Assembly: GCA_021325135.1 (NCBI GenBank)
Contig: JAJPHT010000020.1
Coordinates: 99,721-163,720 of the forward strand
Length of the DNA stretch: 64,000 nt
DNA from: Pseudomonadota bacterium
GTDB lineage: Archaea > Thermoplasmatota > SW-10-69-26 > JACQPN01 > JAJPHT01
Direction: 5' to 3'
Under the pieces are notes generated by a model. It was not told the origin of the DNA. It searched no databases and saw nothing but the letters and a program-made list of their open reading frames with translations. The translations under genes and the position numbers were made by a program. Below are positions 1 to 64,000 of this stretch, in pieces. Within the stretch, counting starts at the first letter, position 1; the number at the start of each line of letters is the position of its first letter.

Positions 1-3000
1 ACGACCCGCGGGCGCTGGAAGCCCGCGTCGCCGCCTGGTGGAAGGAGCACGACGCCTATCGCCAGACCAAGGCCTTCCGCGCCAGCGGACCCCCCTTCTA
101 CTTCCTGGACGGTCCGCCCTACGCCACGGGGCACATCCACATCGGCACGGCGCGCAACAAGGTGCTCAAGGACGTCTTCGTGCGCCACACGAGGATGAAG
201 GGCTTCGCCGTGCGCGACCAGCCCGGCTACGACATGCACGGCCTCCCCATCGAGGTCAAGGTCGAGAAGGAGCTGGGCTTCAACGGCAAGAAGGAGATCG
301 AGGCCTACGGCATCGACCGCTTCGTGGAGGCGTGCAAGCACTTCGCCGTGGAGCACATGAAGGTCATGACGGAGGAGTTCCGCGAGCTGGCCATCTGGCT
401 CGACTGGGACAAGCCGTATATGACGCTCACCAACGAGTACATCGAGGGCGCGTGGTGGGCCATCGAGAAGGCGCACGAGCGCGGCCTCCTCTTCCAGAGC
501 GAGCGCGTGCTCACCTGGTGCTGGCGCTGCGAGACGCCGCTGGCCAACGCCGAGATCGAGTTCGAGGAGCGCGAGGACCCTTCCGCGTATGTGAAGTTCC
601 CCGTGGAAGGGAAGCCTGGCGAATTCCTCGTCATCTGGACGACGACGCCCTGGACGCTCCCCGCCAACGTCGCCATCGCCGTCAACCCCGCGCTCACCTA
701 CGCCCGCGTCCGCGCGCGCAAGGACGGGCGCGACGAGGTGCTCGTGGTCGCCGCAGACCAGGCCGAGAGCGTCGCGCGCATCGGGCGCTACGAGCACGTC
801 GACGTGCTGGAGCGCATCCCGGGCAGCGCGCTGGAAGGGCTGCGCTATCAGCACCCCTTCCGCGTCGAGGTGCCCTACCACCAGAGCCCCGCCTCGGAAT
901 GGAACAACCGCGTGATCCTGGGCAAGCACGTCGCGGCCGACCGCACGGGGCTCGTCCACACGGCCACCGGCCACGGCGTGGAGGACTTCGAGGTGGGCAA
1001 GCAGTACGGCATCCCCGTCTTCAGCCCCGTGGGCGAGGACGGCCGCTACACCGCGGCCGCCGGCACGCTCCAGGGCCTCCAGGTCAAGAGCGCGGGCCCC
1101 GTGAGCGAGGCCGACGAGATCGTCCTCGACAGCCTGCGCGAGAAGGGCCTGCTGGTCGCCTCGCGCCCCGAGAAGCACAGCTACGGCCACTGCTGGCGCT
1201 GCAAGAACCCCATCGTCTTCCGCGCCACGATGCAGTGGTTCATCGAGGTGCCCAAGATCCAGGAGCGCATGCTCGCCGAGGTCGACCGCGTCCAGTGGAC
1301 GCCCGAGTGGGCCGGCAGCGCGCGACAGCGCGACTGGGTGCAGAACGCCCGCGACTGGTGCATCTCGCGCCAGCGCTACTGGGGCATCCCCATGCCGGTG
1401 TGGAAGTGCGGCCACTGCGGCGAGCAGGTGGTCGTGGGCTCGCGCAAGGAGCTTCACCACATCTCGGACTACCAGCACGGCGATCTGCACCGCCCGTGGA
1501 TCGACAAGGTGCGCGTCGTCTGCCCGCGCCGCGGCTGCGGCGGCATCATGAAGCGCGTGCCCGACGTGCTGGACGTCTGGTTCGACAGCGCGGTCGCCGC
1601 GTGGGCCTCGCTGAACTTCCCCTCCCACAAGGAGCCCTTCGAGAGCGCGTTCCCCGCCAAGTGGATCTGCGTAGGCCTTGACCAGACGCGCGGCTGGTTC
1701 TACAGCCAGCTTGGCGCGGGCGTCGCGGCGCTGGACCGCGTGCCCTACGAGCGCGTGGTCATGCACGGCTGGGTCCACGACGCGCAGGGCCGCCCCATGT
1801 CCAAGAGCCTGGGCAACATCGTGAAGCCCGCCGACGTCATGCAGAAGTTCGGCGCCGACGCGCTGCGCTTCGCCCTCATGGCCGGCGCCGCGCCCTGGGA
1901 GGACATCAGCTTCGGCGAGGAGACGGTGCGCGCCGCGCAGCGCACGCTCAACATCCTCTGGAACGTCCACGTCTTCGCGACGCAGTACATGGCCGCCGAC
2001 GGCTTCAGCCTCGTCTCGCTCCAGGACCCCAGCCGGTTCCGCGCCGAGGACCGCTGGCTCCTGAGCCGTCTCCAGACGACCATCGCGGAGACGACGCACG
2101 CCCTGGACGCCAGCGAGTTCCACAAGGCCGCGCGCGCCGTCGAGCAGTTCGTCCTGGAGGACCTCTCGCGATGGTACGTGCGCCTCGTGCGCGAGCGCGT
2201 CTGGGACGAGCGCCCAAGCGACGACAAGTCGCACGCCTACATGGCGCTCCACGAGTCGCTCCAGACCGTCGCGCGCCTGCTGGCGCCCTTCGCGCCGCAC
2301 GTCGCCGAGGCGATGCACCAGGACCTCAAGGCGCCCGGCGGCCGCCTCTCCGTCCACATGGAGGACTGGCCCGTCGCCCGCGCCGAGTGGACCGACTACG
2401 ACCTGGAGCGCGACATGGCCACGCTGCGCGCAGCGACCGAGGCGGCCGCCTACGCGCGCCAGAAGGCCAACATGAAGCTGCGCTGGCCTGTGGCCAAGCT
2501 CGTCTTCGCCACCGACGACCCCGACGTGCGCAGCGCGCTGGCGCGCTTCCGGCCCATCCTCCTGGAGCAGGCCAACGCCAAGGACGTGGAGGTCGTGGGC
2601 GGCGAGTGGGGCGAGCTTCAGCTCGCGGCCACGCCCAACAAGAACGTCATCGGCAAGACCTTCCGCGCCGACGGGCCCAAGGTGCTCCGCGCGCTCTCCG
2701 CGCTGGACCAGAAGCAGCTTCGCGAGGTGCGCGCCGCGCTGGCCCGCGGCGAGCGGCCCGGCCTCGACGCCGAAGGCCTCGCCGTCGTGCTATCACCCGA
2801 CCTCGTCGCCTTCGAGACGCGCCTCCCCGAGCACACGAGCGGCGCGGACTTCCCCGGCGGCAGCGTGTACGTCGACACCGTCGTCACGCCCGAGCTTGAG
2901 GCCGAGGGCGCCGCGCGCGACCTCACGCGCCGCGTCCAGGAGATGCGCAAGCTCATGGGCCTCGCCATGGACGCCAGCATCGTGACCGAGGTCGCGGCGC

Positions 3001-3404
3001 CCCCGGAGTTCGCCGCCATGGTGGCGCCGCGCCTCGCGGAGGTGGCGGAGGCCACGCGCTCCAGCGCGCTCTCCTTCGTGGACAAGCCCTCGGGCTCGCT
3101 GGTGCGCGACTGGGACCTCGAAGGGACGACGCTCACCATCGGGATCGGCGACGCGGCGCGCGCGCCCGCCCCCGCGCCGGCCGCCCCGCCCGCAACGAAG
3201 GCCCCCAGGGCGGCCCCCGCGAAGAAGGCCCCGCGCAAGGCCGCGCCTCCGAAGAAGGCCGCCAAGAAGGCGCCCGCGAAGAAGGCGAGCGCTCCGAAGG
3301 CAAAGCCCGCGAAGAAGGCCGCGAAGAAGACGGCGTCCAAGAAGGCGCCGCCGAAGAAGGCCGTGAAGAAGGCGCCCAAGAAGGCGAAGAAGGGCCGGCG
3401 CTGA
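1..3404 (+). CDS. ileS: Isoleucine--tRNA ligase, archaeal/eukaryotic type (5' end lies before the window), with a Lys/Ala/Pro-rich C-terminal tail
   Basis: Frame is open from base 3 (DPRALE...FLDGPPYATGHIHIGTARNK = HIGH motif); WTTTPWTLPAN, DWCISRQRYWG, PMSKS; Zn-binding CxxC pairs. Confidence 0.97.
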   Translation, partial: DPRALEARVAAWWKEHDAYRQTKAFRASGPPFYFLDGPPYATGHIHIGTARNKVLKDVFVRHTRMKGFAVRDQPGYDMHGLPIEVKVEKELGFNGKKEIEAYGIDRFVEACKHFAVEHMKVMTEEFRELAIWLDWDKPYMTLTNEYIEGAWWAIEKAHERGLLFQSERVLTWCWRCETPLANAEIEFEEREDPSAYVKFPVEGKPGEFLVIWTTTPWTLPANVAIAVNPALTYARVRARKDGRDEVLVVAADQAESVARIGRYEHVDVLERIPGSALEGLRYQHPFRVEVPYHQSPASEWNNRVILGKHVAADRTGLVHTATGHGVEDFEVGKQYGIPVFSPVGEDGRYTAAAGTLQGLQVKSAGPVSEADEIVLDSLREKGLLVASRPEKHSYGHCWRCKNPIVFRATMQWFIEVPKIQERMLAEVDRVQWTPEWAGSARQRDWVQNARDWCISRQRYWGIPMPVWKCGHCGEQVVVGSRKELHHISDYQHGDLHRPWIDKVRVVCPRRGCGGIMKRVPDVLDVWFDSAVAAWASLNFPSHKEPFESAFPAKWICVGLDQTRGWFYSQLGAGVAALDRVPYERVVMHGWVHDAQGRPMSKSLGNIVKPADVMQKFGADALRFALMAGAAPWEDISFGEETVRAAQRTLNILWNVHVFATQYMAADGFSLVSLQDPSRFRAEDRWLLSRLQTTIAETTHALDASEFHKAARAVEQFVLEDLSRWYVRLVRERVWDERPSDDKSHAYMALHESLQTVARLLAPFAPHVAEAMHQDLKAPGGRLSVHMEDWPVARAEWTDYDLERDMATLRAATEAAAYARQKANMKLRWPVAKLVFATDDPDVRSALARFRPILLEQANAKDVEVVGGEWGELQLAATPNKNVIGKTFRADGPKVLRALSALDQKQLREVRAALARGERPGLDAEGLAVVLSPDLVAFETRLPEHTSGADFPGGSVYVDTVVTPELEAEGAARDLTRRVQEMRKLMGLAMDASIVTEVAAPPEFAAMVAPRLAEVAEATRSSALSFVDKPSGSLVRDWDLEGTTLTIGIGDAARAPAPAPAAPPATKAPRAAPAKKAPRKAAPPKKAAKKAPAKKASAPKAKPAKKAAKKTASKKAPPKKAVKKAPKKAKKGRR

Positions 3405-3461
3405 GGCGCCCCTCGCGGGGACACGCAAACCCTCATCGCCCTCTCCGGCGAGCGCCCGGCC

Positions 3462-4019
3462 ATGGACGGCCGGTGGCTGGCGGCGTGGGGCGCGGTCCTC
3501 CTCGTCCTCCTCCCCCTCTCGGGCGCGACGGGCGAGTCCGCCTCGGACGACGACTGGCAGCCCTGCTACGGGCCCGCCGCGCTGGCGCTGCCCTGCCAGC
3601 TCGCCATCCACGTGGACCTCCGCATCCTCGCCTGCGACGAGACGAACTGCACGGTGGAGGTGCAAGGGACCGCCCTGGGCGAGACCACCCTGCCGGGCCT
3701 CAATCAGATCCTCTCCACGGTCGCGGGCGGGGACGGCAGCGGGCTCTGCTCCAGCACCGAGGCCGTGCAGCGCGTCTACGACCTCGTCGCCCCCTGCAAG
3801 GCCCTCTGCAGCGCGACCAACGTCTCGGCCAGCGCCTCCTGCGCCGGCAGGGTGACCGTGACGGTGCCGGCCCCCCGCGGCGGGAGCGAGGGGTCCCTCT
3901 GGGTCTTCACGGACTACACGTGGGACTCGCAGCTCGCGGGCTGGGGAAGCTCGACGCTCCTCTTCGGCATCAGGCAGCACGCCGACGGAAGCGTGGAGAT
4001 CTCCGTCTACCCTCACTGA
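3462..4019 (+). CDS. Hypothetical secreted Cys-containing protein
   Basis: Hydrophobic signal peptide, GC3-biased frame, several Cys. Confidence 0.6.
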   Translation: MDGRWLAAWGAVLLVLLPLSGATGESASDDDWQPCYGPAALALPCQLAIHVDLRILACDETNCTVEVQGTALGETTLPGLNQILSTVAGGDGSGLCSSTEAVQRVYDLVAPCKALCSATNVSASASCAGRVTVTVPAPRGGSEGSLWVFTDYTWDSQLAGWGSSTLLFGIRQHADGSVEISVYPH

Positions 4020-4300
4020 CCCCGCGGCACGTCGTCCCAGCTCTTGGTGACGTCCTCGACCTTCCGCTTCAGGAACTTCGCGCGGATGGCCGCCTCCAGG
4101 TCCACGTCCAGGACGTTCGCCAGCGCGAAGGCCATGAACGCCACGTCCGCGACCTCCGCCTGCGCCTCCGCCTTCTCGCCGCGCCGGATCGCCTCGGCCA
4201 GCTCCCCCACCTCCTCCATGAGCACGAGGGCGAGGAAGGAGGCGCCGGACCTGCGGTCCCCCTCCGCGAAGCGCGCGGCGAGGTCGGCTTGGAGAGTCAT
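4013..4300 (-). CDS. MazG-like nucleotide pyrophosphohydrolase
   Basis: LMEEVGELAEAIR...EVADV all-alpha NTP-PPase motif. Confidence 0.85.
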   Translation of the reverse strand: MTLQADLAARFAEGDRRSGASFLALVLMEEVGELAEAIRRGEKAEAQAEVADVAFMAFALANVLDVDLEAAIRAKFLKRKVEDVTKSWDDVPRGQ

Positions 4301-4323
4301 CTGTCGGCCCGATCACCCCTCAG

Positions 4324-4332
4324 TTTTATAAA
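4324..4332 (+). promoter_or_regulatory. TATA box of the pdxS/mazG divergent promoter
   Basis: TTTTATAAA in GC-rich context, about 30 nt from both start codons. Confidence 0.6.
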
Positions 4333-4364
4333 CGGGAGCCCCATGGGAAAACCGAGGACCCACG

Positions 4365-5390
4365 ATGGCCCGCGAAGTCAACCTCGAGACGCTCCGCCAC
4401 GGCACCACGCTCATCAAGCGCGGCTTCGCCAAGATGCAGAAGGGCGGCGTCGTGATGGACGTGACGACCGCCGAGCAGGCGCGCATCGCGGAGGAGGCCG
4501 GCGCGGTCGCCGTCATGGCGCTCGAGCGCGTGCCCGCCGACATCCGGAAGGAGGGGGGCGTCTCGCGCATGAGCGACCCCAAGGTCATCGAGGAGATCAT
4601 CGACGCGGTCACCATCCCCGTCATGGCCAAGGCGCGCATCGGCCACGTCGTGGAGGCGCGCGTGCTGGAGACGCTGGGCGTCGACATGATCGACGAGAGC
4701 GAGGTCCTCACCCCCGCGGACCCGTACTTCCACATCGACAAGCACGGCTACACCGTGCCCTTCGTCTGCGGCGCGCGCACGCTGGGCGAGGCGACCCGCC
4801 GCGTCTGGGAGGGCGCCGCCATGATCCGCACCAAGGGCGAGGCCGGCACGGGCGACATCGTCGAGGCCGTCCGCCACCGCCGCCAGATCCTCCACGCCAT
4901 CCAGGAGGTCGGCCACATGGACAAGGACGAGCTCCTCCAGGTCGCGCGCAACTACGCCACCTCGTACGAGAGCCTGCCCCAGGTCATCCGCAAGGAGCAC
5001 GGCTTCGACGGCGGCAAGCGCGGCCGCAAGGAGGAGGTCTTCCCGCCGGGCAAGAGCATCGAGGAGATCGAGAGCGGCCTCCTGGGCGTCCTCCTGGAGA
5101 TCAAGAGCCTGCACCGCCTGCCCGTCGTCGACTTCGCGGCGGGCGGCATCGCGACGCCCGCGGACGCCGCGCTCATGATGACGCTGGGCAACGACGGCGT
5201 CTTCGTCGGCTCGGGCATCTTCAAGAGCACGAACCCCGCGGCGCGCGCGAAGGCCATCGTCGAGGCCACCACGCACTGGGACGACCCCAAGACCGTCGCC
5301 GAGGTCAGCAAGGGGCTGGGCGACGCGATGCGCGGCATCAGCAACGCCTCGCTCCCGCTGGAGCAGCAGCTCGCCACGCGCGGCTGGTAA
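4365..5390 (+). CDS. pdxS: Pyridoxal 5'-phosphate synthase lyase subunit
   Basis: [52 protein letters not shown]. Confidence 0.97.
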
Positions 5391-5453
5391 CTCTCCCATG
5401 GTCCAGCCATCAGGGTTACACCCGAGGCGAGCCACAGCGCCGCGCGATCCACC

Positions 5454-6212
5454 ATGATCCGGAAGCGCAGCATCCTCGCCATCGCGCTCGGGGTCCTGCT
5501 GGTCGCCGCGCTGCCAGGCGCCATCGCCGCCAGCAGCTCCACGTCGAACAGCGCCTCGTCCTCGAGCGCCAGCCAGAACGTGAACATCCCGACGGAGAAC
5601 GTGCTGGGCGCCTTGGCCCTGGGCGCCACCGGGCCCGGCGCGCTCCAGGCGATCTCCAGCGGATCGTCCACGTCGAGCATGCAGTCCAGCGCCTCGCGCA
5701 GCACGGCCCTGGACCTCAACGACGTCCTGGGCTTCATCGCGCTGGGCAGCAACGGCGCCCTGGGCTCCGGCGGCTTCTACGGCGGCGGCTGGGGCGGCAG
5801 CCTGAACAGCCTGGGGACCTTCGGGACCTCGGGCACCTTCGGCTCCTCCTGCGCGCCCCTCGCCTGGGGCGCCTGGATGACGACGACGCCCTCGTGGGCC
5901 ATGTCGTCCCCCTGGTGGTGCAGCGCGGGCGCGGGCGCCTCCGGCGTCGCGTCGGTCACCTCGGTCACCGCCGGCAACCAGACGGTCTTCATGCTGCCGA
6001 CGCGCACGGCCGCCCAGTTCCTCGCGGCCTACGGCGTGACGGGCGTCTCGGTCCCCGTGCTCGTGGCCAACAACACCACCGTGCACGACGTGCTGGCCAA
6101 CATCACCGGGACCGCGACCGCGCTGGCGCCCGGCGTGACGGAGGTCGCGCCCGCCAGCGGCGGCGTCTTCGTGCTGGCCACGGCGAGCGACGACACCCTC
6201 AGCCGCCTGTAG
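5454..6212 (+). CDS. Hypothetical secreted Ser/Gly-rich protein
   Basis: Signal peptide MIRKRSILAIALG..., low-complexity Ser and Gly tracts. Confidence 0.65.
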   Translation: MIRKRSILAIALGVLLVAALPGAIAASSSTSNSASSSSASQNVNIPTENVLGALALGATGPGALQAISSGSSTSSMQSSASRSTALDLNDVLGFIALGSNGALGSGGFYGGGWGGSLNSLGTFGTSGTFGSSCAPLAWGAWMTTTPSWAMSSPWWCSAGAGASGVASVTSVTAGNQTVFMLPTRTAAQFLAAYGVTGVSVPVLVANNTTVHDVLANITGTATALAPGVTEVAPASGGVFVLATASDDTLSRL

Positions 6213-6290
6213 CGCGGCCTCCTGCGGCGGCGCGCGCCGCCGCGCCCCCCTTTTGCCAACCCTGATGCGCCCCGGGGCCGATGCGTCCGC

Positions 6291-6683
6291 ATCGGAGCGA
6301 TCGTCCTCTTCGACGGAGACTGCGGGTTCTGCGACCGCGGCGTGCGGTTCATCGCGCGCCACGACCGGAAGGGGCGATATCGTTTTGCGCCGCTCCAGGG
6401 CCCCACGGCGCGCAGGCTCCTGGCCGAGCACGGGCTGGCCGGGGGCCCCATGGACACCATGGTCCTCGTGGAGGACGGGCGCGTCCACGTGCGCTCGGAC
6501 GCCGCGCTGCGCATCGGGCGCGGCCTGCGGTGGCCCTGGTCGTGGCTCGCCGCGCTGGGCTTCCTGGTCCCGCGCCCCCTCCGCGACGCGGCCTACCGCT
6601 GGGTCGCGCGCAACCGGCACCGGCTCGCGGGCGACGCGTGCGGCGTGCCCACCCCCGAGATGCGGGCGCGCATGCTGGAGTGA
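6291..6683 (+). CDS. DCC1-like thiol-disulfide oxidoreductase (start codon unclear)
   Basis: In-frame IVLFDGDCGFC (DxxCxxC) upstream of the tracked ORF; RSDAAL, RDAAYRWVARNR; no in-frame ATG/GTG/TTG before the motif. Confidence 0.8.
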   Translation: MGAIVLFDGDCGFCDRGVRFIARHDRKGRYRFAPLQGPTARRLLAEHGLAGGPMDTMVLVEDGRVHVRSDAALRIGRGLRWPWSWLAALGFLVPRPLRDAAYRWVARNRHRLAGDACGVPTPEMRARMLE

Positions 6684-6724
6684 AGGGACAGGCAGAAGCA
6701 CCCGAGGCGCGCTGCCGGGCGCGC

Positions 6725-7093
6725 ATGAGGCTTTGGCTGCTCTCGCTGCTCCTGCTCGCCCTGCTGCCCCTCCCTTCGGCCATCGCCGTGGAGCGGCCCC
6801 CCTGCCCCTTCACCGAGTGCGGGCGCGTCGTGGCCACCGTGGACTGCCTGGGCCACGCCGTCGTCGCCGCGGCGGGGGAGTCCGCCACCGTGGGCCCGGG
6901 AGACTGGCTCCTCGTCGTGGACTCGGGCACCTTCTCCGGCGAGACCTACCACAACGAGCGCCACTGGGACGCGGACCAGGTCTCGGCCTTCGTGGACTAC
7001 GTCCTGCCCGGCGCGGGCTGGATCGAGGCGTCGCTCTACTACGACGGGCGGCTGATCGCCGAGGGTGGCACCGGCTGCATCGGCCCGGTGTGA
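6725..7093 (+). CDS. Hypothetical secreted protein
   Basis: MRLWLLSLLLLALLPLPSAIA signal peptide, 4 Cys. Confidence 0.6.
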   Translation: MRLWLLSLLLLALLPLPSAIAVERPPCPFTECGRVVATVDCLGHAVVAAAGESATVGPGDWLLVVDSGTFSGETYHNERHWDADQVSAFVDYVLPGAGWIEASLYYDGRLIAEGGTGCIGPV

Positions 7094-7094
7094 G

Positions 7095-7340
7095 ATGGCC
7101 TTCACCCTGGACCCCGTGGACCTGTTCGGCATCGTGGGGCTCGTCACGCTCCTGGCCGGCTTCCTGGGCAACCTCGCCGGCCGCGTCCCCGCCTCGTCGC
7201 GCCTCTACAGCGCGCTCAACGCAGGGGGCAGCGGCATCCTCGCCGTCTACGCCTACCTGAAGCAGTCCTGGGTGTTCCTGCCCCTGGAGGTCATCTGGGC
7301 CGTGGCCGCGGGCGTCGCCCTCTTCAGGCGCGGGCGTTGA
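7095..7340 (+). CDS. Small membrane protein (CBU_0592-like)
   Basis: Three hydrophobic segments; LYSALNAGGS...LEVIW pattern. Confidence 0.65.
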   Translation: MAFTLDPVDLFGIVGLVTLLAGFLGNLAGRVPASSRLYSALNAGGSGILAVYAYLKQSWVFLPLEVIWAVAAGVALFRRGR

Positions 7341-7470
7341 GGAGCGAGGCGACGGACGAGAAGCAGGCCTCGCACACGAACGGAGTCGAACCCCCCCTCG
7401 CAGGGGTGAGGTACCACACGCCCCGGATGGTCTTCTCCCGGCCGCAGCGGGCGCACAGGCGGGTCGACAT
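7324..7470 (-). CDS. 48-aa zinc-finger microprotein
   Basis: MSTRLCARCG...VCEAC with two CxxC motifs; GGAG just upstream. Confidence 0.5.
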   Translation of the reverse strand: MSTRLCARCGREKTIRGVWYLTPARGGSTPFVCEACFSSVASLLNARA

Positions 7471-7855
7471 CGCTCCGGAGGTCCCCTGGGGGTCCAAATG
7501 CCTTTTGGCTCGTTCGGTCCCGCGAGGGGGGAAAAGGGTCATCCGAGGCTCTCGAACCCCGCCTCGGGGCAGGCTTTCCGGTGCTTCGACCGGAAGGTGG
7601 CGCTGCTCCCGTAGGTCCTGGCGAGGCTTGTGGCCCCGCAGACCGTGCATCGCTGGTGATGCGCCGTCTCCCGCCGCCTGCGATCCAGGACGATGACGTC
7701 GGACATGCCTTCGTCCTGAGGGCGACGGATAACTTAGCCGTGTCCGTCCCGTGGTGTGGTTCCACAGCAATTCTCCAGAAACCATCGGCATAGGGGAGTC
7801 GATCGGCCGGCCGGGGAGGGCATACGCTCAAGCCGGGGAGGCGGAATCGCGCGGC

Positions 7856-8503
7856 GTGGGCCTCAAGATCGGCGTCCTGGGCTTGCAGGGCGCGTTCACG
7901 GAGCACGTCGACGCGGTGCGCGCGGCGTTCCAGCGGAGGGGCGTCGCGGGCGAGGTGGGCACGGTGCGTCGCCGCGAGGAGCTGGCCTCCCTGGACGGGC
8001 TCGTGATGCCCGGCGGCGAGAGCACGACCATCTCCAAGCTCCTGAGGAAGTTCGACCTGCACGACCTGCTTGTGGAGCGCGCCACCCAGGAAGACTTCCC
8101 CATCTTGGGCACGTGCGCCGGCATGATCCTCCTCTCCCGGGAGGGGGATGGCCAGGTGGAGAAGACGGAGACGCGTCTCCTTGGCCTCATGGACATGGCG
8201 GTGAACCGCAACGCGTTCGGCCGGCAGCGGGAGAGCTTCGAGGCCATGCTGGACCTCAAGGGGTTCGACGCGCCCGTGCCGGGCGTCTTCATCCGCGCGC
8301 CCGCGGTGATCCGTACCTGGGGCGCGTGCGAGCCGCTGGGCACCCTCTACGTCGCGGAGGCCATTCCCGGCATCGGGCACGACCCCATCGTCGCGGCGCG
8401 CCAGGGCAACCGGCTGGGCATCGCGTTCCATCCGGAGCTCACGGGCGACACGCGCGTGCACGAGCGGTTCGTCGAGATGGTCGACGCGTGGCGCCGCCGG
8501 TAG
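7856..8503 (+). CDS. pdxT: Pyridoxal 5'-phosphate synthase glutaminase subunit
   Basis: IGVLGLQG, PGGESTT, GTCAGMI, RNAFGRQ, FIRAP, FHPEL. Confidence 0.96.
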   Translation: MGLKIGVLGLQGAFTEHVDAVRAAFQRRGVAGEVGTVRRREELASLDGLVMPGGESTTISKLLRKFDLHDLLVERATQEDFPILGTCAGMILLSREGDGQVEKTETRLLGLMDMAVNRNAFGRQRESFEAMLDLKGFDAPVPGVFIRAPAVIRTWGACEPLGTLYVAEAIPGIGHDPIVAARQGNRLGIAFHPELTGDTRVHERFVEMVDAWRRR

Positions 8504-8971
8504 TCACGCCGTGGGCGGCTTCCCTTCGCGGTGCTGCGTCTCCATGCGGCGCTTCGCCTCGCGGAAGAGCTTGTCGAGGTTCGCCTTGTTGGCGACGTTG
8601 AACGCGGGGGCCATGAGCTTGGCGCCCAGGGTGAGGGGCTCGCTGGTGATCTCGGCCCGGTGGAGCGCGCCGGTGGGCGTCTGCCGTAGGGTCTCGACGA
8701 CGCCGCCCCGGGCGAAGGGCTTGCCCTTGCGCGTGATGGTGGAGGCGGTGACCCAGCGCGTCGTGCCCTCCAGCGTCGTCTCGGTGTGGAAGTCCATGCC
8801 CATCATGGACCACTCGCGGATGATGAGGCCGCCGCGGTGCGTGACGCGGATGGCGGGCGCGCGCTTGGGGTCGGCCATCTTCATGTCGTCGGGCCGGAAG
8901 TCGGTGAGCCACGCGAACGCGTAGTCGACGGGGACGTCGAAGCGCGTCTCGAAGACCTGGGGCTTCGCCAT
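8504..8971 (-). CDS. Hypothetical protein, possibly SRPBCC/START-like fold
   Basis: FDVPVDYAFAWLTDF N-terminus and amphipathic C-terminal helix. Confidence 0.55.
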   Translation of the reverse strand: MAKPQVFETRFDVPVDYAFAWLTDFRPDDMKMADPKRAPAIRVTHRGGLIIREWSMMGMDFHTETTLEGTTRWVTASTITRKGKPFARGGVVETLRQTPTGALHRAEITSEPLTLGAKLMAPAFNVANKANLDKLFREAKRRMETQHREGKPPTA

Positions 8972-9022
8972 GGCCGCTCCATCGCGAGGGGGTGCTTGGG
9001 CCTTGCTCCACCCGGCGGCGCC

Positions 9023-9499
9023 CTACGGCAGCGCGTCGAGGGCGCGGTCCGTCCCGCACGAGGGGAAGGGGAGCCCGGCGCCGGTGCTCACCTGGCCATG
9101 GCCGCTGACGCCCCAGGCGGCGTCGCACCCGGAGCCCGCGTCCTCGCGGCCGTGCCCGAAGGTGGCGTCCTGCGCGCCCAGGCGGAGCGTCTGGTACGTC
9201 TGGGTCACGTACGTCATGCTCCCGTCCGGGTAGATCGTGGTGGAGTTGACCTGCGACTCGTCGAGCCACGCGACGTGGCCGGCCGCCGTCGCGACCTCCG
9301 TGGAGGTCTGGTTGACCCACACGAAGCCCTCGAAGCCCGCGGACGCGTCGTGCTCGAAGCAGCGCGAGCCCGTCTGGTGCACGGAGGCGACGAGGGCGTC
9401 GGTGGTGGAGTCGACCGGCGCGCAGGCCATGTCCGCCGAGGCCGACGGGACGAGGGGGAGGACGAGGGCGATCGCGAGTGCCAGGGGCGCGGCGCGCAT
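9023..9499 (-). CDS. Hypothetical secreted protein
   Basis: MRAAPLALAIALVLPLVPSASA signal peptide, 4 Cys. Confidence 0.6.
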   Translation of the reverse strand: MRAAPLALAIALVLPLVPSASADMACAPVDSTTDALVASVHQTGSRCFEHDASAGFEGFVWVNQTSTEVATAAGHVAWLDESQVNSTTIYPDGSMTYVTQTYQTLRLGAQDATFGHGREDAGSGCDAAWGVSGHGQVSTGAGLPFPSCGTDRALDALP

Positions 9500-9552
9500 G
9501 CGGACCCGCAGGCCGGCGCGCGCCATCAAGGCTCTCGTGGAGCCGTGTTCGC

Positions 9553-10293
9553 TCAGTTGAGGCTGGGCGCGAGGCGCGCGAGGGCGCTGGGGAGCGCGGA
9601 GAGGCTCGTGATGACGGGCACGTCGTCCACGGTGCGCGCGCGGTGGCGGTCCACCAGCACGGCGCGGTGGATGCCGGCGGCGCGCGCGCCCAGCACGTCG
9701 CGCTCGTAGGAGTCGCCCACCATGACGGCCTCCACGGGGGAGACGCCGACGCGGGCCAGCGCCGCGCGGAAGAGGCGCGGGTCGGGCTTGGGGAAGCCCG
9801 CCTCGGACGCGGTGACGACGCCGTCCCAGAGCGTGGGGAGGCTCGTCGCGGGGAGCACGTCCTCCACGAGGTAGGGGTCGGCGTCGGTGAGGACCCAGAC
9901 GCGGTAGCCGTGCGCGCGGGCCCACGCAAGCGCCTGGGGCGCGTCGGGGTGGAGGCGGAGGGTGCGCTTCTGCGTCGCGACGAAGGTGGCCCAGAACCAC
10001 TCCGCGTCCTCGTGCGACGCGTCGACGTCGCGCACCTCCAGCACCGCGCGGAAGATCTCCTTCGCGGCCTCCTCGAAGGGGACGAACTCGGCTGGCTGCC
10101 CGCCACCCTCGGCATCCTCCTCGCCGCGGAGGATCTCCATGAGCGCGAGGCTGAAGTCCCCCGAGAGGGCCGCGGCCTCGTCCGCGAGGCGGAAGCGCGA
10201 GCGCGTGGCCTCGAACGCCGCGTCCAGCGACTCGTAGTCGCTCGCCTCGTCGACGAGCGTCCCGACGAGGTCGAAGAGCAGGACGGGCTTCAC
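9553..10293 (-). CDS. HAD-superfamily hydrolase
   Basis: LFDLVGTL (motif I), KPDPRLF, MVGDSYERDVLGA. Confidence 0.9.
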   Translation of the reverse strand: MKPVLLFDLVGTLVDEASDYESLDAAFEATRSRFRLADEAAALSGDFSLALMEILRGEEDAEGGGQPAEFVPFEEAAKEIFRAVLEVRDVDASHEDAEWFWATFVATQKRTLRLHPDAPQALAWARAHGYRVWVLTDADPYLVEDVLPATSLPTLWDGVVTASEAGFPKPDPRLFRAALARVGVSPVEAVMVGDSYERDVLGARAAGIHRAVLVDRHRARTVDDVPVITSLSALPSALARLAPSLN

Positions 10294-10392
10294 GAGACCC
10301 ACCGAGGAGCCTGCCCCGGCTTTTTCGTTTTCGCAAGGCCGTGGATGGAATGCCGTCGCGAGGATGAAGAAGGGGCCCTCCGATGCCCCCGC

Positions 10393-11334
10393 GTGGACGC
10401 GCGGGTGGTGGGCGCCGGGGTCGTGGGGCTCTCGTGCGCGATCCGGCTCCAGGAGGCCGGGGCGCGGGTGCGCGTCCGCGCGCTGGCGCGCACGCCGGGG
10501 ACGACCAGCGACGTGGCCGCGGCGTACTACTACCCCTCTCGCATGGCGGCCGACCCGCGCATCCTCCGCTGGGGCCGCGGCACGCTGCGCGAGCTTGCCC
10601 GCCTGGCGGAGGACCCCGCGACGGGCGTGCGCGCCGCGAAGGCGATCCACCTCGCGCGCCCCGGCGCGGAGCGCCCCTGGTGGGCCGACGCGATGCCCGG
10701 CTTCCGCGCCGCGCGCCGCGACGAGCTGCCAGCGGGCCAAGAGGCCGGCTGGGTGGTCGACACCTTCGTCGCCGAGATGCCCGTCTACCTCCGCGCGCTG
10801 GAGGCGCGCTTCGAGCGCGCGGGCGGGGCGTTCGAGGCGGGCCGCGTCGCGGACGTGCGCGCGCTGGCCCGGCAGGCGCAGGGCGTCGTCGTGAACGCGA
10901 CCGGCCTGGGCGCGCGGGAGTGCGCGGGCGACGCCAGCACGTACCCCATCCGCGGGCAGGTCGCGCGCGTGGAGAACCCGGGCCTCCTGGACGTGGTCAG
11001 CGATCCCGACGGGCCCCTGGCGGTGGCCTACGTCGTCCCGCGCTCGCGCGACGTCGTGCTGGGCGGCACCGCGCAGGAGGGGGACTGGAGCCTCGCGCCC
11101 GACCCCAAGACCGAGGAGGACATCCTGCGCAAGTGCGCGCTCCTGGAGCCCCGCCTCGCGGGCGCGCGCGTCACGGGCCGCGCGGTCGGCCTGCGCCCCG
11201 GGCGGCCCGCGGTGCGGCTGGAGCGCGACGCCGACGCCCCCAACCTCGTGCACTGCTACGGCCACGGCGGCAGCGGCATGACGCTCTCGTGGGGATGCGC
11301 GGACGAGGTGGCGGCGCTCGCGCGTCAGGTGTAG
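10393..11334 (+). CDS. D-amino acid oxidase-family FAD oxidoreductase
   Basis: VVGAGVVGLS, VNATGLGA, PIRGQ, GLRPGR, HCYGHGGSGMTLSWGCA. Confidence 0.9.
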   Translation: MDARVVGAGVVGLSCAIRLQEAGARVRVRALARTPGTTSDVAAAYYYPSRMAADPRILRWGRGTLRELARLAEDPATGVRAAKAIHLARPGAERPWWADAMPGFRAARRDELPAGQEAGWVVDTFVAEMPVYLRALEARFERAGGAFEAGRVADVRALARQAQGVVVNATGLGARECAGDASTYPIRGQVARVENPGLLDVVSDPDGPLAVAYVVPRSRDVVLGGTAQEGDWSLAPDPKTEEDILRKCALLEPRLAGARVTGRAVGLRPGRPAVRLERDADAPNLVHCYGHGGSGMTLSWGCADEVAALARQV

Positions 11335-11624
11335 TGCAGGTCGTTGAGCTCTTCGGGCTCCTTGTCCTTGGCGACGGCCTCGACGATGTCGATGCTCGTC
11401 ACCATGTGGGAGGGGATGACGCGGATCTTGCCCTTGAGGTCCTTGTGGTGCTCGCCGTCAAGCTCGATGGCCAGCGCGTCGATGGTGCCGACGCTGACCA
11501 CGCCCTTGAACGTCCCGTGGGTGTCCAGCACGGCCTCGCGGCTGGCCAGGCTGCGGATGTGGTACTTGCTGCCCATGGTGAGCGTGGGCGGGGTCTCGTC
11601 CTTCTTCTTCGTCGTCGGGCTCAT
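11325..11624 (-). CDS. Hypothetical protein (beta-rich, possibly Sm/SH3-like)
   Basis: ATGA overlap with the upstream regulator; strong codon bias. Confidence 0.7.
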   Translation of the reverse strand: MSPTTKKKDETPPTLTMGSKYHIRSLASREAVLDTHGTFKGVVSVGTIDALAIELDGEHHKDLKGKIRVIPSHMVTSIDIVEAVAKDKEPEELNDLHYT

Positions 11625-12106
11625 GCCTTCACTCCCTTGGCGGGCTTCGCGCCCTCTCGCGCGGCCTTCTCCGCGAGCGCCTGGAGGTGGTCGACGCTCT
11701 TGCGGTAGTTCTCCATGGCGATCTTCACGTTGGCCTCGACGAAGTTCCACGCCTTCGCGAGGTTGCCGTAGCGGATGCGGTACGCCTTGCGGCCGCCGCC
11801 GTCCGTCTCGTCGAGGCTCGACTCCTCCAGCAGGTCCATGGCCTTCAGCTTGTTGAGATGGCGGTAGAGCGTGGGCCGGCTGGTGTCCAGGAGCGTGATC
11901 AATTCCTCGGCGGTCCACGCCTTGTCGGGCCGCAGCAGGAACGCGTCGCGCACGAGGCGGAACGCGACGCCCTTGCGCGTGGAGGCCTCGTCGTCCGCGC
12001 CGCGGTCGAGGTAGCCCACCTGCTTGAGCATGGTGAGCGCCACCTGGTCGAGGTCCGCGACCGGGGTGAGCGGCGTGTTGTTGACGACCACCAGCTCGAA
12101 GGGCAT
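11621..12106 (-). CDS. Winged-HTH transcriptional regulator (ArsR-like)
   Basis: WTAEELITLLDTSRPTLYRHLNKLKAMDLLE HTH plus wing. Confidence 0.8.
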   Translation of the reverse strand: MPFELVVVNNTPLTPVADLDQVALTMLKQVGYLDRGADDEASTRKGVAFRLVRDAFLLRPDKAWTAEELITLLDTSRPTLYRHLNKLKAMDLLEESSLDETDGGGRKAYRIRYGNLAKAWNFVEANVKIAMENYRKSVDHLQALAEKAAREGAKPAKGVKA

Positions 12107-12204
12107 GCCGTTGCGATAGCCGATCCTCGGTTAAGGGTTTTTGATTTGTGCGTCAAGCTACCAGCCTTTTTCGCGGCGAGGGGCGCTTCAGCCGCCGGAA
12201 CCAG

Positions 12205-12211
12205 ATAAATA
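12205..12211 (+). promoter_or_regulatory. TATA box of leuS
   Basis: ATAAATA about 24 nt before the GTG start, consistent with a leaderless mRNA. Confidence 0.5.
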
Positions 12212-12234
12212 GGGTCGAGCCGTTCGCGGCGGCC

Positions 12235-15168
12235 GTGACGAGCGAGACGCGCGCCGACGTGGCCGCCATCGAGGAGAAGTGGCAGAGGCGCTGGGCGGAG
12301 TCGCATGCCCACGAGCCGCACCCGCAGCCGGGCCGGCCGAAGTTCTTCGCCACCTACCCGTACTCGTACATGAACGCCTTCGCCCACGTAGGGCACGCGT
12401 TCACCATGCTGCGCAGCGACCTCCTGGTGCGCTATCACCGCATGCTGGGGCACAACGTCCTCTTCCCCTTCGCGTTCCACGTCACGGGCACGCCCATCGT
12501 GGCGGCCGCCAACCGCGTGCGCGAAGGGGACGCCCAGCAGATCAAGATCCTCCAGGACCAGGGCATCCCCGCCTCCGACGTGCCGAGGTTCGCGGACCCG
12601 GTCCACTGGGTGCGCTACTTCCCGCCCAAGTGGCGCGAGGACGTCACGCGCCTGGGGGCGCACGTCGACTGGCGCCGCGAGTTCATCACCACCGACCTCA
12701 ACCCGCACTACGACGCGTTCATCCAGTGGCAGTTCCGCAAGCTGGGCGAGAAGCGGCGCGTCGCCAAGGGGCGCCACGCCGTCATCTGGTGCCCCAAGGA
12801 CAACGCGGTGGTGGCGGACCACGACCGCTACAGCGGCGAGGGCGAGACGCCCCAGGAGTGGACGCTCTACAAGATGCCCCTGGAGGCGCCCGAGGCGCTG
12901 GGCCTCCACGGCAAGGTCCACCTCGTCGCGGCGACCCTGCGCCCCGACACCGCGTTCGGGCAGACCAACGTCTGGGTCGACCCCGCGCATCGCTATCACG
13001 TCATGGAGAAGGGCGCGGAGCGCTGGATCGTCAACGCCACGAGCGCGCGCGACCTGCCCTTCCAGTTCGACGACCTGCGCGACACCGGCGCCACGGTCGA
13101 AGGGGCGAAGCTCCTGGGCCACCGCGTCCAGGCTCCCGGCACCGGCGCGTCCATCCCCGTCCTTCCCGCCGCGTTCATCCGCCACGAGAAGGGCACGGGC
13201 ATCGTCACGAGCGTCCCCAGCGACTCGCCCCAGGACCTCCTCTCGCTGCGCGCCGCGCAGGCCGAGGAGGGGGCCATCGGCGCGATCGCGCGTGACATCA
13301 CTCCCATCCCCGTCATCGAGACCGCGAAGTACGGCGCGGAGAGCGCCGCCAGGGCCGTCGAGGAGACCGGCGCCCGCGACCACAAGGACGCCGCCAAGAT
13401 CGCCGAGGCCACCGAGAAGGCGTACCAGGCGGGCTTCTACGAGGGCGTCATGCTGCCCAACGCCAAGGCGTTCGCCGGCATGAAGGTCAGCGACGCCAAG
13501 GAGAAGATCAAGGCGTGGCTCGTCTCGCGCCACGAGGCCGTCGTGGGCTACTGGCCCTCCGCGCCCGTCGTCTGCCGCTGCCTCACGCCCAGCGTCGTGA
13601 AGATCGTCAGCGACCAGTGGTTCATCCAGTACGGCGACGACGCGTGGAAGAAGGAGGCGCACGACGCGCTGGACCGCATGGCGTTCTACCCGCCGCTTGC
13701 GCGCAAGCAGTTCGAGCACGTCGTCGACTGGCTGCGCGGCTGGGCCTGCACGCGCGAGCACGGCCTGGGCTCGCACCTGCCCCAGGACCCGCGCTGGCTC
13801 ATCGAGTCGCTCTCCGACAGCACCATCTACATGGCGTACTACACCGTCGCGCACCTGCTGGAGAAGCAGAGCCCCAGCGGCGGCCCCGCGCGCTACGGCG
13901 TCGACGCCAAGGACCTCTCCGACGCGTTCTTCGACCACGTCCTCCTGGGCAAGGGCTCCGCGAAGGACGCGGCCAGGGGCACCGTCACGGTGGACCTGGT
14001 GGAGAAGGCGCGGGCGGAGTTCGCCTACTGGTATCCGCTGGACTTCCGCAACTCGGGCAAGGACCTGGTGCAGAACCACCTCACGTTCATGGTGTTCAAC
14101 CACGCCGCCATCTGGGACGACCCCAAGTGGTGGCCGCGCTCCATCGGCGTCAACGGCTGGGTCATGGTGGACGGCGAGAAGATGAGCAAGAGCCGCGGCA
14201 ACTTCATCACGCTGCGGCAGGCCCTCGACCAGTACGGCGCCAGCGCCACGCGCTTCGCCCTGGCCTTCGCGGGCGAGGGCGTGGACGACGCCAACTTCGA
14301 CCGAGACGTCGCCGCGCAGAGCGGCCGCAAGCTGCGCGCGTGGGTGGAGCTCGCCACCGGCCCGCAGGAGACGCGCGACGGGCCCCTCACCACCGTGGAC
14401 CGATGGCTCCTGGGCGCCCTGGACCGCCTCGTCGCCGAGACGCGCCAGAACATGGAGGAGACGAACTTCCGCAGCGCCATCAAGACCGGCTTCCACGACG
14501 CGCAGCGCGAGTGGAGCTGGTACGTGCGCCGCGCCGGAGGCACGCCCCACAAGCAGGTGTGGGACCGCTTCTGCCGCGTGCAGAACGCCATGCTCACCCC
14601 CTTCGTGCCCGCCATCGCCTGCGAGGTCCACGAGGCCCGCGGGTGGCCCGGCCACGCGCTGGACGTGGAGTACCCCGCGCCCGCCGGGTCTGCGGACCCC
14701 GCGCTGGAGGAGAGCGAGCGGTTCGTGCGCGACCTCCTGGATGACGTGCGCAACATCCTCAAGGTCACGAAGATCGCGCCCAAGCGCATGGCGCTCACCA
14801 CCGCGCCGTCGTGGAAGCGCAGGTTCCACGAGATCGCCCTCGACCTCGCGCGGCGCAAGGAGCTGACCGTGCCCGCGCTCATGAAGGCCAGCATGGCGGA
14901 CCCCGACGTGCGCGCCAAGGGCTCCAAGGACGCGCCCAAGCTCGCCGCCGACGCCGTGAAGGCCCTGGCCAACCTGGGCGAGGCTGAGCTTGCCGCGCGC
15001 TCCCTCGCGCTGGACGAGACGGCCATCCTGCGCGAGAGCGTGCCCTTCCTCCAGGCGGAGTTCGGCTGCGAGGTGCTCGTCCAGAGCGCGGACGCTCCCG
15101 ACTTGCAGGACCTCGGCGGCAAGGCGCGCTTCGCCAATGTGCGCAAGCCCGCCGTCTTCATGGAGTAG
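12235..15168 (+). CDS. leuS: Leucine--tRNA ligase, archaeal type
   Basis: YPYSYMNAFAHVGH, AATLRPDT, GTGIVTSVPSDSP, ESLSDSTIYMAYY, GKDLVQNHL, KMSKS. Confidence 0.97.
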   Translation: MTSETRADVAAIEEKWQRRWAESHAHEPHPQPGRPKFFATYPYSYMNAFAHVGHAFTMLRSDLLVRYHRMLGHNVLFPFAFHVTGTPIVAAANRVREGDAQQIKILQDQGIPASDVPRFADPVHWVRYFPPKWREDVTRLGAHVDWRREFITTDLNPHYDAFIQWQFRKLGEKRRVAKGRHAVIWCPKDNAVVADHDRYSGEGETPQEWTLYKMPLEAPEALGLHGKVHLVAATLRPDTAFGQTNVWVDPAHRYHVMEKGAERWIVNATSARDLPFQFDDLRDTGATVEGAKLLGHRVQAPGTGASIPVLPAAFIRHEKGTGIVTSVPSDSPQDLLSLRAAQAEEGAIGAIARDITPIPVIETAKYGAESAARAVEETGARDHKDAAKIAEATEKAYQAGFYEGVMLPNAKAFAGMKVSDAKEKIKAWLVSRHEAVVGYWPSAPVVCRCLTPSVVKIVSDQWFIQYGDDAWKKEAHDALDRMAFYPPLARKQFEHVVDWLRGWACTREHGLGSHLPQDPRWLIESLSDSTIYMAYYTVAHLLEKQSPSGGPARYGVDAKDLSDAFFDHVLLGKGSAKDAARGTVTVDLVEKARAEFAYWYPLDFRNSGKDLVQNHLTFMVFNHAAIWDDPKWWPRSIGVNGWVMVDGEKMSKSRGNFITLRQALDQYGASATRFALAFAGEGVDDANFDRDVAAQSGRKLRAWVELATGPQETRDGPLTTVDRWLLGALDRLVAETRQNMEETNFRSAIKTGFHDAQREWSWYVRRAGGTPHKQVWDRFCRVQNAMLTPFVPAIACEVHEARGWPGHALDVEYPAPAGSADPALEESERFVRDLLDDVRNILKVTKIAPKRMALTTAPSWKRRFHEIALDLARRKELTVPALMKASMADPDVRAKGSKDAPKLAADAVKALANLGEAELAARSLALDETAILRESVPFLQAEFGCEVLVQSADAPDLQDLGGKARFANVRKPAVFME

Positions 15169-15187
15169 GGGCTGGTCCTCGGGTCAG

Positions 15188-15290
15188 GGGTCCAAAGAAC
15201 GCGATGAGCGCCACGAGCGCGAAGGACGCGACGACGAAAGACGCCATCGCAACCTTGGCGCTCTTCGCGCTCGTCGCGTTCTTTGGACCC
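15188..15290. repeat. 38-bp imperfect inverted repeat downstream of leuS (hairpin/MITE-like; possible terminator)
   Basis: Arms 15188-15225 and 15253-15290 match at 34/38 positions. Confidence 0.8.
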
Positions 15291-15427
15291 GAACCCAGAA
15301 GGAGGCAACACCTCGGCTGCCTGCCTTGAAGAGGGGCAAGGCCTGGAAGCTTCCACTCCGTTCAACGAATGCGCCAACAAGGACGACCTGGAAGGCGGCG
15401 TTGGGGCGGCATCCGGAGGCAACCACC

Positions 15428-16399
15428 ATGCGAACGCTCGCGGCACTCCTCTCCCTCGCGGCCCTGCTCGCCGCGGGATGCATCTCGCCCGACCAGGCCC
15501 CGACCAACGGCAGCGCGACGCCCGCGGCGCCCACCCCCGCGGACCGCATCGACGGCATGACCGCGGAAGCCCAGAAGACCGACAAGGCCGTCGACTGCAG
15601 CAACGGCGGCACGGAGGTCCCGCCGAGGTACTGCGCCGAGCGGAACCTCACCGTCACGGGGCGCATCGGCGTCGCCTCGCTGCCCGTCTCCCTCACCGGG
15701 ACCAACGGCGGCATCACCGTGCGCGCCGGCGAGGGCGACGCGTGGAGCTTCCACGCGGTGGTGCGCGTCTCGGCGCCCACGCAGGACATGGCCAACCAGG
15801 CGCTGGACACCGCGTGGACGTGGAGCCACGAGTCGGACGGCAGGCACGCCTTCCGCGCCGGGCCCGCGCAGGCCCCCGTCGCCACGCCCGCGCCCCTCCC
15901 GGTGGGCGCGCCGGTGGGCGCCGCGCAGGTGGTCAGCACGCGCTACGAGCTGGTCCTCCCCGCGTGGGTCGTCCTCGACTCCGTGAGCGCGCAGGGCGAC
16001 AACGGCGGCGTCCTCGTCACCGGCTTCCGCGCCGGCAAGGCCGACCTCTCCACCACCAACGGGGGCGTCTCCTTCCTGGGCTCCGCCGAGGCCGTCTCCC
16101 TGAGCACCACCAACGGCGGCGCGACGCTGGACCTTACGCCCACCGCCACGGGCTCCGTGAGCGTCACGACCACCAACGGCGGCGTCACCGCCACGATCCA
16201 CCGCGCGTTGGGGCTCGGCGTCGACCTCGACGCCAAGAGCACCAACGGCGCGGTCACGCTCAACCTCTCGGGCGGCCAGCTGACGACCAACGAGCGCGCG
16301 CACAAGCACTTCCGCAGCGACGGCTTCGACGGCGCCGCCATCCAGACCACGATGACGCTGGGCACGACCAACGGCGGCATCGTCGCCACGGACGGCTGA
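15428..16399 (+). CDS. Lipoprotein with DUF4097-like adhesin beta-repeats
   Basis: Lipobox LAAGC; repeated TTNGG motifs. Confidence 0.8.
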   Translation: MRTLAALLSLAALLAAGCISPDQAPTNGSATPAAPTPADRIDGMTAEAQKTDKAVDCSNGGTEVPPRYCAERNLTVTGRIGVASLPVSLTGTNGGITVRAGEGDAWSFHAVVRVSAPTQDMANQALDTAWTWSHESDGRHAFRAGPAQAPVATPAPLPVGAPVGAAQVVSTRYELVLPAWVVLDSVSAQGDNGGVLVTGFRAGKADLSTTNGGVSFLGSAEAVSLSTTNGGATLDLTPTATGSVSVTTTNGGVTATIHRALGLGVDLDAKSTNGAVTLNLSGGQLTTNERAHKHFRSDGFDGAAIQTTMTLGTTNGGIVATDG

Positions 16400-16401
16400 G
16401 G

Positions 16402-16578
16402 TCAGAGGAAGCGCCGCTGCCGCATCCGCTCGCGCAGGTACGCGCGCAACGCCTCCGCGTCGTGGGCCCACGGCGCGCGCCCCTCCCGCGCCAGCGCGGC
16501 GCTGAGCGCGTCCAGGAGCGCGTGCGCCTCGCGGCGGTCCACGTCGAAGCGGATCCTCTCGGGCGCGCGCATCGCCAT
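16402..16578 (-). CDS. Small hypothetical protein
   Basis: 58-aa ORF with GC3 bias filling the gap; GGTGG upstream. Confidence 0.4.
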   Translation of the reverse strand: MAMRAPERIRFDVDRREAHALLDALSAALAREGRAPWAHDAEALRAYLRERMRQRRFL

Positions 16579-16668
16579 GACCACCGGCGGCCCGCCCTCT
16601 TCCCCGTTCGCCCCGCCAGCGAGGACGGGGCTAGAACCCACAAGCGCGCGCACGCCCGGGACGAGGCC

Positions 16669-17250
16669 ATGCCCGTCCGCGTCCTGGGCCTGGGCGGAAG
16701 CCTCGCCAGGCCAAGCGCCAGCCTCGCCGCCCTCCGCGTCGCCCTGGAAGGCGCCCAAGCGGCGGGCGCGCAGGTCGAGCTCCTCGACGTGCGCGAGCTC
16801 GACCTGCCCCTCTACTCGCCCGACCTGGAGACGCCGCCCCGCGACGCGCAGCGCCTCGCCGACGCGACCTTCCGCGCGCAGGGCCTCCTCTGGTCGAGCC
16901 CCCTCTACCACGGCACCATCAGCGGGTCCTTCAAGAACGCCCTCGACTGGCTGGAATTGCTATCGACGCGCGACCCGCCCTACCTCGCCGAGAAGGTCGT
17001 GGGGCTCATCAGCACCGCGGGCGGCGTGCAGGGCCTCCAGGCGGTGAACACCATGGAGTTCGTCGTCCGCGCGCTGCGCGGCTGGGCCGTCCCCATGGTC
17101 ATCCCCATCGCGCGCGCCGCCGACGCGTTCGACGCCGAAGGCCAGCCCACCGACCCGCGCATCGAGACGCAGCTCCACATGCTGGGCCGGGAGGTCGTCC
17201 ACGGCGCGCGCCACTTCGCCGCCGCCGAGGCGCACCAGGCGCCCGCCTGA
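16669..17250 (+). CDS. NADPH-dependent FMN reductase (flavodoxin-like)
   Basis: LGLGGSL, SPLYHGTISGSFKNALDW, STAGGVQG. Confidence 0.9.
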   Translation: MPVRVLGLGGSLARPSASLAALRVALEGAQAAGAQVELLDVRELDLPLYSPDLETPPRDAQRLADATFRAQGLLWSSPLYHGTISGSFKNALDWLELLSTRDPPYLAEKVVGLISTAGGVQGLQAVNTMEFVVRALRGWAVPMVIPIARAADAFDAEGQPTDPRIETQLHMLGREVVHGARHFAAAEAHQAPA

Positions 17251-17252
17251 GA

Positions 17253-17325
17253 TGGGCCCAGCAGGATTCGAACCTGCGGCATTCGCCTTGTAAGAGCGAC
17301 GTCCTAACCCCTGAACGATGGGCCC
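17253..17325 (-). tRNA. tRNA-Val (TAC)
   Basis: GGGCCCA/TGGGCCC acceptor stem, anticodon loop CTTACAA, GGTTCGAATCC T-loop, discriminator A; no encoded CCA. Confidence 0.93.
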
Positions 17326-17475
17326 GCGCCGCGCCATCGGAAGGGGTGCCACAAAAGACCTTCCCCGCGCGCGGCGCCGCCCGGGAACGCCGCCACCGGG
17401 GGCCGCAAACCCCATAAAGGGGAACCGCAATCGAGGCGCGCCCCCCGGGGTCATGCCCGGGAGAAGCACCACAAC

Positions 17476-17548
17476 AGCCCCGTGGTCTAGTGGCCAATGA
17501 TTCGGGACTCTGGATCCTGCGACCGCGGTTCGAATCCGTGCGGGGCTA
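17476..17548 (+). tRNA. tRNA-Gln (CTG)
   Basis: AGCCCCG/CGGGGCT acceptor stem with archaeal A1-U72 pair, anticodon loop CTCTGGA, GGTTCGAATCC. Confidence 0.93.
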
Positions 17549-17561
17549 TTCACAACAGCGG

Positions 17562-17921
17562 CTACCAGATCGGGTTGCCGCAGGCTTCGCACTCGCCGCA
17601 GAGCCATTCTCCGTGGAGCGGGTCGATCTCGACGCCGATGTAAGCCCAGCCGTCGTGGCAGACGGGGCCGCACTCCGCGTAGCCCAGGCAGACGGGGACG
17701 GTGGGGTTGGGCGGCTGGCAGAGGGTGGTGATGCGGCAGGGGTCCTGCACGCAGACGGGCGCGGGGGCGCTGGGCGTGCCGGCGCAGACGAGGCCGGGGC
17801 ACGTCGATTGGGTCTGGTCCGTGCATGCGAGCTGCGGGATGGCGTCCGCGGCGGGGGCGAGGATGCCGATGGCGCTGCCGGTGACGGCGAGGACGAGGAT
17901 GGCCGTGATGCTGAGCTTCAT
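17562..17921 (-). CDS. Small secreted Cys-rich protein
   Basis: MKLSITAILVLAV signal peptide; 12 Cys in about 95 mature residues. Confidence 0.65.
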   Translation of the reverse strand: MKLSITAILVLAVTGSAIGILAPAADAIPQLACTDQTQSTCPGLVCAGTPSAPAPVCVQDPCRITTLCQPPNPTVPVCLGYAECGPVCHDGWAYIGVEIDPLHGEWLCGECEACGNPIW

Positions 17922-18005
17922 GGTGGGGACTCCTGCGCCCCGGCGAGCGCCGCGCGGCGTCATAGCCTCTTCCGCGCGGCGCGGGCTGCAGCCGTTCGGC
18001 TGCGA

Positions 18006-18386
18006 TCAGGTGGTCGCGGCCGGCTCCTTCTGCGTGGACGGGTCCGTGATCCACATGGCGTAGGCGTTGGCGCCGCACGCGACGAAGGCGAGGACCGCGC
18101 TGGTGGCGCGGTAGGCTGGCGTCGCGTCGGCGAGGAGCGCGAAGCCCACGATCCACGCGGCGGCGGCAAATCCCGCGAGCCACGGCCACGAGGCCTGCCG
18201 CGCGAGGGCCCGCGGCGCCTGGCGCGCTCCGAGGGCGCCCAGGGCCACGAGGGCGCCGCCGGTGAGGAAGGCGTTCAGGGCCGCCGCGTCGCCCACGTGG
18301 GACGTCAGCGGGAGGACGGGCACGACGAGGCCCGTTCCCATGCTGATCCCTGCGGCGGCTTCGATCCGGGCTCGTCGCGAGGGCAT
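18006..18386 (-). CDS. Hypothetical membrane protein
   Basis: About four hydrophobic helices. Confidence 0.55.
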   Translation of the reverse strand: MPSRRARIEAAAGISMGTGLVVPVLPLTSHVGDAAALNAFLTGGALVALGALGARQAPRALARQASWPWLAGFAAAAWIVGFALLADATPAYRATSAVLAFVACGANAYAMWITDPSTQKEPAATT

Positions 18387-18460
18387 CCGGTCGTCCGTCC
18401 TCCGTTCTCAGAGGGTGTGGTCGCTTCCTCCTCTTATCCTCTCCGCCGCTCCCGGGGGCG

Positions 18461-19765
18461 TCACCCCTCGCGTTGCGGCAGCGCGAGCGTGAACGCGGCG
18501 CCCTTGCCGCGCCCTTCGCTCTCCACCCAGACGCGGCCGCCGTGCGCCTCGGCGAGGCCGCGGGAGATGTAGAGGCCCAGCCCGGAGCCGCGCTCCTTGA
18601 CCTCGCCGCGCTCGTGGACCTGCGTGAACGGGTGGAAGAGGCGGCCCATCTCGTCCGGCGTGAGGCCGCGTCCGGTGTCGCGCACGCGCAGGCGCGCCTC
18701 GCCCTCCTCGGCGCAGCCCTCCAGCGTGACGGTGCCTCCGGAGGGCGTGAACTTCAGCGCGTTGGTGAGGAGGTTGTAGAGGACCTGCGTCACGCGCTCG
18801 GGGTCCGCCTGGACGGGCAGGCCCGCGTCGAGGCGCGCAAGGAGGGTGAGCCCGCGCGCCTCGGCGTCGGCGCGGAAGGCGTCCACCGCGGACTGGGCCA
18901 GCGCGCGCAGGTCCACGGGCTGCGGGTCGCAGCGCAGGGCGCCCGCCTCCAGGCGCGCGAGGTCCTTGATGTCGGCGACCAAGCGCTCCATCTGGGCGAG
19001 GTTGCGGCGCAGGAGGACCACGCGCTCGGGGGGCACGGCGCGGTCCGCGGGGATGAGGCTCATCTGGAGCTTCAGCGGCGTGAGCGGCGTCGCGAGGTCG
19101 TGCGCCAGGGTGTTGAGCATCTGCACGCGCAGGGCCTCCTGCTCGCGCAGGCGCGCCGCCATGCGCTCCAGCTCCTCCAGGTCGCGCTCGCGCAGGAGGG
19201 CCGAGTTCACGATGAGGCCCGAGGCGAGGAAGAGGAAGAAGGGGAGCGTGAGGGCGTTGCCCAGGCCGCCGGCCGCGGGGGCCAGGAGGACGGCCACGGC
19301 GCTCGCGCCTAGGACATTGACGCCCGCGATGAGCGCGGCGCCCCAGGAGCCCAGGAGCAGGCTCGCCATGAAGATGGGGAGGGCGAGGAAAAAGAGCGTC
19401 ATGCCGCCGCCCGTGGAGGGGAGCGCGAGGAGCCACGCGCCCCAGATGGCGGCCGAGGTCACGAGGATCGCGAGGTAGGAGGCCACGACATAGCGACGGC
19501 TCAGGCTCACGGGGTAGAGGCCCACCAGGAGCGCGACCGTGCCCGTCATGATCCACAACTGGGGGCCCAGGGGAGGGGGCGCGGCGCCCGGAAGAAGGAC
19601 GGTGAGCGCGGCGGCGAGCGCGCCCAGGGGGATGAGGATGGTGAGAAAAAGAGCGGTGTAACGGGAGCGTCGCCGCGCCTCGGCCCCCTCGACGCTCCGG
19701 GCCGGCTCGATGAGCCGGTCCAGGCGCGCCCGCCAGGCGGGACGTCGAGCGAGGGGCGCCGACAT
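18461..19765 (-). CDS. Membrane sensor histidine kinase
   Basis: About 6 TM helices; LAHDLATPL H-box, NLLTNALKF N-box, DTGRG, GSGLGL. Confidence 0.92.
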   Translation of the reverse strand: MSAPLARRPAWRARLDRLIEPARSVEGAEARRRSRYTALFLTILIPLGALAAALTVLLPGAAPPPLGPQLWIMTGTVALLVGLYPVSLSRRYVVASYLAILVTSAAIWGAWLLALPSTGGGMTLFFLALPIFMASLLLGSWGAALIAGVNVLGASAVAVLLAPAAGGLGNALTLPFFLFLASGLIVNSALLRERDLEELERMAARLREQEALRVQMLNTLAHDLATPLTPLKLQMSLIPADRAVPPERVVLLRRNLAQMERLVADIKDLARLEAGALRCDPQPVDLRALAQSAVDAFRADAEARGLTLLARLDAGLPVQADPERVTQVLYNLLTNALKFTPSGGTVTLEGCAEEGEARLRVRDTGRGLTPDEMGRLFHPFTQVHERGEVKERGSGLGLYISRGLAEAHGGRVWVESEGRGKGAAFTLALPQREG

Positions 19766-19831
19766 TCGGGCCGCTCTCTCGGCGCGGCGCTCTTCAAGGT
19801 GTCGTCGGGACCGTTTCCGGAGTCCGGAGAC

Positions 19832-20014
19832 CTACACCGTGCGGCCGGGGCCGGTGCGCCCGGTGACGAGGTGGTAGATGCCCAGGATGATGCCGACGAC
19901 CACGAGGATCCAGCCGATGTACATCAGGGGGCCCGCCAGCACGCCGAAGAACGGCAGGATGCTGAGGATGAGGCCGATGACGAGCAGGGTGATGCCAAGT
20001 CCGAGCGTTTGCAT
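19832..20014 (-). CDS. Small two-helix membrane protein
   Basis: 60 aa with two hydrophobic helices. Confidence 0.65.
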   Translation of the reverse strand: MQTLGLGITLLVIGLILSILPFFGVLAGPLMYIGWILVVVGIILGIYHLVTGRTGPGRTV

Positions 20015-20147
20015 GCCCTTGGCTGCCCTCGCGGGGGGTTAGCTCGTTGTGGCCGGAAGCTCGGTGGAGGCCTCCTGGTGGGCGCCTGACCGAACGGGTG
20101 CGGCGCGAGCTTCACCCCGATCAGACGCCGTTCTCAGGCCTGAGACC

Positions 20148-20501
20148 ATGGTCGGCCCCTCCTCCCCCCTCCGATCCGAGCGCGTCTACGAAGCCCTCTC
20201 CGACGCCCACGCGCGCCGCGTCGTGGCCGCCTGCGTGCCGTGCGCGAAGTCCGTGAAGCAGATCAGCCAGGAGGCGGACCTGCCGCTCGCCACGGCCTAC
20301 CGGCAGGTGGGCCGCCTGGTGGAGCGGGGGGTCCTCGTCGTGGAGCGGCGCGCGTTCACGCCGGAGGGGCGCATCTGCGACCTCTTCCGCTCGCGCATCC
20401 GCTCGGCGAGGATCGAGCTGGACGCCGCGGGCGAGCGCGTCGCGTGGGAGCCCAACGAGGCGCTCGCGGGGCCGCCCGCGGGCTGGCCGGCCCTGGCGTG
20501 A
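20148..20501 (+). CDS. Winged-HTH transcriptional regulator
   Basis: ALSDAHARRVV...SVKQISQEADLPLATAYRQVGRLVERG. Confidence 0.8.
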   Translation: MVGPSSPLRSERVYEALSDAHARRVVAACVPCAKSVKQISQEADLPLATAYRQVGRLVERGVLVVERRAFTPEGRICDLFRSRIRSARIELDAAGERVAWEPNEALAGPPAGWPALA

Positions 20502-20509
20502 CCGCCGCG

Positions 20510-20827
20510 TCACGGCGCCGACAGCGGCGTGTTGGCCTTCGCCTGCGACATGGCGACCGCGGCGGCGGAGAGCGCCCAGGTGGCGGCGCGCACCGTGCTC
20601 TCGAAGTCGGCGCCCGTCTCGGCCATGTGGCGCAGCGAGTCGGCGGCTTCGCGCGCCTGCTCGGCCGCGCGCGTGGCGACGTGGGTCTCGCGGCCCGGGC
20701 CGGAGTGGAGGAGGGCAAGGGCGCTGGCCTCGTCGGCGAGGATGCTGGCGATGCGCGCGAACTCCCCGGCGCGGGACGCGAGGCGCTTCGGGTCTGACGT
20801 GGTCGGGATGCGGACAGCCTCGGTCAT
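20510..20827 (-). CDS. Hypothetical helical protein
   Basis: GC3-biased ORF, Ala-rich helices. Confidence 0.5.
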   Translation of the reverse strand: MTEAVRIPTTSDPKRLASRAGEFARIASILADEASALALLHSGPGRETHVATRAAEQAREAADSLRHMAETGADFESTVRAATWALSAAAVAMSQAKANTPLSAP

Positions 20828-20894
20828 GGGGACCGGGCGGCGGCGTTCGCGGGGGCGTGGATGGTCCTTCCGGGGCAAACCTCGAAGGGTTGTG

Positions 20895-22640
20895 TTACCG
20901 ATCAAGCGTCCCCGGCGTGTAGTACGGGTTGGAGGCCGCGATGGCCTTCGTGTCCACGCCTGCGGGCGCGCCCGCGGGGAGCAGCGGCAGCGTGAGGGCG
21001 CTCTTCGCCAGGTCCAGGGTGAGCGCGGGCTCGTTGCCGTTGGCGTTGTACCACGAGGCGTCCTCGCCGAGGACCACCAGCGCGATGCGCTCGCCCTTGT
21101 GGAACACGGCCTCGGAGGGGTAGAGGTCCACGGGGACCGTCATGGCCTCGCCGGGGGCGACCGCGTCGCTCTGCGCGCGCCCGTTGCGCTGCTCCAGGCC
21201 GCGGCCGCCCTCGTCCACCCACCACCAGGCGCCCTTGTCGGTGACGTTGTAGAGCTGGACCACGACGTGCCCGTCGCCGGGCCGGTCCGCCGAGAGGCCC
21301 AGCACGAGGCGCGGCATGCCCGCGACGCGGACGTCCTGCGCCAGGGGCTCGCTCACGAACGTCGCGCTGGGCTGCGCGGGCGAGGCCGCGAGGGCGCCCT
21401 CCACCGGGAGCCCCAGGCCGTTGGTGGGCATGGCGTAGACGGTGACCGAGCCCGAGCCGGGCGCGTCCTGGAGCTTGCCCGGGGCGAGGTGGAGCGTGAG
21501 GTTCGTCGTCCCGCGAGGGGGCCAGTCCGTCTCGTTGCGCCAGCGCCCGTCGGTGTCCTGCACCTGGACGGCGGGCAGCGAGCCGGGGATGCCGTTGGCC
21601 TTGCCGTCGAGGTAGTGGTCGAACCACGCGACGATGGTGCTGTTCCAGTCGGGGCGGCTCCAGTCCTTGTTGTGGGTGTTGGACCACGGGATGTTGTGCT
21701 CCCACTGGCCCCACCACTGCATCTTCTCGCCGGGGATGAGGTCGAGGACCGCGCCGTTGTCGGGCTTCACGTTCCAGTCGGCGAGGCCGTGGACGAGGAA
21801 GACGCTGGCGTTGATCTTCGAGAACTTCGCGCTGAGGTTGCGCTCCTGCCAGAACGAGTCGTAGACGCCCTTCTCCGTGGTCGTGAGCGACTCCGCGAGG
21901 TGCGTGGCCTCCAGCGCGCAGACGTGCGTGGGGTCGACGACGGGCGCCTGCTGCTCGAGGAGGGGGTCGTAGCCGAAGCTCTCGTCCACCCAGTAGCGCG
22001 GGTAGAACGTCGGCCCCTGGAGGTAGTAGGGGGCTCCGTCCTGGTACTCGTAGCGGTAGAAGTCGGAGATGCCCTCGATGGGCACGATGGTCTTGAGGTG
22101 CTTGGGGGCTCCGATGGCGACCTCCCAGGGCGTCGTGCCGTCGTAGGAGACGCCCATGACGCCCACGTTGCCGTTGCTCCAGGGCTGCTCGCCGATCCAG
22201 TCGACGAACTCGGCCAATTCGCGCTGCTCGTCCGCTCCTCCGATCTCGAAGCACCCGCTGCTGTCCCCCGTGCCGGGCACGTTGGCGGCGACGTAGGCGA
22301 AGCCGTGCCCCAGCAGCATGCCGACGCCGAAGAAGTCGCCCGCGAAGCCGTAGAGGTCCCCCGTCCCGATGCCGTAGGACTCGTGGAAGTAGGGGCTGAT
22401 CTGCGCGACGACGCCGAAGCGCTCGCCGGGCTGCGGGTCGTGGGGCAGGTAGACCGTGCCGCGGACGTGCGTGCCGTCCTTGGCCGCGAAGTCCAGCGCC
22501 TTGAGCGCGGGCGTCACGTTGGCCGTGGGCAGCACCGGCGCCGCGACGCTGGCGGGCGACACGGTGCCGGCGGGGGCCTGGGAGACGCAGCCCGCGAGGG
22601 CGGCCGACGCAAGGAGGGCAGCGAGGACGATGGCTCTCAG
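20895..22640 (-). CDS. CocE/NonD (peptidase S15-like) serine hydrolase lipoprotein; probable CTG start
   Basis: GVSYDG nucleophile motif, PWSNGNVG, HGLADWNV, GQWEH; in-frame upstream lipobox LAGC; GGAGG 7 nt before CTG at 22640. Confidence 0.88.
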   Translation of the reverse strand: MRAIVLAALLASAALAGCVSQAPAGTVSPASVAAPVLPTANVTPALKALDFAAKDGTHVRGTVYLPHDPQPGERFGVVAQISPYFHESYGIGTGDLYGFAGDFFGVGMLLGHGFAYVAANVPGTGDSSGCFEIGGADEQRELAEFVDWIGEQPWSNGNVGVMGVSYDGTTPWEVAIGAPKHLKTIVPIEGISDFYRYEYQDGAPYYLQGPTFYPRYWVDESFGYDPLLEQQAPVVDPTHVCALEATHLAESLTTTEKGVYDSFWQERNLSAKFSKINASVFLVHGLADWNVKPDNGAVLDLIPGEKMQWWGQWEHNIPWSNTHNKDWSRPDWNSTIVAWFDHYLDGKANGIPGSLPAVQVQDTDGRWRNETDWPPRGTTNLTLHLAPGKLQDAPGSGSVTVYAMPTNGLGLPVEGALAASPAQPSATFVSEPLAQDVRVAGMPRLVLGLSADRPGDGHVVVQLYNVTDKGAWWWVDEGGRGLEQRNGRAQSDAVAPGEAMTVPVDLYPSEAVFHKGERIALVVLGEDASWYNANGNEPALTLDLAKSALTLPLLPAGAPAGVDTKAIAASNPYYTPGTLDR

Positions 22641-22937
22641 GGAGAAGCCTCCGAGGCGCGAGCGGCCCCCGGGGGGCTTAACGATTTGCGCGCCAGCCTT
22701 GACCGATACGAGCCGCCGGGGGGCGATCCAGGCGGGGATTTTTCTCGTGTGGAGCCTGAGCTAGGGTTCTCCCGGGAATGCCGCTCCCCGCCGCCCGCCG
22801 CAGGGCCCCCCACGCGGGAGCGCCAGCGACCCGGATCCGCTTGGCCGGGCTCCGCAAGGCCGGCGGGAACCCGCACGCGGCGTCCCGAAAAGGGATTTAG
22901 CCTGCGGCGCGGGTCCGTGCGGCCGGGAGGCGCGCCC

Positions 22938-23363
22938 TTGCGCACGCTGGCAGTCCTCGTCGTCCTCGTCTTCCTTGGCGTCCCCGCGCTGGCGGCTGCG
23001 CCCTCCGGCTGCGTGCCCCAGTGCGAGGTGCCCAGCGCGGAGAGCGGCTACGTCCCGCCCGCGACCGTCGTGCCCTCGGGCTCCAACGTGACGTGGTCCT
23101 CGCTGGACCGCGCGCACACGGCCACCGAGCCGGGCGTCCCGGCGTCGCAGGCGTGCGTGAACGTCCTCTACGGCCCCGCGCCCGGCCACGCCCGGTTCGC
23201 CATCCACAACGGATCGCTCTGGGCGCAGCAGCCCCTTCAATTGGAGAAGCGCTGCTCCACCGCGAGCCTCCAGCGCGACGGCTCGTGGCTCCTGGAATAC
23301 CACTGCCTCTACCACTCGCAGATGGTCGGCTTCCTCCTCGTCCGCCCCGAGGCCTCCCCATGA
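22938..23363 (+). CDS. Secreted cupredoxin (type-1 blue copper protein); TTG start
   Basis: Signal peptide; VTW...AHTAT and YHCLYHSQM give His, Cys-x2-His-x2-Met ligands; GGGAGG upstream. Confidence 0.8.
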   Translation: MRTLAVLVVLVFLGVPALAAAPSGCVPQCEVPSAESGYVPPATVVPSGSNVTWSSLDRAHTATEPGVPASQACVNVLYGPAPGHARFAIHNGSLWAQQPLQLEKRCSTASLQRDGSWLLEYHCLYHSQMVGFLLVRPEASP

Positions 23364-24613
23364 CCCGCGCCCTCCTCGCCCTCGCCGCCGCGCTGCTCCT
23401 CCTGCCCCTGGGCCTCCACGCCTCGGCCGCCGGGCCGCGCACGCTCACCGTGTCGCCCACGGGGGATTACCACACCATCCAGGCTGCGGTGGATGCGGCG
23501 AGCCCGGGGGACACGGTGCTCGTGGCGCCGGGCGTGTACCAGGAGGCGGTGTCGGTCTCGACGCCGGACGTCACCATCCGCGGCGAGGACCGCGAGGGCG
23601 TCGTGCTCGACGGGGGCGAGGCGCTGGGCAATGCGTTCACCGTGACTGCGGACGGCGTGACGCTGGCGAGCATGACGGCGCAGCACTACGCCAGCAACGG
23701 CTTCGTGTTCACCCGCGTCGATGGCTGCCGCTTCGACGACCTGCACGCCAAGGACAACGGCGAGTACGGCCTCTACGCGGTGCACTCGCGCCACTGCGTC
23801 ATGGAGAACAGCCTCGCGGAGGGGCACGGCGACTCGGGCTTCTACCTGGGCGAGACGGTGGACTGCGACTGCGACGTGCAGGACAACGTGGGCTGGAACA
23901 ACATGCTGGGCTACTCGGGCACGGCCAACTCCCACATCCGCATCCACGGCAACGACTTCTTCTGGAACCGCGCGGGCATCCTGCTTTCCGTGCTGCCCGA
24001 CGAGATGGGCGCGGACGTCTGCCCCGACCCCGCGGGCGGGTCCCCCGCTCCCGGCGACGCGTGCCCCGGCGTCACGCCCTACGGCCTCCAGACGCGCACG
24101 GAGGTCTACGGCAACCACGTGCACGACAACAACAACCACACCCGCGCGACGGGCCTCTTCGCGACGGTCCACCCGCCGGTGGGCGAGGGCATCGTCATCT
24201 CCGGCGGCTGGAACGACGACGTGCACGACAACCTCGTCGAGGACAACCACCTCTGGGGCGTCGGCATCTTCTGGCTCACGACGCCGCCCCGCGGCAACTT
24301 CGTCCACGACAACCAGATCAGCGGCGGCCGGTACGGCATCTGGTGGGACGAGCAGGGCGAGGACCACTGCTTCGCCAACAACGCCATCACCGACGTCCGC
24401 GTCGCCAGCGACCCGGCGGTCCTCCCCTCGTGCCCGGGCCCCGCGGGCGATCTGCCCTGCCCCGCCGCGCTCTCAGATTACGCCGCGTGCCGCGCCAACG
24501 ACGCGCGGGCGCCCTCGGCGGCCAAGGACGCGGGCCTCGCATGGCGCTCGTACTGGGACCTCGACCCGTCGCAGGACGCGCCCGCGACGAAGCCCACCGG
24601 GGACGGTGCGTAG
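23360..24613 (+). CDS. Secreted right-handed parallel beta-helix protein (NosD/pectin-lyase-like)
   Basis: TIQAAVDAASPGDTVLVAPGVY start, Asn-ladder repeats; ATGA overlap with the cupredoxin gene. Confidence 0.85.
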   Translation: MTRALLALAAALLLLPLGLHASAAGPRTLTVSPTGDYHTIQAAVDAASPGDTVLVAPGVYQEAVSVSTPDVTIRGEDREGVVLDGGEALGNAFTVTADGVTLASMTAQHYASNGFVFTRVDGCRFDDLHAKDNGEYGLYAVHSRHCVMENSLAEGHGDSGFYLGETVDCDCDVQDNVGWNNMLGYSGTANSHIRIHGNDFFWNRAGILLSVLPDEMGADVCPDPAGGSPAPGDACPGVTPYGLQTRTEVYGNHVHDNNNHTRATGLFATVHPPVGEGIVISGGWNDDVHDNLVEDNHLWGVGIFWLTTPPRGNFVHDNQISGGRYGIWWDEQGEDHCFANNAITDVRVASDPAVLPSCPGPAGDLPCPAALSDYAACRANDARAPSAAKDAGLAWRSYWDLDPSQDAPATKPTGDGA

Positions 24614-24616
24614 GCC

Positions 24617-25456
24617 ATGCGCTCGCGGTGGGTCCTCGGCGCGCTGGCGCTCCTCCTTCTGGCCTCCTCCAGCGGGCTCTCCGCGCCGCCCGCGCCGCCG
24701 CAGGCGCGCAGCTTCACGCTGGAGGCGACCGCAGTGCCCTGCCCCGCGGGCCGCGACCCCTACGGCGACGGCATCTGCCTCGCCTACAACGGCCAGATCC
24801 CCGGCCCCACGCTTGATATCAATCTCCTGGACAACGTGACGCTGACGCTCGTCAACCACGTCCCGCAGACGGTGTGGAGCCTGCCGCCGGGGCACGACGA
24901 CGTGAAGGCGCGCCTCGCGGCGTCGGGCGTCAGCTTCCACCTGCACGGCACGGCGCTCTCGGTGAAGGAGGACGGGCTCTCCTCCGCCATGGGGGCGACG
25001 TTCTTCGACTCCTACGCGCCGCCCAACGGCTCGTTCACCTACCACTTCCGCGCGGTCTACAACGGCACCTGGCAGTACCACGACCACGTGCTGGGCCTCG
25101 ACGGCATGGAGGGCGACGCGCGCGGCCTCGCGGGCACGCTGGCGATCCGCTCGGGGGGCGAGGTGCGCCCTGACGCCATCGTGGACGTGCACGCCATGGA
25201 CGCGGGCCCCTTTGTCCTCCAGAACGGCACGGTCCACCCGGGCGGCAGCTTCGAGCTTCTTGAGACGGTCCTGGGCGACTGGACGTGGACGTTCACGCTC
25301 ACGGACCCCGCGGGCGCCGTGGTGCGCACCCTGGATCTGGGCCCCGGGCAGGCGGAGCACGTCGTCGTCACGGGCGCCGCGGCGGGAAGCTATCGCTGGA
25401 GCGTCTCCGACGACATCCGCGGCGACGCGTACCACGGGACGGTGGTCGTCCAATGA
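24617..25456 (+). CDS. Multicopper-oxidase subunit A: small-laccase domain 1 plus a ligand-less second domain
   Basis: Signal peptide; YNGQIPGPTL, SFHLHG, GTWQYHDHV...GLAG. Confidence 0.8.
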   Translation: MRSRWVLGALALLLLASSSGLSAPPAPPQARSFTLEATAVPCPAGRDPYGDGICLAYNGQIPGPTLDINLLDNVTLTLVNHVPQTVWSLPPGHDDVKARLAASGVSFHLHGTALSVKEDGLSSAMGATFFDSYAPPNGSFTYHFRAVYNGTWQYHDHVLGLDGMEGDARGLAGTLAIRSGGEVRPDAIVDVHAMDAGPFVLQNGTVHPGGSFELLETVLGDWTWTFTLTDPAGAVVRTLDLGPGQAEHVVVTGAAAGSYRWSVSDDIRGDAYHGTVVVQ

Positions 25457-26241
25457 AGGCCAGCGTCGTGATCGCGGCCCTGCTCCTGGCGCCCGCTCTC
25501 GCAGCGCCCGCCGTGGGGCAGTTCCCCATGCAGGTCCCGGGCACCGACGTCTACCTCGACGGCGCGCCCGACCGCGTGTTCGACCTGGTCATGCAGGGGC
25601 ACACCATCAACCTCCAGGGCTACCCGGGCGACGGACTGCCCGCGGGCGCCGGCCTCGTGCTGGAGGCGTACCTGGGGGACCGCGTGCAGTTCACCGTCGC
25701 CGTGCCCGCCACCGCGGAGCCGCACACCTTCCACCTGCACGGGCACCCGTGGTTCGCGCCCACCGTGGGCCGCATGGTGGACACCTGGCTCCTGCACCCC
25801 GGCGACGTGCACTCCTTCAGCGTCGTCGCGGGCGGCATCGACGGCAACGCCGGCGACTGGATGTTCCACTGCCACCTCGCCACGCACGCGGCCTCCGGCA
25901 TGTGGGGCATCTTCCGCGTCTACCCGTACCGCTCGGTGATCCCGCCCATCCTGCCCGGGCCGCAGCGCGGCGGCGCCTTCGACGTGCATCTGGACCGCCT
26001 GGGCGTCCCCGTGGACGGAGCGCACCTCATGGTGCAAGTGGACGGCAAGCCGCTCCCCGCGCAGGTGACGCCCCTGGGCGGCGGCGCGTACCGCGTGGGC
26101 GCGGACCTCCCCGCGACGGGCGTCCTCGTCGTCACGGCGCACCACCCCGACCTGGGCGTCAGCGTCGCGCGCGTGGGCCTGGGCGGGACGCCCGTGCCGC
26201 CCCTCACCGCGCAGATGGACGCCATGGCGCACGCCGCGTGA
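25453..26241 (+). CDS. Multicopper-oxidase subunit B: small-laccase domain 2 with T1 site plus a C-terminal beta domain
   Basis: Own signal peptide; GDRVQF, HTFHLHGH, GDWMFHCHLATHAASGM; ATGA overlap. Confidence 0.85.
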   Translation: MKASVVIAALLLAPALAAPAVGQFPMQVPGTDVYLDGAPDRVFDLVMQGHTINLQGYPGDGLPAGAGLVLEAYLGDRVQFTVAVPATAEPHTFHLHGHPWFAPTVGRMVDTWLLHPGDVHSFSVVAGGIDGNAGDWMFHCHLATHAASGMWGIFRVYPYRSVIPPILPGPQRGGAFDVHLDRLGVPVDGAHLMVQVDGKPLPAQVTPLGGGAYRVGADLPATGVLVVTAHHPDLGVSVARVGLGGTPVPPLTAQMDAMAHAA

Positions 26242-26343
26242 GGCCGAACCCGTCATCTCTCGTCCATTCGTTGTTATCAACGGCGGGGCGAAATCGATGC
26301 GATTAAGCCCACCCCTGCCGCTGGCCGCTCCCAAGGTGGCGCG

Positions 26344-26469
26344 ATGCCGGACACCCCGCCCATCCGTAACGCCCGTTGTCGACGATGCGGGAAACCCGCC
26401 GAGCTCCCCACGGCCGTGCTGGGGGAGATGCGCTGCAGGTGCGGCCTCATGCGGGCCTACGCGATGTGA
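26344..26469 (+). CDS. 41-aa zinc-ribbon microprotein (not in the ORF track)
   Basis: MPDTPPIRNARCRRCGKPAELPTAVLGEMRCRCGLMRAYAM; AGGTGG and ATTAAG upstream. Confidence 0.5.
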   Translation: MPDTPPIRNARCRRCGKPAELPTAVLGEMRCRCGLMRAYAM

Positions 26470-27567
26470 TCAGCGCCGCGCCGTGAGCCAGGCCTCGGCG
26501 CGCTCGCCCGCGTAGCGCGTGGGGTCGCGGTTCACGAACTCCACCATGGGGCCGAGGCGCTCCGCCATGGCGTTGGCGGCCAGGAAGCCGACGCCGCCCG
26601 CGAGGACGGCCCACGGGATGGTGGCCCAGTCCAGGGGCACGGTGAAGACGAGGCGCGGCGCGAGGGCCCAGTAGGCGTAGGAGCCGCCCACGGCCAGCGC
26701 GAGGGTGACGAGGAGGCGCTGCGCGGAGCCTTCGGCCACGATCCAGGCGACCTCCACCGCGGCGCCGATGGCGACGACGTGCCAGGGGACCGCGCTGATG
26801 GGCCAGCCGGTGGCGGCGAGCACCGCGTTGGCGGCGAAGCGCTCCACCGCGAAGGCGGCGAGCACGCCCAGGGCGACGCCGCGGACGCCGGTCACCTGGC
26901 GCACCAGCACGGCGAAGAGGATGCCGATGGCCAGGGCGTAGGCCGGGTAGAGCACGTGGGGCAGGCCGCCGTAGTACGGGTCCTTCACCATGTCCGCGTA
27001 GCCCTGGATCTCCAAGCCCACGACGTAGAGGCTGTTGCCGTGGAAGTGGTTCCACGCGCCCACGACGGTGTACTCGTTGTAGCCCAGGGGGAAGGCCAGG
27101 GCCTCGAAGAGGAAGAGGAGGAGCAGCCCGAAGACGCCCCACCGGGCGGGGGTGAGGCGCGCCTCGCGGACGCGCGTGCCGGGGCGCCAGCCGGCCTCTG
27201 CCAGGAAGAGGAGGACGATGCCCGCCACGGTGATGGTGGTGCCGTAGAAGAGCATGAGGTGGCTGGGGCTCCACGTGGTGAGGTCCAGCCCGAAGATCTG
27301 GTGCCACGCCTGGTCGAAGGGGATGGCCGCCAGGAAGACGGCGAAGCCCGCCAGGATGACGTTGAGCGCGGGCTGCGTTGCCTCGGTGCGCGCGCGCCAC
27401 GAGAGGAGCAGCGCCACGGAGATGAGGACGAAGCCCACCATGTTGACGACGTGGGGGGGCGAGATGGTCTCGCGCAGGAGGCGGAAGTGCCAGGAGACGT
27501 CCCAGGCGGAGCTGACCAGCTTCAGGGCGAGCCCGGCGATCCAGAGCGTCCAGACGGTGCGGCGCAT
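26470..27567 (-). CDS. Polytopic membrane protein with two PmoC/AmoC-like DxxWH...PxH metal motifs
   Basis: WDVSWHFRLLRETISPPH and FDQAWHQIFGLDLTTWSPSH; TTAAGTA TATA box near 27603-27609. Confidence 0.75.
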   Translation of the reverse strand: MRRTVWTLWIAGLALKLVSSAWDVSWHFRLLRETISPPHVVNMVGFVLISVALLLSWRARTEATQPALNVILAGFAVFLAAIPFDQAWHQIFGLDLTTWSPSHLMLFYGTTITVAGIVLLFLAEAGWRPGTRVREARLTPARWGVFGLLLLFLFEALAFPLGYNEYTVVGAWNHFHGNSLYVVGLEIQGYADMVKDPYYGGLPHVLYPAYALAIGILFAVLVRQVTGVRGVALGVLAAFAVERFAANAVLAATGWPISAVPWHVVAIGAAVEVAWIVAEGSAQRLLVTLALAVGGSYAYWALAPRLVFTVPLDWATIPWAVLAGGVGFLAANAMAERLGPMVEFVNRDPTRYAGERAEAWLTARR

Positions 27568-27711
27568 CGAGGCCCTCCGGCGGCGTTCGAGGGCCGCGGC
27601 CATACTTAACCTCGCCCCCGCCGACGTCCCGGCAAGAAGGGGAAAAGCTCAAACGCGCCGCCGCGGGCCGCAAAGGAGATAGCGCGCCCCCGGGCTCGCC
27701 CGTTGCCACCC

Positions 27712-28476
27712 ATGCCCCCGCTGCTCGTCGTGCTGGCCCTCTTCCTGGTCGCCGTGATCGGGGGCGCGCAGAACGCCGTGGCGGGCGGAGGGAGCTTCTT
27801 CACGTTTCCCACGCTCCTCTTCGCGGGCGTCGGCTCCATCTCCGCCAACGCCACCAGCACCGTGGCGCTCTGGCCCGGCAGCGTCGCCAGCGCGGTGGCC
27901 TTCCGCGGCGAGCTGCGCCACGAGCGGCGCCTCTTCCTTGTCCTGGGCGCGGCCAGCCTCGCGGGCGGCCTCGCGGGCGCCCTGCTCCTGCTCCACACGC
28001 CGCAGCGCGCCTTCGACGCCCTGATCCCGTGGCTGCTCCTGGCGGCGACGCTCGTCTTCGCCTTCGGGCCCCTGGTCACGCGGCGCCTCCGCGGCCACGC
28101 GCGCCCCTCGAGGTCCCTGTGGCCCTTCGCCCTCGTGCAGCTCGTCGTCGCGGTGTACGGCGGCTACTTCGGCGGCGGCATCGGGATCATGATGCTCGCG
28201 GCGTTCAGCGCCATGGGCATGGAGGACCTCCACGCCATGAACGGCCTCAAGGCCGTGCTGGGCGCGCTGATCAACGGCGTCGCGGTGGTGACGTTCCTCG
28301 CCCACCGCATCGTGGACTTGCCCCTGGCGCTCCTCATGGTCGCGGGCTCCATCCTGGGCGGGTACGGAGGGGCGCGGCTCTCCAAGCGCGTCGACGCGAA
28401 GGTGCTCCGCGGGGTGGTCATCTGCGTGGGGGCGGGGCTCACCGCGTACTTCTTCTGGAAGACCTACGCGCCGTGA
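27712..28476 (+). CDS. TauE/SafE-family sulfite exporter
   Basis: NAVAGGGSFFTFP, ANATS, YGGYFGGGIG, NGLK. Confidence 0.9.
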   Translation: MPPLLVVLALFLVAVIGGAQNAVAGGGSFFTFPTLLFAGVGSISANATSTVALWPGSVASAVAFRGELRHERRLFLVLGAASLAGGLAGALLLLHTPQRAFDALIPWLLLAATLVFAFGPLVTRRLRGHARPSRSLWPFALVQLVVAVYGGYFGGGIGIMMLAAFSAMGMEDLHAMNGLKAVLGALINGVAVVTFLAHRIVDLPLALLMVAGSILGGYGGARLSKRVDAKVLRGVVICVGAGLTAYFFWKTYAP

Positions 28477-28538
28477 TCGGCCGCGCCGCCGGTGGCCGTC
28501 TCCCAAAGGTTATTGTCGCCGCCTGCGGATGGAGCCGG

Positions 28539-29195
28539 GTGCGAGGCCGGCTCGTCGTTTTCGCAATTTGCCTGATCAGCGCGACCCTTTCTCTCGGAGC
28601 GCCCGGGAGCGCCCAGACCCAATCCGGGAGCGACCCGGCGGGCGACCTGCGCGTCGGAAGCCCTTCCCTGTCGTCCTACGTCTGCCCGGCCACCCTCGTC
28701 TGCCCCGGCACCGTGCCTCCCCCCTTGCCGCTGAGCTGCCAGGACCCGCGCATGGACGTCACGTCCTACTCCCTGGACACCCACGATGGCCACCTGCACG
28801 GGGGAATGGGCGTCGTCGATTGGGCGGGGGTCGCCCGCTGCGACGGGATCGAGCATGACGGCTCCGCCATCCTCTCCATCGACCTGTTCGAGACGGGGGC
28901 GACCCGATACCGGGTCTCCATGTCGTTCGCGAGCTACAACCCCGATTTCCCCTGCACGACGATCTTCGACTCCGTGACCGAAATCCACTCGCAGTGCTTC
29001 GGAGCCGGCGGGCGCGACGGGTCCACCTTCGCGTGGGACATCCCGCTCGTGGGCACCGCCCCGCTGGGAGGCGGCGGCTCCATGGCCTACAACCTCACCG
29101 GCGGCGCGTGGGAGCCGCGCGTCCAAGGCTTCCACCCCAGCGAGTACGCGCCCCTGTATGACGACGTCGCGACGAGCGCGTTCCAGGAAGGGTGA
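28539..29195 (+). CDS. Hypothetical secreted protein
   Basis: GTG start about 25 nt after GGTTATT; signal peptide; SDPAGD motif; Cys pairs. Confidence 0.6.
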   Translation: MRGRLVVFAICLISATLSLGAPGSAQTQSGSDPAGDLRVGSPSLSSYVCPATLVCPGTVPPPLPLSCQDPRMDVTSYSLDTHDGHLHGGMGVVDWAGVARCDGIEHDGSAILSIDLFETGATRYRVSMSFASYNPDFPCTTIFDSVTEIHSQCFGAGGRDGSTFAWDIPLVGTAPLGGGGSMAYNLTGGAWEPRVQGFHPSEYAPLYDDVATSAFQEG

Positions 29196-29216
29196 GGGCG
29201 CGCGGGGGCTCGGCGC

Positions 29217-30086
29217 TCAGACGCCGATCTTCCCTTCGCCGTAGGAGTAGAAGCCCTGCCCGCTCTTGCGGCCGAAGTGCCCCGCCTGCACCTTCTTCAC
29301 GAGGAGGGGGCAGGGGCGGTACTTCGGGTCCTTGAACCCCTCGTAGAGCACGTCCATGATGGCGAGGCACGTGTCGAGCCCGATGAAGTCGGCCAGCTCC
29401 AGCGGCCCCATGGGGTGGTTCATGCCCAGCTTCATGACCTCGTCCACCGCCTGCGGCGTCGCGACGCCCTCGTAGACGCAGAAGATGGCCTCGTTGATCA
29501 TGGGCATGAGCACGCGGTTGGAGACGAAGCCCGGGTAGTCGTTGACCTCCACCACGGTCTTCCCCAGCTTCTCGCCGGTGGCCTTCACCAGCGCGACCGT
29601 CTCGGGGGAGGTCTCGACGCCGCGGATCAGCTCGACGAGCTTCATCACCGGCACCGGGTTGAAGAAGTGCATGCCGATGAACTGCTTCGCGCGCTTCGTC
29701 TGCGCCGCGAGGAGCGTGATGGGGATGCTGCTGGTGTTGCTGGCGAACACCGCGGAGGGCTTCACGATGGCGTCAAGCTCGGTCCAGACCTTCTTCTTCA
29801 CGTCCAGGCTCTCGACGATGGCCTCCACCACGAGGTCGCACTCCGCCAGCGCCTTGAGGTCGGTGGTGCCGTGCACGCGCGCGAGGGCCGCGTCGCGGTC
29901 GGTCGCCGAGAGCTTGCCCTTCTCCACCTGCCGCGCGAGGTTCTTCTGGATGCCCTGGAGGCCCTTGTCGACGAAGCGGCTCTCCACGTCGCGCAGGACC
30001 ACCTCGTGGCCCGCCTGGGCCGCGACCTGCGCGATGCCGTGCCCCATCTGCCCCGCGCCGAGAACGCCGATCTTCCGGACCTGCAT
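29217..30086 (-). CDS. hbd: 3-hydroxybutyryl-CoA dehydrogenase
   Basis: [52 protein letters not shown]. Confidence 0.93.
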
Positions 30087-30186
30087 GGGGCGCCGATTTG
30101 CTCGGGGTCCTTAATGGTTTGGCCCCCGCGATCCGGGCGCGCCAGGTGCGAACGCTTATCCGCCCGACGCATCGTGGGCGCTCCCG

Positions 30187-30804
30187 ATGGGCTACAAGCT
30201 CGCGAGGGGCACGTCGACGTGGTTCTTCGTCGCGTGGGCGCTCGCCCTGGCCCTCGCCGCGCTGACCGCGTGGGCGTCGGGCTGGTTCCTCCTCCCGTTC
30301 GTCCCCGTCTTCATCCTCGCCGTGCTCATGCTGAACTTCTTCCGCGACCCTGAGCGCACGCCCGGCGCGGGGCTCGTGGCGCCCGCCGACGGCGTCGTGC
30401 AGAGCATCGACGCGTGGCCCGACGGGCGCACTCGCGTGGCGACGTTCATGAACCCGTTCAACGTGCACGTGAACCGCGCGCCGCTCGACGCGCGCGTCGC
30501 GTCGGTGGAGCACAAGCCGGGCGGCTTCGTCCCCGCGTTCGACAAGGAGAGCGACCGCAACGAGCGCGTCGTGTGGCGCTTCGAGACGGAGGTGGGCGAC
30601 CTGGAGGTCGTGCAGATCGCGGGCGCCGTCGCGCGCCGCATCGTGCCCTACCTGGCGGCCGGCTCCAAGGTGCGCAAGGGGGAGCGGTTCGGCATGATCC
30701 GCCTGGGATCGAGGGTCGACGTTTATCTGCCTCCTGGGATTTCGCCGGCGGTGGCCGTCGGCGATATCGTCGTGGCCGGAGAGACCACCCTTGCCCGGAC
30801 CTGA
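30187..30804 (+). CDS. psd: Archaetidylserine/phosphatidylserine decarboxylase proenzyme
   Basis: FFRDPER, APADG, FMNPFNVHVNRAP, RNER, LGSRVD autocleavage site. Confidence 0.92.
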   Translation: MGYKLARGTSTWFFVAWALALALAALTAWASGWFLLPFVPVFILAVLMLNFFRDPERTPGAGLVAPADGVVQSIDAWPDGRTRVATFMNPFNVHVNRAPLDARVASVEHKPGGFVPAFDKESDRNERVVWRFETEVGDLEVVQIAGAVARRIVPYLAAGSKVRKGERFGMIRLGSRVDVYLPPGISPAVAVGDIVVAGETTLART

Positions 30805-31723
30805 GCCCCCGCGCAAGCGCGCACGCGACGGCAGCCTTCGCCTCACGCGTGGCGTGCGCCTCACGCGCATGAACCTGCCGCGGCTGCCCGCCTTCCGCGT
30901 GCCGGTGCACCCGCGCGTGCGCCGCTTCGGGCACGCCATCCGCGGCCGCATCCCGAAGCTGCCCCGCATCCGCAGCGTCATCAGCCCCGCGGACGTGCTC
31001 ACGCTGGCCAACGGCATGGCGGGCCTGCTCGCCATCGCGGTGGTCACGCAGACGGTGAACCTCTACGAGAAGCCGTTCTTCCCGCGCCTCGCGGACACCT
31101 TCCGCGGCCTCCAGGACGACCGCTTCCTCCTGGCGGCCATCCTCATCGCGCTGGGCCTCGTCTTCGACGCGCTGGACGGCATCGTCGCGCGCCGCTTCGG
31201 CGGCAGCCGCCTGGGCGCGGACCTGGACACGCTGAGCGACACCGTGACCTTCGTCGTGACGCCCGCGTTCATGGTGCTCACCAAGTACGGCGAGGCCCAC
31301 CCCTACCAGGCGCTCCTCGCCGCGGGCCTCGTCTTCATCATGGGCGTGCTGCGCCTGGCGCGCTTCAACAGCAACCCCGCCGAGAGCAGCACGACCACGT
31401 TCCAGGGGCTCCCCACGCCCTGGTGCGCCATCACCATCGCGCTCCTCATCATGGCCGGCGTGAGCTACCTCTACGCGCTGCCCATCGTCGTCGTGCTCGC
31501 CTTCCTCATGATGAGCAACGTCGCGTACCCCAAGAGCCGCGGCCGCGCCACCGCCCTCGCCCTCGTCATGGTGCTCGTCGCGCTGGTCACCATCGGCGTC
31601 ATCCTCTTCTTCCCCGAGGGGCAGCCCGGCGTCCTGCGCGGCGCCTTCACGCTGGTCATGCTCGCGGTCGCCACGCTGCCGTTCTTCCTGGCGCGGGCGC
31701 GGCGGTTGAGAAGGGCCCCTTAG
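30791..31723 (+). CDS. pssA: CDP-alcohol phosphatidyltransferase (archaetidylserine synthase); start uncertain (TTG 30791 or ATG 30869)
   Basis: DALDGIVARR...GADLDTLSD, LRLARFN, FQGLPTP; adjacent to psd. Confidence 0.88.
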   Translation: MPGPEPPRKRARDGSLRLTRGVRLTRMNLPRLPAFRVPVHPRVRRFGHAIRGRIPKLPRIRSVISPADVLTLANGMAGLLAIAVVTQTVNLYEKPFFPRLADTFRGLQDDRFLLAAILIALGLVFDALDGIVARRFGGSRLGADLDTLSDTVTFVVTPAFMVLTKYGEAHPYQALLAAGLVFIMGVLRLARFNSNPAESSTTTFQGLPTPWCAITIALLIMAGVSYLYALPIVVVLAFLMMSNVAYPKSRGRATALALVMVLVALVTIGVILFFPEGQPGVLRGAFTLVMLAVATLPFFLARARRLRRAP

Positions 31724-31808
31724 CTGCCGCCGAAGCCGTCCACCTAAGCCGAAGTAACATTGATAGGATCCGTTCTGTTACTTTGCCATTGTGCGACTCG
31801 AAAGGGGA

Positions 31809-32060
31809 ATGAAAAGGGCCGCTGTCTTCCCGGTCGTTGCGGCGGGCCTCGCCGCGTTGGCCACCCTCTCCGCCGCGGCCGTGACGTCGGCGCCCTCGAC
31901 GCTGGGTCGCGGAGATGCATCGTTCACGGACGGAAACGGAGAGTCTAAGGTCACCACGGCTTCCATCACGCGCTACACCAACGCGGACGGCTCCCACTCG
32001 CTGCGCTGCGATTGCAGCCCGGGAGTGCCCGACACGTCCGTGGTGAGCTGCAAGGGGTAG
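31809..32060 (+). CDS. Small secreted protein
   Basis: Signal peptide; C-terminal CDC...C. Confidence 0.55.
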   Translation: MKRAAVFPVVAAGLAALATLSAAAVTSAPSTLGRGDASFTDGNGESKVTTASITRYTNADGSHSLRCDCSPGVPDTSVVSCKG

Positions 32061-32073
32061 GGAGGAATTCGGC

Positions 32074-32457
32074 ATGCGCGCTGGGCTCGTCGTCGTGCTG
32101 GTGGCCGTGCTCGCGGCGAGCCTGCCCACCGTCCTCTCCACCGCCCCGCCCAAGAGCAGGGAGACGACCTTCGCGGCGTGGGTCGGCTCCGCCCACGTGG
32201 ACGGCTCCGTGGGCAAGACCGCCCAGCGGTGCTCGGGAGGGCTCCACTCGGTGTCCCTCTCGCCGGGCCCGCGCGACCCGCAACGGGCCGTGATCGCCAG
32301 CCAAGGGGCGGACTGCAGGGTGACCGTCACGGTCTACGAGCCCCGGCCCGACCGGTGGACCCGCTGCGGCTATGCGGTCTGCGGCGTCGGCGACCCGTCC
32401 ACCGCGGAGATCCAGGCCTCGTGGATCATCGTCGCGGGCCCTGCGACGTTTGGCTGA
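32074..32457 (+). CDS. Small secreted protein
   Basis: GGAGG SD, signal peptide, 4 Cys. Confidence 0.55.
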   Translation: MRAGLVVVLVAVLAASLPTVLSTAPPKSRETTFAAWVGSAHVDGSVGKTAQRCSGGLHSVSLSPGPRDPQRAVIASQGADCRVTVTVYEPRPDRWTRCGYAVCGVGDPSTAEIQASWIIVAGPATFG

Positions 32458-32501
32458 TCGCCGCCGGACGACGATCACGACGACATGGCGACAACGCCTC
32501 C

Positions 32502-32529
32502 TTCGGGGGCTACGCCCCCCGAACCCCCC
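32502..32529. repeat. REP-like hairpin repeat (family A, single unit)
   Basis: TTCGGGGGCTACGCCCCCCGAACCCCCC, matching the units at 58.4 and 62.0 kb. Confidence 0.75.
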
Positions 32530-32595
32530 GCTTCTTGCGCACAAAAGCAATCCTTAAGCCGGCGGGCAGGGTCGGAAGAAGCGAGAGGCCGCGCT

Positions 32596-32988
32596 GTGTC
32601 CCCCGAGGACGCCAAGGGCATCCGCATCCTTCTCGTGGACGACAACCTGGACCACGCCCAGATTGCCCTCCGCGCGTTGCGCGGCGACGCGCGCGTCGAC
32701 GCCGCGCGGCTGGGCGGCGAGGCCCTGGAGCGGGCCGGCGAGGAGCGCTACGACCTCGTCCTTCTCGATTACCGCCTCCCCGACATGAGCGGGCTCGACG
32801 TGCTGGCGCAGCTGAAGGCGCGCAAGGACGCGCCCGCGGTCATCCTCATGAGCGCGCAGGGCTCCGAGGAGGTCGCCATGCAGGCGCTCAAGGCCGGCGC
32901 CGCGGGGTACGTCGTCAAGAACGCGGACTTCGGCAAGCGCCTCGCCTACGAGGTCCGCGAGTGGATCGCGACGCGCGGGAAGGAGTGA
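32596..32988 (+). CDS. Stand-alone response regulator receiver
   Basis: ILLVDD, LVLLDYRLPDMSG, GAAGYVVK. Confidence 0.92.
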   Translation: MSPEDAKGIRILLVDDNLDHAQIALRALRGDARVDAARLGGEALERAGEERYDLVLLDYRLPDMSGLDVLAQLKARKDAPAVILMSAQGSEEVAMQALKAGAAGYVVKNADFGKRLAYEVREWIATRGKE

Positions 32989-32994
32989 TCCCCT

Positions 32995-34230
32995 CTGAAG
33001 GTCGATGACGTCGTGCTGCGGCTGACCTCCATCGGCCTCGCCGAGAAGGAGGCCCGCGCGCTGGCGCACCTCACGCGCCTGGGCACCTCCAAGGTCACGG
33101 ACCTCGCCAAGGCCTCGGGGCTGAAGCGCGCGGAGACCTACCAGGTGCTGGAGCGCCTCCAGGGGCGCGGCCTCGTGGAGGGCACGCTCTCCCGGCCCCG
33201 CAACTTCACCGCCGTCGCCCCCGAGCGCGCGGTCGCCATCCTCGTCGAGGAGCGCGCGACGCAGCTGAAGGCCATCGAGGGGATGAAGGACGACCTCCAG
33301 GAGCGCCTCGCGCGCCTCTCGGGCACGCCCGCCACCGAGCGGCCCGGCGAGAGCTTCCGCATCCTCCACGACCGCAACCAAATCACGGGGCAGTTGGGCC
33401 GCACCGTGCGCGGCGCGCAGAAGGAGCTGTGCGTCGTCGCCAGCAGCCGCAGCCTCTTCCGCCTTCTGCTCGACGAAGGTCTGGAGGCCGAGTTCCTCGC
33501 CGCCAAGAAGCGCGGCGTGGAGATCCGCATCCTCACCGAGATCCTGCCCGGCTCCGAGGAGATCGTGGGCCGCATGGCGGGCTTCGCCTCGGTGCGCCAC
33601 ATGATGGTGCCCCGCCCGCTGCGCTTCGTCATCGCGGACGAGCGGGAGATCGTGCAGTACGTCACGGCGGACCCCCTGGTCACCGGCTCCAAGGAGACGG
33701 CGCTCTGGATCGGGGCCCGCGACCACGTGCAGGCGCAGCGCGCCTTCTTCGACGACCTCTGGGCGCCGGCCATGAGCGCCGACGCGCGCCGCGAGGAGCT
33801 GGAGAGCGGGCGCGCCAGCGAGCAGGTGCAGGTGGTGAAGGGGCGCCTCACGCGCTACGAGAAGGAGAAGGAGATGATCCTGCGCGCCGCGCGGGAGATC
33901 TGCATCGTCCTCTCCGCCTCGGAGGCCTCGCGCCTCGCCACCAGCGGCGTGGGCCGGGCGCTGGCGTCCCGCATGCGCGACGGCGTGCGCGTGCGCGCCC
34001 TGGTGGGCCCGGGTGTGAAGCTCGACCTGCCGGGGGCCGAGGTGAAGACGACGCCCCTGCCCCAGCCGCGCATCCTGGTGGACGCCTCGGAGGTGCTTCT
34101 CATCTTCACGGGCAAGGGGGCGACGGAAGAGGTGACGGACCCCGCAGAATACGGCGTCTGGGTCAGCCTGGCCCCGTCGCTCGAGCTGGTGCAGAAGGTG
34201 TTCGAGCAGGCGTGGGCCGAAGGCCGCTGA
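32995..34230 (+). CDS. TrmB-family regulator with tandem effector domains; probable CTG start
   Basis: GLAEKEARAL...RAETYQVLERLQGRGLV HTH; two A(Q/A)(K/R)E(L/I)C...G(V)xIR/VR modules; GGAGTGAT upstream of CTG. Confidence 0.85.
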   Translation: MKVDDVVLRLTSIGLAEKEARALAHLTRLGTSKVTDLAKASGLKRAETYQVLERLQGRGLVEGTLSRPRNFTAVAPERAVAILVEERATQLKAIEGMKDDLQERLARLSGTPATERPGESFRILHDRNQITGQLGRTVRGAQKELCVVASSRSLFRLLLDEGLEAEFLAAKKRGVEIRILTEILPGSEEIVGRMAGFASVRHMMVPRPLRFVIADEREIVQYVTADPLVTGSKETALWIGARDHVQAQRAFFDDLWAPAMSADARREELESGRASEQVQVVKGRLTRYEKEKEMILRAAREICIVLSASEASRLATSGVGRALASRMRDGVRVRALVGPGVKLDLPGAEVKTTPLPQPRILVDASEVLLIFTGKGATEEVTDPAEYGVWVSLAPSLELVQKVFEQAWAEGR

Positions 34231-34419
34231 TCAGTCGCCCTTGAGGGTCCCGTTGGCCTTGAGGGTCGCGAAGTACTGGTCCAGGGCTTCCTGGACGACG
34301 CCGTGGATCTGGCGCCCTTCCATGACCTTCAGGCTGTGGAGCTGCAGGTGGTACTTCACCGGGATGTTGACCTTGAGCTCCTTCATGCCGGGCTTCTTCG
34401 GGCGTTCGCGGATCATCAT
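34231..34419 (-). CDS. Ribbon-helix-helix protein, paralogue 2
   Basis: MKELKVNIP beta strand, YHLQLHSLKVMEG helix, IHGVVQEALDQYF helix. Confidence 0.75.
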   Translation of the reverse strand: MMIRERPKKPGMKELKVNIPVKYHLQLHSLKVMEGRQIHGVVQEALDQYFATLKANGTLKGD

Positions 34420-34499
34420 GCGCTGGTACCCGGCAAAGACCCGCAGGCAGGCGGGAAAGCACGTTGTTTGCCAAGGCTGGACAACCAAGGGCCTCCGGC

Positions 34500-34685
34500 C
34501 TACTCGTCGTGGCGCCCCTCGGGCTTGAGGGTCGCGAAGTACTGGTCGAGGGCTTCCTGGACCATGGAGTGGATCTGGCGGCCCTCCAGGACCTTCAGGC
34601 TGTGCAGCTGGAGGTGGTACTTCACCGGGACGTGGACCTTGAGCTCCTTCATGCGGTCCTGCTTGGGGGGGTCGCGGATCATCAT
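34500..34685 (-). CDS. Ribbon-helix-helix protein, paralogue 1
   Basis: 44/54 aa identical to paralogue 2; MKELKVHVP strand. Confidence 0.75.
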   Translation of the reverse strand: MMIRDPPKQDRMKELKVHVPVKYHLQLHSLKVLEGRQIHSMVQEALDQYFATLKPEGRHDE

Positions 34686-34869
34686 GGCAATGCTTCCAGC
34701 GCTGTCGGTGGACAGTGGGGAGATCATGCCTTGTTCGATCCGGGCGGACAACCAACGGAGCGTCGGGCTGGCCGCTGGGGGCAGGGCCGCCGGGGGCCCG
34801 GCGGCGCACGCTTGAGCGGCCCCGCCTCTGCACACCCCCTATACAACGCTGACGGGGCGTCGGTTTTTC

Positions 34870-34947
34870 ACGCCCGTGCCCGCCTGGGCGTACCCGTGCA
34901 CGCCCGTGCACGGGCGTGCACGGGTACGCCCAGGCGGGCACGGGCGT
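34870..34947. repeat. Perfect 78-bp palindrome with 10-bp phased subrepeats
   Basis: 39-bp arms are exact reverse complements with no spacer; GTGCAC at 34896, 34906 and 34916. Confidence 0.95.
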
Positions 34948-35072
34948 CCGGCGCCGGCCCCGCCCTGGAACCCCCGCCCAAGCCCGGTAACACTTTTGCG
35001 CGCCGCTCCGCTCCCCGCGCGTTGCGCCCCCCTCGAAAAAGCCCTCGACGACGTCGCGCCCCCGCTCCGTCC

Positions 35073-35936
35073 GTGGATCGTCTCACCCGGAGGGAGGTCA
35101 AGGTCGCGCTGCTGAGCGCGTTCCTCGGGGCCGTCCTGGGGGCCGCCGCAAGCCCCCTCGGGACGGCGGCCTACGCCCGCCTGACCGCGCCCGCGGTGGG
35201 CGACCTGGTCGTCACCCTTCAGACGCAGGGCCACGTCCAGCCAAGCCAAGGGTCCTGTCTCCTGGAGAAGGCCTCGGTCTGGCAGGCGGGCGCGCCCCTG
35301 GAGGCGTTCCGCGACTCCCGGGAGGTCGATCCGACCCACGAGTGCGCATGGAACGGCGTCCCCGTGGGGCCGTATCGCGTGGCGCTGTTCGGGCCGGCCA
35401 ATCTGACCCTCTTCACGGGGAGCACCACGAGGACGTTCTGGGGCGAGGTGGACGTCGTCATCCCCGGCCACGTGGACGTCGTCCGCTCGACGCCGTTCCT
35501 GGCGGAGACGCCTGAGGTCATCGGGGTCAGGCACAACCTCAGCTTCACGGTCCTGAACCCGGGCCCCAGCGTGGTCATGCAGTTCGTCTGCCTCTGGGGG
35601 GCCGAGGTCCAGAACGAGACGGTGGACCCCGTCACGGGGACCATCTCCTCCTCCGCCGTGATCCACCAGAGCCGCCCCGCGCCGGGCGAAATCCGGGCGG
35701 GCGAGTCGAGGCGGGAGTCCTGCAACCTGGGTCCCAACGGCACGCGGGAGCCCCTGGTCGCGGCCATGGTGAGGGTCCGGTCGCCCTTCTCCTCTGACGA
35801 CGGGGGCATCCACGCGGGCCGCGACGAGCTGCCCACCACCGTCCCCGGCGTCTCCGACTGGCTGGTGACCGACACCTGGCGCCTCCCCTGCGCGCCGACC
35901 GGAGGTCCAAGCAGCATCTTCCAATGCTCATCCTGA
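35073..35936 (+). CDS. Hypothetical membrane-anchored/secreted beta-rich protein
   Basis: GTG start, RR then a hydrophobic helix, Cys pairs. Confidence 0.55.
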   Translation: MDRLTRREVKVALLSAFLGAVLGAAASPLGTAAYARLTAPAVGDLVVTLQTQGHVQPSQGSCLLEKASVWQAGAPLEAFRDSREVDPTHECAWNGVPVGPYRVALFGPANLTLFTGSTTRTFWGEVDVVIPGHVDVVRSTPFLAETPEVIGVRHNLSFTVLNPGPSVVMQFVCLWGAEVQNETVDPVTGTISSSAVIHQSRPAPGEIRAGESRRESCNLGPNGTREPLVAAMVRVRSPFSSDDGGIHAGRDELPTTVPGVSDWLVTDTWRLPCAPTGGPSSIFQCSS

Positions 35937-35955
35937 AACCCGTCGCGACGGACGC

Positions 35956-36117
35956 TGATGATCGCGCTCAAGCCGCCCGATCATCAAGGCAGGGGGATCC
36001 CCGCCGAAGGCGGGGCGTCGCCCGACGCGCGAGCGAAGCGAGCGCGTCGTTGGGGGCCGAAGGCCCCCAGCTTCACCGCACGGCAAACCGAGGCGCGAAG
36101 CGCCGAAGGTTTGCCGT
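35956..36117. repeat. Array of five hairpins, four with C-GAA-G loops, between convergent genes
   Basis: CCCCGCC-GAA-GGCGGGG; CGACGCGC..GCGAAGC..GCGCGTCG; TGGGGGCC-GAA-GGCCCCCA; ACGGCAAACC..GGTTTGCCGT. Confidence 0.75.
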
Positions 36118-36665
36118 TAGATGTTCTCCCCTTCCAGCAGCTTCTCGATCTTGTACGGAAGCAGGTTCCGGTTGATCTTGGTGACCTCCAGGATGCGGAT
36201 GTCGTCGCGGCGCCGGATGTCCTGGAGGAGGGGGTTGCGCGACTTCTTGTGGAGGGTCATGATCATGGGCTTGGAGGAGTCCAGGGCCTTCTTGACGGCG
36301 TTGCAGAAGGCGGGGCTCTCCATCTCCATCTTGCCCACCTCGTCGATGACGATGACCTCGGCCTCGCGGATGGCCTGCTCGATGGCGGTGACGCCGAGGC
36401 CGTCCAGGACGTTCATGTCGACGCCGAAGCCGGCGACCTTGACCTTGGCGTCGGTGAAGTCGACGTGGGCGAGGATGCCGTCCTCCTTGGTGAGCCAGTT
36501 CACGATGCGGAAGCCGAGGCGGTTGGTCCCCTCGTCGATGGACTCGGTGACCATGCCGCCGACGATGACCTCCTTCTCCTCGAGCTTCTCGACGATCTTG
36601 AGAAGGGTCCTCGTCTTGCCGACGCTGGGCAGACCGGTGATGCCGATCTTCAGCTCCTTGACCAT
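36117..36665 (-). CDS. Archaeal NTPase (THEP1/NTPase_1 family)
   Basis: GLPSVGKT Walker A, GGMVT, IVIDEVGKME, NRNLLP; TATATA about 30 nt upstream. Confidence 0.92.
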   Translation of the reverse strand: MVKELKIGITGLPSVGKTRTLLKIVEKLEEKEVIVGGMVTESIDEGTNRLGFRIVNWLTKEDGILAHVDFTDAKVKVAGFGVDMNVLDGLGVTAIEQAIREAEVIVIDEVGKMEMESPAFCNAVKKALDSSKPMIMTLHKKSRNPLLQDIRRRDDIRILEVTKINRNLLPYKIEKLLEGENI

Positions 36666-36782
36666 ATATCAGGGGCGGAAACGGTTGGCTCACGCTATAT
36701 AGTCGCCGAAACGGGGTGCGCGCCCCGGAGGCGCGCTTCGGGTGGCCGCAATCCTTTATCCAAGGAGCCCAGATGGGCGAAC

Positions 36783-38381
36783 ATGGCCCCTCCCGCGTTC
36801 GAGAACGAGAACACCGTCTTTCGCATGGCCCAGGCGGGGAAGACGGCCGAGCTGGACCGCGAGTACGAGGAGGCGCTCGCCACGCTGCGCAAGCGCGCGG
36901 GCGAGGGCCTGCCCATGCTGGTGGCGGGCAAGGAGGTCCGCCACCCGGCGACGTTCGACGACCACGACCCGGCGACCGGCGATGTCATCGCGCGCTTCCC
37001 CAAGGGGACGGCGGCCGACGTGGACGCGGCGGTCAAGGCGGCCAAGGCGGCGCAGCCCGCCTGGGAGCGCCTGGGGTGGGAGGGCCGCGCCGCGGTCTTC
37101 GAGAAGGCGGCGGGGATCATGCGCCGCGAGCGCCCCATGCTGGCCGCCCTCATGACGCTGGAGAACGGCAAGAACCGCGTCGAGGCGTACTACGACGTGG
37201 ACGAGGCCATCGACTTCCTGAAGTACTACGCCTGGCAGATGCGCGAGCACAAGGGGTACGTCGTCCCCTTGGGGAAGCCCTTCCCCGACGAGACGTGCGT
37301 CTCCGTCATGCGCCCCTGGGGCGTCTTCGCCGTCGTCGGGCCGTTCAACTTCCCCGTCGCCATCCCCACGGGCATGACCGCGGGCGCGCTGATCACCGGC
37401 AACGCCGTCGTGCTCAAGCCCGCCAGCGACACGCCCTGGTGCAGCCACGAGGTCGTGCGCATCCTCCACGAGGCGGGCGTGCCCAGGGAGGTCCTCTCGC
37501 TGGTGACGGGCGGCGGCCGCGAGGTGGGCCAGCCCCTGATCGACCACCCGCAGGTGGACGGCCTCGTCTTCACCGGCAGCCGCGACGTGGGCATGCGCAA
37601 CTACCAGGCGTTCGTCGGCAAGCGGCCGCGCCCCTACATCGCGGAGATGGGCGGCAAGAACGCCACCGTCGTCACGCGCAACGCCGACCTGGAGAAGGCC
37701 GCGACGGGCGTCGTCAAGAGCGCCTTCGGCTTCGGCGGCCAGAAGTGCAGCGCGACCTCCCGCGTCTACGTCCACGAGTCGGTGCACGACGCCTTCGTCG
37801 CGAAGCTCACCGAGAAGGCGAGGAAGCTCCACGTCGACATGCCCTGGAAGAAGGAGGCGGACCTGGGCCCCGTCATCAACGCGGGCGCCGTCGAGACGTT
37901 CGAGGCCGCCGTCGCCGCCGCGAGGAAGGCGGGCGGCCAGTTCGTCGCGGGCGGGCGCGTCCTCAAGGAGGGCCCCCTCGCCAAGGGCCACTTCGTGGAG
38001 CCCACCGTCGTCGTGGGCCTCCCGCTGGACCACGAGGCGTTCCGCCAGGAGTACTTCGTCCCCTTCGTCGCCGTGGGCAAGTACCACGACAACGAGCAAG
38101 CGGTCCGCGAGGTCAACGCGGCGGACTACGGCCTCACCTTCGGCGTCGTGAGCAGCGACCCCGAGGAGGTGCAGTGGTTCTTCGACCGCGTCGAGGCCGG
38201 CGTGCAGTACGCCAACCGCGACCGCGGCAGCAGCACCGGCGCCATGGTGGGCGGGCAGTCCTTCGGCGGCTGGAAGTTCAGCGCCACCACCGACCGCGGC
38301 GCGGGCGGCCCCTGGTACCTCACGCAGTTCCTCCGCGAGCAGAGCCGCACCTACGCGGGCGGCATGCGGCCGCCGCAGTAG
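36783..38381 (+). CDS. Aldehyde dehydrogenase, 1-pyrroline-5-carboxylate dehydrogenase (RocA/PruA)-like
   Basis: EAIDFLKYY, PFNFP, FTGS, EMGGKN, FGGQKCSA, QSFGGWKFS. Confidence 0.88.
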   Translation: MAPPAFENENTVFRMAQAGKTAELDREYEEALATLRKRAGEGLPMLVAGKEVRHPATFDDHDPATGDVIARFPKGTAADVDAAVKAAKAAQPAWERLGWEGRAAVFEKAAGIMRRERPMLAALMTLENGKNRVEAYYDVDEAIDFLKYYAWQMREHKGYVVPLGKPFPDETCVSVMRPWGVFAVVGPFNFPVAIPTGMTAGALITGNAVVLKPASDTPWCSHEVVRILHEAGVPREVLSLVTGGGREVGQPLIDHPQVDGLVFTGSRDVGMRNYQAFVGKRPRPYIAEMGGKNATVVTRNADLEKAATGVVKSAFGFGGQKCSATSRVYVHESVHDAFVAKLTEKARKLHVDMPWKKEADLGPVINAGAVETFEAAVAAARKAGGQFVAGGRVLKEGPLAKGHFVEPTVVVGLPLDHEAFRQEYFVPFVAVGKYHDNEQAVREVNAADYGLTFGVVSSDPEEVQWFFDRVEAGVQYANRDRGSSTGAMVGGQSFGGWKFSATTDRGAGGPWYLTQFLREQSRTYAGGMRPPQ

Positions 38382-38446
38382 GCCCCCGGCTGCGCCCGCG
38401 CAACGCTCTTCGCCGCTCCGCCGCGTCGTCGGGGCGAGGGAGTCCC

Positions 38447-38740
38447 CTGAAGGTCCTGCTCGTCGCGCTCAGCCTCGCCTGCTTCACGCTCGCCCCCCTG
38501 GCCGCCGCCTCGTCCGCCAGCGTCTGCACGCCGAACACCTCCGAGTGGAACGCCTGCGTCGAGGGCGGGTGCGTCATCCTTGACGGGCCCACGATCCACG
38601 CCCAGCCCTGCCCGGGCCGGCTCATCACGGTGCCCACGCTCTGCACGCCGCGCCTGGGCCAGGTGTGGATCTGCGAGGGCAACGGATGCGTCTCGGTGGA
38701 CGGGCCCGCGCTGCACGAAGGGTTCTGCCCGCTGCCCTGA
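38447..38740 (+). CDS. Small secreted Cys-rich protein with internal duplication; probable CTG start
   Basis: Signal peptide; two CTP...C...GC...DGP..H...CP units; no in-frame ATG/GTG/TTG before the signal peptide. Confidence 0.6.
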   Translation: MKVLLVALSLACFTLAPLAAASSASVCTPNTSEWNACVEGGCVILDGPTIHAQPCPGRLITVPTLCTPRLGQVWICEGNGCVSVDGPALHEGFCPLP

Positions 38741-38824
38741 GGCCCGCTGCGCTAGCAGGCGGGGGCGCTTGGAAGACATCTGAACCCTCGCCACGGAGAG
38801 GCTTCAAGACGCGGTTCACGATGA

Positions 38825-39856
38825 ATGGCCAAGGCCGATCGAATGGGATTCCGTGGGATGGGGCTGGTCGTCGCCGCGCTGATGCTGCTCCCCTTCCTGC
38901 CCACGAGCGCGGCGGAAAGCATTGACGTCCCCGGGGTCGTCCGCCTGGAGGGGCCGACCGTCGCCCAGATGGAATCCATCGACGGCATCGATGCCTTCGT
39001 CGTGCCCGACCTCGCGAAGGGCATCCTGGTGAAGCTGGACGCTCCCGAACCCTTCTCCCAGGTCTGCTACGTCACCAAGTCCCCCTTTGGCGCTTTGCCT
39101 CACGCGCCGGTCGTGGACGATCCCCAGTGCCGGGACGAGGACCACCTCTCGCTGGAAGCGCAAGGGGCGTCCCAGGGCCCACGGGACTACGTGGCCACCT
39201 ACATCCACCCCATGGAGATGGGCCACATGAGGGCGACCCTCCAAGGGCGCGCGCTCCAGGCCGAGGTCCTCCAGACCAGCCTCGTCAGCAGCCGCGGCTC
39301 CGACGGCACCTCTCCCGGGGACCCCGAGACCGACGAGGGCTACTTCGTGACCCTCAACAAGCCGCGCGTCCTGCTCTCCGGCGTCGCCGACCTCCACGCG
39401 GCCTTCACGGGCTGCCTCAAGATCCATGGGCTCACCGTGTACACGCGGTCCTCCAGCGGCGCGCGCTCGTACGAAACGGGCGAGCCCTCCTCGTCGGGGC
39501 CCATCCCGCGCGGCCCAAGCTGGCTCTACGTCTGCGTCCACGAGGCCACCCTGACGATCAAGGGCCAGTCGCCCCTCGTCGCCGCATCGCCTTCCATTGA
39601 GGCCGCGACGCAGGGCACCCTTCGCTCCCACGGCTCGCCCAGCGAGATCGCGGGCGACCTCTCGTGGCAGCTTTCGGCGAATGGCCTTGGAGGCGTGCTC
39701 AACGTGGGGGTGAGGACGATGGGCGCGGCCCAGGGAACGGCCTCGCCCCAGGCGTCGTGGCTCCCTCTCTCTGCGGGCCTGGGCGTGGTGGGCGTCGCCT
39801 TGGTCGGAGGCTCGGGGCTCGTCCTGCACCGGCAGCGCAGACGCCAAGGCCCTTGA
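38825..39856 (+). CDS. Hypothetical surface protein with C-terminal TM anchor
   Basis: Signal peptide; C-terminal hydrophobic helix followed by HRQRRR. Confidence 0.6.
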   Translation: MAKADRMGFRGMGLVVAALMLLPFLPTSAAESIDVPGVVRLEGPTVAQMESIDGIDAFVVPDLAKGILVKLDAPEPFSQVCYVTKSPFGALPHAPVVDDPQCRDEDHLSLEAQGASQGPRDYVATYIHPMEMGHMRATLQGRALQAEVLQTSLVSSRGSDGTSPGDPETDEGYFVTLNKPRVLLSGVADLHAAFTGCLKIHGLTVYTRSSSGARSYETGEPSSSGPIPRGPSWLYVCVHEATLTIKGQSPLVAASPSIEAATQGTLRSHGSPSEIAGDLSWQLSANGLGGVLNVGVRTMGAAQGTASPQASWLPLSAGLGVVGVALVGGSGLVLHRQRRRQGP

Positions 39857-39863
39857 TCCGACG

Positions 39864-40265
39864 CTACGCCTCGCGCAGCCGCATGGCGACCACGTCGAGG
39901 ATCTGCTGCGCCTGCGCCGCGGGCAGCTGGAGCGCCTTCGCGGCGCGGGCGAGGTAGTCGTCCTCCTCGGGGGCGACCTCGCCGTCGGCGGCCACGATCT
40001 CCGCCGCAATGACGAACGCGGTGGGGCGCAGCGCAGGCGCGATGGCGGAGGCCCACTCGCGGAGCACGACGTCCACGCCGCGCTCGCGGGAGGCCGCGGC
40101 GAGGCGCGCGAGCACGCGGCCCAGGCCGTCCTCGTCCACGTCGCTGAAGAGGGGGTACTGGAGAAGGCGCTCGCGGAGCACCTCGTCCTCCTCCTGCGCG
40201 ATGACGCCGTCGGCGAACATCGCCAGGAGCGCCACGCCGGCCACGCCCTCGCGGTCGGTCCACAT
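39864..40265 (-). CDS. TerB-family protein
   Basis: Twin ADGVIAQEE / ADGEVAPEE motifs. Confidence 0.85.
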   Translation of the reverse strand: MWTDREGVAGVALLAMFADGVIAQEEDEVLRERLLQYPLFSDVDEDGLGRVLARLAAASRERGVDVVLREWASAIAPALRPTAFVIAAEIVAADGEVAPEEDDYLARAAKALQLPAAQAQQILDVVAMRLREA

Positions 40266-40292
40266 GGGGGCTTGCAGCGCGCGGAGGGCGCT

Positions 40293-40484
40293 TCACCCTG
40301 CCGCTCGGCCCCGCGGCGCGAGCCACTGGGGAAGCTCCGAGAGGACGACGAACGCGGCGGCCGCGGCGCAGAGGCCCCACGCGAAGGAGCCCTCCGCGCC
40401 GGCCATGGCGGCGAGGATCGCGGCGAGGCCCAGGACCGAGGCCATGCAGACGCACAGGAATCGGGCGAGGATCGTGCGCGTCAC
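40293..40484 (-). CDS. Small two-helix membrane protein
   Basis: GTGA overlap with the upstream ORF; two hydrophobic helices. Confidence 0.45.
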   Translation of the reverse strand: MTRTILARFLCVCMASVLGLAAILAAMAGAEGSFAWGLCAAAAAFVVLSELPQWLAPRGRAAG

Positions 40485-40708
40485 CCCGCGTGGCGGGCCC
40501 CGAGGACCCGGGCGTTCAGGAGCCAGCCCCCCGCGAGACCGCCCACCCAGCAGGCCAGCCCTTCCCCGAAGAGCTCCCACTGCGTGGCGCGGTCCGCGCC
40601 CAGGAGCATGGCGCCCACGGCCGCGGCGAAGAGCGCGACGGAGGCCATGACGAGGAGCGCGGGGAGCAGGAGCCCCGCCGCGCGCCAGAGCGTGTCGGCC
40701 GAACCCAT
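40481..40708 (-). CDS. Small two-helix membrane protein
   Basis: GGGAG SD; two hydrophobic helices. Confidence 0.5.
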   Translation of the reverse strand: MGSADTLWRAAGLLLPALLVMASVALFAAAVGAMLLGADRATQWELFGEGLACWVGGLAGGWLLNARVLGARHAG

Positions 40709-40797
40709 GGCGCTCCCGTGCGCGGGCGCCGCCTGATGGGTTGTGGTACACCGGGGGAAGCCGCGGCTTTATGGCGCGGGCGCGCCGTCGCGCCGCC

Positions 40798-41946
40798 GTG
40801 AGCGGCGAAGCGTCCTTCGTGGTCGTGGAGGAGGGCAAGGCGCGCGTCAAGGTCCCCGCGGCGGAGCGCACGGAGCGCGGCCCGGGCAACAAGGAGGACG
40901 CGGCCGTCTTCTACAACCCCGCCATGGCGACGAACCGCGACCTCGCGACGCTCCTCATGGCCGCACGGGCGCAGCCGGGTTGGACCGTGCTCGACGGCCT
41001 CGCCGCGTCGGGCCTGCGCGGCCTGCGCTACGCGCTGGAGACCGGCGTTCCCCTCGCGCTGGAGATGAACGACTGGAACCCCGTCGCGGCGCGCACGCTG
41101 GAAGAGAACGCCAAGATGAACGGCGTCGAGGCCAAGGTGACCCGCCGCAACCTCGCGGCGCTCCTCCAGGAGCAGGTCTGGGACGTGGTGGAGCTGGACC
41201 CCTTCGGCAGCCCCGCGCCCTTCCTCGACGGCGCCACGCGCGCGGTGCGCGACGGCGGTCTTCTCGGGGTCACGGCCACCGACACGACGGGCCTCGCGGG
41301 CGTCTTCCCGCGCGTGTGCCGCCGCCGCTACGACGCGGAGCCCATGCACGGCGAGCTGGGCCACGAGGTCGCGCTGCGCATCCTTGCAGGCTCCGTCGCG
41401 CGCCAGGCCGCGAAGCACGAGGTCGCGTTCACGCCCATCTTCAGCCATGCCACGGACCATTATTACCGCATCACGCTCCAGGCCCGCCGCGGCGCGCAGC
41501 GCGCGGACGCGGCGCTGGAGAGCGTCGGCCATCTGATATCATGCCCCGCGTGCGGGCACCGCTCGTTCTCGGAGGAGCGAAGCTGCCCCGAGTGCGGCGG
41601 CCCCGTGCGCGTCGCCGGCCCCCTGTGGACGGGCCCCATGCTGGACGTCGCGACGACGGACGCCATGCAGGCCAAGGTGCCCACGGCCACGCTGGCGCGC
41701 TGGCGCGAGACGCGGCACCTTCTCAACGTGCTATCAGGCGAGGCGCGCGCGCCGCCGCTCTACTACGACATCCACAAGGCAGGCGAGCGGCTCAAGGTCG
41801 GCTCGCCCAGCACGGCCAAGGTCGTGGGGGCCCTCGCGCAGATGGGGCGCGTGGCGTGGAGCGTCCACTTCAACCGCCTCGCCATCCGCACCGACGCCAC
41901 GGCGAAAGAGATGAACGAGGCGGTGCGCATGGCCTCCCTGGGATAG
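40798..41946 (+). CDS. trm1: tRNA (guanine(26)-N2)-dimethyltransferase
   Basis: VFYNPAMATNRD, ASGLRGLRY, LDPFGSP, VTATD, Zn ribbon CPAC..CPEC, AGPLWTG. Confidence 0.93.
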   Translation: MSGEASFVVVEEGKARVKVPAAERTERGPGNKEDAAVFYNPAMATNRDLATLLMAARAQPGWTVLDGLAASGLRGLRYALETGVPLALEMNDWNPVAARTLEENAKMNGVEAKVTRRNLAALLQEQVWDVVELDPFGSPAPFLDGATRAVRDGGLLGVTATDTTGLAGVFPRVCRRRYDAEPMHGELGHEVALRILAGSVARQAAKHEVAFTPIFSHATDHYYRITLQARRGAQRADAALESVGHLISCPACGHRSFSEERSCPECGGPVRVAGPLWTGPMLDVATTDAMQAKVPTATLARWRETRHLLNVLSGEARAPPLYYDIHKAGERLKVGSPSTAKVVGALAQMGRVAWSVHFNRLAIRTDATAKEMNEAVRMASLG

Positions 41947-41947
41947 C

Positions 41948-42982
41948 ATGGACGCGGACCTGGCCATCGTGGGCGGCGGCGTCATGGGCCTCGCCACCGC
42001 GTGGGCCGCCGCGCGCGCCGGCGCCTCCGTCGTCCTCGTCGACCCGCTGCCCCGCGACAACGACCGCAACGCCTCCAACGACACGAGCAAGATCTTCCGC
42101 TACGCCTACGCCCGCGACCGCGAGATGGTCCTCCTCGCCAAGCGCGCGCTGCCCCTCTGGCGCCAGCTGGAGAAGGAGAGCGGCGCATCGATCCTGCATC
42201 AGCAGGGGCTCGTCCTCTTCGGCGGCTCCGGGGGCTTCGCGGACCAGAGCGCGCGCACGCTCCTGGAGATGGGCGAGCCCGCCGAGGTCGTCGAAGGCCC
42301 CGCCCTCTCGCGTTTCCCCTTCCACGGCCTCCCGCGCGCGGTCGTCGACCCCCACGGCGGCTGGCTCGACCCGCCCGCCGCCCTGCGCGCCTTCGAGGAG
42401 CAGGCCCTCGCCCACGGCGCGCAGGTGAGGCGCGGCGTCGGCGCCACCGCCGTCTCCGAAGGCCGCGTCGCGCTCGCGGACGGCTCCGTGATATCATCGC
42501 GCTCCGTGGTCGTGGCGGCGGGCCCCCACGCGCCGCGCCTGCTCCCCTTCCTGAGGCCGCGCATCCGCGTCACGCGCCAGGTGGAGCTCTACTTCCGCGC
42601 GCCCGAAGGGCTCCCCGCCATCCCCGTCTTCGCCGCCATGGAGGAGGGCTTCTACGGCTTCCCCGCGCAGGAGGGGCTCGTCAAGGTCGCGGACCACCGC
42701 AAGGGGCCCGGCGTCCTGAACCCGGACGCCCCGCGTCCTCCAGCGACCGCGCAGGAGGAGGCCGCCGCCCGGGCGTGGCTGCGCCAGCGCCTGCCCGCCC
42801 TCGCGGAGGCGCCCCTCGCGCGCTCGCGCGTGTGCCTCTACGACAACACGCCCGACGACCGCTTCGTCCTCTCCCCCGCGCCGGGCATGCCGCGCGTCTT
42901 CGTGGGCGCGGGCTTCTCGGGGCACGGGTTCAAGTTCGCGCCGGCGGTGGGCGAGGCGCTTGCGGGCATGGCGCTGCGCTAG
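41948..42982 (+). CDS. Monomeric sarcosine oxidase/MTOX-family flavoprotein
   Basis: [20 protein letters not shown] (flavinylation Cys position), GFSGHGFKF. Confidence 0.85.
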
Positions 42983-44120
42983 CGCGCAGGCGCCGCAGCC
43001 GCGGGAGCGCGGAGAGCGACGCCAGCGCGAGGGTCGCCAGGAGCGCGGCCGTCTTGGCCGCTTCGGGCCACGGCGCGTGCCGCACGCCGTCGAGCACCAG
43101 GGCGAGGCCCGCGCCCAGGAGCAGCTTCACGGCGACCTTCGCGGCCTTGGCGCGCGCCCAGCCCGCGCTGGAGATGGCCTGCGCGGAGGCCGCCGCGGCG
43201 CCGGCCCCCAGCGAGACGGCCCACGGCAGCGCGGGGCCCGCCACGAGCAGCGCCGCCGTGCCCGCGAGGAAGGCGGGGTACGTCGTGAAGCACCCGACGC
43301 AGAGGCGCACGCCTTTCACGACGTAGACGTCGGCGCGGAACGGGTCGCCGGGCGGGTGGTGCGCGAAGAGGCGATCCCACCGCTCGCGGCGCGTGGCGGC
43401 CAGGTGCGGCGGGCCCTGCGCGCACGCCGCAGGAAGGAGGAGGGCGGCGCAGGCGCAGCCTCCGCAGTTGCCGCACCCGCCGCAGCTCCCGCACCCTTGG
43501 CAACCGCAATCGCCGCAGCCGCAGTTGCCGCACCCGCAGTCGCCGCAGCCTTGGCACCCGCACCCTTGGCATCCGCAGTCCCCGCATTGGCCGCAGCCCT
43601 GGCATCCGCAGTTCCCGCACCCCTGGCAGCCGCAGCCGGGGGCGTTGCAACCGGAGCAGTCCGGGCAGCCCGCGGCCGAGGAGGGGGACCCCGCGGTGGG
43701 GGCCGAGGGCGCGCTGGCGGGGCGGCTGACCTGGAGCCCCATGCAGCAGAGCAGGAGGACGAGGATGGGGAGCACGAGGAAGGCGCCCAGGTGGACGAGG
43801 CCCAGCACGAGGCCCGCGATGGCGAGGCCGCGGCCCACCATCTGGCCCTGGCTGCGCCGCACGTCGCCGGCGCCGCGCACGCCGTAGAGGATCGCCAGGC
43901 CGGAGAGGACCAGCGCCCCCGCCAGGAAGATCGCGACGTCGCCCACGAGCCAAAGCAGCGTGAGGCCCCACGCCACGAGCCCCAGCACGAAGGCGACGCG
44001 GGCGGCGCGGGAGGGAAGCGGCGCAGGGGGCGGCTTGTCGTCCGCCACGACGGTGAACTCCACCGGGCGCGGGGGCGGCGGGTCGCCGGCCACCCCGAAG
44101 TCGTCCTCCTCCTCGCGCAC
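42930..44120 (-). CDS. Membrane protein: DUF4190-like N-terminus, Cys/Gly tract, C-terminal TM domain
   Basis: [12 protein letters not shown] motif; 27 Cys in 74 aa; HH...LCVGC followed by TM helices. Confidence 0.7.
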
Positions 44121-44155
44121 GCCAGGCCAAAGCGGGCGCGCGAGATGAACGTTCC

Positions 44156-44608
44156 TCAGGCGATGCCGCGCGCGAGGAGGAGGCCCGCCGCGCCCAGCGC
44201 GAGGAGGGCCTCGGCGCCCGCGAAGCGCCAGTCCCCGAAGTAGCGCCGCAGGTAGCCCAGGAAGGGCTCGCGCTCGACGCCCGGCAGCAGGCGGAGCCCG
44301 TAGATCCTCGTGGAGAACGGGTTGAGCCTCAGGCCGTACTCCCACACGTCCAGCGAGAAGTGCAGCATGCATCCCGCGAGGACCCACCACGCCAGGGGCC
44401 AGACGAGGGCGACCGGGACCAGCGCCGCCGCGACCACGGGCGGGCAGTGGGAGAGGAACGTCCGATGGTTGCGCCCCGTGAGCAGCTGAAGAGAGAAGTC
44501 CCAGTCGGTGAGGACGCTGGCCAGCACCAGCGCGGCGAAGGGCGCGCCGTGCAGCCCGAGGGCGAGCCCCACGAGGAGGCCGCTGGTGAGGTGCGCGGAG
44601 GCGAACAC
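44156..44608 (-). CDS. Membrane metal-dependent hydrolase (YdjM/YbcI-like)
   Basis: SAH...TDWD...NHRTFLSH...LHFSLD. Confidence 0.7.
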
Positions 44609-44805
44609 GCGACCGCCAACCGGCGGCCTCCACTTGAGGCTGCGTCCGCAGGGGCGGCGCTGGCAAGGGTGCCGCGCGCAGCATCGTGGCGCAGCGGGGC
44701 TTTCGGAGGGGGCAGGAGGACCGCGGGACAAGAAGGGGCCAGATGAACGTGCCGCCGGGTGTGGAGCGCGCCCTTTTATCGCAGCCCGACGGTCGCCCCG
44801 CGAGC

Positions 44806-46581
44806 ATGCCCTACGACCTCCACGCCTTCGTGCGCGACCTGGAGAGCCGCGGCGAGCTTCGCCGCGTCAAGGCGGAGGTCGACCCCGAGCTGGAGATCGC
44901 GGAGGTGTACGACCGCGTCGTGAAGAAGGGGGGTCCCGCGCTCCTCTTCGAGAACGTGCGCGGCTCGTCCATGCCGGTGCTCATCAACGCCTTCGGCACC
45001 GACGCGCGCATGGCCCTCGCGCTGGGGCGCGAGCCGGCGCAGATCGGCAAGGACCTCATGGCGCTGGTGAAGACGCGCCCTCCCCGCTCGTTCCGCGAGA
45101 TGCTCGCGCTCGCGCGCAAGGCCCGGGACGTACTCTCGTTCCCTCCCAAGAAGGTCCGCCGGGCGCGCTGCCAGGAGGTCGTCCTCACGGGCGAGGAGGT
45201 CGATATCACGAAGCTGCCCGTGCTGAAGTGCTGGCCCCTGGACGCGGGGCGCTTCATCACGCTGCCGCAGGTCTACACGCGCGACCCCGAGACGGGCGAG
45301 CGCAACATGGGCATGTATCGCATGCAGGTCTTCGGGCCGCGGGAGACGGGCATGCACTGGCAGACGCACAAGCACGGCACGGAGCACTACCGCAAGGCGA
45401 AGGCGATGGGCGTGAAGCTCCCGGTCGCGGTGGCGCTGGGCGGCGACCCCGCGCTGACCTACGGGGCCACGGCGCCGCTGCCTCCGGGCTTCGACGAGGT
45501 GATGTTCTGCGGCTACGTGCGCCGCGAGCGCGTCCGCATGGTCAAGTGCAGGACGGTGGACCTGGAGGTCCCTGCCGACGCAGATATCATTCTTGAAGGG
45601 TACGTCGACCCCGCGGAGCCGCTGCGCACCGAGGGGCCCTTCGGCGACCACACCGGCTACTACAGCCTGGCGGACCGGTTCCCGGTCTTCCACGTCACGG
45701 CCATCACGCACCGGCGCGACGCCATCTACCCCACCACCGTCGTGGGCATCCCGCCGCAGGAGGACGGCCCCATGGGGAAGGCCACCGAGCGGCTCTTCTT
45801 GGAATTGATGCGCTTCCAGGTGCCGGAGCTGGTGGACATGGACATGCCCCTGGAGGGCGCGTTCCACAACCTGATGATCGCCAGCATCCGGAAACGATAT
45901 CCCGGCCACGCGCGCAAGGCCATGATGAGCCTCTGGGGCGCAGGCCTCGTCTCGCTGGAGAAGGCGCTCGTCATCGTGGACGAGGGGGTGGACGTGCACA
46001 GCGCGGACGCGGTGCTCGCGGCCCTCGCGCGGCTCGACCCGCCGCGCGACCTGCTGGTCATCGACCAGCTTCCCACCGACACGCTGGACCACGCCGCGCC
46101 CCGGCCCGACCTGGGGAGCCACGTCGGCATCGACCTCACCACCCCCCTGGGCGCGGAGCCGCCCCGCACGCCGCAGTCGGGCGGCGCGATCCCCCCCTTC
46201 GACGCGCTGCGCGCGAAGGCGCCCTCCCTGGTGGCCGCGCGGCAGGTCGCGCCGCGGCTCGCCCTCGTCTCGTTCCGCAAGGGGCCCCGCGACACCGCGC
46301 GCGCCCTCCTCCAGGCGCTCTGGGATGCGGGCGTGCCCGAAGGCGTCGTCCTCGTGGCGTTCGACGACGACGTGGACGTGCGCGACGGCAGCAGCGCCCT
46401 CTTCCACGCGACGGCGAACCTCGACCCCGCGCGTGATATCATCCGCGATGGGGCGCGCGTCGGGATCGACGCCACGGTGAAGCGCGTGGACGAGGGCGCG
46501 CGGGAGTGGCCGCCCATCATCCGCATGGACGACGCCACCAAGGCGCGGGTGGACAAGCGCTGGGCCGAGTACGGGCTCTAG
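44806..46581 (+). CDS. UbiD-family decarboxylase (menaquinone-biosynthesis type)
   Basis: [33 protein letters not shown]; extra C-terminal repeat domain. Confidence 0.92.
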
Positions 46582-46793
46582 GCCGCCGTCTTGCCGATGG
46601 GGCAGGTCAGCCACGGCGGGAAGACGGAGCAGGGGAAGCACGTCCAGTTGATGTCGGGCGGGATCGTGGGCGTGAACCAGGGGCACTTGCTCGGCGGGAG
46701 CGCGCCCGAAGCCGAAGGCGACGCGGCGAGGCTGAGCGGGGCCAGCAGGAGAAGGGAGACCGCCACGAGGGCGGCCGGAGCGCGGGAGGTCAT
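46578..46793 (-). CDS. Small secreted Cys/Pro/Trp-rich peptide
   Basis: Signal peptide; CPWF...WTCFPC...WLTCP. Confidence 0.5.
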   Translation of the reverse strand: MTSRAPAALVAVSLLLLAPLSLAASPSASGALPPSKCPWFTPTIPPDINWTCFPCSVFPPWLTCPIGKTAA

Positions 46794-46862
46794 CGCCGCA
46801 GCATCCCCGCGGGGCGTGATAACGCCTCGCTCCCATCCAGGGAAGGCGCAACCTTCCGCGGC

Positions 46863-47663
46863 CTATAGCGGCGCGTCCGTCCCCGTGAGGCGGCCCGAGA
46901 AGGCGTGCTCCGCGCTGCCGCCGCGCGCCCAGCTCCAGCTGAGCACGAGCCCCGTCGTGGAGGACCACTCGGTCTGGAAGCTGAAGGGCTCGTCGGTGGG
47001 GTCGCCCGTCGCGCGGTAGGCGTCCACGGCGCGCGCGCCGCCCGGGGCGGGCACCGTCGCCTGCGCGGGGCCGGCGAACGTCCGCGTCTCGTTGACGAGG
47101 CCGCACCCCCGCACGTACCAGACCGTGACGGGCTCGCCGGGCGCGGGCGGGGCGCGCGTGTCGAAGGGGGGCCAGTGGGGTGGGTGCGCCGCCGTGAAGC
47201 TGGCGTGCAGCGTCGTGTTGCTCCACGTCACGCCGTCGGAGCGATCGTGGCGCTCGCCGTCGCACACCCCGCGCCAGTCGCCGTCGTGGTACGTCCACGT
47301 CACGTTGGCGAAGGACTCCCACTCCTGCGTGGAGCCCGCGAAGCTCTGCCCCTCGTGGAGCGTGTAGGACACGAAGCTCCCCTCGCGAGGCCAGGAGGGG
47401 GGCGAGGGCGAGGGCGCAGGCGGGGTCGACGGGCGGGGCGCCGGCGGGGGCGGCGTCGGCGCAGGGGCGGGGGCGGGCGCAGGCGTGGGCGTCGGGGGGC
47501 CGAAGACCTCGCCGGGGGAGGTCGCGTTGGGGGCCGTCGACTCCTGGGGCGCCTCGGCGGGGGTGGCGTTCCCGCGGGCGCGCTCGATGGCGTCCTCCGC
47601 GGCCTGGATGCAGCCGGCGGAAAGAAGGGCGCCCGCCACGGCGACGAGGAGCGCGGCCCGCAT
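46863..47663 (-). CDS. Lipoprotein with Pro-rich linker
   Basis: Lipobox LSAGC; poly-PA/PT linker; beta-rich C-terminal domain. Confidence 0.75.
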   Translation of the reverse strand: MRAALLVAVAGALLSAGCIQAAEDAIERARGNATPAEAPQESTAPNATSPGEVFGPPTPTPAPAPAPAPTPPPPAPRPSTPPAPSPSPPSWPREGSFVSYTLHEGQSFAGSTQEWESFANVTWTYHDGDWRGVCDGERHDRSDGVTWSNTTLHASFTAAHPPHWPPFDTRAPPAPGEPVTVWYVRGCGLVNETRTFAGPAQATVPAPGGARAVDAYRATGDPTDEPFSFQTEWSSTTGLVLSWSWARGGSAEHAFSGRLTGTDAPL

Positions 47664-47727
47664 GGAGCCCAGCAGGGATGCAGGCAGGATGACCTTTCAC
47701 GCCGCGTCGTCGATGGCCGCATGGCTC

Positions 47728-48099
47728 ATGCCAGCGCGGCCGCATCCCGGCCGCGTGCCCTCGTACGAGGACGTCCACAAGGCCCTTCGCCACTTCGTCG
47801 AGGCGCGCGACTGGGACGCCTTCCACGCCCCCAAGGACCTCGCCCTCTCCCTGGCCATCGAGGCGGGGGAGCTGCTGGAGGTCTTCCAGTGGCGCGACCT
47901 CACCGCCGCCGACCTCACGCCCGAGGACCGCGCGCGCATCGGCGAGGAGCTGGCGGACGTCGCCATGTACGCCATCCTCCTGGCGGACAAGGCGGGGCTG
48001 GACCTCATGGAGGCCATCGCCCGGAAGCTCGACGCCAACGCCGCGAAGTACCCCGTGGAGAAGGCCCGCGGACGGGCCGACAAGTACGACCGCCTGTGA
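47728..48099 (+). CDS. MazG-like nucleotide pyrophosphohydrolase (dCTPase type)
   Basis: RDWDAFHAPKDLALSLAIEAGELLEVFQW, EELADV, KYPVEKARG. Confidence 0.9.
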   Translation: MPARPHPGRVPSYEDVHKALRHFVEARDWDAFHAPKDLALSLAIEAGELLEVFQWRDLTAADLTPEDRARIGEELADVAMYAILLADKAGLDLMEAIARKLDANAAKYPVEKARGRADKYDRL

Positions 48100-48138
48100 C
48101 AGGAAGGGTTTTTGAGGGGGCAGGCGGACTCCGCCAGC

Positions 48139-48837
48139 ATGCGAGGGAGGCTTGCGGGAGTGGTCGCCATGCTTGGCCTGGCGCTGCTCGCGCCCGTGGC
48201 GAGCGCCGCGATCTGCACCGTGGCGGGCCCCTACGGGAACGTCCAGTACCAGTGCGACGGGGGATCCGGGGGCGCGGCCAAGTCCAGCGATCCCTGGTGG
48301 GCGAGCCCCACGACGCAGGCCATCGTCGCGTTCGTGGGCCTCGCGGGCTCCGCCATTGCAGGCGGCTACGCGCTCTACCGCGTCCGCGCGCGGCGCAAGG
48401 CGCTCACCGACGCCATCCTCTCCATCGAGCGCGCCTACTCGGAGACCAAGGGCTCGCCCGAGACGGGCATCCCGCGCCTCGTCGCGCTGCGGCAGGACTT
48501 CCGCGCGCTCCACCAGAAGGGGAAGCTGGACGACGGCCACTTCCTGGAGCTTGACAAGCGCGCGACGGAGCACATCGTCCGCCTGCGCGTCCTCGACCTG
48601 GACCGCCGCTTCCTGGGCCTGCCGCCCGGCCTCATGGCCGAGGTGCGCCGCCTGGTGGGCGACGGCCACGTGAGCCAGGAGGACGTGGACCTGGTGGAGC
48701 GCCACGCCGCGGCCTTCCGCGTCCCCGAGCCGCGCCGCGGCGAGCTGGTCGGCCTCGTCCGAAGCTGGTGCACCGACGATGGCGCGGCCGAGGCGTCCGC
48801 CGAGCCGCTACCCGCGCACAAGCTCCTGGTACGCTGA
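48139..48837 (+). CDS. Hypothetical single-pass membrane protein
   Basis: Signal peptide, short Cys-pair ectodomain, TM helix, helical cytoplasmic domain. Confidence 0.65.
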   Translation: MRGRLAGVVAMLGLALLAPVASAAICTVAGPYGNVQYQCDGGSGGAAKSSDPWWASPTTQAIVAFVGLAGSAIAGGYALYRVRARRKALTDAILSIERAYSETKGSPETGIPRLVALRQDFRALHQKGKLDDGHFLELDKRATEHIVRLRVLDLDRRFLGLPPGLMAEVRRLVGDGHVSQEDVDLVERHAAAFRVPEPRRGELVGLVRSWCTDDGAAEASAEPLPAHKLLVR

Positions 48838-49614
48838 GGGCCGCCGCGCGGGGAACGTCGCCTGGTGCTTGCGGAACTCGTCCAGCCGCGCGAAGTCCAG
48901 GTCCGCCACGAGGACCTCCTCCTCGAAGTCGTCCCGGTAGTGGGCCAGCGCGCCCCAGGGCGCTGTGACCAGGGAGCGGCCTGCGATCCCGCCCTGCCCG
49001 TCGGCTCCCGCCCGGCGGAAGCCGCCCGCCTTGACGAGGAAGGCGCCCGCGTCGTAGGCCCGCGCGATGAAGATGGCCTCGCGCGCCTCCCGGGTGTTGT
49101 CCACCGCGCGCCACGGGCTCATGACGGGGTTGAGCAGCAGGCGCGCGCCCATCACCTGCAGGATGCGCGCCGCCTCGGGGTAGAGCACGTCCGCGCACAC
49201 CAGCATGCCCGTCTCGACGCCGCGCACGGGCGCCACGCGCCACGCGTCGCCGCCCACGACCCCCGAGGCGGCCTCGCGCGGCATGGGGTGCGCCTTCTCC
49301 TGCTCCAGCAGGGGGCGCCCCGCGTCGTAGACGACGCCGCGGTTGAGCGTGCCCGCGGGGCCCGGCTCCAGGAGGTTCCCCGCGACGGCGAGGCCCGACG
49401 CGTGGCTGGCCTCCTCGTAGAACGCCCGCAGCGCGCGCCCCAGCGGCGCGGGGTCCGCGGGGGGCGGGCCCGTCGCGAACCAGTATTCCGGGAGCAGGGC
49501 CAGGTCCGCGCCGGCGTCCCGCGCCCGTGATAGCATCGAGCGCGCCGTCGCGGCGTTGGCATCCCACGTCGCGCCGTGGGGCATCTGGAGGGCCGCGACG
49601 CGGAGCCTGTCCAT
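48808..49614 (-). CDS. Carbon-nitrogen hydrolase (nitrilase superfamily)
   Basis: Glu-Lys-Cys triad: LPEYW, QEKAH, VCADVLYPE; GRSLVTAPWG. Confidence 0.9.
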   Translation of the reverse strand: MDRLRVAALQMPHGATWDANAATARSMLSRARDAGADLALLPEYWFATGPPPADPAPLGRALRAFYEEASHASGLAVAGNLLEPGPAGTLNRGVVYDAGRPLLEQEKAHPMPREAASGVVGGDAWRVAPVRGVETGMLVCADVLYPEAARILQVMGARLLLNPVMSPWRAVDNTREAREAIFIARAYDAGAFLVKAGGFRRAGADGQGGIAGRSLVTAPWGALAHYRDDFEEEVLVADLDFARLDEFRKHQATFPARRPSAYQELVRG

Positions 49615-49672
49615 GAGGCATCCTAGGATGCGCCCCCCTATGGGCGTGTCGCTCCGGGGGCCGGGAGCGGCT

Positions 49673-50626
49673 TCAGGAGCCGGCGCGCCGCGCCAGCAGC
49701 CGGGCGATGGCGCGCGTGAGCGGCATCCCCGTGAGATCCTCGATCCAGAGCCAGGCGGGCTCGGAGTTGACCTCCAGGAACACGAGGTCGTCGGAGGGCG
49801 TGCGCACGAGGTCGATGCCGGAGTAGTCGAGCCCCGCGTCGCGCGTCACCTGCACGCAGCGGCGGGCGGCCTCCCGCGGGAGCCTCACGCGCTCGTAGCG
49901 GGTGCGGTGGTCGTAGCGGCGCCAGTCGACGCGCGTGCGCTCCGTCTCCTGGGAGAAGATCTCCACGGCGTGGACGGCGCCGCCCACGACGGTCGCGCGG
50001 ATCTCGGTCCGCTTGGGGACGTAGGCCTGGGCGAGCACGGGCGCGGCGCGCAGCGCTTCGGCGTCCGCGAGGTCGCGGGCCCCCACGCGCTGCGTCAGCA
50101 CGCGCGTGTCGTCGGGGAGGCCCGCGCTGCCGCTGGGCGACTTCACGGCGAGGCTTCGCAGGCGCCGCGCCATCGCGCGCAGGTCCCTGGGCTCGTTGGA
50201 GAGGAGCGTCTCGGGCACGCGGAAGCCGCGGGCGTGGGCCAGGACAAGCTGGTGGAACTTGTCCCCGGCGCGAACCGCGCGGTCGGGGTCGTTCACCCAC
50301 GGCACGCCCAGCGCGCGGCGCAGCGAGGCGAGGCCCGAGAGGGCGGCGGCGCGGGCGTAGCGGCGGGCGGCCGGCGCCGTGCCGCGCGCGAGCCGCGGCG
50401 CGTCGTGGGAGGAGAGCCACCCGACGCGCACGCCGTCGAGGTCCACCAGCGAGGAGCGCGCCCGCGCGCGGCCGGCGCGGTCCAGGCTCACGCTGAGGGA
50501 GCCCTCGGCCGGGAAGCGGCGCGGGTCGAGGACCCGCGGCTCAAGGCCGACGCCGGGCAGCTCCTCCGCGAGGGCCTTGAGGTGCGCGTTCTCCGGGCTC
50601 CCCAGGAGGAGCGCCGCGGAGGTCAT
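49673..50626 (-). CDS. MvdC/MvdD-like ATP-grasp RiPP macrocyclase
   Basis: LDPRRFP, WVNDP..AGDKFHQL..A...GFRVPETLLSN, QAYVPKRTEIR, VDWRR, FLEVN..AWLWIE...PLTRAIARLL. Confidence 0.8.
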   Translation of the reverse strand: MTSAALLLGSPENAHLKALAEELPGVGLEPRVLDPRRFPAEGSLSVSLDRAGRARARSSLVDLDGVRVGWLSSHDAPRLARGTAPAARRYARAAALSGLASLRRALGVPWVNDPDRAVRAGDKFHQLVLAHARGFRVPETLLSNEPRDLRAMARRLRSLAVKSPSGSAGLPDDTRVLTQRVGARDLADAEALRAAPVLAQAYVPKRTEIRATVVGGAVHAVEIFSQETERTRVDWRRYDHRTRYERVRLPREAARRCVQVTRDAGLDYSGIDLVRTPSDDLVFLEVNSEPAWLWIEDLTGMPLTRAIARLLARRAGS

Positions 50627-50730
50627 TGCCCTTCGTTCTTGATGGTCTCCCGGTCGAAGGTGGCGCCCACGGGGCCGAGGTCGGCGCGCTCGGCGCGGGC
50701 GTACAGGAAGGGGGCCGTTCGTCGCTTCAT
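50623..50730 (-). CDS. Putative graspetide precursor peptide (35 aa)
   Basis: MKRRTAPFLYARAERADLGPVGATFDRETIKNEGQ; ATGA overlap with the ligase; T-tract about 28 nt upstream. Confidence 0.7.
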   Translation of the reverse strand: MKRRTAPFLYARAERADLGPVGATFDRETIKNEGQ

Positions 50731-50789
50731 GCGAGACGGGATCGCGCCCTGGAGGGGAAAAAAGGCGCCGGAAGGCCGAGGGCGGACTT

Positions 50790-51746
50790 TCAGAGCGGGG
50801 GGCCGAGGATCGCGGCGGTGGTGGCCGCGTACCAGTGCGGGGCCTCGCGGTCGAAGTCCAGGTGGCGGCCGCGGGGGACGATCTGGACGGCGAGGCGCGG
50901 CGCGCGGGCGTCCAAGAGGAGCTTCGCGTGGGAGACGGGCACGACGGGGTCGTCCTCGGCGTGGAGGACGAACGCCGGGACCTGGAGCGCGTGGCAGTGC
51001 GCGACGGGGCTGCCCGCGCGAAGGAGGTCCTCCAGCGGGACGCCCAGGGCCTGCGCGCGCAGCGTGAGGAAGCCGTGGAAGTCCTGCACCGCGCCCCGCG
51101 TGCGCTCGCGGATGAGCCAGCGGTACATGCGGCCCAGGATGGAGGGATCGCGGGCGGCGCGCGTCGCCAGGGCCAGGTCCGCGAAGGGGCTCCACGCGAC
51201 GACGCGCTCGAAGCGCTCCGAGGCGCCCGGGAGCGTGCCGGCCAGGAGCGCCACCGCGCCGCCCAGGCTCTCGCCCCACACGGTGACGCGCGCGGCGCCG
51301 CTCTCCTGCCGCAGCCAGTCGGCGGCGGCGTGGACGTCGCGCGCCTCCTGCCTCCCGCCGGTGGGCGCGTGGGCGTGGGAGCCGCCGAAGCCGCGCTGGT
51401 CCAGCACCAGGACGTGCAGGCCGAAGCGGCGCCAGAGGTCCAGCGCGCGGCGCTTGCGGGAGGTGTCGTCCTTGGTCTGGAACGTGCCGGGGACCAGGAG
51501 CAACGCGCCCGCGCCGGGCTTGCCGGGGCCGTAGACCGCGGCGAGGCGCGCGCCGTCCTCGGCCACGACGCGCACGGCGCGCCAGGGGCGCGGGTACGGG
51601 TTCACGCGGGAGAAGAAGCGGTGGGCGCGGGGGAGGTTGTGGGCCACGAAATCCAGGCCGGCCTTCACGTCGGCCCAGGCGTCGGCGGCGCGGCGGCGGC
51701 GCGGGTGGTCGAACGGGATGGTCCCGAAGGCGCCGAGGCTCTCCAT
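50790..51746 (-). CDS. Alpha/beta hydrolase (YheT-like)
   Basis: LDQRGFGGS, WGESLGG, LHAEDDPVV, GRH. Confidence 0.88.
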   Translation of the reverse strand: MESLGAFGTIPFDHPRRRRAADAWADVKAGLDFVAHNLPRAHRFFSRVNPYPRPWRAVRVVAEDGARLAAVYGPGKPGAGALLLVPGTFQTKDDTSRKRRALDLWRRFGLHVLVLDQRGFGGSHAHAPTGGRQEARDVHAAADWLRQESGAARVTVWGESLGGAVALLAGTLPGASERFERVVAWSPFADLALATRAARDPSILGRMYRWLIRERTRGAVQDFHGFLTLRAQALGVPLEDLLRAGSPVAHCHALQVPAFVLHAEDDPVVPVSHAKLLLDARAPRLAVQIVPRGRHLDFDREAPHWYAATTAAILGPPL

Positions 51747-51827
51747 CGCAGGTCCCTCTTGGGCCTCACCCGAGGTAAAGGTTCGGGCTGCTTCCCAAGG
51801 GTGTCCTTGGCCGTTCCCTGAACTCCC

Positions 51828-52121
51828 TCACTGGGCCGGGATGGCCTCGGCCTCTTCCGACTCGGTCGCCTCGGCGGGGGCCGGAAGCTCGACGCGGGTG
51901 GGGAAGTAGCTGAGGATGAGGATGTCGTCGAAGGCGCGCACCCAGCGGTACGGGACCGCGACATCCACGCCGCCCTCGACCAGCGCGGGGTTCGTCTTGG
52001 AGACGAGAAGGCTGTCGAGCTTGCGGCCGGTGACGTCCAGGATCACGTTCTTCACGTGGCCCACGAACGTGCCGGTCGCGGTGTAGACGGGGAGATTCAC
52101 AAAGCGGGTGATCTCTTCCAT
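51828..52121 (-). CDS. PRC-barrel domain protein
   Basis: LPVYTATGTFVGHVKNVILD...VPYRWVRAFDDILIL. Confidence 0.85.
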   Translation of the reverse strand: MEEITRFVNLPVYTATGTFVGHVKNVILDVTGRKLDSLLVSKTNPALVEGGVDVAVPYRWVRAFDDILILSYFPTRVELPAPAEATESEEAEAIPAQ

Positions 52122-52214
52122 TGGTGCATCCCGTCTCGTCATCACGCCAGGCCTCTATTTGACGCTTGGGTTTTGAGATTCGGGGCCGGGCAGCGCCCGG
52201 CCCCGAATCTCCAC

Positions 52215-53153
52215 CTACAGCGTCAGGCGGCAGGTCGAGACATCGCCGCAGAGCTCAGTGGCCTCGACGTAGCCGCCGGGCGTGGGGACGCCCACCGGCA
52301 CGTCGGTCCAGACGATGGTCGCGTCGGGCACCGTCTCGGGCGTCGGCGTCGTGCCCACGCTGGGCTCGGGCACGAAGACGCACTCGGGGCCGAGGATGCA
52401 CTTCTCGACAAACGTCACGCCGGCCGTGGGGAAGGGCACCGTGACCGTCTGCGAGCCCACCTGGGGCGTGGGCACAGGAACGGCCTCCGGAGTGGGGCTC
52501 GTCGTGAGGCACGCGTTGGTGAACGCCTCGGGTTTGTACTCGAAGCACGTGCCGTTGGGCGGAACGATGGTGCCCACTGGCGGCGTCGTGGCCTCGTGGT
52601 GGGTGCAGTCCCCGTTGCCGTTGCACAGGTCGAAGCCCGCAGTGTAGGAGCCGTCGGGGTTGGAGACGACCTGCTCGTGGCTTGGGAGCTGCTCGTACTG
52701 GCGGACGAAAGCCTCCACGACGCCGAGGGTGGGCTGCGTGGCCGGCGTCGTCTCGCTGAAGGGCGTGCACTGGCCATTTCCGTCGCAGAGGTCGAAGCTC
52801 ACGGTGTACGAACCGTCGGGGTCGGACGTCACCTGTTCGTTGCTGGGCGTCAGCTCGAAGGACTGGAGGTCTTGGAGGATCTGGCACTCGCTGTTGCACG
52901 GGCCGCAATCCTGCAAGTACGTGCACTCCAGGCACGGGAGCTGGACGCTGCAGCACACCTGGGTCAGATCGCACTGGAAGCAATGCACGTTGGTCCCGCA
53001 GTTCGAGCAGTCGGAGCCAAGCGTGTCGCAGATGCAGCTCACCTGCGAAGGCGAGCAGGCGGCGGAGGCAACGGGCGTCGGGAGCGCGAAGAACGCGAGC
53101 GCGAGGAGGGTAGGGATCGCCATGGCGATCGCTGGATGGGGGTTCGTTCTCAT
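52215..53153 (-). CDS. Secreted Cys-rich protein with internal repeats
   Basis: Signal peptide; dense Cys N-terminal domain; two EQVxSxPDGSYTxxFDLCxGNGxCT repeats. Confidence 0.7.
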   Translation of the reverse strand: MRTNPHPAIAMAIPTLLALAFFALPTPVASAACSPSQVSCICDTLGSDCSNCGTNVHCFQCDLTQVCCSVQLPCLECTYLQDCGPCNSECQILQDLQSFELTPSNEQVTSDPDGSYTVSFDLCDGNGQCTPFSETTPATQPTLGVVEAFVRQYEQLPSHEQVVSNPDGSYTAGFDLCNGNGDCTHHEATTPPVGTIVPPNGTCFEYKPEAFTNACLTTSPTPEAVPVPTPQVGSQTVTVPFPTAGVTFVEKCILGPECVFVPEPSVGTTPTPETVPDATIVWTDVPVGVPTPGGYVEATELCGDVSTCRLTL

Positions 53154-53247
53154 CTGAAGCCTCTTGGCGGTGGGCCGCCGGAGGCCGTTACCGCCAGGTG
53201 GGTTATGAAGCTGCCGTGGGGAGCGCCCGAGGATTGCATCGTCCGCG

Positions 53248-53862
53248 CTAAAATAACGGCTCCCCGAAGCGCCGCGCCAGCCTCCGCAGCGCCCCCGGCA
53301 TGGGCGCGCCGTCGGGCCCCACGAACGAGGGCGCGTCCCCCTCCCACCGGTGGCGGTAGAAGACGAGGGGCCGCGCGAGCACGTCGCCGAAGTCGCGCTG
53401 CTCGTCGGGCTTGGAGAAGCGGTCGTTGGAGACGCACGCGGCTTCCGGAAGGCGGCGCAGCGCGTGGAGGAGGATGGAGTCCGCCTGGCGCCCCTTGGCG
53501 ACGCTGTGCGGGTATTGCGAGTACTTGCGCTGCCACTCGTAGGGCTCGTCGATGAGCTGGAAGAGGTTGGCGTCTGAGACGACGAAGGGTACGTAGCGCA
53601 GCTTCCGCAGCGCATCCACCACGGCGTCCAGGTCCGCGAGGCGCGCCTTGGGCGCGTTCACCTCGTGGGCCGCGACGGCCCGGCGCCGCGCGACGTTGCT
53701 GGCGTCCACGAAGCACGCGAAGTGGGGCCACGCCTTCTCCTTGAAGGCGACGCTCTTGAGGCACTCCCGCGCGAAGGCCACGCGCTCGTCCTCCGTGGGG
53801 GCCGCGACGCCGGGCACCTCGCCCGTCTCCAGGAAGCGCAGCGCCTCGTCGTCCGTGGGCAC
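53248..53862 (-). CDS. NYN/PIN-fold ribonuclease (Zc3h12a-like)
   Basis: FVDASNVA, VSDANL, ADSILL, VSNDRF acidic tetrad. Confidence 0.75.
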   Translation of the reverse strand: MPTDDEALRFLETGEVPGVAAPTEDERVAFARECLKSVAFKEKAWPHFACFVDASNVARRRAVAAHEVNAPKARLADLDAVVDALRKLRYVPFVVSDANLFQLIDEPYEWQRKYSQYPHSVAKGRQADSILLHALRRLPEAACVSNDRFSKPDEQRDFGDVLARPLVFYRHRWEGDAPSFVGPDGAPMPGALRRLARRFGEPLF

Positions 53863-53953
53863 ACGGGGCACACCGGCCTGGGGGGCAAGAGCGTTCCGCT
53901 GGGCTCCGCGATCCTTCAGCACCCTTATGCGACGCGCTGCGGTTTCCGTGGGC

Positions 53954-54361
53954 ATGGACGATCTGGACCGCGCCCTGCTGCGGATCCTGAAGGACAATGC
54001 CCGCGAGAGCTTCGTCCGCATGGCCGAGGTGCTGGGCACCAGCGAGGGCACCGTCCGCGCGCGGCTCAAGCGCCTCCAGGACGAGGGCGTCATCAAGAAG
54101 TTCACCCTCCAGACCGCCGGCTCCAACGTGAAGGCGTTGATCGAGATCCGCATCGAGACCAACGTGAACACCGCCAGCGTCTCGCAGCAGATCCAGAAGT
54201 GGGACGGCGTCGAGCGTGTGCTGGAGGTCACCGGCGAGCACGACATCGTCGTCTTCGTGGACGTGGCCTCCACCTCGGAGCTCAACGACATCGTGGAGCG
54301 CATCCGCCAGTTCAAGGAAGTGCAGTCGACCCGATCGCGGCTGATCCTGCGGGAGTATTGA
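53954..54361 (+). CDS. Lrp/AsnC-family regulator
   Basis: MDDLDRALLRILKDNAR...SEGTVRARLKRL; EVTGEHD. Confidence 0.93.
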   Translation: MDDLDRALLRILKDNARESFVRMAEVLGTSEGTVRARLKRLQDEGVIKKFTLQTAGSNVKALIEIRIETNVNTASVSQQIQKWDGVERVLEVTGEHDIVVFVDVASTSELNDIVERIRQFKEVQSTRSRLILREY

Positions 54362-54363
54362 GG

Positions 54364-55449
54364 TCAGCGCGCCCCGCGCAGCAGGGCCGCCACGGCGTCG
54401 CGCCTTCCGCGCAGGGCCCAGTCCAGGGGCGTCCCGTCCCAGAGCGTGTCGCGCAGGTCGAGGCGCGCGCCGCGGCCGAGGAGGAGGCGCACCACCTCCT
54501 CGTGGCCGTGCCACGCGGCCTGGTGCAGCGGCGTCGCGTGCGAGTGCGCCCCCACCGGGTTGTAACGATTGGGGTCCTCCCCCGCGTCGAGGAGCAGGCG
54601 CACGACGGAGGCGTGGCCGTGCTGCGCCGCCAGCGCGAGGGCGAGGTGCCGCTCCTGCGCGTCCGCGGCGGGGAGGGCATCGCGCGCCGCCGCCTCGCGG
54701 CCCGTCGCCGCCGCCACGGGGAGGCTCAGTCGCGCGCCGCGCCGCAGGAGCGCGTCAACGGCCTGCCGTTCGCCATGGCCCAACGCGGCGAGCATGGCCT
54801 TGTCCGGGTCCGCGCCGTGGTCGCAGAGCAGGTCCACCAGGGGCGCCTGCACGCCGCGCTCCCGCGGCACGCGGCCCGAGACCACCAGCTCCAGCGCGTC
54901 CGTGGCCATCCCGGCGTCCGCGCCGGCGTCGAGGATCGCCTTCGCCACTTCGACGACGTTGGACGGCAGGCGGCCGCGCCGCACGGGATTCTCCGCGACG
55001 AACTCCAGGAGCGACGGGTGGCGGAAGTAGTTCCCGCCTTCGAGGGTGACGCGCTGGCGCGCGAGGCCGGGGTGCTCGCGCAGGTGCGCGCGGAGGCCCT
55101 CGGCGTCCCCCGCGTCCAGGAGGTCGACGCCCCGGCGGAAGACGGGGTCCTCGATGCGCTCGTGGTGCGGCAGGTCGAGGCGGTCGGCAAGGGTGGGCCG
55201 CTCCAGGTGGGCCTTGAGGCGCGGCCAGCTGGCGAAGCCGTGCTCGCGCGCGATGGTCCATTGCGCGTCGGAGAGCGAGAAGGGCGTCTCCGCGATGGCG
55301 GCGTCGGGGCGCAGGGAGAAGCGCGGGTGGAACTCGCGGATGCGCTGGAGCGCGCCGGGGTCCGCTGCGCGATGCGCGCGGAGCAGGTCCTTCGCCTGGC
55401 GCTTCAGGTGGTCGAGGTGGGGCTTGGGGGGCAGACGCTTGGTGGGCAT
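54364..55449 (-). CDS. Ankyrin-repeat protein
   Basis: LDHLKRQAKDLL and AQWTIAREHGFASW N-terminal domain; TPLHQAAWHGH, TPLDWA. Confidence 0.88.
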   Translation of the reverse strand: MPTKRLPPKPHLDHLKRQAKDLLRAHRAADPGALQRIREFHPRFSLRPDAAIAETPFSLSDAQWTIAREHGFASWPRLKAHLERPTLADRLDLPHHERIEDPVFRRGVDLLDAGDAEGLRAHLREHPGLARQRVTLEGGNYFRHPSLLEFVAENPVRRGRLPSNVVEVAKAILDAGADAGMATDALELVVSGRVPRERGVQAPLVDLLCDHGADPDKAMLAALGHGERQAVDALLRRGARLSLPVAAATGREAAARDALPAADAQERHLALALAAQHGHASVVRLLLDAGEDPNRYNPVGAHSHATPLHQAAWHGHEEVVRLLLGRGARLDLRDTLWDGTPLDWALRGRRDAVAALLRGAR

Positions 55450-55633
55450 GACGGACGACCTCTCGTGGCTGCGCCCGTCGTCCGCAGGGTCGGGCAGAGA
55501 GCTCGTTCGCGCTCGGCTTGCCTGTGCAAGGGGGTGGACTCTGTCCTTCCCGCGGACCGGATGCGCCCCTTCGCGCGCGTCCCGCACGCGCCCCGGCCCG
55601 CATAAAGCCGACGCGCTCGTGGAAGCGACAAAG

Positions 55634-56725
55634 GTGAAGAGGGAACGGCCCGCTGATCGCCTCGTGGACTGGTCCCTCGGCGAGGTCGAGTCGGTCGCGA
55701 AGGCGAGGCTCCCCCAGATGGCGTTCGACTACGCGCAGGGGGGCGCGGGGCCCGAGCGCACGCTGGCGGAGAACGTCGCCGCGTTCGCGCGATATCGTTT
55801 CCGCCCGCGCTTCCTCGTGGACGTCTCGAAGCGCGACCTTTCGACGCGCCTCCTGGGCCGCACGCACCCGGTCCCCTTCGGCCTCGCGCCCACGGCGTTC
55901 CACCGCCTCTTCCACGCCGAGGGGGAGGCGGGCACCGCGCGGGCGGCCGCGTCGCGCGGCGTCGTCCACTGCGTGAGCACCCTCTCCACCACCGCGCTGG
56001 AGGAGGTCGCGCAGGCCGGGGCGCCCCGCTGGTTCCAGCTCTACGTTCACCGCGACCGCGCGCTCACGCGCTCGCTGGTGGAGCGCGCCAAGGGCGCGGG
56101 CTACGAGGCGCTGGTGTGGACCGTGGACGCGCCCGTCTGGGCGCTGCGCGAGCGCGACCGGCGCAACCGCTTCTCGCTGCCGCCCCCGCTGAAGCTCGCC
56201 AACTTCGAGCGATATCTCGACAAGGCGGGCGGCGGGGCCGACGGGCTCGCCAACTACGTCAACAGCCAGCTGGACCCCTCGCTGACGTGGGACGACCTCG
56301 CGTGGCTCAAGGACGTCTCGGGCCTCCCGGTGCTCGTGAAGGGGCTTCTCACGCCCGAGGACGCGGCCCTCGCGGTAGAGCGCGGCGCGGACGGCATGGT
56401 CGTGTCCAACCACGGAGGCCGCATGCTGGACCACGTCCCCGCGACGCTGGACGCGCTGCCGGGCATCGTGCAGGAGGTGCGCGGGCGCGTCCCCGTGCTG
56501 CTGGATGGCGGCGTGCGCCGCGGCGCCGACGTGCTCGTGGCCCTCGCGCTGGGCGCCGACTTCGCGCTGGTGGGGCGCCAGGCCGTGTGGGGGCTCGCCG
56601 CGGGCGGAGAGGCGGGCGTCGCGCGCGTGCTGGACCTGCTGCGCGAGGAGCTTGACAACGCCATGGCGCTCACCGGGCGGCGCAGCGTCGCGGACGTGGA
56701 CGCGAGCCTCGTGGCGCGGGTGTGA
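55634..56725 (+). CDS. FMN-dependent alpha-hydroxy acid oxidase/dehydrogenase
   Basis: LAPTA, WFQLY, TVDAP, VKG, VSNHGGR, DGGVRRGADV. Confidence 0.92.
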   Translation: MKRERPADRLVDWSLGEVESVAKARLPQMAFDYAQGGAGPERTLAENVAAFARYRFRPRFLVDVSKRDLSTRLLGRTHPVPFGLAPTAFHRLFHAEGEAGTARAAASRGVVHCVSTLSTTALEEVAQAGAPRWFQLYVHRDRALTRSLVERAKGAGYEALVWTVDAPVWALRERDRRNRFSLPPPLKLANFERYLDKAGGGADGLANYVNSQLDPSLTWDDLAWLKDVSGLPVLVKGLLTPEDAALAVERGADGMVVSNHGGRMLDHVPATLDALPGIVQEVRGRVPVLLDGGVRRGADVLVALALGADFALVGRQAVWGLAAGGEAGVARVLDLLREELDNAMALTGRRSVADVDASLVARV

Positions 56726-56726
56726 C

Positions 56727-57917
56727 GTGCCCCTCGACGCGCGCCTGCGCTGGGTCGTCGCGGGCAGCTTCGTGAGCGTCGCCGCGCGCATGAGCACGGT
56801 CACGTTCCTGAGCATCTACTTCACCTACGTCGCGGGGATCGACGTCGCGCTCGTGGGCGTCGCGTTCCTGGTGGAGAACGTCGTGCGCGGCGTCGTCGCG
56901 CTCCCCATGGGCGCGCTCTCGGACCGCGTGGGCCGCCGGCCCGTCATCGTCGCGAGCCTCGCCGTGAGCGCCGCGATCCTGCCGCTCTTCCTCCTCGTGC
57001 GCACGCCCTCGGGGCTCCTCCTCTGGAGCGTCGCCATGGGGCTGGGCGGCAGCGGCGTCAACGCCGCGGTGAGCGCGCTCATCCTGGACCTCGTGCCGGT
57101 CCGCGAGCGGCAGCGCGCGCTGGCCATCAACTACACCGCCATCAGCGTCGGCTACACGCTGGGCGTCGCGCCCGCGGGCTTCCTCGCCGACGCGGGCTAC
57201 GGCTGGCTCGCCGCGGCCTCCTGCGCGGGCTATCTTGTCGTGCTCCTCGTCTACCTCGTCGCGCTGCGCGGGCCCCTCCCGCGCGAGGGCGGCGCGCGGC
57301 CGACCTCCGTCCTGCGCGGCGCTCTGCGCGCGCCCAGCGACCCCGCGTTCGTGGCGCTGGTCGCGACGTGCTTCGTCTTCCCCCTGGGCATCGGCCTCAC
57401 CGCCAACGCCTCGTCGCTCTACGGCGCGGACGCGGGCCTCTCCAAGGACGTCATCGGCCTCCTCCTCTCCACCAACGGCGTCGTGCTCGCGTTCCTCGCC
57501 ATCCCCGTCGCGACGCGCCTGGAGCCCGCGGGCCCCTTCCGCATGCTGGGCCTCTCCGCCGCGTTCCTCGCCGCGGCGTTCGTGGCCCTCGCCCTGGCGC
57601 CCCCCGCCGCGGGCCTGCTCCTGGGCACGACGGTCTTCACCTTCGGCGAGCTGATCTTCAGCAGCGCCGTCCCCACCGCCGTCGCGATGCTGGCGCCCCC
57701 CGGCGCGCGCGGCGCCTACCAGGGCGCGTGGGGCATGGTCTTCTCCGTCTCCGTGGGCGGCGCGCTCTTCCTCGCGGGCCTCCTCAAGGAGCGCATCGGC
57801 TGGCCGCGGGCCTGGCTCGCCTTCGCCGCGCTGGCCGCGCTGGAGGGCGCGCTCCTCCTCGCGACGCGGGCGCGCTTCCGCGCCATCGCCTCGGCGCGCG
57901 CCGACCTCTCCGCGTGA
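56727..57917 (+). CDS. MFS transporter
   Basis: GALSDRVGRR motif A; about 12 TM helices; RGAYQG. Confidence 0.9.
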   Translation: MPLDARLRWVVAGSFVSVAARMSTVTFLSIYFTYVAGIDVALVGVAFLVENVVRGVVALPMGALSDRVGRRPVIVASLAVSAAILPLFLLVRTPSGLLLWSVAMGLGGSGVNAAVSALILDLVPVRERQRALAINYTAISVGYTLGVAPAGFLADAGYGWLAAASCAGYLVVLLVYLVALRGPLPREGGARPTSVLRGALRAPSDPAFVALVATCFVFPLGIGLTANASSLYGADAGLSKDVIGLLLSTNGVVLAFLAIPVATRLEPAGPFRMLGLSAAFLAAAFVALALAPPAAGLLLGTTVFTFGELIFSSAVPTAVAMLAPPGARGAYQGAWGMVFSVSVGGALFLAGLLKERIGWPRAWLAFAALAALEGALLLATRARFRAIASARADLSA

Positions 57918-57961
57918 GCGCCTCCGAAAGCCCCATGCGAGACAGGACCGATGCGCGCCGC

Positions 57962-58417
57962 GTGCCCGCGCACTGGCTCATGAAGAGCGAGCCCGACGTC
58001 TACAGCATCGACGACCTCAAGCGCGACAAGCGGACCTTCTGGGACGGCGTGCGCAACTACGCCGCCCGCAACCACATGCGCGCGATGAAGGTGGGCGACC
58101 TCGCATTCTTCTACCACAGCAACGCCGAGCCCTCGGGCGTCGCGGGCGTCTGCCGCATCGCGGAGCCCGCCAAGCCCGACCCCACGCAGTTCGACCCCAA
58201 GGACGACCACTTCGACCCCAAGAGCCCCAAGGACGACCCCCGATGGTGGGCCGTGACGGTGGAGCACAAGGAGACGTTCCCGCGCGTCGTGGGGCTCGCC
58301 GAGATCAAGGCCACGCCCGCGCTGCGCAGCATGGCGCTCCTCAAGCAGGGGCGCCTCTCCGTCACGCCCGTCGCCGCCGCGGAGTGGAAGGCCATCGTGG
58401 CGCTGTCGCGCACGTAG
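57962..58417 (+). CDS. EVE domain protein
   Basis: WLMKSEP, WDGVRNYAARN, FFYHS, RLSVTPV. Confidence 0.93.
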   Translation: MPAHWLMKSEPDVYSIDDLKRDKRTFWDGVRNYAARNHMRAMKVGDLAFFYHSNAEPSGVAGVCRIAEPAKPDPTQFDPKDDHFDPKSPKDDPRWWAVTVEHKETFPRVVGLAEIKATPALRSMALLKQGRLSVTPVAAAEWKAIVALSRT

Positions 58418-58419
58418 CA

Positions 58420-58533
58420 GGGGGGTTCGGGGGGCGAAGCCCCCTGACGTGATATCCGTTCCAGCCGACGACCGAAACGTCAGGGGGCTGCGCCCCCCGA
58501 ACCCCCCGCTTTTGGCCGCGCTGCGGCGCGGCC
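58420..58533. repeat. REP/REPIN-like element (family A): inverted 31-bp units plus an accessory hairpin
   Basis: 58420-58450 and 58477-58507 are reverse complements at 30/31 positions; then GGCCGCGC-TGCG-GCGCGGCC. Confidence 0.85.
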
Positions 58534-58562
58534 GCGTTGAAACTGATTCCATATGAGCCACC

Positions 58563-58655
58563 TGTCCGCCCGAGAACGGACGGACAAACACCCTCGCGCG
58601 GACGCGACGCGCGACGGCGCGCGCGGGCGCGTGTCCGCCCATGCGCGGACGGACA
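58563..58655. promoter_or_regulatory. Twin palindromic operators upstream of the subtilase-kinase operon
   Basis: TGTCCGCCC-N6-GGACGGACA at 58563-58586 and 58632-58655; TTTAT box at 58723-58727. Confidence 0.65.
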
Positions 58656-58753
58656 AGCCCCGAGGAAAACTTGCGAAAACGTTCGCGGATGTTACTACGC
58701 GAATTGGGGAATGCCCGCGGGCTTTATGGCAACGTGGCGTGAGCGAGGGGGCC

Positions 58754-60130
58754 ATGGCCCGCTTGGCCTTCGCTGCTCTCACAACGCTTGCCATCGTCCT
58801 TGCTCTTGCTCCCGCCAGCGCGCTGCAGACGCCCGCGTCCCCCAACGGGGCGGACTACGTCGTCGGGTTCCACCACGCGCCTGCCGCGCGATGGGCCGTC
58901 GCGCACGGGCTCGCCGAGGTGCGATCGATCCACGGGGCGGTGCCCGCGCTGGTCGTCCACGCCTCGGCCCTCGCTCCGCTCCTCGCGGCGAAGCTCGATC
59001 CCAACGTCGCGTTCATCGAGCCCAACCAGCGCCTCCACGCGGACGGCACGGGGTGGGATGGAACGGGTTGGGACGGCACCGGCTGGGATGGCACCGGGTG
59101 GGACGGGACCGGCTGGGATGGAACCGGCTGGGATGGAACGGGCTGGGATGGCACCGGGTGGGACGGGACCGGCTGGGACGGCACGGGGTGGGACGGGACG
59201 GGTTGGGACGGCACGGGCTGGGATGGAACGGGGTGGGACGCCACCGGGTGGGACGCGCCCGCGCCCGACCCCGGCTACAGCCAGCAGTGGGGCCTCGCCG
59301 CCATCCACGCCCCCGAGGCGTGGAACGTCACGCACGGCCTGCGCGCCGTCACGGTGTGCGTGCTGGACACGGGCCTCGACACGTCGCACCCCGACCTCGT
59401 GGCCAGCCTGTGGACCAATGCCTCCGACGGCAGCCACGGCTTCAACGCCATGACCGGCACGCACAACGTGAGCGACGAGGTGGGCCACGGCACGTTCGTC
59501 GCGGGCATCCTCGGCGCGGCCGGCGGCAACGCCGTGGGCATCATCGGCGTCGCGCAGGAGAAGATCCTCCCCGTGAAGGTCATGGACGCCAACGGCGGCA
59601 CCGAGGCGGACCTCGCCACCGGCATCCAGACGTGCCTCGACAACGGCGCGCGCGTCCTCTCCATGAGCCTGCACGCGACGGAGCCCAGCGCGCTGCTCAA
59701 CGCGTCGCTGGCCTCCGCGCTCTCGGCGGGCGCGGTCGTCGTCGCGGCGGCGGGCAACGAAGGCACCAGCCAGGTGGACTACCCCGCGTCCTACCCCGGC
59801 GTCATCGCGGTGGGTGCGGCGACCCCCTCGGCGGAGCTTGCTCCCTTCTCCAACCACGGCAGCCGCCTCGACCTCGTGGCGCCCGGCGTGAACATCACGT
59901 CCACGGTGCCCGGCGCCATGTACGCCAGGACCGGCGGCACCAGCGCCGCGGCGCCCTTCGTGAGCGGCACGGCAGCCCTGATGCTGGACCTCAACCCGGC
60001 CCTCACGGGCGCGCAGGTCGCCTCCATCCTCAAGGCGACGGCGCGCGACCTTGGGACGGCCGGGCGCGACGACACGTTCGGCTATGGCGGTTTGGACACA
60101 AACGCGAGCTTGATGGGCGCCCAGCCTTGA
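58754..60130 (+). CDS. Secreted S8 (subtilisin-like) peptidase with a DGTGW repeat linker
   Basis: Signal peptide, I9-like prodomain; VLDTG, GHGTFVAG, AAGNEG, GTSAAAPFVSG. Confidence 0.92.
   Translation: MARLAFAALTTLAIVLALAPASALQTPASPNGADYVVGFHHAPAARWAVAHGLAEVRSIHGAVPALVVHASALAPLLAAKLDPNVAFIEPNQRLHADGTGWDGTGWDGTGWDGTGWDGTGWDGTGWDGTGWDGTGWDGTGWDGTGWDGTGWDGTGWDGTGWDATGWDAPAPDPGYSQQWGLAAIHAPEAWNVTHGLRAVTVCVLDTGLDTSHPDLVASLWTNASDGSHGFNAMTGTHNVSDEVGHGTFVAGILGAAGGNAVGIIGVAQEKILPVKVMDANGGTEADLATGIQTCLDNGARVLSMSLHATEPSALLNASLASALSAGAVVVAAAGNEGTSQVDYPASYPGVIAVGAATPSAELAPFSNHGSRLDLVAPGVNITSTVPGAMYARTGGTSAAAPFVSGTAALMLDLNPALTGAQVASILKATARDLGTAGRDDTFGYGGLDTNASLMGAQP
59042..59251 (+). repeat. 14 x 15-bp coding tandem repeat (13 DGTGW plus 1 DATGW)
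   Basis: GAY GGN ACS GGN TGG units with synonymous variation. Confidence 0.97.
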
Positions 60131-60139
60131 TGTGATCCG

Positions 60140-61897
60140 GTGCTGGCCGGAAGGACGAAGGCGATCATCGGCGCCGTGACGGCGCTCGCCGTGGTCGCGA
60201 CGGTCTCGACGTGGATCGCCGAGCCGCCGCGGCCCACCCCCGCCACCCTGGGCGTCTTCGTCCTCCTTTTCCTGTTCTTCCTCGCCGCGGAGCGCATCAG
60301 CGTGCCGCTCTCGTGGCGGGGCCAGCGCATCACCGCCTCGTTCACCGAGCCCGTCGTCCTCGCGACCCTCTTCTGGCTGCCCGGCACGACGCTCGTCCTC
60401 GCGGCGGCCCTCGCGCGCCTCGCCAGCGCCGCCATCGAGCGCAGGCCGTCCCACAAGACGCTCTTCAACGCCTCGCAGATCGCGCTGGCCATGAGCGCGG
60501 GCCTCCTGGTCTTCCAGGTCGCGCCCGTCGCGCGCATCGCCGCGGCCGCGCTGGGCACCATCGCGTTCACCGTCGTCGTGGACTCCGCCACCGTCCTCGT
60601 CGTGGGCTCCGTGGAGCACGCGTCGTGGCGGCGCGCGCTGCGCGAGCGCTTCCTGCGCGTGGCGTTCATCGAGATGGTCTTCGGCCTGAGCGTCGGCCTC
60701 GCCATCGTCGGCCTGGGCACCGTGCATCCGCTGGCGCCGCTGGTGCTGGCGCCGCTCCTCTGGATCATGCTGCGGCACGCGCGCCTCCAGGCGAAGCTCC
60801 TGCGCGAGAGCGACCTGCATCGCCGCCTCGCGCGCGAGCAGCGCCGCCTCATCGGCATCCAGGACGACCAGCTCATCGCGGAGGGCATCCTGGAGGCGTG
60901 CCACGACATCCTCCAGGTGGGCCGCGCGCGCCTCACGCTGGCGGGCGACCAGTGGACGCGCACGTGGGACCCCGTGCCCGAGGACGCGCCCCCCGAGATG
61001 GGCGTCGCGCTCATGGGCGTCAGCGGCCTCGCCGAGGGGCGCCTGGAGATCTGGCGCCGCCCCGGCAAGCCGCGCTTCGAGAAGGAGGAGGAGGGCCTGC
61101 TGCTGCAATTGGCGGCGCAGACCGAGACGGCGCTGGCCAACGCGAAGACGCTGCGCGAGGCCAACGCCCAGCGCGCGCTCCTCGCGCGGCAGGAGCGCCT
61201 CAGCACGCTGGGCCAGCTCGTGGCGGGCGTCGCGCACGAGGTGAACAACCCGCTCACCTACCTCCGCGGCAACCTGGAGCTGGCGCTCCTGGACATGGAG
61301 GACCTGCGCGCCCGCGCCGCCTCGCCGCCGGACGCTGCGCAGTCGGCCGAGATGGAGCGCCAGATCACCGTCGCGCTCCAGGGCGCCAACCGCATCGGCG
61401 AGATCGTGAAGTCGCTGCGCGCCGTCGCGAGGCAGCGCCCCTCCACCGAGCGCGAGCAGGTGCACCTCAACAAGCTCGTGGAGGACATCGCGACGGTCCT
61501 CAGCGCAGGCCTGCCCGACAACGTGCAGCTCACGGTGGTCCCCGACCCCAAGGACCCGTGGATGCTCGTCCACCCCACGGACCTGCACCAGGTCCTCCTC
61601 AACCTCGCGAAGAACGGCCTGGAGGCCATGGTGGAGATGCCGGAAGGCGAGCTGACGCTGCGCGTGCGCGACGAAGGCGCCTGGTGCTCCATCGAGGTCG
61701 AGGACACGGGCCCCGGCATCCCGCCAGAGGTGCAGGACAAGCTCTTCACGCCCTTCTTCACCACCAAGGGCACGGCAGGCACGGGGCTGGGGCTCGCCAT
61801 CGTGCATGGCATCCTCAAGGACGTCGGCGGGTCGATCCGCTTCGAGACGTCGCCCAAGGGGACGAAGTTCGTGGTGGCGCTACCCAGGACGAGATAG
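60140..61897 (+). CDS. Membrane sensor histidine kinase (NtrB-like core, multi-TM input, GAF-like linker)
   Basis: About 7 TM helices; VAHEVNNPL, QVLLNLAKNG, DTGPG, FTPFFTTK, GTGLGL; 9 nt after the peptidase stop. Confidence 0.93.
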   Translation: MLAGRTKAIIGAVTALAVVATVSTWIAEPPRPTPATLGVFVLLFLFFLAAERISVPLSWRGQRITASFTEPVVLATLFWLPGTTLVLAAALARLASAAIERRPSHKTLFNASQIALAMSAGLLVFQVAPVARIAAAALGTIAFTVVVDSATVLVVGSVEHASWRRALRERFLRVAFIEMVFGLSVGLAIVGLGTVHPLAPLVLAPLLWIMLRHARLQAKLLRESDLHRRLAREQRRLIGIQDDQLIAEGILEACHDILQVGRARLTLAGDQWTRTWDPVPEDAPPEMGVALMGVSGLAEGRLEIWRRPGKPRFEKEEEGLLLQLAAQTETALANAKTLREANAQRALLARQERLSTLGQLVAGVAHEVNNPLTYLRGNLELALLDMEDLRARAASPPDAAQSAEMERQITVALQGANRIGEIVKSLRAVARQRPSTEREQVHLNKLVEDIATVLSAGLPDNVQLTVVPDPKDPWMLVHPTDLHQVLLNLAKNGLEAMVEMPEGELTLRVRDEGAWCSIEVEDTGPGIPPEVQDKLFTPFFTTKGTAGTGLGLAIVHGILKDVGGSIRFETSPKGTKFVVALPRTR

Positions 61898-61922
61898 GGG
61901 AGAAGTCATCGCCGCGTCGTTC

Positions 61923-62102
61923 GGCGGCGCCGCAGCGCCGCGACCCGCGGGGGGTTCGGGGGACGAAGCCCCCTGACGTCTTGATCGTCTGCTCGGCGTG
62001 ATATCACGTCAGGGGGCTTCGCCCCCTGAAACCCCCTCGGGTAGCCGCGCTGCGGCGCGGCCGGACGATTTGCTTCGGGGGGCTGCGCCCCCCGAACCCC
62101 CC
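61923..62102. repeat. REP/REPIN-like element cluster (family A)
   Basis: Inverted units 61949-61979 and 62006-62036, GCCGCGCTGCGGCGCGGC hairpin, third unit 62074-62102. Confidence 0.85.
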
Positions 62103-62157
62103 GCATTTGGGAATCTTCCACCGAAGTATCGTATCCCCCTCCCGCGTTGGGAGCGGC

Positions 62158-62490
62158 ATGAGGCTGTTCATGACGATGCTCCTCGTGGGCGCGGCGATGC
62201 CGCTGCTTGCGCCGGAGGCGACCGCGCACGACTGCAACGGGTGGAATTGCGGGCCCTGCGAATATGGCGAGTACCACAACCACAACGACGGCCGCGGCCA
62301 GTGCAGCAGCGGGCCGGGGTGGTACGCCGAGAACGGGTGGAACGGCCAGAGCGCGCAGTGGGGCCATTCCTCCGCCAGCAACGGGTGGGGCGGGCAGCGC
62401 TACAGCCCCGGGGCCGCGACGGCGGGGACGATCCTCGCGCTGGCCGGGGCCGCGGCCGGCGTGGTCCTTCTCCGCGGACGCTCGTCGTGA
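62158..62490 (+). CDS. Small secreted Gly/Trp/Asn-rich protein with a PGF-CTERM-like anchor
   Basis: Signal peptide; NGW repeats, 4 Cys; SPG + hydrophobic helix + RGR. Confidence 0.65.
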   Translation: MRLFMTMLLVGAAMPLLAPEATAHDCNGWNCGPCEYGEYHNHNDGRGQCSSGPGWYAENGWNGQSAQWGHSSASNGWGGQRYSPGAATAGTILALAGAAAGVVLLRGRSS

Positions 62491-62802
62491 GCGGCCCTCG
62501 GGGTCTGGCGGCGCTCGCTTGGCCCGCGCGGAGGCTCCGGACCGGGGCGCGGGCCACCCTGGCGGGACGCGGTTGAGCGCTCTCCTTTCAACGTCCGGAC
62601 CAATGAGGATGAGGCGGGGCGGCGGCCGATTTTGGCTCCGGAGCCCCGGCTCTCTTCTTCCCATGCGCCTTCTCCTGCCCCTTGCTCGCGTGGCTGGGAG
62701 TTGCCGGCCCCTTCCTCGCTGACGCTACGACGCGACGGGCGAGAAAAAACGCGAGTCTCTTCACGTCGTCGCGCCGTGGCGTCGTCGCGCCCGTGGTGAG
62801 AC

Positions 62803-62830
62803 AGGGGGTTTGGGGGACGGAGTCCCCCAA
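62803..62830. repeat. Degenerate family-A hairpin downstream of the desaturase
   Basis: GGGGGTTTGGGGGAC-GGA-GTCCCCCAA. Confidence 0.55.
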
Positions 62831-62847
62831 CGGAAAAGAGCGGAGCC

Positions 62848-63807
62848 CTACTTCCGGGCGAGGCCCAGCGTGGCGGCGGGGGCTCCGAGGCCGGAGGAGG
62901 GCTTGCGCACGCGGCGCGCCTCCATGTCCTCGGCCTTGGGCATCCAGACGTTCTTGACGAGGCCGAGGCGCTTCATGGCGCGGATCACGTAGGCGTTGAG
63001 GTCGATCTGCCACCAGCGCATGCCGTGGTAGGCGGCCTTGGGGAAGGCGTGGTGGTTGTTGTGCCAGCCCTCGCCCAGGCCCAGGATGCCGACGACCCAC
63101 TCGTTGCGGCTCTCGTCGTTGGACTCGAAGTCGCGGCGGCCGAAGGTGTGGCACACGCTGTTGACGCTCCACGTGACGTGGTGGCCCAGCGCGACGCGCA
63201 CGAGGCCGCCCCAGAGGACGCCGGTCCAGAAGGCGAGCCACGAGTGGCCGATGGCGAGGCCCAGGACGCCGGGGAGGACGAAGCCCAGGATGGCGTAGAT
63301 CCAGAACTGGCGGTCGATGGCATGGGCGACCTTGTCGTTCTCGAAGGGCTTGGCCCAGACGCCGCTCTTGATGAGGCGGTCGCGGAAGAGCCAGCCGACG
63401 TGGGCGTGCCAGAAGCCCTCCAGCGGGCTGTGGGGGTCGCCCTCCTTGTCGGACTTGGCGTGGTGCTTGACGTGGGTCGCGGCCCACTCCACCGCCGGGC
63501 CCTGGAGCGCCATGGTGCCCATGGCCAGGAAGACGTAGCGCACCCAGGGGACCGCGTCGAAGCTGCGGTGGGTGAGCATGCGGTGGTAGCCGACGCCGAT
63601 GCCCATGGCCGTGATGACGTACATGACGCCGAAGATGGCCAGGTCCAGCGGGGTGACCCAGCGGTTCCAGAGGAAGACCACGGCGGCCGCCGTGGCGGCC
63701 AGCGGCAGGATCACGACGAGCAGGAGGACGCTCTTCTCCAGCCAGGATGCCTGGTGGGCGTCAAGGGCGGGGGTGCGGGGCAGTCGGGTGCGGACCATTC
63801 CCATCAT
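62848..63807 (-). CDS. Delta-9-type acyl-CoA/acyl-lipid fatty acid desaturase
   Basis: His boxes HRMLTH, HVKHH, HNNHH; SDKEGDPHSP; TWSVNSVCH; TTAAAT promoter near 63829-63834. Confidence 0.93.
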   Translation of the reverse strand: MMGMVRTRLPRTPALDAHQASWLEKSVLLLVVILPLAATAAAVVFLWNRWVTPLDLAIFGVMYVITAMGIGVGYHRMLTHRSFDAVPWVRYVFLAMGTMALQGPAVEWAATHVKHHAKSDKEGDPHSPLEGFWHAHVGWLFRDRLIKSGVWAKPFENDKVAHAIDRQFWIYAILGFVLPGVLGLAIGHSWLAFWTGVLWGGLVRVALGHHVTWSVNSVCHTFGRRDFESNDESRNEWVVGILGLGEGWHNNHHAFPKAAYHGMRWWQIDLNAYVIRAMKRLGLVKNVWMPKAEDMEARRVRKPSSGLGAPAATLGLARK

Positions 63808-63932
63808 CTCAACGACCCGGCGGCGCCATTTAAGGCGCGCCGGTGGGGTTCATACCGAGGGAGCCTCGGCGCAGGCTTGCACGAAGGTCGTGCGATCGTG
63901 CGCACGATCTGAAGGGCCCGTTTGACGCTCCC

Positions 63933-64000
63933 TTAGCCCTCGGGGGAGAGGGAGGCGTGCAGCGCGACGCCGGAGAGGTACTTCACCTGCCAGACGCCAC
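63933..64000 (-). CDS. 3' end of a gene entering from beyond the window
   Basis: Open GC3-biased frame GVWQVKYLSGVALHASLSPEG-stop. Confidence 0.4.
   Translation of the reverse strand, partial: GVWQVKYLSGVALHASLSPEG

What the first reader, a model, noticed from the sequence alone, without database searches (positions are those of the whole stretch)
49673..50730. Archaeal graspetide (ATP-grasp RiPP) locus with an unannotated precursor
Seen: a 35-aa ORF, MKRRTAPFLYARAERADLGPVGATFDRETIKNEGQ, whose stop overlaps the ATG of an ATP-grasp gene. Its N-terminal half has PFLYARA, and its C-terminal half packs donors (T24, T29, K31) and acceptors (D26, E28, E33). Known: microviridin leaders use PFFARFL to engage MvdC/D ligases, which form Thr/Ser-Asp/Glu esters and Lys amides. 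The enzyme has MvdC/D-type hallmarks (DxxxFP N-domain, KxxQL, DWRR, FLEVN..WLWIE) rather than RimK/LysX ones. The core does not match the microviridin TxKYPSD motif. Inference: a new, minimal macrocyclic peptide class; I know of no characterised archaeal graspetide.
Basis: partly seen in the sequence, partly recalled or inferred. Interest (0 to 1): 0.85.

Follow-up and report, generated by a model that had tools for sequence, protein, structure and literature searches.

The report
Archaeal graspetide peptide-ligase gene pair
A soil archaeon (Thermoplasmatota) carries a movable two-gene unit, a 35-residue peptide and a microviridin-type ring-forming enzyme, that very probably makes a small ring-locked peptide of a family not yet described, although no chemistry has been shown.

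Summary
A 35-codon ORF (50623-50730, minus strand) ends in an ATGA overlap with a 317-aa ATP-grasp gene (49673-50626).

The enzyme groups with graspetide maturases, not RimK/LysX:
- NCBIfam TIGR04187 scores 174 bits, MvdC 134, MvdD 122, RimK 65 and LysX 34.
- The top 32 fold matches are all CdnC, MdnC, PruB, AMdnB, PsnB or MdnB.

The small ORF is a real, conserved gene. I found 32 homologues of 33-50 aa, all from metagenomes or MAGs. They share PFL[YF]x[RH]xE...ATFxRE[TS]xK[NQ][ED]GQ-COOH. Differences in the core are synonymous or fall at four variable positions.

Within the genus, ligase and peptide are present together (2 genomes) or absent together (2 genomes checked). The 1.2-kb pair is a clean insertion between two hydrolase genes that are adjacent in three sister genomes. 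The flanking hydrolases are therefore not part of it.

A complex model places the PFLYARAE leader on the ligase's central domain (score 0.83, best control 0.01). This may reflect likeness to solved complexes.

I found no paper describing an archaeal graspetide. This scan had already found the same family in a sister genome (e1-3339941). It is a new family of a known RiPP class.

The parts
50623..50730 (-). Precursor peptide gene, 35 aa plus stop. The leader is roughly residues 1-22 and carries the invariant P7-F8-L9 and E14 (PFLYARAE = 50689-50712). The core is A23-Q35 (50626-50664): ATFDRETIKNEGQ, with T24, E28, K31, G34 and Q35 invariant and T29 and E33 near-invariant.
   Evidence: Translation. 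Alignment of 32 homologues. Core codon differences are synonymous or confined to variable positions. The profile finds it exactly once each in G000 and G001, next to the ligase.
49673..50626 (-). Graspetide-type ATP-grasp ligase (macrocyclase), 317 aa. Its ATG overlaps the precursor stop (ATGA).
   Evidence: NCBIfam: TIGR04187 3e-51, MvdC 5e-39, MvdD 3.5e-35, RimK family 6e-18, LysX 2e-8. PDB sequence matches: MdnB 1.5e-25 down to PsnB 7e-13, then RimK 4e-10. AF2 model pLDDT 90.8. Foldseek top 32 are all graspetide ligases at TM 0.67-0.85; RimK, LysX and ArgX follow at 0.64-0.69.
50731..50789 (-). 59-nt upstream spacer with a T-run (TTTTTT, 50758-50763) lying 28-33 nt before the ATG. I infer a TATA-like promoter element that would give a leaderless or nearly leaderless transcript.
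   Evidence: Sequence. All six loci with DNA have an A/T-rich element ending 21-33 nt upstream of the precursor ATG, in DNA of 70-73% G+C, and no Shine-Dalgarno sequence. Its function as a promoter is inferred, not shown.
49615..50789 (-). The whole inserted two-gene cassette, about 1.17 kb. It lies between the CN-hydrolase gene (48808-49614) and the alpha/beta-hydrolase gene (50790-51746), neither of which belongs to it.
   Evidence: In same-genus genomes G004 (C245), G001 (C65) and G002 (C34) the two hydrolase genes are separated by about 8-60 nt, about 125 nt and about 400 nt, with no ligase or precursor. G001 carries the cassette elsewhere, at a site syntenic with G000 contig C9, which lacks it.

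Best explanation
This is a minimal, self-contained graspetide (ATP-grasp RiPP) biosynthetic cassette of a soil Thermoplasmatota archaeon.

Inferred: the two genes are transcribed together from a TATA-like element about 30 nt upstream of the precursor ATG. The ATGA overlap couples translation of the ligase to that of the peptide.

Modelled and inferred by homology: the ligase binds the leader (PFL[YF]x[RH]xE, residues about 5-19) on its central domain, as MdnC binds PFFARFL. It then uses ATP to activate the side-chain carboxylates of the two conserved core glutamates (E28, E33). These are attacked by conserved Thr/Ser hydroxyls (T24, T29) and/or the K31 amine. The result would be up to two side-chain-to-side-chain rings (-18 Da each) within the 10-residue stretch T24-E33.

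My preferred topology is two tandem i-to-i+4 lactones, T24-E28 and T29-E33, because the core reads as two TxxxE pentads (TFxRE | TxKNE). A nested T24-E33 / K31-E28 bicycle is the main alternative.

Leader removal, export and biological role are not encoded in the cassette. By analogy with characterised graspetides, protease inhibition is the most likely activity.
For: Ligase family:
- HMM scores favour graspetide maturases over RimK by more than 100 bits.
- The best solved relatives by sequence are MdnB, AMdnB, CdnC, MdnC, PruB and PsnB.
- The top 32 fold matches are these same enzymes.
- In the tree the query lies in a 92-row graspetide-ligase clade (SH-aLRT 98), separate from RimK-like proteins.
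- Catalytic and ATP-grasp motifs are invariant in 26 orthologues.

Precursor:
- The 32-member family has an invariant PFL...E leader and ATF.RE..K..GQ C-terminus.
- Substitutions at ring-candidate positions are conservative (T29S once, E33D once), as expected for nucleophile and acceptor positions.
- In the 13-codon core, differences are synonymous or fall at four variable positions.
- The ORF lies directly upstream of the ligase in all six loci read, with an ATGA overlap in four. The called genes on the P0020 contig, whose DNA could not be read, show the same overlap.
- Peptide and ligase are present together in 2 genomes of the genus and absent together in the 2 checked; neighbouring genes are not conserved.

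Binding model: score 0.83, best of 3 controls 0.01. That mark was reached by 58 of 80 solved complexes and 2 of 110 mismatched pairs. The runs agree in at least 60% of contacts and the partner pLDDT is at least 53. The confident interface is precursor 5-19 with ligase 161-197 and 237-238.

The leader fits the published general graspetide leader motif Phhx(1,2)h (PMC8939145).
Against: No chemistry, expression or product has been shown.

The ligase scores below the curated cut-offs of every NCBIfam graspetide model (174 bits against 350), so it belongs to no curated subfamily.

The complex model used my own alignments and carried ATP and Mg, unlike the tool's calibration. Like complexes are solved (5IG9, 7MGV, 7DRM), so the pass may only show likeness. 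The core (residues 20-35) was not placed with confidence, so ring connectivity is a guess.

No protease or exporter travels with the cassette.

The nearest bacterial ligases (about 40% identity) use quite different precursors. One Thermoplasmatota genome (G078) has a 48%-identical ligase but no recognisable precursor of this family.
Confidence: 0.8

Rival explanations
1. The ligase does not cyclise the peptide. Instead it adds amino acids to it, as a RimK-like poly-Glu tail or as a LysX/ArgX-like ligation of a metabolite to a Glu side chain or C-terminus. The small protein would then be a carrier or a tagged substrate, as LysW is in archaea.
For: The enzyme has weaker but real similarity to RimK, MptN and LysX. 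The peptide's extreme C-terminus (K-N-E-G-Q-COOH) is nearly invariant, which recalls the conserved acidic C-terminus of LysW (my own knowledge). Archaea use LysW/LysX systems.
Against: Graspetide models outscore RimK and LysX by 100-140 bits, and all 32 top fold matches are macrocyclases. The N-terminal domain aligns with that of MdnB. The peptide has a microviridin-like Pro-hydrophobic leader modelled on the leader-binding site. It has no zinc-finger or globular carrier fold. No lysine or arginine biosynthesis genes lie nearby.
Confidence: 0.07
2. The small peptide binds the ligase as an activating or regulatory leader supplied in trans, and the real substrate is encoded elsewhere.
For: Only residues 5-19 are confidently docked. 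Leaders supplied in trans can activate graspetide ligases (my own knowledge of MdnC work). The 48% ligase of G078 has no adjacent precursor.
Against: The C-terminal 13 residues are the most conserved part of the peptide and carry the Thr, Lys and Glu set needed for cross-linking. A pure activator would not need them. No second candidate substrate travels with the cassette when it changes genomic position.
Confidence: 0.05
3. The short ORF is not a gene but a chance open frame or untranslated leader in high-G+C DNA.
For: At 72% G+C, spurious ORFs abound. The same frame stays open upstream to a GTG, giving a 218-aa pseudo-ORF.
Against: There are 32 homologues with conserved length, start region and C-terminus. 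Core substitutions are synonymous or restricted to a few positions. The ORF is coupled to the ligase in every locus and lost together with it.
Confidence: 0.02

Closest known systems
Microviridin system (group 1 graspetides: precursor MdnA/MvdE; ligases MdnC/MvdD for esters and MdnB/MvdC for the amide; PDB 5IG8, 5IG9)
   Same: The ligase has the same fold and motifs (TM 0.76-0.81; E 1.5e-25 to MdnB). The leader PFLYARA resembles PFFARFL and is modelled at the same central-domain site. The core offers Thr and Lys nucleophiles and Glu acceptors.
   Different: Ligase identity is only 22-24%. There is one ligase, not two. The core ATFxRETxKNEGQ does not match TxKxPSDx(D/E)(D/E). There are at most two acceptors, so at most two rings. 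The precursor is 33-41 aa in all but three of the 32 homologues (43-50 aa in those), the host is an archaeon, and there is no acetyltransferase or transporter.
TIGR04187 (SAV_5884-type) ligases, including PruB of prunipeptin (Streptomyces coelicolor, PDB 9BOU)
   Same: This is the best-scoring curated family (3e-51). PruB is the solved structure with the highest sequence identity in the fold search (28-30%, TM 0.77-0.85). It is a single-ligase system.
   Different: The score of 174 bits is far below the family cut-off of 350. The precursor has no similarity to the TIGR04186 or Strep_pep precursor families (no hits).
Uncharacterised bacterial graspetide clusters of soil Myxococcota, Chloroflexota, Gemmatimonadota, Acidobacteriota, Actinomycetota and CPR bacteria (for example Hyalangium and Nannocystis; loci L020-L082)
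   Same: These are the closest ligases outside the archaeal clade (35-44% identity) and form its sister group in the tree. A precursor gene lies directly upstream of the ligase.
   Different: Their precursors are longer, with a ...RTxIxDLxxxGxELxxxxLxLVxGG leader and Asp-rich cores. They have no PFL motif and no KNEGQ end.
RimK / LysX-ArgX with S6 or LysW (ATP-grasp ligases acting on small-protein C-termini)
   Same: They share the ATP-grasp fold (TM 0.64-0.69) and pair a small protein partner with the ligase. LysX/LysW is common in archaea.
   Different: The match is much weaker (65 and 34 bits). The chemistry differs (addition rather than cyclisation). The partner is a folded carrier, not a leader-plus-core peptide.

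Membership tests
Graspetides (ATP-grasp-modified RiPPs) | The ATP-grasp ligase belongs to the MvdC/MvdD/PsnB/CdnC macrocyclase clade rather than to RimK, LysX or glutathione-synthetase-type ligases. | tested here: met
   TIGR04187 174 bits, MvdC 134, MvdD 122, against RimK 65 and LysX 34; best PDB sequences are MdnB, AMdnB, CdnC, MdnC and PruB; top 32 folds are all macrocyclases; the graspetide-ligase clade is supported at 98 and is separate from the RimK-like outgroup.
Graspetides (ATP-grasp-modified RiPPs) | A small precursor gene adjacent to the ligase and conserved with it. | tested here: met
   Searches show adjacency in every locus read. One search gives the 32-member family. One search shows the profile hits only next to the ligase in G000 and G001, with none in genomes lacking the ligase orthologue.
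Graspetides (ATP-grasp-modified RiPPs) | A leader with a conserved Pro-hydrophobic motif (Phhx(1,2)h; PFFARFL in microviridins) that engages the ligase. | tested here: met
   P7-F8-L9 is invariant, followed by Y/F. The motif definition comes from PMC8939145. The complex model puts residues 5-19 on ligase 161-197 and 237-238, with score 0.83 against a best control of 0.01. That mark was reached by 58 of 80 solved complexes and 2 of 110 mismatched pairs, and the pass may reflect likeness to solved complexes. Binding itself is not shown.
Graspetides (ATP-grasp-modified RiPPs) | A core with conserved Thr/Ser/Lys donors and Asp/Glu acceptors. | tested here: met
   T24, E28 and K31 are invariant. 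T29 is T/S and E33 is E/D, both near-invariant. D26 is not conserved.
Graspetides (ATP-grasp-modified RiPPs) | Side-chain omega-ester or omega-amide macrocycles are actually formed (loss of H2O per ring). | not testable with these tools
   This needs co-expression and mass spectrometry.
Microviridins (group 1 graspetides) | Core motif TxKxPSDx(D/E)(D/E) and two dedicated ligases. | tested here: not met
   The core is ATFxRETxKNEGQ. There is only one ligase in the cassette. The precursor has no hit to microviridin or any other precursor model.
NCBIfam TIGR04187 / TIGR04185 / TIGR04184 curated subfamilies | Whole-protein score above the curated cut-off. | tested here: not met
   174 against 350, 134 against 425 and 122 against 475 bits. 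The protein is a relative of these subfamilies, not a member of any of them.
RimK / LysX amino-acid ligases | Best match to, and score above the cut-off of, the RimK or LysX models. | tested here: not met
   RimK family 65 against 143 bits; LysX 34 against 276 bits. These rank below all macrocyclases by fold.

The most novel reading that the evidence does not exclude
This would be the first archaeal graspetide family with a ring topology not yet described: two tandem five-residue Thr-to-Glu lactones, or a nested lactone/lactam bicycle, in a 10-residue core. It would be made by a single ligase from a 33-41-aa precursor expressed on a leaderless archaeal transcript, and carried on a 1.2-kb cassette that hops between variable small-peptide slots of soil Thermoplasmatota genomes. 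The product would serve as a protease inhibitor or competition factor in soil.
Probability: 0.45. Interest if true: 0.65.

Novelty: new member of a known kind. Interest (0 to 1): 0.5.

Why it matters
Graspetides are a large RiPP class known and characterised almost only from bacteria. Archaeal RiPP chemistry has so far been shown experimentally essentially only for haloarchaeal lanthipeptides (bioRxiv 10.1101/2024.10.07.616454). That survey of archaeal RiPP clusters does not mention graspetides.

This locus gives a very small, well-defined and easily testable system. It needs only two genes of about 1.1 kb, and the conserved donor and acceptor residues are already mapped. It could establish graspetide chemistry in archaea and might reveal a new compact ring topology.

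The cassette is inserted at different sites in sister genomes. Other precursor types sit beside related ligases in 9 of 401 Thermoplasmatota genomes searched. Together these suggest that such peptides are traded horizontally among soil archaea. The chemistry implied is still the known kind, so this extends a class rather than founding one.

Tried and rejected
I solved this by querying with an alignment headed by the 41-aa homologue.
I therefore have no RNA evidence and did not run read laying.
- A scan of viral contigs with the ligase alignment found no relatives, so there is no sign that a virus carries the cassette.
- Full-text searches for the peptide motifs (KNEGQ, PFLYAR, TFDRET, TFQRET, PFLFAR) found nothing. 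KNEGQ is absent from the held supplements of PMC8939145, although those files were cut when stored.
- I considered the flanking alpha/beta hydrolase (S33/S9-like) as a leader peptidase and the CN-hydrolase as a tailoring enzyme. I rejected both because they are adjacent to each other without the cassette in three sister genomes, and because other loci have unrelated neighbours.
- I looked for a precursor of this family beside the 48%-identical ligase of G078 and across that whole genome. None was found, so that branch may use another substrate.
- I looked for target-site duplications or repeats at the cassette boundaries by comparison with the empty sites. Nothing convincing appeared: only a 10-nt match around the start codon of the different small gene that fills the slot in G002.
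- TFB genes confirm that the genome is archaeal, but none lies on the window's contig. Assigning the contig to the archaeon rests on its 70-80% nucleotide synteny with three same-genus genomes and on its size (423 kb).

Full report
**What is there.** On the minus strand of the window, a 35-codon ORF (50623-50730) encodes MKRRTAPFLYARAERADLGPVGATFDRETIKNEGQ. It ends in a TGA that overlaps the ATG of a 317-aa ORF at 49673-50626. In this 72% G+C DNA the small frame stays open further upstream, to a GTG that gives a 218-aa pseudo-ORF. Orthologues and the position of the upstream A/T-rich element show that the ATG at 50730 is the real start.

**The enzyme.**
- Pfam sees only a RimK-type ATP-grasp domain.
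- NCBIfam ranks the graspetide maturase models first: TIGR04187/SAV_5884 at 3e-51 (174 bits), MvdC at 5e-39 and MvdD at 3.5e-35. RimK family follows at 6e-18, MptN at 1e-15 and LysX at 2e-8. All scores are below the curated cut-offs.
- Among solved structures the best sequence matches are MdnB, AMdnB, CdnC, MdnC, PruB and PsnB; RimK comes only after them.
- An AlphaFold2 model (pLDDT 90.8) finds the same enzymes as its top 32 fold matches, at TM 0.67-0.85. RimK, LysX and ArgX follow at 0.64-0.69.
- In a tree of 101 sequences the query sits in a 27-row clade (SH-aLRT 95). That clade is sister to a 65-row, mostly bacterial graspetide-ligase clade; the two together have support of 98 and are separate from RimK-like proteins.
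- The tree does not show which way the gene moved between domains.

**The peptide.**
- A same-genus genome (G001) has a 59%-identical ligase preceded by MKRTPFLYARSEPTPRGPAGATFDRETIKNEGQ with the same ATGA overlap. Its record is titled 'Thermoplasmatota archaeon SMAG_U14314'.
- Metagenome contigs with 47-72% identical ligases carry the same kind of ORF directly upstream, called by the original gene callers.
- A profile search of 5.8 billion proteins found 29 small proteins. With two more read from loci, and P0184, the 41-aa peptide of L165 that headed the query alignment, the family has 32 members of 33-50 aa.
- P7, F8, L9, E14, A23, T24, E28, K31, G34 and Q35 are invariant. F25, R27, T29 (one Ser), N32 and E33 (one Asp) are nearly so.
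- In the 13-codon core, six loci differ by synonymous changes or at four variable positions.
- The peptide matches no Pfam or NCBIfam family, and its motifs occur in no searchable paper.

**The unit of inheritance.**
- Neighbours differ from locus to locus.
- In the window the pair lies between a CN-hydrolase gene and an alpha/beta-hydrolase gene.
- In three same-genus genomes those two genes are adjacent and have no cassette between them. G004 has almost no spacer, G001 about 125 nt and G002 about 400 nt. The G002 spacer holds a different small Cys-containing ORF.
- G001 instead carries the cassette at a site syntenic with contig C9 of this genome. There this genome has a small Cys-rich secreted ORF.
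- The precursor profile hits this genome and G001 exactly once each, next to the ligase. It hits nothing in G002, G004 or G078.
- So the 1.17-kb segment 49615-50789 is a self-contained, mobile two-gene cassette, and the flanking hydrolases are not part of it.
- All six loci have an A/T-rich element ending 21-33 nt upstream of the precursor ATG and no Shine-Dalgarno sequence. This fits an archaeal TATA box and a leaderless transcript, which is an inference.

**Host.**
- The genome is archaeal: it has three TFB genes, and its same-genus neighbour is labelled Thermoplasmatota.
- The window's 423-kb contig is syntenic, at 70-80% nucleotide identity, with three same-genus genomes.
- Metagenome contigs carrying the family have 70-73% G+C. 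Their flanking genes are 39-81% identical to genes of this genome, so the family appears confined to this lineage.
- Across 401 Thermoplasmatota genomes, 9 have a ligase-like match at E <= 1e-15. Several of these sit beside other precursor-like ORFs.

**Mechanism.**
- A complex model of ligase, ATP, Mg and precursor gave a score of 0.83 against 0.01 for the best of three controls. That mark was reached by 58 of 80 solved complexes and 2 of 110 mismatched pairs. The runs agree in at least 60% of contacts, and the partner pLDDT is at least 53.
- The confident interface is precursor residues 5-19 against ligase 161-197 and 237-238.
- Like complexes are solved (5IG9, 7MGV, 7DRM), and I supplied my own alignments and ligands. 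The model therefore shows likeness to the microviridin-type leader-binding mode, not proof of binding. The core was not placed.
- From conservation, the core offers two acceptors (E28, E33) and three donors (T24, T29, K31), so at most two rings can form.
- The core reads as two TxxxE pentads. I therefore favour tandem T24-E28 and T29-E33 lactones, with a nested T24-E33 / K31-E28 bicycle as the alternative. This is inference.

**Comparison and novelty.**
- Every defining feature of graspetides that can be tested in silico is met.
- Membership of the microviridin group and of the curated NCBIfam subfamilies is not met.
- The closest bacterial ligases (35-44% identity) use different precursors.
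- The largest published census (PMC8939145) lists a few archaeal ATP-grasp homologues with no precursor assigned.
- A survey of archaeal RiPPs does not mention graspetides. I found no characterised archaeal graspetide.
- This scan had already reported the same family from the sister genome (e1-3339941) and other archaeal graspetide-like loci.
- I rate it a new family (member) of a known class. It is well supported and readily testable, but unproven chemically.

Noticed in passing
L002 (G000 contig C31, about 19524-20662, minus strand); also L004 and L015 in G002: The same genome has a second graspetide-type ligase: 330 aa, TIGR04187 3e-48, 38-42% identical to the first, lying in the bacterial sister clade. 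It is preceded by a different 34-aa ORF, MNEVPLSMRWAEQPKQPLPGLSNFMDNVYLMHTS. That ORF is conserved in G002 as MNDVPLSMRWAEQPKQPLPGLSNFMDDVYLMHTN, and G002 also has a more distant version, MEPTATRWMETRPQANLSGYSLDVILGHVTSL. This is probably a second, unrelated archaeal graspetide family with a single Asp acceptor.
   Followed up: partly
L174 (G205), L175 (G222), L176 (G142), L173 (G102): other Thermoplasmatota families: Graspetide-like ligases in other Thermoplasmatota have other precursor-like ORFs directly upstream. L175 (26% G+C) has MEKPFLFRF... with a Lys/Asp/Glu-rich tail. L174 has ...KPFATEW...TYSDMDESEPKDTFYW. L176 has a three-fold repeat ...APGDDDD[VLI]DF. In all, 9 of 401 genomes searched had a ligase match at E <= 1e-15.
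   Followed up: partly
G000 contig C9 about 14046-14556; G002 C34 about 60240-60641 (L166 about 1100-1501): Where a sister genome holds the graspetide cassette, or where this genome does, the other genome holds a small Cys-rich ORF. In C9 this is a roughly 120-aa secreted protein. In G002 it is a roughly 98-aa Cys-containing ORF that uses the same ...TCTCGC-ATG start context. These look like variable slots for small peptide genes.
   Followed up: no
window 49618-49631: A perfect 14-nt palindrome, GCATCCTAGGATGC, lies 4-17 nt upstream of the CN-hydrolase ATG, in the spacer between that gene and the ligase stop. It may be an operator or a terminator-like element created at the cassette junction.
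   Followed up: no
L172 (G078, another Thermoplasmatota family), ligase at about 1489-2436: A 48%-identical ligase (the P0033 branch) has no precursor of this family nearby or anywhere in its genome. A 21-codon ORF (MQSRAGFRDGRLRNVRWDSKT) overlaps its start by ATGA, and the gene caller extended the ligase by 82 N-terminal residues. Its substrate is unknown.
   Followed up: partly
L005 (G008), L006 (G005), L013 (G015): A third clade of ATP-grasp proteins from the same family or class branches between the RimK-like proteins and the graspetide ligases (SH-aLRT 99). I did not examine its function or partners.
   Followed up: no
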